NCBI RefSeq assembly: GCF_006345805.1
Contig: NW_021824057.1
Location: 1 to 19,965 of the forward strand
Origin: Octopus sinensis
Lineage: Eukaryota
Length of the DNA: 19,965 nucleotides
Direction: 5' to 3'
Shown here: piece after piece, positions 1 to 19,965 of the stretch
Layout: the number at the start of each line of letters is the position of its first letter
How positions within the stretch are numbered: position 1 is the first letter of the stretch
Translations under genes and position numbers: made by a program
The notes under the pieces: model-generated
Told to the model about the DNA's origin: nothing
Seen by the model: the letters and a program-made list of their open reading frames with translations, nothing else
The model's database searches: none

Positions 1-169
1 ATTGTTACGAATTGACGGATGAAACCCTTGATAAATTCCTCAACTGAAGACATCCCCATTTGTATTAAATAATAAAGTGTACAGTTCTATATTTAAGAGA
101 TGAGGAATTATGTACGTTATTTACATTATTTACATTTGACGTATACTTGCCGTCATCTTATTAGTTGTT

Positions 170-215
170 AACACAGCGTTTCTGCTGATATACTCTCCAG
201 CCTTCATCAGGTGTC
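170..215 (-). ncRNA. Minimal type I hammerhead ribozyme motif (probably inactivated copy)
   Basis: Sense strand: GACAC-CTGATGA-a-GGCTG(gagagtatat)CAGCA-GAAA-CGCT-GTGTT. Stem I is GACAC/GTGTT. CGCT replaces the expected CGTT. Confidence 0.7.
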
Positions 216-268
216 TTGGAGCCAAATTTCGAACCTGGGTTCTCGTTCCTAAGGTATATTTTTCGATG

Positions 269-270
<2 letters not shown>

Positions 271-339
<69 letters not shown>
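271..339. repeat. (ATT)n microsatellite, internal to the pLTR
   Basis: Perfect ATT array. It sits at the same relative position in the copy at 10450-10550. Confidence 0.95.
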
Positions 340-341
<2 letters not shown>

Positions 342-415
342 TGTCACCGCTTGGAATCGAGCTCGGAATCTTGGGGTTAGTAGCCCATAATCGCCCACTA
401 CGCCATCCGTGGCCA
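342..415 (-). promoter_or_regulatory. tRNA-like segment with Pol III A/B boxes inside the Penelope terminal repeat
   Basis: Sense strand: TGGCGTAGTGG (A box), GGGCTACTAACCCC (anticodon-like arm), AAGATTCCGAGCTCGATTCC (B-box-like). Homologous to 10561-10616 joined to 10871-10892. Confidence 0.65.
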
Positions 416-439
416 ATTATGGAGTGAATTTTAGGGCTT

Positions 440-1020
440 AATAAATCTAATATTTTCCTATCCTTCCTTAATACCGGTTCCCATATGCTATTCATATCTG
501 CACTCGGTCTGCTTAGGAGGTTGTTGTGCCCTAGCATATGTGCGGCTTGTTTTAGTTTTCGTATTTCTAGTGGTGTTCGCTCTCTATTATTTTAACTTCA
601 TCCCACAGAGGAAGGAGATCTCCATTTTTCCATACATGATCAGCTAGACCCGATTTATCAATATCTCCTCGTGTCACAGCTTTGCAATGTTCCTCTACCC
701 TTATTTTTAGGGGGTGGCATGTTTCGCCTTTGTATAACCTACCACAGCTGCATGGGATGGAGTACACGCAGTCTTTGGTCCTATTCTCTTCTATTGGTGG
801 TTTTACTCGAAGGCGATATTTACGAAGTGTTGTATTACTTTATTACTTTTGAATACTGTCCTGAGGATAAATGGGCCGCATATATTTTGTATCTTTTCGG
901 AGAGGCCTTTCACATAGGATAGACAGACTGTGGACAGTTCATCGGTTTCATCCTCTCTTTTCTTCATAATTGGAGTGGAGTGTATGCTTTGCGGGTAGTT
1001 GTAGCTTAATAGATTGTTAC
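440..1020 (-). pseudogene. Disrupted Penelope ORF C-terminus (GIY-YIG endonuclease)
   Basis: ORF-track pieces 803-1020, 567-767 and ~440-537 are broken by stops and frameshifts. The (V)YSIPCxCG..YKGET..L..R..EH motif is present. The 3' boundary is approximate. Confidence 0.8.
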
Positions 1021-1029
1021 AGGTAGTGA

Positions 1030-1034
<5 letters not shown>

Positions 1035-1083
<49 letters not shown>

Positions 1084-1087
1084 GTAA

Positions 1088-1125
<38 letters not shown>

Positions 1126-1130
1126 ATGAT
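1035..1130. repeat. (AAT)n(AGT)n compound microsatellite
   Basis: Seen directly. Confidence 0.95.
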
Positions 1131-1330
1131 GATGTAATCTCAAGTTTTAAAACAAACACAATTTTCTTATGGTTTCTTAAACATTCTCTAGAACAACACT
1201 TATGTACAAAAACCAAATATATGGCACCCTAGGCATAACACCAACATGAAATTCTAACTTGTCTCTTGAGGTCTCTGGGTGAGACTTGGAGCCAGCTTGT
1301 ACAAATGTAAAGCAAAAGTCAAACATAAAA
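1131..1330 (+). mobile_element. 3' UTR fragment of a non-LTR retrotransposon inserted in (TAA)n, possibly R4/Dong-like
   Basis: Unique segment between AAT arrays, ending 'GAGGTCTCTGGGTGAGACTTGGA...CATAAAATAATAAT'. The family call rests on recalled similarity and the known TAA preference of Dong elements. Confidence 0.4.
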
Positions 1331-1362
1331 TAATAATATAATAATAATAATAAATAATAATA

Positions 1363-1393
<31 letters not shown>

Positions 1394-1447
1394 TATAATA
1401 ATAATAATAATAAATAATAATAATATCATAAATAATAATAATATAAT

Positions 1448-1485
<38 letters not shown>

Positions 1486-1528
1486 TAATAATAATAATAA
1501 TAATTAATAATAATAAATAATAATAATA

Positions 1529-1561
<33 letters not shown>
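1329..1561. repeat. Imperfect (AAT)n microsatellite
   Basis: Seen directly. Confidence 0.95.
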
Positions 1562-1563
<2 letters not shown>

Positions 1564-2082
1564 CAGTACCAGGCAGTGGCTCTCATGGCTTCTGATCTTA
1601 ACTGATTGGAAGTGTCATCATGTACATTGTTTTGTCTTGTATAAAAGATGGTCCACAGCAAATATTCTGCTCAATACCACAGATTTGCTTGTCAGTTGTT
1701 TGACCTTAACCAGTTGAGCATGTCCCTTAGTGGCTGACGATATGTGCATCTCTGATCACGAGCAGAAGTATGGGGGAGCATCATAGCCATGTGTTGAGAG
1801 AGGATTCTTTGGGTTTGAATAAGTCACCTCTGGAAACATGGGTGGTTTTTTCAACATCCTTAAACAATCCTTATTCAGGGACCGTTTGAGCGGGATGGGC
1901 TACTCAACCTGAAGAAAATTCTAGCTGGGCCCCACCTGCAAGGTGATGTGCTGTTTATCTTGATATGAGATCACCATGTCGCGCACATATGGTTGTGATG
2001 ACGGGTAGTCATGATGGGTATATTGGGCTTCGTATATTTTACCCCAGTGTCACTTTGATGGGATGAACTGCTCTCTCACTCA
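1562..2082 (+). mobile_element. Interspersed retroposon-like repeat ending in (AAT)n; central part possibly a Nin/Deu-like SINE domain
   Basis: 1655-1823 has an inverted homolog at 3826-4070, so it is repetitive. It ends 'CTCTCTCACTCAATAATAAT'. The domain name is from recall only. Confidence 0.55.
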
Positions 2083-2180
2083 ATAATAATAATATCGAAA
2101 AATACCTTAGGAATGAGACTTTCCTGATTATTCTGGTCGTGCCAAGGAGACAAACTTTTTGTAACAGTTCTGCTGGACAC

Positions 2181-2229
<49 letters not shown>

Positions 2230-2254
2230 GTTACTATGAAAGCGATGAGCTTAT

Positions 2255-2460
2255 AGAATTGTAAGTGCACCCTACAGATTGTTTTGCAGCATTTCTATTG
2301 GCTCTTTACATTGAAATTTCGAATCCCACCGAGGTCAGCTTTACCTTTAATCCCTCCGAGGTCGATGAAATAAAGTATCAGTCACGTGCTTCGGTGTTCG
2401 CAATCGAATTGCCCCCCCCGCTCAAAAATTGCTATCCCAGGTCCAAAAATCAAAAAGAAT
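2255..2460 (+). mobile_element. Degenerate SINE family A copy
   Basis: 'CGAATCCCACCGAGGTCAGCTTTACCTTTAATCCCTCCGAGGTCGATGAAATAAAGTATCAG' matches the family A central domain. Confidence 0.65.
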
Positions 2461-2499
2461 TATCACTATTATTGGTGGGGGTGGTGTAGTGGCAGTGGT

Positions 2500-2551
2500 A
2501 GTGTTACTACTATTACTACTATTACCACTAATATTAATAATAATAATAATA

Positions 2552-2606
<55 letters not shown>

Positions 2607-2655
2607 AATAATGATAATGATAATAATAATGATAATAATAACGATAATACTACTC

Positions 2656-2688
<33 letters not shown>

Positions 2689-2716
2689 GTAGTAGTAGTA
2701 GTAGTAGTAGTAGTTG
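2500..2716. repeat. Compound (ACT)/(AAT)/(ATG)/(AGT) microsatellite
   Basis: Seen directly. Confidence 0.95.
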
Positions 2717-2917
2717 TAAAGAGCTGATGAAGTGTGCGATGAATGGTAAGGAGGGGAATGAGAGGAAAAGGAGGAGATGAAGACGATGATGGAGAGCAAA
2801 GATGAGGTACAGAGAAAAGAATGCAGAGGAATTCACACTTCAGAAGAAATTCTTTGGAATGGGGGAGGCATACCCAAAATTTTTCACATAATACAATAAT
2901 GAATAAATGCTTAAAGA

Positions 2918-2973
2918 CATATACATATATATATATATATGTATATGTATATATATACATATATATATATTAT

Positions 2974-3031
<58 letters not shown>

Positions 3032-3037
3032 TATAAC

Positions 3038-3072
<35 letters not shown>

Positions 3073-3435
3073 TATATAATATGTGTGTGTTGGGGGGTGT
3101 TTGCACACACACACACGAACACTCATGTGTGTGTGGGGGTGTATGAATGCACCTACATACATTCCTACACACGCGCGCACGGGGATATATACATATATAT
3201 GTCTGTATATTTATGTATATGTGTAGATATATATACATAGGTATGTGTGTGAGGATGTATGTTCGTATGTATACATGCATGCATTATGTACATACATGTC
3301 ATTGCATGTATGTACGCATGTATGTATGTATGTATGTATGTATGTATGTATGTATGTATGTATGTATGTATGTATGAATGAATGAATGAATGATATGTAT
3401 GTATGTGTCTATGTGTATGTGTGTGTGCATATGTA
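2918..3435. repeat. (AT)n, (GT)n, (ATGT)n and (ATGA)n microsatellite block
   Basis: Seen directly. Confidence 0.9.
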
Positions 3436-3865
3436 TACGTGTGAGTGCGAGTGCGTTGAATGTAACAGATTCCCTTCGATATAATCTCAGGCTTAATCTT
3501 ACGAAGTGCTCAAGAAACGATTAACACTAATTTCGTGTATTTAGAGTTGCAATATTAATGATAAATATGGAAGAGAGGTGATTATCTCAGGAAAAATAAC
3601 CCTTCTCAAACAGACGCATATAAAAATAGTTATATAGCGCAGGGACAGCTCCTGTGTCGGTAAACCGAACCTATGCCCTGCAAATTCAGCTAACTTCAAC
3701 AAACGAATTAATAACACTGTGTAACACGATTTTTGTCCTTGGGTAGCAACTGTTATTTCTTATTTGCTTATCCCTAGAAAGTATGAAAAATGGCTAATAT
3801 TTCCTTCAAATTTTGCTTTTGTTACATTTATTCAAACCCCAAAGAACCCCCCTCCACACGGTTAT

Positions 3866-3930
3866 AAATATCCGTCAAATGTAAATAATGTAAATAATGT
3901 ACATAATTCTTCATCTCCTAAATATAGAAC
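3866..3930 (+). mobile_element. Short 3' tail fragment of the Penelope pLTR
   Basis: 'AAATATCCGTCAAATGTAAATAATGTAAATAATGTACATAATTCTTCATCTCCTAAATATAGAAC' matches the reverse complement of ~84-148. Confidence 0.8.
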
Positions 3931-4087
3931 ATGGGGCTATAATGCTTCCCCTCTACTCGTGCTCATGATCAAAGATGCACATATTGTCAGCCACTAAGTG
4001 ACAGCTCAAGTGATTAAGATGAAGCAAATGACAAGCAGATCTGTGGTATGGAGCGGGATATTTGTTATAACGGGATGTTTGTTATAA

Positions 4088-4321
4088 GGCGGCGAGCTGG
4101 CAGAAACGTTAGCACGCCGAGCGAAATGCGTAGCCGTATTTCGTCTGCCCTTTACGTTCTGAGTTCAAATTCTGCCGAGGTCGACTTTGCCTTTCATTTT
4201 TTCGGGGTCGATAAATTAAGTACCAGTTACGTACTGGGATCGATAGAATCTACTTAATCCGTTCATCTGTCCTTGTTTGTCCCCTCTATATTTAGCTCCT
4301 TGTGGGCAATAAAGAAATATA
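4088..4321 (+). mobile_element. Full-length tRNA-derived SINE family A
   Basis: Head GGCGGCGAGCTGGCAGAAACGTTAGC, B box GAGTTCAAATTC and tail ...CTTGTGGGCAATAAAGAAATA. Flanked by TTTGTTATAA (4078-4087 and 4322-4331). Confidence 0.9.
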
Positions 4322-4734
4322 TTTGTTATAACGATATTTCTGCGTCAGTAACTCGGCGCTGAATCTGTCTGAAATGTAATGGAAAATAGATCAGTTTCAA
4401 AACATTAATTTCCAGGTCACAAAAGCAAAGTTTGGAAGGACTAATAGTCATTTCCTTTGATTTCTAGATAGAAGCGAATAGGAAATAACACAGGCAAAAA
4501 ACAATGTTACACCGTGTAATAAGTCCCTGGTACCACCTCACAAGCACACAGCGGCTTTTCATTTTGCTTAGTTACAAATTCGGACGAACAGTGATACAAA
4601 TTGCGTGAAATGAAAAACTATCGCTTTGGACTTACTAAATCGATTTGTCGAGGTAAAAAAATAAACCTAATGATAACTTCAGCTCAACTGTTTGGTAAAA
4701 TAATAAAAGAATCCACCACCGAGGTAATTAATAC

Positions 4735-5165
4735 GGTTTCAAACTTGGGCGCAGAGTCAACAATTTTAGTAGCGGAGAGAGGCGGAGAATAGTTTGTACG
4801 CCGAACTAAATGCTTCCCAGCATTTCGTCCGTGTTTACGTTCTGAATTCAAATACCGCTATGGTCGATTTTGCCTATCAGCCTTCCGCGGTCGATAAAAT
4901 AAGTACCAGATAAGCACCGAGATCAATGTAATCGACTTAGCGCCCCACCCCTCCGAACTTGCTGGCCTTGTGCCTAAGTCTGAAATCAATTTTAGCGGTG
5001 GAGACAAATTGATTACTTCGACCTCAGTATTTGGTTGATATTTTATTTTATCGACCCCGAAAGATTGAAAGGTAAAGTTGACCCCTGCAGAATTTGAACC
5101 CACCACGTAAAGACTCAGAAGAAATGCCGCAAAGCATTTTGTTTGACGAGATAACGTTTCGTATT
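4735..5165 (-). mobile_element. Old SINE family A copy, interrupted by the copy at 4770-4986
   Basis: 'TTTTATCGACCCCGAAAGATTGAAAGGTAAAGTTGACC..GAATTTGAAC' is the reverse family A core. A tail-like piece lies at 4735-4769. Confidence 0.65.
4770..4986 (+). mobile_element. Degenerate SINE family A copy (GGCCTTGTGCC-tail variant)
   Basis: Core 'TACGTTCTGAATTCAAAT..GGTCGATAAAATAAGTACCAG'. Flanked by CAATTTTAG at 4761-4769 and 4987-4995. Confidence 0.7.
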
Positions 5166-5168
5166 TCT

Positions 5169-5790
5169 TATTTCTTTACTGCCCACAAGGGGACACAGAG
5201 GGGACAAACACAGAGGGGACAAACACAGAGGGGACAAACAAGGACAGACAAACGGATTAAGTCGATTATATCGACTCCAGTGCGTAACTGGTACGTATTT
5301 AATCGACCACGAAAGGATAAAATGCAAAGTTGACCTCGGCGGAATTAGAACTCAGAAGGTAAAGACAGACGAAATACCTATTTCTTTACTACCCACAAGG
5401 GGTTAAACACAGAGAGGACAAACAATGACAGACAAACGGATTAAGTCGATTATATCGACCCCAGTGCGTAACTGGTACTTATTTAATCGACCCCAAAAGG
5501 ATGAAAGGCAAAGACGACCTCGGCGGAATTTGAACTCAGAACGTAATGGCAGACGAAATACCTATTTCTTTATTACCCACAAGGGGCTAAACATAGAAGG
5601 GACAAACAAGGACAGACATAGGTATTAAGTCGATTACATCGACCCCAGTGCGTAACTGGTACTTAATTTATCGACCCCGAAAGGATGAAAGGTAAAGTCG
5701 ACCTCGGCGGAATTTGAACTCAGAACGTAATGGCAGACGAAATACCGCTAAGCATTTCGCCCGGCGTGCTAACGATTCTGCCTGCCCGCC
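5169..5790 (-). mobile_element. Head-to-tail trimer of SINE family A (one full unit plus two identically 5'-truncated units)
   Basis: Units are 5563-5790, 5379-5562 and 5169-5378. Both junctions read GACGAAATACC|TATTTCTTTA on the + strand. Confidence 0.9.
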
Positions 5791-6220
5791 AACTTGCCGA
5801 AGCATTTAATACAGTAACCTATGTGTTGCAGAAACTCAATGTATTGGCTTCGAAGTATGATTATCTTACAACTGACTAAAACATTCGTTTCTCAACCCAT
5901 TTTTCTATAAGTACGTCTTTGCATGGCTTTTGCTCTTAGACTATTTACAAAAATCATTACTTTCAATACTGTGCATTTTCTCAAGTACAGAAACTGATAT
6001 TTGTATCAAGATCTGTCTTGATGTAACATCTTCATAATATACATTTCTCAATAAATAACCCTTAGAAGGATGTTTTGTTTGTGTATAAAATTCTGTGGTT
6101 TACTGTCATAGAGCATACATTTGAAAATTCCAGGGAGTCGGAGTTCAAGGTTACGACAACTTACACATGAAAAGACGCAGGCAGTCACTGAGTTATAAAT
6201 ATGTATGTGTGTACGTGTTC

Positions 6221-6253
<33 letters not shown>

Positions 6254-6255
6254 TA

Positions 6256-6690
6256 CAGCGGGTGAACAATATAATGGAAACACCTTAAAATTTCAAACAA
6301 ATTTATTTTAACATGGGGTAGCACCACCTTTGGCAATAATTACCCCTTGAATTCTACGAGGTATGGACTCGTACAACGTTTGAATTATTTCCAAAGGAAT
6401 TTTTGTCCATTCTTCAGCTAAATCTGTCCCCATTTCTTGTAGTGGTGATGGTAGAGAATATTGACTCCTTACTTGTTTTTCTAAAATGCACCACAAATGT
6501 TCAATAATTTTGACATCTGGGGACTGTGGTGGCCAGATAAATGTTCATCTTCACTAAAATGTTTCTCGTGCCATTCAGTAACAAATTTAGCTGTGTGAAT
6601 TGGTGCATTATCATCCTGAAAGATTGCGTTTCCCTCCGGAAACAGTTCCGTAAACATAGGATGAATTTGATCAGATAAAATGCTTAAAAT
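6256..6690 (-). mobile_element. Tc1-like DNA transposon 3' remnant (frameshifted DD34E-type transposase + TIR)
   Basis: 'IFQDDNAPIHTAK..', then a frameshift to 'WPPQSPDVKIIEHLWCILEKQV...EEWTKIP...SIPRRIQGVIIAKGGAT'. The terminus reads TA|CAGCGGGTGAACAATATAATGGAAACACC. Confidence 0.9.
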
Positions 6691-6694
6691 CATA

Positions 6695-6850
6695 GGCTCA
6701 GGAGTGGCTGTGTGGTAAGTAGCTTGCATACCAACCACATGGTTCCGGATTCAGTCCCACTGCGTAGTACCTTCTACTATAGCCTCGGACCGACCAAAGC
6801 CTTGTAAGTGGATTTGATAGAAAAGAAGCTGAAAAGAAGCCCGTCGTATA
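6695..6850 (+). mobile_element. SINE family B (tRNA head + CORE-like domain), 5' half
   Basis: A box TGGCTGTGTGG and B-box-like GGATTCAGTCCC. Matches 11928-12085 and, in reverse, 13940-14100. Confidence 0.85.
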
Positions 6851-6854
6851 TATG

Positions 6855-6913
<59 letters not shown>

Positions 6914-7010
6914 ATATATGTGTGGGTGTGTGTGTGTGTGTGTGTATGTGTGTGTGTGTGTGTTGTGTGTGTGTGTGATCGTGTTTGTGTGTCTCTCTCT
7001 CTCTCTTCTC
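6846..7010. repeat. (TA)n(TG)n(TC)n microsatellite
   Basis: Seen directly. It is the internal microsatellite of SINE family B. Confidence 0.9.
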
Positions 7011-7014
7011 TCTT

Positions 7015-7137
7015 CCTGTTTCTTGAGTAACGCTGCGATGGACTGGCGTCCCGTCCAGCTGGGGGGAACACATACGCCACAGAAACCGGGAAACCGATCC
7101 CTTGAGCCTGCCTAGGCTTGAGAAGGGCGACGTTTAT
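7015..7137 (+). mobile_element. Probable SINE 3' fragment of another family
   Basis: 'CTGCGATGGACTGGCGTCCCGTCCAG...ACAGAAACCGGG' resembles, from recall, the 3' portion of widespread metazoan tRNA SINEs. Single copy in this window. Confidence 0.4.
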
Positions 7138-7140
7138 CGT

Positions 7141-7173
<33 letters not shown>

Positions 7174-7244
7174 CAGACAGACATTGAATTGTATTGACTA
7201 AAAAGAGGAGTGCCTAATACATCCTCTAGAATACATGGTTTATT

Positions 7245-7323
7245 GACAGACAGAGAGAGAGAGAGACAAACAGACAGACAGACAATCAGACAGACAGACA
7301 GACAGACAGAGACACAGAGAGAG

Positions 7324-7373
<50 letters not shown>
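7245..7373. repeat. (GACA)n/(GA)n/(GAAA)n microsatellite
   Basis: Seen directly. Confidence 0.95.
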
Positions 7374-8394
7374 TTGAGGGTTTGAACCTTTTTATAATTA
7401 GACAACTGATGGACTGATATTAGCCCCCAGTCAGAAATACTATATATATATTTAATTTAGTTTAAATCAATCTTATTTACGCATTTAATTATTTTCATTT
7501 CATGTTCTAACCATATGTATATTCGAAATATGTATATTCAAAGCATATGCATATTCGAATTGTACCGGTTATACAATATACGTAGAGTCGACACAAGCAA
7601 CATACGTCCCTAAATATTGTTGCTGCTAACGTTAGAATTAGTGTTTTTGCTGATGCCACTGAAGCTGTTCTTGTTTAGACAATGATAAGCGTTGATCGAA
7701 AAAAATCTACAATGAAAGACACTCCAGACACTCCAACCGTGAGCATCTCACTTTTTCCCTTAGCGCCATGAACTTATTACCACATTATCCTAATTCTCCT
7801 CTCTCACCCTCTCGCTCTCTCCCTCTCTCTCTCTCCCCCTCTCTCTCTTTCTCTGTCTTTAGACAGGAAGGCATGATTTTAAGAGAGAGAGCGATTTGGG
7901 ATTTATTTCCCCCTTTTTTTCTAATAGGGACAAATAACTTAAAACATCCTTTGCTATCTCTCAAATTTATAAAACTAATCTCTAATTAAATCAGCAGTTA
8001 ATTAAGAGTGAACACATTTAAAGCAGAGCATCAAACATCTCATTCGAAATACCACCACGGTGACAGAAAGATGACAGTATTATTATCTTAATGACTAATT
8101 CTACTTTTAATCCTGATTAAAATATTAGTCACTGAGATAATGTTTTCATCACCTCATCGCTTTAGTATTTCTTATAATCTAATAAAATCTTTTGCTCTAT
8201 TCATCCCCGCTTAACTGTTGATTTTACAAGCAGATGACGTCTCTGAGTAATAACCTCAGCGTTTAGAGTTTGTTTGATTTTTAAATCAAATGTATATTTA
8301 TTTTTTATTTAGGGTGAGTCAAAAATCACCGAGGGCTCTGAAATTTTAATAAATTTTAATATCGATATTTTGGGTTTAAACCTCTCCGGAAAAT

Positions 8395-8756
8395 GTGGAG
8401 GCGCAATGGCCCAGTGGTTATGGCAGCGGACTCGCGGTCGTAGGATCGCGGTTTCGATTCCCAGACCGGGCGTTGTGAGTGTTTATTGAGCGAAAACACC
8501 TAAAGCTCCACGAGGCTCCGGCAGGGATGGTGATGATCCCTGCTGTACTCTTTCACCACAACTTTCTCTTACTTCCTGTTTCTGTTGTACCTGTATTTCA
8601 CTCTCTGTCACGCTGAATATCCCGAGAACTACGTTAAGGGTACACGTGTCTGTGGAGTGCTCAGCCACTTACACGTTAATTTCACGACCAGGCTGTTCCG
8701 TTGATCGGATCAACCGGAAGCTTCGTCGTCGGAACCGACGGAGTGCTTCCATCCAT
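8395..8756 (+). mobile_element. Full-length tRNA-derived SINE family C
   Basis: A box TGGCCCAGTGG and B box GGTTTCGATTCCC. 12-bp TSD TCTCCGGAAAAT at 8383-8394 and 8757-8768. Confidence 0.9.
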
Positions 8757-9060
8757 TCTCCGGAAAATAGAAATCGGAGTTCTGATGTGAGCTACCTTTT
8801 CTACTCTGTACTGAGTGTGGAGTGGCGGGAGCTTGGTATGCGCATGATAGCTTTGCTATAATAGCCAATCACCTGCGTGCAGCTCGGGTCTGTTATTAAT
8901 TCGGGGCTTGGTCTTGCTAATGATAATGGCTTCGTTTATTCTCAAGAACCATTCTGTGGCGTGAATGGAAACCTGAATGCCATCATTGTAACTTTTCTGC
9001 AGGTGTTTTTTTTTCTACAGAAAAAACATCAGCACACTCGTGTCTGAGAGTACTTCTAAT

Positions 9061-9451
9061 GTGGATGGAAGCACTCCGTCGGTTACGACGACGAGGGTTC
9101 CGGTTGATCCGAATCAACGGAACAGCCTGCTCGTGAAATTAACGTGTAAGTGGCTGAGCACTCCACAGACACGTGTACCCTTAACGTAGTTCTCGGGGAT
9201 ATTCAGCGTGACACAGAGAGTGACAAGGCCGGCTCCTTGAAATACAGGTACAACAGAAACAGGAAGTAAGAGTGAGAGAAAGTTGTGGTGAAAGAGTACA
9301 GCAGGGATCACCACCATCCCCTGCCGGAGCCTCGTGGATCTTTTTAGGTGTTTTCGCTCAAAAAACACTCACAACGCCCGGTCTGGGAATCGAAACCGCG
9401 ATCCTACGACCGCGAGTCCGCTGCCCTAACCACTGGGCCATTGCGCCTCCT
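9061..9451 (-). mobile_element. Full-length SINE family C, inverted relative to 8395-8756
   Basis: The reverse complement matches the previous copy along its whole length, with an extra ~18-nt internal segment. Confidence 0.9.
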
Positions 9452-9506
9452 ACGCACATGTATATATATGTACACACACACACACACAAACACATCTATA
9501 CACACA

Positions 9507-9704
9507 CAAGGGGTTGCTGAAAAGTTCCTGACTTTAAGGATATCGCGAAAGGCCTGGATGGAGGTCCAACCTTCCGAGGTCTTTTACAGGGCTGCGATAA
9601 ACTGAAGGACTGCTGCAATAAGTGTGTGAATGTGAGATGGGAATATGTTCAATAAAATCATAATTAACTGATCCTCCTGTATTTTCTTTTACCAAAAGCC
9701 AGAA

Positions 9705-9705
<1 letters not shown>
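9507..9705 (+). mobile_element. Internally deleted mariner-like element
   Basis: Left TIR-like CAAGGGGTTGCTGAAAAGTTCCTGACTTT and partial right TIR AAAAGCCAGAAA. It encodes 'CNKCVNVRWEYVQ*', which resembles the mariner C-terminal 'W.KC....G.Y.E*'. Confidence 0.65.
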
Positions 9706-9734
<29 letters not shown>

Positions 9735-9735
<1 letters not shown>

Positions 9736-9932
9736 ACCGCGAGTGTATTATTGGCGATTTTCTTTCTCCGTCTTCCCTTCCTTTTTCTTTGTTTCTGACG
9801 AAGAGCTCTGCTCGAAACGTTAAATCCACCTTCTTTCTTTCCTTTCCTGTGCGTCCAATAACACTAATAACACTATACTTGTTCCACGTCCTCGCGTTGT
9901 TGTGTTTTCTCTTTGTTCATGTTTGGATTTAC
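9735..9932 (+). mobile_element. Solo pLTR-like fragment of a second Penelope-type family
   Basis: Pyrimidine-rich unit between microsatellites that carries a minimal hammerhead. No sequence similarity to the first pLTR outside the ribozyme core. Confidence 0.55.
9791..9825 (+). ncRNA. Minimal type I hammerhead ribozyme motif with intact core
   Basis: GTTT-CTGACGA-a-GAGC(tct)GCTC-GAAA-CGTT-AAAT. Predicted cleavage is after 9821. Confidence 0.75.
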
Positions 9933-10357
9933 TATGTGTGTGTGTGTGTGTGTGTGTATACATAATTCGTTTATTTATTTATTTTTACAAATATTTTCAT
10001 CTCGAGCGTGCGTTTCTTATATATAGTTATTGTATACGATAGTATGGTATTGTAAATGTAAACCAGAAAATATTTCTTTACAGTTATTTTGACACCTAGA
10101 GTACAATTAATTCTTAGATTTACTGTGTATGATTCTATAATGTAATTTTACTGTAAAAATACATTTAACAGCTTTCTTTGACACCTGGCATACAATTATC
10201 CCCCACACACACACACTCATACACATATATAAATAGATAGGTACACATACATACTCTTCAATAATGGATGCTGAATAATTTAAAGTAAATTCAAAACTAA
10301 CAAGAAACGTACATTATTTACATTTGACGGATATTTGTCCTCGTCTTGTTTGTTGTT

Positions 10358-10403
10358 AACACAACATTTCGGCTAATATACCTTCCAGCCTTCTTCAGGT
10401 GTC
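10358..10403 (-). ncRNA. Minimal type I hammerhead ribozyme motif (second copy of family 1)
   Basis: Sense strand: GACAC-CTGAAGA-a-GGCTG(gaaggtatat)TAGCC-GAAA-TGTT-GTGTT. TGTT looks like CpG decay of CGTT. Confidence 0.7.
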
Positions 10404-10476
10404 TTGGGGAAATTTCGAACCTGGGTTCTCATTCCTAAAGTATTTTTCGATGTTGTTGTTATTATTATTATTATTA

Positions 10477-10528
<52 letters not shown>

Positions 10529-10616
10529 TATTATTATTATTATTATTGTTTATTTTTCAGGTCACTGCTTGGAATCGAATACGGAATATTGAGGTTAGTA
10601 GCCCGCGCTCTTAACC

Positions 10617-10848
10617 TATTTCTTTACTACCCAGAAGGGGCTAAACACAGAGAGGACAAACAAGGACAGACAAACGGATTAAGCCGATTTTACCGACTCC
10701 AGTGAATAACTGGTACTTATTTAATCGACCCTGAAAGGATGAAAGGCAAAGTCGACCTCGGCGGAATTTGAACTCAGAACGTAACCGCAGACGAAATACG
10801 GCTACGCATTTCGCCCGGGGTGCTAACGTTTCTGCCAGCTCGCCGCCT
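10617..10848 (-). mobile_element. Full-length SINE family A inserted into the tRNA-like head of the solo pLTR
   Basis: Perfect 22-bp TSD TTAGTAGCCCGCGCTCTTAACC at 10595-10616 and 10849-10870. Confidence 0.92.
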
Positions 10849-11278
10849 TTAGTAGCCCGCGCTCTTAACCGCTAGGCCATATGCCCGTGGGCCTAACAAG
10901 ATACGTGTTATCAAATATTGAAACGCATTCGTGAATTAGGGTCCATCCTGTTTAGAAGTATTTTCAGTCTACGATTTAAGTTTCAACTATGAAAGCAACA
11001 AAATTCCATCCTAAAACTAACTGTCGATGTATACTGAATATGAATATGAAATACAATTCTTTCTTTTTGTTTTCTTTTTTAATTTTTTTGTTTTTTGTTT
11101 TTCGGTTCCTTCTCTTTTTTTACCACAGACTGTTAAACAAGTGGAACTGGCAATCCAACACACGCTCTGCACCATTTACCATAACTACAGCAGGCCGTTA
11201 AAAATATCTCCAACAGCATAACTCGTTCTTGTTGAACTTATTTAACCTACTTACCATCGAAATTGTAATAATAACAAT

Positions 11279-11320
<42 letters not shown>

Positions 11321-11927
11321 CAGGGCGAATGAAACGAACACGAGACACAAATACATAATTAACTGTTTCCGATATTTTATAAATCGTTAATTACCAATCA
11401 GATCCCTTAATTAATGTAGATGGTCAACGAAGATAATTACAACGAGCTATGGCGGGGGCTTCGGCATATCTGAGGTAGTTTTATCATAGCGCGATACATT
11501 TGAGTTCATATACCTACAGGAATTCCACGGCTAATGGATATAACAAAGATAATATTTACTTAACATTTAGTAAGTGTGTAAGATTTACACGTGTCATGTG
11601 CGTACGTGATTGTATGTGCGTGCATGCAGGAGTGTGTACGCATGCGTTCGTGCGTGCGTGCATGTGTGTATGTGTGCGTCAGTGCGCGTGTGAGCGCGCG
11701 CATATGTGTGTTTGATGTAATTTAGGACCGCAATTAAGAGTGCAATTAGTTCGTTAACTGCTAACACTTTACTAAAAACAGTTAATCTTCACGTGTGGTT
11801 CTTTAAAGCTGAACAGCACTCTTGCTACCGTATTCTATGGAAGTATACTTATTGCCTTAATTCCAATTAATTTTTTAAATAATTAATAATTTAGTAAAAT
11901 AATTTTATCCTTGTAAATCTGGTATTT

Positions 11928-12092
11928 GAGTGGCTCTGTGGCAAGAAGCTTGCTTCCCAACCTCATGGTTCCAGGTTCAGTCCCACTGCGTGGCACCTTG
12001 TACAAGTGTCTTCTACTGTAGCCTCAGGCCGACTAAAGCCTTGTGAGTGGATTTGGTAGACGGAAACTAAATGAAGCTCGTCGTATATATGC

Positions 12093-12128
<36 letters not shown>

Positions 12129-12368
12129 CTTGCGTGTTTGTGTGTGTGTGTGCGTGCGTGTGTGTGTGTGTGCGTGCGTGCGTGTGTGTGTGTGTGTGTG
12201 TTTGTTTGTCCCCCATCACTGATTGACAACCGGTAGTATAAGTGCCAGGCTTAAAAAGAAAAAAAATAGAAGTACTTAGGTCGATTTATTCGACTAAAAT
12301 TCCTCAAGCAGATGCCTCAGCATGGGCGCTGTCTAATGACTGAAACAAATGGAAGAATAAAAGAATAA
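11928..12368 (+). mobile_element. Near full-length SINE family B with internal (TG)n
   Basis: Head TGGCTCTGTGG..GGTTCAGTCCC, CORE-like CACCTTGTACAAGTGTCTT and tail CAGCATGG..AATGACTGAAACAA..AAGAATAAAAGAATAA. Confidence 0.85.
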
Positions 12369-12566
12369 CATGAAATTTTGATGAAAGGTTCAAATTTAGA
12401 ACACTTTAGGACACAAAGCTGGCGTCCTAGAAGCAGGGTTAGTCTTAGGTGGGTTGGCATGAAAAGAATTGAAAAAGAATTAAAGCACATCTTTCTTGCG
12501 CATCCCAAGCTTTTTACTAAATATTCTTCATTCTGGTTTTGTTTTCCTCAATATTTGTTGAGATAT

Positions 12567-12652
12567 AAGGCGGCTAGCTGGCAGAATCTTTAGCACGCCG
12601 GGCGAAATGCTTAGCTGTATTTCGTCTGCCGTTACGTTCTGAGTTCAAATTT
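12567..12652 (+). mobile_element. SINE family A head only (3'-truncated just after the B box)
   Basis: AAGGCGGCTAGCTGGCAGAATCTTTAGCACGCCGGGCGAAATGC...GAGTTCAAAT. Confidence 0.85.
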
Positions 12653-12896
12653 TCTAGCTAACAAGGCACATGTCGACACACCACCATCCCAGAATCCCAT
12701 GCGCCAATGATCCGGGTGTACTGAACACACAGTCGCAAAAGAGATAAGTTATCTTCCTTTGACGTACACAACAGTGACCAGCATATTTTGGCGCGTGAGT
12801 CTGCTTTAATATGTTAACAATAAATATGCAAATATTGGTTTCAGATCCCGCTGTACACGATACAAATATCCATATTTTAACTTCATCACGAAAACT

Positions 12897-12950
12897 GGCA
12901 GTCCGTCGGTTACGACGACGAGGGCTCCAGTTGATCCGATCAATTGAACA
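12897..12950 (-). mobile_element. SINE family C 3' tail fragment
   Basis: GTCCGTCGGTTACGACGACGAGGGCTCCAGTTGATCCGATCAA matches 9074-9117. Confidence 0.8.
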
Positions 12951-13607
12951 ATGTACATATATATGTACACACACACACACACACACACATACACACATAC
13001 ATATATGTGTGTGTATGTACCCCTCTACAATCCTCTTTATTTTCTGTTTCTCACCCTCCTGTCTATCGTTCGTCCACCCCTTACTATCTTTTGTTCCTTC
13101 TCCCTTCTCCCCACTCTCTTTGTTTCTTTCCCTCATCCTCTCTCTCTTGTCTCCCTTCTCCTCTGCCTCTTTGTTCCCACGTGACTACAGGCCATTCTTT
13201 TCTCACCTCTGTCTTTTCTGGACGCGACGCATACTTAGCTGGATGTCATTTTTCTCAACTCCCGACATTTTTTCTACCTTTTTTTTCTCTTCTACTACTT
13301 TCTTCTTTTGTACTTATTCTATATCCTTTCAAAATTTCTACTAGGTGTTACCCATTACAATGCATCTTGGCCTAACGGCCATTAATATTTGTCTTCGTCG
13401 ATTGTTTACTCTGTACGTCCACTCTCTCATTGTTTGTTCGTTCAAAGCTCAAACTCTCCAGAAATTTTATATTTTTAAAACTTCTGGATGCTGCCGAAAT
13501 TGCGCGGATGATCCGGTTTTTGACTGAAGATTGAAGGCTTCGAATGTCCCGTCCGTTGTTTTTTGTATCGTCTTCTAAATGTTTTGCGCTCTTGTCCCAG
13601 TTTGTAT

Positions 13608-13638
<31 letters not shown>

Positions 13639-13689
13639 ACACACACACACATATATATATATAAGTACGTGTTGACTAATGCGTATGCT

Positions 13690-14103
13690 ATTCTGTTATT
13701 CTGTAACTTTTTTCAGTCATTAGACTGCGGTCATGCTGGAGCACCGCATGAAAGGGTTTTAGTCGTACAAATCGACTCCATGACTTATTCTTTGTAAGTC
13801 TAGTACTCTTTTGCCGAATCGCTAAGTTACGGGGACGTAAACACACCAACATTGATGTCAAGCGATGGTGGGAGAGACAAACACAGACACAGACATGCGG
13901 CGCATATATACATACATAAATACATATATATATATATACGACGGTCTTCTTTCTGTTTCCGTTCACAAAATCCACTCACAAGGCTCTGGTCAGCCCGAAG
14001 CTTTAGTAGAAGACACTTGCCTAAGGTGCCACGCAGTGGGACTGAACGCAGAACCAATGCGGTTGGAAAGCAAGCTTCTTACCACACAGCCACGCCTACG
14101 TCC
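13690..14103 (-). mobile_element. Full-length SINE family B
   Basis: Colinear with 19645-19965 and with the reverse complement of 11928-12368. Confidence 0.88.
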
Positions 14104-14670
14104 CCACACAGCCACGCCTACGTCCCCACACAGCCACGCCTACGTCCCCACACAGCCACGCCTACGTCCCCACACATCCACGCTTGTGCCCCCACACAAG
14201 CAGGCCTGCATCTCCACACAGCAACGCCATAACCTCCACACAGCCACGCCTGCACTTGCACACAGCCATGCCTGCACCTCTATACAGCCACACCAGTGCC
14301 TCTGCACTGTCACGCCTGCGCCTCTGCACTTCTACCCCTGCGCCTACGCACAACCACACCTGCGTTTCCGCACAGTCATGCTTGCGCCTCCGTGCAGTCA
14401 TGCCTGCGCCTCCACACAACCATCTCAATGCCTCCACACTGCCACGCTTGCGCCGCCACACAGCAACCCCCATCACCACCACACAGCCACACCAGTGCCT
14501 ATGCACTGTCACCCCTGCGCCTCCACACTTCCACCCCTGAGCCTACGCACAAATACGCGTGCGCCTCCGTACAGCCACGCCTGCGCCTCCACACTTCCAC
14601 CCCTGAGCCTACGCACACATACGCCTGCGCCTCCGCACAGCGACGCCTGCGCCTCAACACAGCAACGCCC
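14082..14670. repeat. 22-bp minisatellite (~27 units) derived from the 5' end of SINE family B
   Basis: Four perfect units of CCACACAGCCACGCCTACGTCC (14082-14169), then diverged units that keep the ~22-bp phase. Confidence 0.9.
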
Positions 14671-15284
14671 GAATCTGCAAATGATGGAATAGTCGGAGCT
14701 GGGACATCTTTGATCTTAAATCTGTTCTCACAAGCTAAACAACAGCTACAACAGCGATAGCAGCATGCATGAATGTAATGCAGAAAACAAGGGTTCAATA
14801 CAGGATTGTCCTTTCCTTTTCTTTTATTTTTGTTGTTTGTTTTTACTTGCCTGTTTGTTGGTCAAGTGTTTTACACTTAGGCAATATAGTTCCTGTTTCC
14901 TTTTCCTTTTACCAAACTATAATTGACAATAGCTGTAAAACACACGCACGCGTGCACACATATTCATACATACACGCACATGTATATCATATATATATAT
15001 ACACATATGTACATACATTCATATATATATATAAGCAATAATAAATCTGTGAGCGAGGTATAAACAGTAGCTGCACGACATCGTGAAGTATATTTGCCAC
15101 CTAAATCTGGCTAACCCTTAAGAGTTAATCCTACTCTAGCTTGTAGCCCCAGGAAGACATCTCCTCCAGCTGGCTATTGACACACTTTCTGTGCCCTATC
15201 AGTATTTGCAAAAGGAAGTCTTCGTTCCTATCTCCAGCCTCTCGCAATATCATTTACAATCTCATCGAAAAGGGCGTTAATATA

Positions 15285-15500
15285 TTTTGGTTTAAATTTT
15301 GGTACAAGGCCAGAAGTTTTGGGGAAGGGATAAGTCTATAACACCGACCCCATTATTCAACTGGTACTTATTTACTCGACCCCGCAATGAAGGAAGGTAA
15401 AATAGACCGCGGTGGAATTTGAATTCAGAACGTGAAGACAATCGAAATGCAGCTAAGCATTTTGTCCAGCGTGCTAACGATTCTGCCAGCACGCCGCCTT
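15285..15500 (-). mobile_element. SINE family A (GGCCTTGTACC-tail variant)
   Basis: Head AAGGCGGCGTGCTGGCAGAATCGTTAGCACG on the minus strand, followed by the family A core. Confidence 0.85.
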
Positions 15501-15959
15501 AAAGTGCGGTAAAATATTCAAGTATCTGAGATTTTTGCACTATTGTCAAACGAATGTAACAAATGGAGAAAAAATCGATGAACTTTTCCATCCAGAGCGA
15601 ATTGAAGCATACCTTTCTTTTGTGCTATGTAGAACATCATCTATCTCGTCTGACGATGATGAAAGAAAAAAAAATGTAAAATCTTCTTGATCACTGTATA
15701 AGTCTTCCATTTGTGACCTGATTTCTACCATCGATAAGGGCTACTTATGCTTAGGCACGTTTGACGAAGTAGATGCTCGGGTATCTCTTGATGATGGCCG
15801 TATCCATGAAAATTTTTTGAGACATAAGTTGATGATGTCTGCCATTTAAAGGTTAAATATATATATTGTAAAGTGTGCATACATACGTACACACACACAC
15901 ACACCACACACACACACACACATATATTTTTGTTAAGTATATAAGTATATACATACATA

Positions 15960-16005
15960 TTGTTGGTGTTATTATTATCATTATTATTATTATTACTATT
16001 ATTAC

Positions 16006-16074
<69 letters not shown>

Positions 16075-16110
16075 CATAAATATTATTGTCATCATTGTTA
16101 GTAGTAGTAG
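15960..16110. repeat. (ATT)n microsatellite
   Basis: Seen directly. Confidence 0.95.
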
Positions 16111-16131
16111 CATTAGAATTAAAGATAAACC

Positions 16132-16320
16132 TTGTTTAAATGTATATTGTTAAATATATACTATTAAACGCATACAGTCTTGAATATAACATTGTCGATT
16201 TTATACATTGTTAAATATATACATTATCAAATATATCTCTCATTAAATATATACACTTTAAAATATTTACATTATTAAATAGATACGTTGTTAAATATAT
16301 ACATTGTTAAGTATATACAT
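16132..16320. repeat. Degenerate ~16-bp AT-rich minisatellite (TTGTTAAATATATACA)
   Basis: About 11 imperfect units, the best at 16288-16320. Confidence 0.75.
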
Positions 16321-17823
16321 TTTTTTTTTTTTTATTTTTTAAATTTTTATCTAATTTCAGTTCACAAGCTGTGGCCATGCTGGGGCACCGCCATTTGGTG
16401 TTGCTACATGATTTTACTTCACGAATGCTTTTTAGCAATTGCCATTTGGTGCATGAGAGAGTTCGATGCAGCTGCCCTCATCTGCACCTCCTGCCGTGTA
16501 GTTGGTTCATCTGGGACACCTGACAAGAAGAGATCCAGTTTCATTTTAAAGACATCTGCATCCACCCCGTCTCTTAGGTTCTTTGGGAGGATATTGAAGA
16601 GCTGTGGGCCTCGGAAGCCCAGGCTATCACAGTATCTTGTCCTACATCTTGATGGCAAATTTGGAGTCCTTGGCACTGTGCAGTGGTGCCCAGTTCTGGT
16701 GTTTGTGTAACTTTCGATGCCAAAGTTTGGGACAAGTCCTTCTAGGATCTTCCAGATGTATATTATGGCATATCTTTCTCGCCTACGTTCTAAGGAATAG
16801 AGTCTCAATCTCTTGAGTCTTTCCCAATAGCTTATATGCTGCACAGAGGCTATCTTCATCGTGTAGCTTCGTTGGATCGCCTCAAGTTCTGTGATTAACT
16901 TGACACTGGATGGTGACCATAGCTGAGAGCAATAGTCAAAGTGGCTTAGGACAAGTGTCCCCCAGAGGACCATCATGGTTTCCTGGTCTCTTGTTCTAAA
17001 GGTTCTAAGAATCCATCCGGTCAGCCGCCTACATTTCATTGCCAATTTAGCAACATGCAGATGAAAGGTTGCATCATCACTCATGTAAATACCCAGGTCT
17101 CGCACTGATTGTGCCTCTGGGATTGCAATCCCTCCAGGTCCAGTGTATTTATTGGGTATTGCATTTAGTTTTGCATGCTGATAGCATAAAGCTTGAAACT
17201 TTTCAGCATTGAACTGCATGCTATTCTTTTCAGCCCACTTGTATATTTTGTCCAGCTTACATTGCAGGTGCTTAGTGTCTTCAGGGTTCTATACTGCCTG
17301 TGAAACTTTTGTATCATCTGCATAACTTGTGATCGTGGATCTCTGCGTGGCTGAGGGCATGTCTGAGAGGGCCATTATGAACAGTAGTGGTCCCAAAACA
17401 GTGCCTTGCGGAACACCGCTCACTATTTGCGTGTTAATTGCGTGTTAATTGGCTACTACCACCTAACTTCTATCCTTCAGAAAGTCACGAAGTCATTCTC
17501 CCAATTTTCCAACTATGCCAAAATCACGCAGTTTGTGACATATCTCCATGGTCGACTTTATCAAAGGCCTTTGCAAAGTCGAAATATATGACTCCCACAT
17601 TTGAGTGGTTGAGCAGTCGTTTCAGCACCCAGTCATAGTGTTGTAGGAGCTGAGTTAAGCAGCTTCTTCCTGGTCGGAAACCATGTTGGGTGTCAGGCAG
17701 CAAGTCATTTTCTTCAAGGAAGGTGATTAGTTTCCTTCTGACTATTCGTTCCATGACCTTGCTGATGTGTGATGTCAGAGAAATAGGTCTGTAGTTCTTG
17801 GCCTCTGCTCTGCTACCTCCTTT
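16321..17823 (-). mobile_element. 5'-truncated non-LTR retrotransposon (CR1-clade LINE) with 3' UTR and A-rich tail
   Basis: RT motifs NYRPISLTS, QHGFRPGRSCLTQL, DFAKAFDKVDHG, SGVPQGTVLGPLLF and YADDTK. CR1-type C-terminus 'DLGI...DYCSQLWSP...LEAIQR...YWERLKRLRLYSLERRRER'. Confidence 0.9.
16419..17823 (-). pseudogene. Disrupted LINE ORF2 reverse transcriptase
   Basis: Frameshift after DHG (~17540), an 11-bp tandem duplication at 17427-17448 and an in-frame TAG just after YADDTKVSQAV. ORF 16419-17219 is the intact C-terminal part. Confidence 0.88.
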
Positions 17824-17856
17824 ATTGCTAACTATATACATATTTTTAAATCCATA

Positions 17857-18166
17857 CGAGGGTGGATCAAAAAGTAAGGCCATTTTGTTTAGGACGGGTA
17901 TAATTACCAACAGAGGAACATGTATCATACATCAAAATGAAGCTGGTCCTCTGTGGATCACATCCCTACTTCTCAACATAGTCACTGTTTCTCTGAATAG
18001 CAATGTTCCACCTTCGAATGAGAGCATGTATCTCTGCCCGGTAAAATTCTGTTGACTGTTCTTTGAGCCACTTCTTCACTACAGTTTTCACTTCCTCGTC
18101 ACTGGAATAATGTTTGCCTCTCAAACCCTCTTTTGTGGCGCTGAAGAGATGATAGTCTGAAGGCAC
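17857..18166 (-). mobile_element. Mariner DNA transposon 3' remnant
   Basis: 'PSDYHLF...LRGKHYSSDEEVKTVVKKWLKEQSTEFYRAEIHALIRRWNIAIQRNSDYVEK*'. The terminus reads TA|CGAGGGTGGATCAAAAAGTAAGGCC. Confidence 0.9.
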
Positions 18167-18169
18167 TTA

Positions 18170-18817
18170 ATCTGATGAGTGTGGGACATTAAGTGTTTTT
18201 TTAAGAAAAATTAAAATTTTAAAAAAGTCTCCCTGATTCGCATCTCTGTATTTTTCTACGTGGATTAAAAAAAAATTTTGAAAAAGTAAAAAATTAAGAA
18301 ATTGGATGGGGAGGGAGGAAATTAAACTTATGAAAACGTGATTTTTGAGCAAAATCGTATTCTAATTCGAAAACATAGAAATCCTAAGAAATGTTGAGAA
18401 AAAAAGCGGAAGTGGGTGGTACGTAAAATATGCCAATACTTGTGCCAAAAAAATCATATTTTTGGGTCATTTCCTGTTGACATATAGGGATTTGAGCATC
18501 ACAAACGTTCTCATCACCACTACATCACCGGAATCAGCACCCCCAACATTAAAATTGACACCAAAATCATTAAAATTGGCAACGTAGATTAGAAGCAAAT
18601 CCAAATATTGCACGAAAATGATCTCAAAATTGTGTGACCCGACCGCATTTTCGAGATTATTTTTGCAGTAAAAAAAGAGTTGTTGTGCAAAAAACATATT
18701 TTATTTCGTAGTCGAAAGAATACTCAATCTTTTGATACCTCATACGTCAAAATCGGCAACTCGCTTTTCGAATTCATAAGGAACATGCGCACCACACACA
18801 GATACACACACAAATTC

Positions 18818-18852
<35 letters not shown>
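18170..18852. mobile_element. Possible Helitron/Helentron-type non-autonomous element
   Basis: AT-rich body with 'GGAATCAGCACCCC..AAAATCGG..CACACAGATACACACACAAATTCTGTTTTATATATA' near the end. This resembles, from recall only, HINE/DINE-1-like elements. Confidence 0.3.
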
Positions 18853-18855
<3 letters not shown>

Positions 18856-18955
18856 TCGGCTCAGAGCTGCGGCCATGCTGATGCACCACCTTTTAGTAGA
18901 AGACACTTCCCCAAGGTGCCACACAGTGGGACTGAGCCTGGAACCACACAGCTAC
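18853..18955 (-). mobile_element. Heavily deleted SINE family B (head/CORE piece fused to tail)
   Basis: Tail 'CTGCGGCCATGCTGATGCACCACCTT' is joined directly to 'TAGTAGAAGACACTTCCCCAAGGTGCCACACAGTGGGACTGA'. Confidence 0.75.
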
Positions 18956-18968
18956 ACTTATATATATA

Positions 18969-19635
18969 CAGGAATACTGCACCCCACATCGTTAATTGGT
19001 TCCAGGAGACACGACTTGAGTTGAATTAACTTATTCTGGGCTAGACTAGGCCGGATTTACTTGTCTCTAGGCTAAACCGATAATAACCACTCGCAGTTCA
19101 GTATTTTATTTATGAATGCATTTTCAATAATACATGGTTTAGAAAAACCTATTTTAAGCTTACAACAAATGATTTTTATTTTTTAATACAGTACAGTAAA
19201 AACAAAATGTAATCTAACTTTCCGAATACAATTTCGCGGTGTTTACTGTACATCACGGACACTCTATTTACGAATGCGGTTTGCAATAAGACATGGTAAA
19301 ATAAAAGCCTTTTTTAAGCTTAAAAACAAATTCAGTAATTATTACTATTTTGCAATAGTAAAAAAACTAAATTATTTTAAATTTACCAATAAGTACATAC
19401 AATTTGGTGGTTTACATCGCGGATGGAGATGGCTGTGGATCGTCAACATCGACAGCTGAATCTGGCTGTTCTTGTTCGATGCGTTTAAAAAATCAGTTGA
19501 GAATTCCTTGAACTGTCTTCTTCTTTTCCTCACGGATTACATTATAAGGAGCAAAAGTTTCGTGACAAGCCCCCATAATCTTGGGAAAATGTTGAGCATT
19601 TGGATTCATATCCTCGAACATAGAAAGACCTTTTT
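18969..19635 (-). mobile_element. Tigger/pogo DNA transposon 3' remnant
   Basis: Manual translation of 19633->19412 gives KGLSMFEDMNPNAQHFPKIMGACHETFAPYNVIREEKKKTVQGILN*FFKRIEQ...DDPQPSPSAM*, which is like the Tigger1-type C-terminus. TIR-like TA|CAGGAATAC...TTAATTGGTTCC at 18969. Confidence 0.7.
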
Positions 19636-19644
19636 AGATATATA

Positions 19645-19965
19645 CTCTTTACTTCTTTCAGTCATTTGACTGCGGCCATGCTGGAGCACTACCTTTAGTC
19701 GAGCAAATCGACCCTAGGACTCATTCTTTGTAAGCCTAGTACTTATTCTATCGGTCTATTTTGCCGAACCGCTAAGTTACGGTGACGTAAACACACCAGC
19801 ATCGGTTGTCAAGCAATGCTAGGGGGACAAACACAGACACACAAACATACAGGCACACACACACATATACATATATACGACGGGCTTCTTTCGGTTTCCG
19901 CATACCAAGTCCACTCACAAAGCTTTGTTCGGCCCGAGTCTATAGTAGAAGACACTTGCCCAAGG
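19645..19965 (-). mobile_element. SINE family B, cut by the window edge
   Basis: CORE-like CCTTGGGCAAGTGTCTT at the edge. Tail GTGCTCCAGCATGGCCGCAGTCAAATGACTGAAAG. Confidence 0.88.

Follow-up and report, generated by a model that had tools for sequence, protein, structure and literature searches.

A tRNA-Arg(ACG)-like head, probably an internal Pol III promoter, in the terminal repeat of a coding Penelope-like retrotransposon of Octopus sinensis

Among the Penelope-like elements (PLEs), PAc (Poseidon_Ac) of Anolis carolinensis combines a single ORF, encoding reverse transcriptase (RT) followed by a C-terminal GIY-YIG endonuclease, with tandem pseudo-LTRs (pLTRs), inverted 5' pieces, two 3' ends giving an optional tail, and a hammerhead overlapping the ORF start (PMC11167929; here and below, statements ascribed to articles concern their accessible portions). 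The octopus element described here resembles PAc in all of these respects. On the other hand, neither a tRNA-derived head nor a Pol III promoter is described in the accessible portion of PMC11167929, whereas the octopus repeat opens with A and B boxes and its unit is devoid of T4 runs. The minimal hammerheads of metazoan PLEs are characterized by a short helix I, a longer helix II, an extra base between positions 9 and 10.1, a G10.1-C11.1 pair and a palindromic helix III remnant, and occur in head-to-head pairs (PMC4209133); the octopus motif shows no difference from that description, the upstream tRNA head being the octopus addition. The TRIMp3 elements (Cassandra, Helenus and Ajax; PMC10886601) share with the octopus repeat a Pol III promoter derived from a small RNA and placed in a terminal repeat, with the boxes kept and the tRNA function lost, but they are non-autonomous LTR elements of 311-1263 bp, whereas the octopus repeat belongs to a 2.7-kb coding PLE. 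Among the schistosome SINE-like elements Sm-alpha and Sj-alpha, Sm-alpha likewise combines Pol III transcription with a hammerhead (PMC6765202), and the animal non-LTR retrozymes (bioRxiv 10.64898/2026.07.22.740005) are likewise non-coding offspring derived from pLTRs. Both groups are non-coding and often arranged in head-to-tail tandem, whereas the octopus solo repeats lie scattered or head-to-head and an ORF is flanked by this very repeat. The closest published designs are TRIMp3 (Pol III promoter in a terminal repeat) and Sm-alpha (Pol III and hammerhead), both of which are non-coding in the accessible descriptions. No tRNA-derived head in a PLE repeat was described in the article texts accessible to the search.

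Interspersed repeats derived from tRNA are also a known component of octopus DNA: the SINEs OK, OR1 and OR2 were reportedly described by Ohshima and Okada in 1994, and OR1 and OR2 are said to derive from tRNA-Arg. OR1 and OR2 are cited as CORE-SINEs, which sets them apart, by description only, from the repeat studied here with its Penelope coding body. This repeat may nevertheless be identical with OK especially, or with OR1 or OR2.

The locus lies in a window of 19,965 nucleotides (the whole stretch of DNA analyzed; O. sinensis contig NW_021824057.1). Positions 83-440 on the minus strand are the decayed 3' pLTR of a protein-coding Penelope/Poseidon-type retrotransposon, reading in the order of tRNA-like head, (AAT)n, minimal hammerhead and tail. 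The parts of the insertion are as follows.

447-1020, minus strand: 5'-truncated remnant of the Penelope ORF (linker and GIY-YIG endonuclease), from tblastn against natural copies in three frames
413-446, minus strand: stop-codon region and short spacer ending in a small hairpin, the junction common to the ORF-end copies
340-412, minus strand: tRNA-Arg(ACG)-like head, a predicted Pol III type-2 promoter, from alignment; the 5' ends of copies pile up here
395-405, minus strand: A box of the head
374-386, minus strand: anticodon-like arm of the head
353-364, minus strand: B box of the head, altered in this copy
271-339, minus strand: (AAT)n tract, predicted 5' untranslated spacer
216-270, minus strand: start of the repeat body and site of the in-frame start codon of the family, from the family majority frame
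170-215, minus strand: minimal type I hammerhead motif with two key positions altered, matching the accessible description in PMC4209133
82-169, minus strand: remaining body, the first coding stretch of the next unit, including the optional Penelope tail of 25-40 bases
1021-1083, plus strand: inverted 5' arm of the same insertion (the last bases of the head and (AAT)n), read from the sequence

The GIY-YIG remnant, head, (AAT)n, hammerhead and tail thus sit on one strand, the minus, as the sequence-only reading had placed them. The ORF remnant is disrupted by frameshifts and one stop codon and lies in three broken frames. The tract consists of AAT or AAC and varies in length across the family, and the position corresponding to the family start codon (approximately 246-244, minus strand) is not ATG in the window copy. 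In the hammerhead motif, 215-211 face 174-170 as stem I, and the core (210-204) is followed by a bulged A, stem II and GAAA-CG-UH. The window copy differs from the family majority at C11.1 and U16.1 of the hammerhead and in the B box, and in folding it gave no hammerhead fold but folded otherwise; this copy is dead in both head and hammerhead. The inverted arm at 1021-1083 may continue at 2082-2118 behind later insertions, a match to the family body being found at 2094-2118. Inverted pieces at the 5' side are usual for Penelope insertions and were seen in PAc (PMC11167929).

Further pieces of the family occur in the window. A second copy at 10309-10893 (minus strand) begins at the hairpin before the head, and an abundant tRNA SINE (approximately 10617-10849), flanked by a target duplication of 20 bases, interrupts this head, while a short piece comprising only the tail lies at 3866-3930 (plus strand). 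A repeat of approximately 520 bases ending in (AAT)n at 1560-2081 (plus strand) recurs inside the AAT tract of the family, as in L002, L041, L106, L110, L120, L160 and L210. A GC-rich minisatellite with a 22-base unit occupies 14073-14705.

The full unit comprises the head, (AAT)n, an ATG, the hammerhead motif, an ORF of approximately 835 codons and a short spacer followed by the next head, spanning approximately 2.67 kb. A search with the 5' end of the ORF yielded 30 loci, of which L221-L224 are nearly identical, and in the full-length copies the tail of the repeat runs straight into the ORF. An in-line 5' repeat with its head was kept in three of the 30, with starts, relative to the A box, at -4 for L228, the fold-back hairpin for L244 and -9 for L246; the other loci show truncation, inversion or an interruption at a point further 3'. 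A complete repeat-ORF-repeat unit of approximately 2.67 kb, that is, a pair of direct pLTRs of the Penelope type, starts at the head in L271, and L272 (head-body-ORF-head, from the head to that of the next unit) and L273 (the same as L228, traced over 844 bases of the ORF) also start there. In the family majority, the open frame begins at the ATG of the repeat body, passes through the hammerhead and continues as the 785-codon ORF, amounting to approximately 835 codons, and the start codon is well kept among the aligned copies (A in 101/101, T in 94/100 and G in 97/99). The order of head, (AAT)n and hammerhead proposed from the window alone stands, with the correction that the hammerhead lies inside the start of the coding region, downstream of an in-frame ATG. 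We also considered an intron of 38-47 bases (GT-AG) at the repeat-ORF boundary, joining an upstream ATG frame to the ORF. None of the 15 joints inspected, out of 16 in the RNA reads, was this GT-AG joint, at an ORF depth of approximately 10-30, and no intron-less copy lacking the stretch was found in the genome. As the in-frame ATG in the repeat body makes an intron unnecessary, we rejected this idea, albeit it is not disproved.

Exact matches to a 21-mer of the head and a 25-mer of the hammerhead occurred 1,583 and 3,662 times in the genome (G000), and the reversed controls gave none, so that neither motif is a product of chance. To collect the 3' ends of the ORF, a DNA search with the endonuclease retrieved 29 other loci, or 27 after two duplicates of L050 were set aside; these are the best-scoring copies, not a random sample. 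In 23 of the 27, the head follows the ORF end at the same junction, and the four exceptions (L033, L044, L057 and L058) are deleted or cut at the junction. Together with the 5' repeats, which carry the head as well, these copies bear out the earlier proposal that the head belongs to ORF-bearing copies instead of being a chance SINE. The head-bearing architecture is family-wide. Copies extend upstream into RT (RVT_1 with an E value of 1.5e-9 in L059, with YVDD present), and the family majority is a single open frame with the DKG and YVDD motifs through to the C-terminus. GIY-YIG motifs are visible in the family ORF, RT coming first and the putative endonuclease C-terminal, and PF01541 (GIY-YIG) was found on 12-28% of the members of the nearest Atlas clusters. 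A Pfam search of family copies did not call the endonuclease as GIY-YIG, and a sequence search of the PDB returned no match. We regard the element as Penelope-like of the C-terminal EN+ type, with RT and GIY-YIG in a single ORF, in which the endonuclease is predicted from the motifs and the Atlas look-alikes; the label Poseidon is based on the domain order and the resemblance to PAc. An antisense piece of the family lies upstream in 39 of 70 loci picked by the hammerhead.

The family majority possesses all the features of a minimal type I hammerhead, namely the CUGANGA and GAAA core, the NUH triplet, stems I and II and the palindromic helix III remnant, and we assign it to the minimal PLE hammerheads as described in the accessible portion of PMC4209133, with cleavage being a prediction. 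Among the 52 copies that had not been picked by this motif, only seven were fully intact, and L002 folds with stems I and II. Rfam hammerhead models gave no match in window 1-1500 or 18 loci, and the copies, belonging to one decaying family, provide no covariation evidence. The hammerhead claimed at 170-215 is therefore borne out as a motif at that place, complete in the family majority, and not as a fold of the window copy. At 9745-9945 (plus strand) lies a member of a different family, approximately 200 bases long, which has a minimal hammerhead motif of its own (core at 9795). It is T-rich and usually followed by (TA)n; all of the 40 scored loci, from 1,008 candidates, matched, and no ORF match was found in 20 loci.

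The majority head aligned with the host tRNA-Arg(ACG) over 74 columns with 50 identities (score 70; z 9.6 against shuffles). The comparison covered 11 isotype/anticodon types retrieved from the genome, and the next-best type scored 58.5; Arg-TCT, Ala, Cys, Thr, Lys, Ser and Phe were rejected as origins, all scoring below tRNA-Arg(ACG). The initial guess of tRNA-Arg(ACG) consequently applies to the family majority within these 11 types; for the window copy alone, ACG does not rank first. In the majority head, the A box and the B-box core are exact and at tRNA spacing, the T arm is unfolded (0.0 kcal/mol) with the T-stem pairing lost, and the acceptor stem pairs at approximately five of seven positions, only with a shift, in the tRNA alignment. 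Retention of the boxes beside an unfolded T arm is what a promoter, and not a tRNA, would lead one to expect. ARAGORN called no tRNA in the window or 37 loci, and Rfam (including RF00005) found none in window 1-1500 or 18 loci; we do not regard the head as a functional tRNA gene. That the covariance models recognize neither tRNA nor hammerhead counts against the sequence-only reading on this point, and both motifs are supported by descriptor and alignment tests. Heads of the SINE type and minimal hammerheads fall below these models, which may explain the misses. By its A and B boxes and tRNA homology, the head qualifies as a predicted tRNA-derived Pol III type-2 promoter.

Genes for tRNAs, and SINEs, were encountered as well. 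A tandem array with approximately 90 pattern matches to tRNA-Arg(ACG), mostly 206 bases apart, lies at G000:C2:3121910-3162240, ARAGORN calling nine genes in the part sampled as L149, and seven clustered tRNA-Cys genes, one with the anticodon ACA, lie in L077 (G000:C12:22959503-22962574). In the window, two tRNA-headed SINE copies of approximately 390 bases at 8397-8755 (plus strand) and 9062-9450 (minus strand) are inverted approximately 300 bases apart and are 90% alike with gaps and 98% alike over the first 108 bases. Three tandem SINE copies with a spacing of 184 bases occupy 5192-5795, with inverted copies at 4149-4319 and 4786-4939.

The boundaries of the copies were counted from the A box, tRNA position 1 being -7. 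Going along contig C1 in order of position, we sampled the first 70 exact matches to the hammerhead, from the total of 3,662, and left out 25 loci with no head or ORF piece within 1.3 kb upstream, which end in the body or the AAT tract or carry later insertions. Of the 45 loci reaching the head or ORF, seven end at +67 to +1, 25 at 0 to -15, one at -16 to -44, and 12 in the ORF, three fold-back copies being assigned to -12 by rule. The rates of 5' ends per base are 0.23%, 4.1% and 0.27% in the first three intervals, respectively; 25 of the 33 starts between +67 and -44 fall into 16 bases around tRNA position 1 (binomial P 3e-15), and 25 of the 38 copies at risk end at this pile-up. In a second sample, in which the first 30 head matches represent 29 insertions and fold-backs were judged by eye, 24 copies start at -3 to -15 or fold back there, and five run into the ORF. 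The commonest single start in this sample is -7 (7/29), and many starts lie at -11 to -15. Since most copies reaching the head start right at it, the head is likely the element's own Pol III promoter. The main confounder is a weak hairpin at -15 to -3, which overlaps the pile-up (-4.8 kcal/mol, against -6.7 for hammerhead stem II) and could itself stop or fold back cDNA; stops at stem II are not scorable in the first sample, as it was anchored at the hammerhead. At the other side, the 3' ends of 69 scored loci cluster at body 172-175 (32 loci) and 147-152 (23 loci), and the same two ends appear in RNA reads. Two 3' ends 25-40 bases apart match the optional PLE tail and, in PAc, were tied to two internal start sites of reverse transcription (PMC11167929). 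If priming of the PAc type holds, the solo repeats would be copies of the 5' end of the RNA, and their left boundary would mark the RNA start. Most of the loci sampled hold a single copy or a head-to-head arrangement, and tandem pairs such as L151 are few.

The claim that the sense strand lacks a T4 run proved true both for window 83-1020 and for the majority unit. The 785-codon majority ORF contains no T4 run against 3.0 expected under synonymous shuffles (P 0.023; 0.012 and 0.018 with two other shuffles), and neither do the head and body, leaving the whole unit of approximately 2.7 kb without one. In 41 kb of natural copies, which are not independent, there were 17 runs against 91 expected. 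The T4 deficit is modest and suggestive only, since the majority is also free of G4 runs and shows a comparable shortage of A5 (P 0.03). Beside its motif, the second minimal-hammerhead family of the window is rich in T, and in 19 other loci nothing matching the present head was found; it makes a weak contrast, no ORF match having been found for it in 20 loci. RNA data came from three raw, unstranded runs of a related species. As 88-89% of the repeat-matching reads continue into unrelated sequence, they mostly show copies inside host RNAs and revealed no transcription start, and the depth over the ORF was approximately 100-fold below that over the repeat. A search of sequencing runs listed none containing element RNA.

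From these data, we consider it probable that the tRNA-Arg(ACG)-like head acts as an internal Pol III promoter fixing the template RNA's 5' end, a judgment that includes the variant with two promoters (see below). The capture of a tRNA promoter into the pLTR, as first supposed, is thus upheld insofar as the head is family-wide, and its use by Pol III is likely in the light of the copy boundaries and the missing terminators. Pol III transcription would begin 7-15 bases upstream of the A box and, for want of a T4 run, continue into the ORF. With this RNA as template, the element protein would then initiate reverse transcription internally, at the two tail sites, as PAc has been shown to do (PMC11167929), and cDNA copied back to the RNA start would yield the many SINE-like solo repeats. 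Reverse transcription from the second repeat of a tandem transcript would yield ORF-bearing copies like that in the window, and cleavage by the hammerhead, within the coding region, would require a dimer or the help of protein. Against a Pol III promoter, both boxes are intact in only 10 of the 27 ORF-end copies, as the hammerhead is in only seven of 52. It is doubtful that Pol III makes the whole RNA of 2.7 kb and 835 codons as an intron-less transcript that has been purged of terminators and, with an (AAU/AAC)n leader, is translated although it has no cap. Also counting against the Pol III reading, RNA from Pol III, being uncapped, should translate poorly, Kojima holds the processivity of this polymerase to be too low for autonomous elements (PMC10886601), and characterized PLEs show promoter-and-intron arrangements with Pol II marks (PMC8557442).

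A version with two promoters, which keeps the Pol III promoter and denies the Pol III mRNA, is a possibility that we take seriously, short of preferring it. Here the head would direct only short-to-medium template RNAs giving rise to solo repeats, while Pol II, transcribing copies that are tandem or host-embedded, would provide for the protein. This would solve the cap problem, and it suits both the excess of solo repeats over ORF copies (only 12 of the 45 reach the ORF) and the low depth of the ORF in RNA reads. Yet T4 is missing over the whole ORF, not only over its start, and near-full-length copies likewise begin at the head.

We find it unlikely that the head is a passenger, i.e., an old tRNA or SINE insertion in a master copy transcribed by Pol II from its own promoter or by read-through, with the hairpin at -15 to -3 making the pile-up through RT stalling or cDNA fold-back. 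Many copies do fold back exactly at this hairpin, which closes the stop-codon and spacer segment (413-446 in the window), the known PLE promoters are located in the pLTR and bear Pol II marks (PMC8557442), and the RNA reads show the repeat mainly inside other transcripts. However, the hairpin is weaker than stem II and yet two-thirds of the copies at risk (25/38) end there, the start exactly at tRNA position 1 recurs in the head-picked copies, the family majority has kept its boxes but not the T stem, and no T4 run occurs in the unit.

It is improbable that the tRNA-like fold serves as an RNase P site where multimers transcribed by Pol II are cut at tRNA position 1 into unit-length RNAs: that position is the commonest single start in the head-picked sample, but the T arm is unfolded, the acceptor stem is imperfect, ARAGORN called no copy, and many starts lie further upstream at -11 to -15. 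A reading in which a separate family of tRNA SINEs either was inserted here by chance or has only the head in common with the repeat is largely refuted and scarcely credible. Although the genome is rich in tRNA SINEs and the window holds two other families, the ORF-head junction is the same in 23 of 27 copies, and 23 of the 29 head-picked copies carry the Penelope body (20 downstream and three on the inverted arm), the only other recurrent sequences seen with the head being elements that lie in the AAT tract; moreover, the two other SINE families have heads that give lower alignment scores (53.5 and 30) than does the host tRNA (70). The coding element carries the head in its own repeat, the body of which is its coding start, so that the repeat is not an independent SINE.

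Coding retrotransposons are usually transcribed by Pol II and non-coding SINEs by Pol III, the weak processivity of Pol III being given as the reason (PMC10886601). A promoter of the Pol III type, otherwise known from non-coding parasites such as SINEs, here likely resides in a coding Penelope, and a coding Penelope with a 5' tRNA promoter, if true, would break this division. Should the mRNA itself be made by Pol III, one element would be both an autonomous retrotransposon and its own SINE. As the copy boundaries predict the RNA start within approximately 10 bases, the transcription cycle of this PLE is easy to test. Annotation is affected too: the thousands of copies that probably bear the label of tRNA SINE in this genome are Penelope ends, and the family would offer a concrete route from a PLE to SINE-like, hammerhead-bearing repeats.
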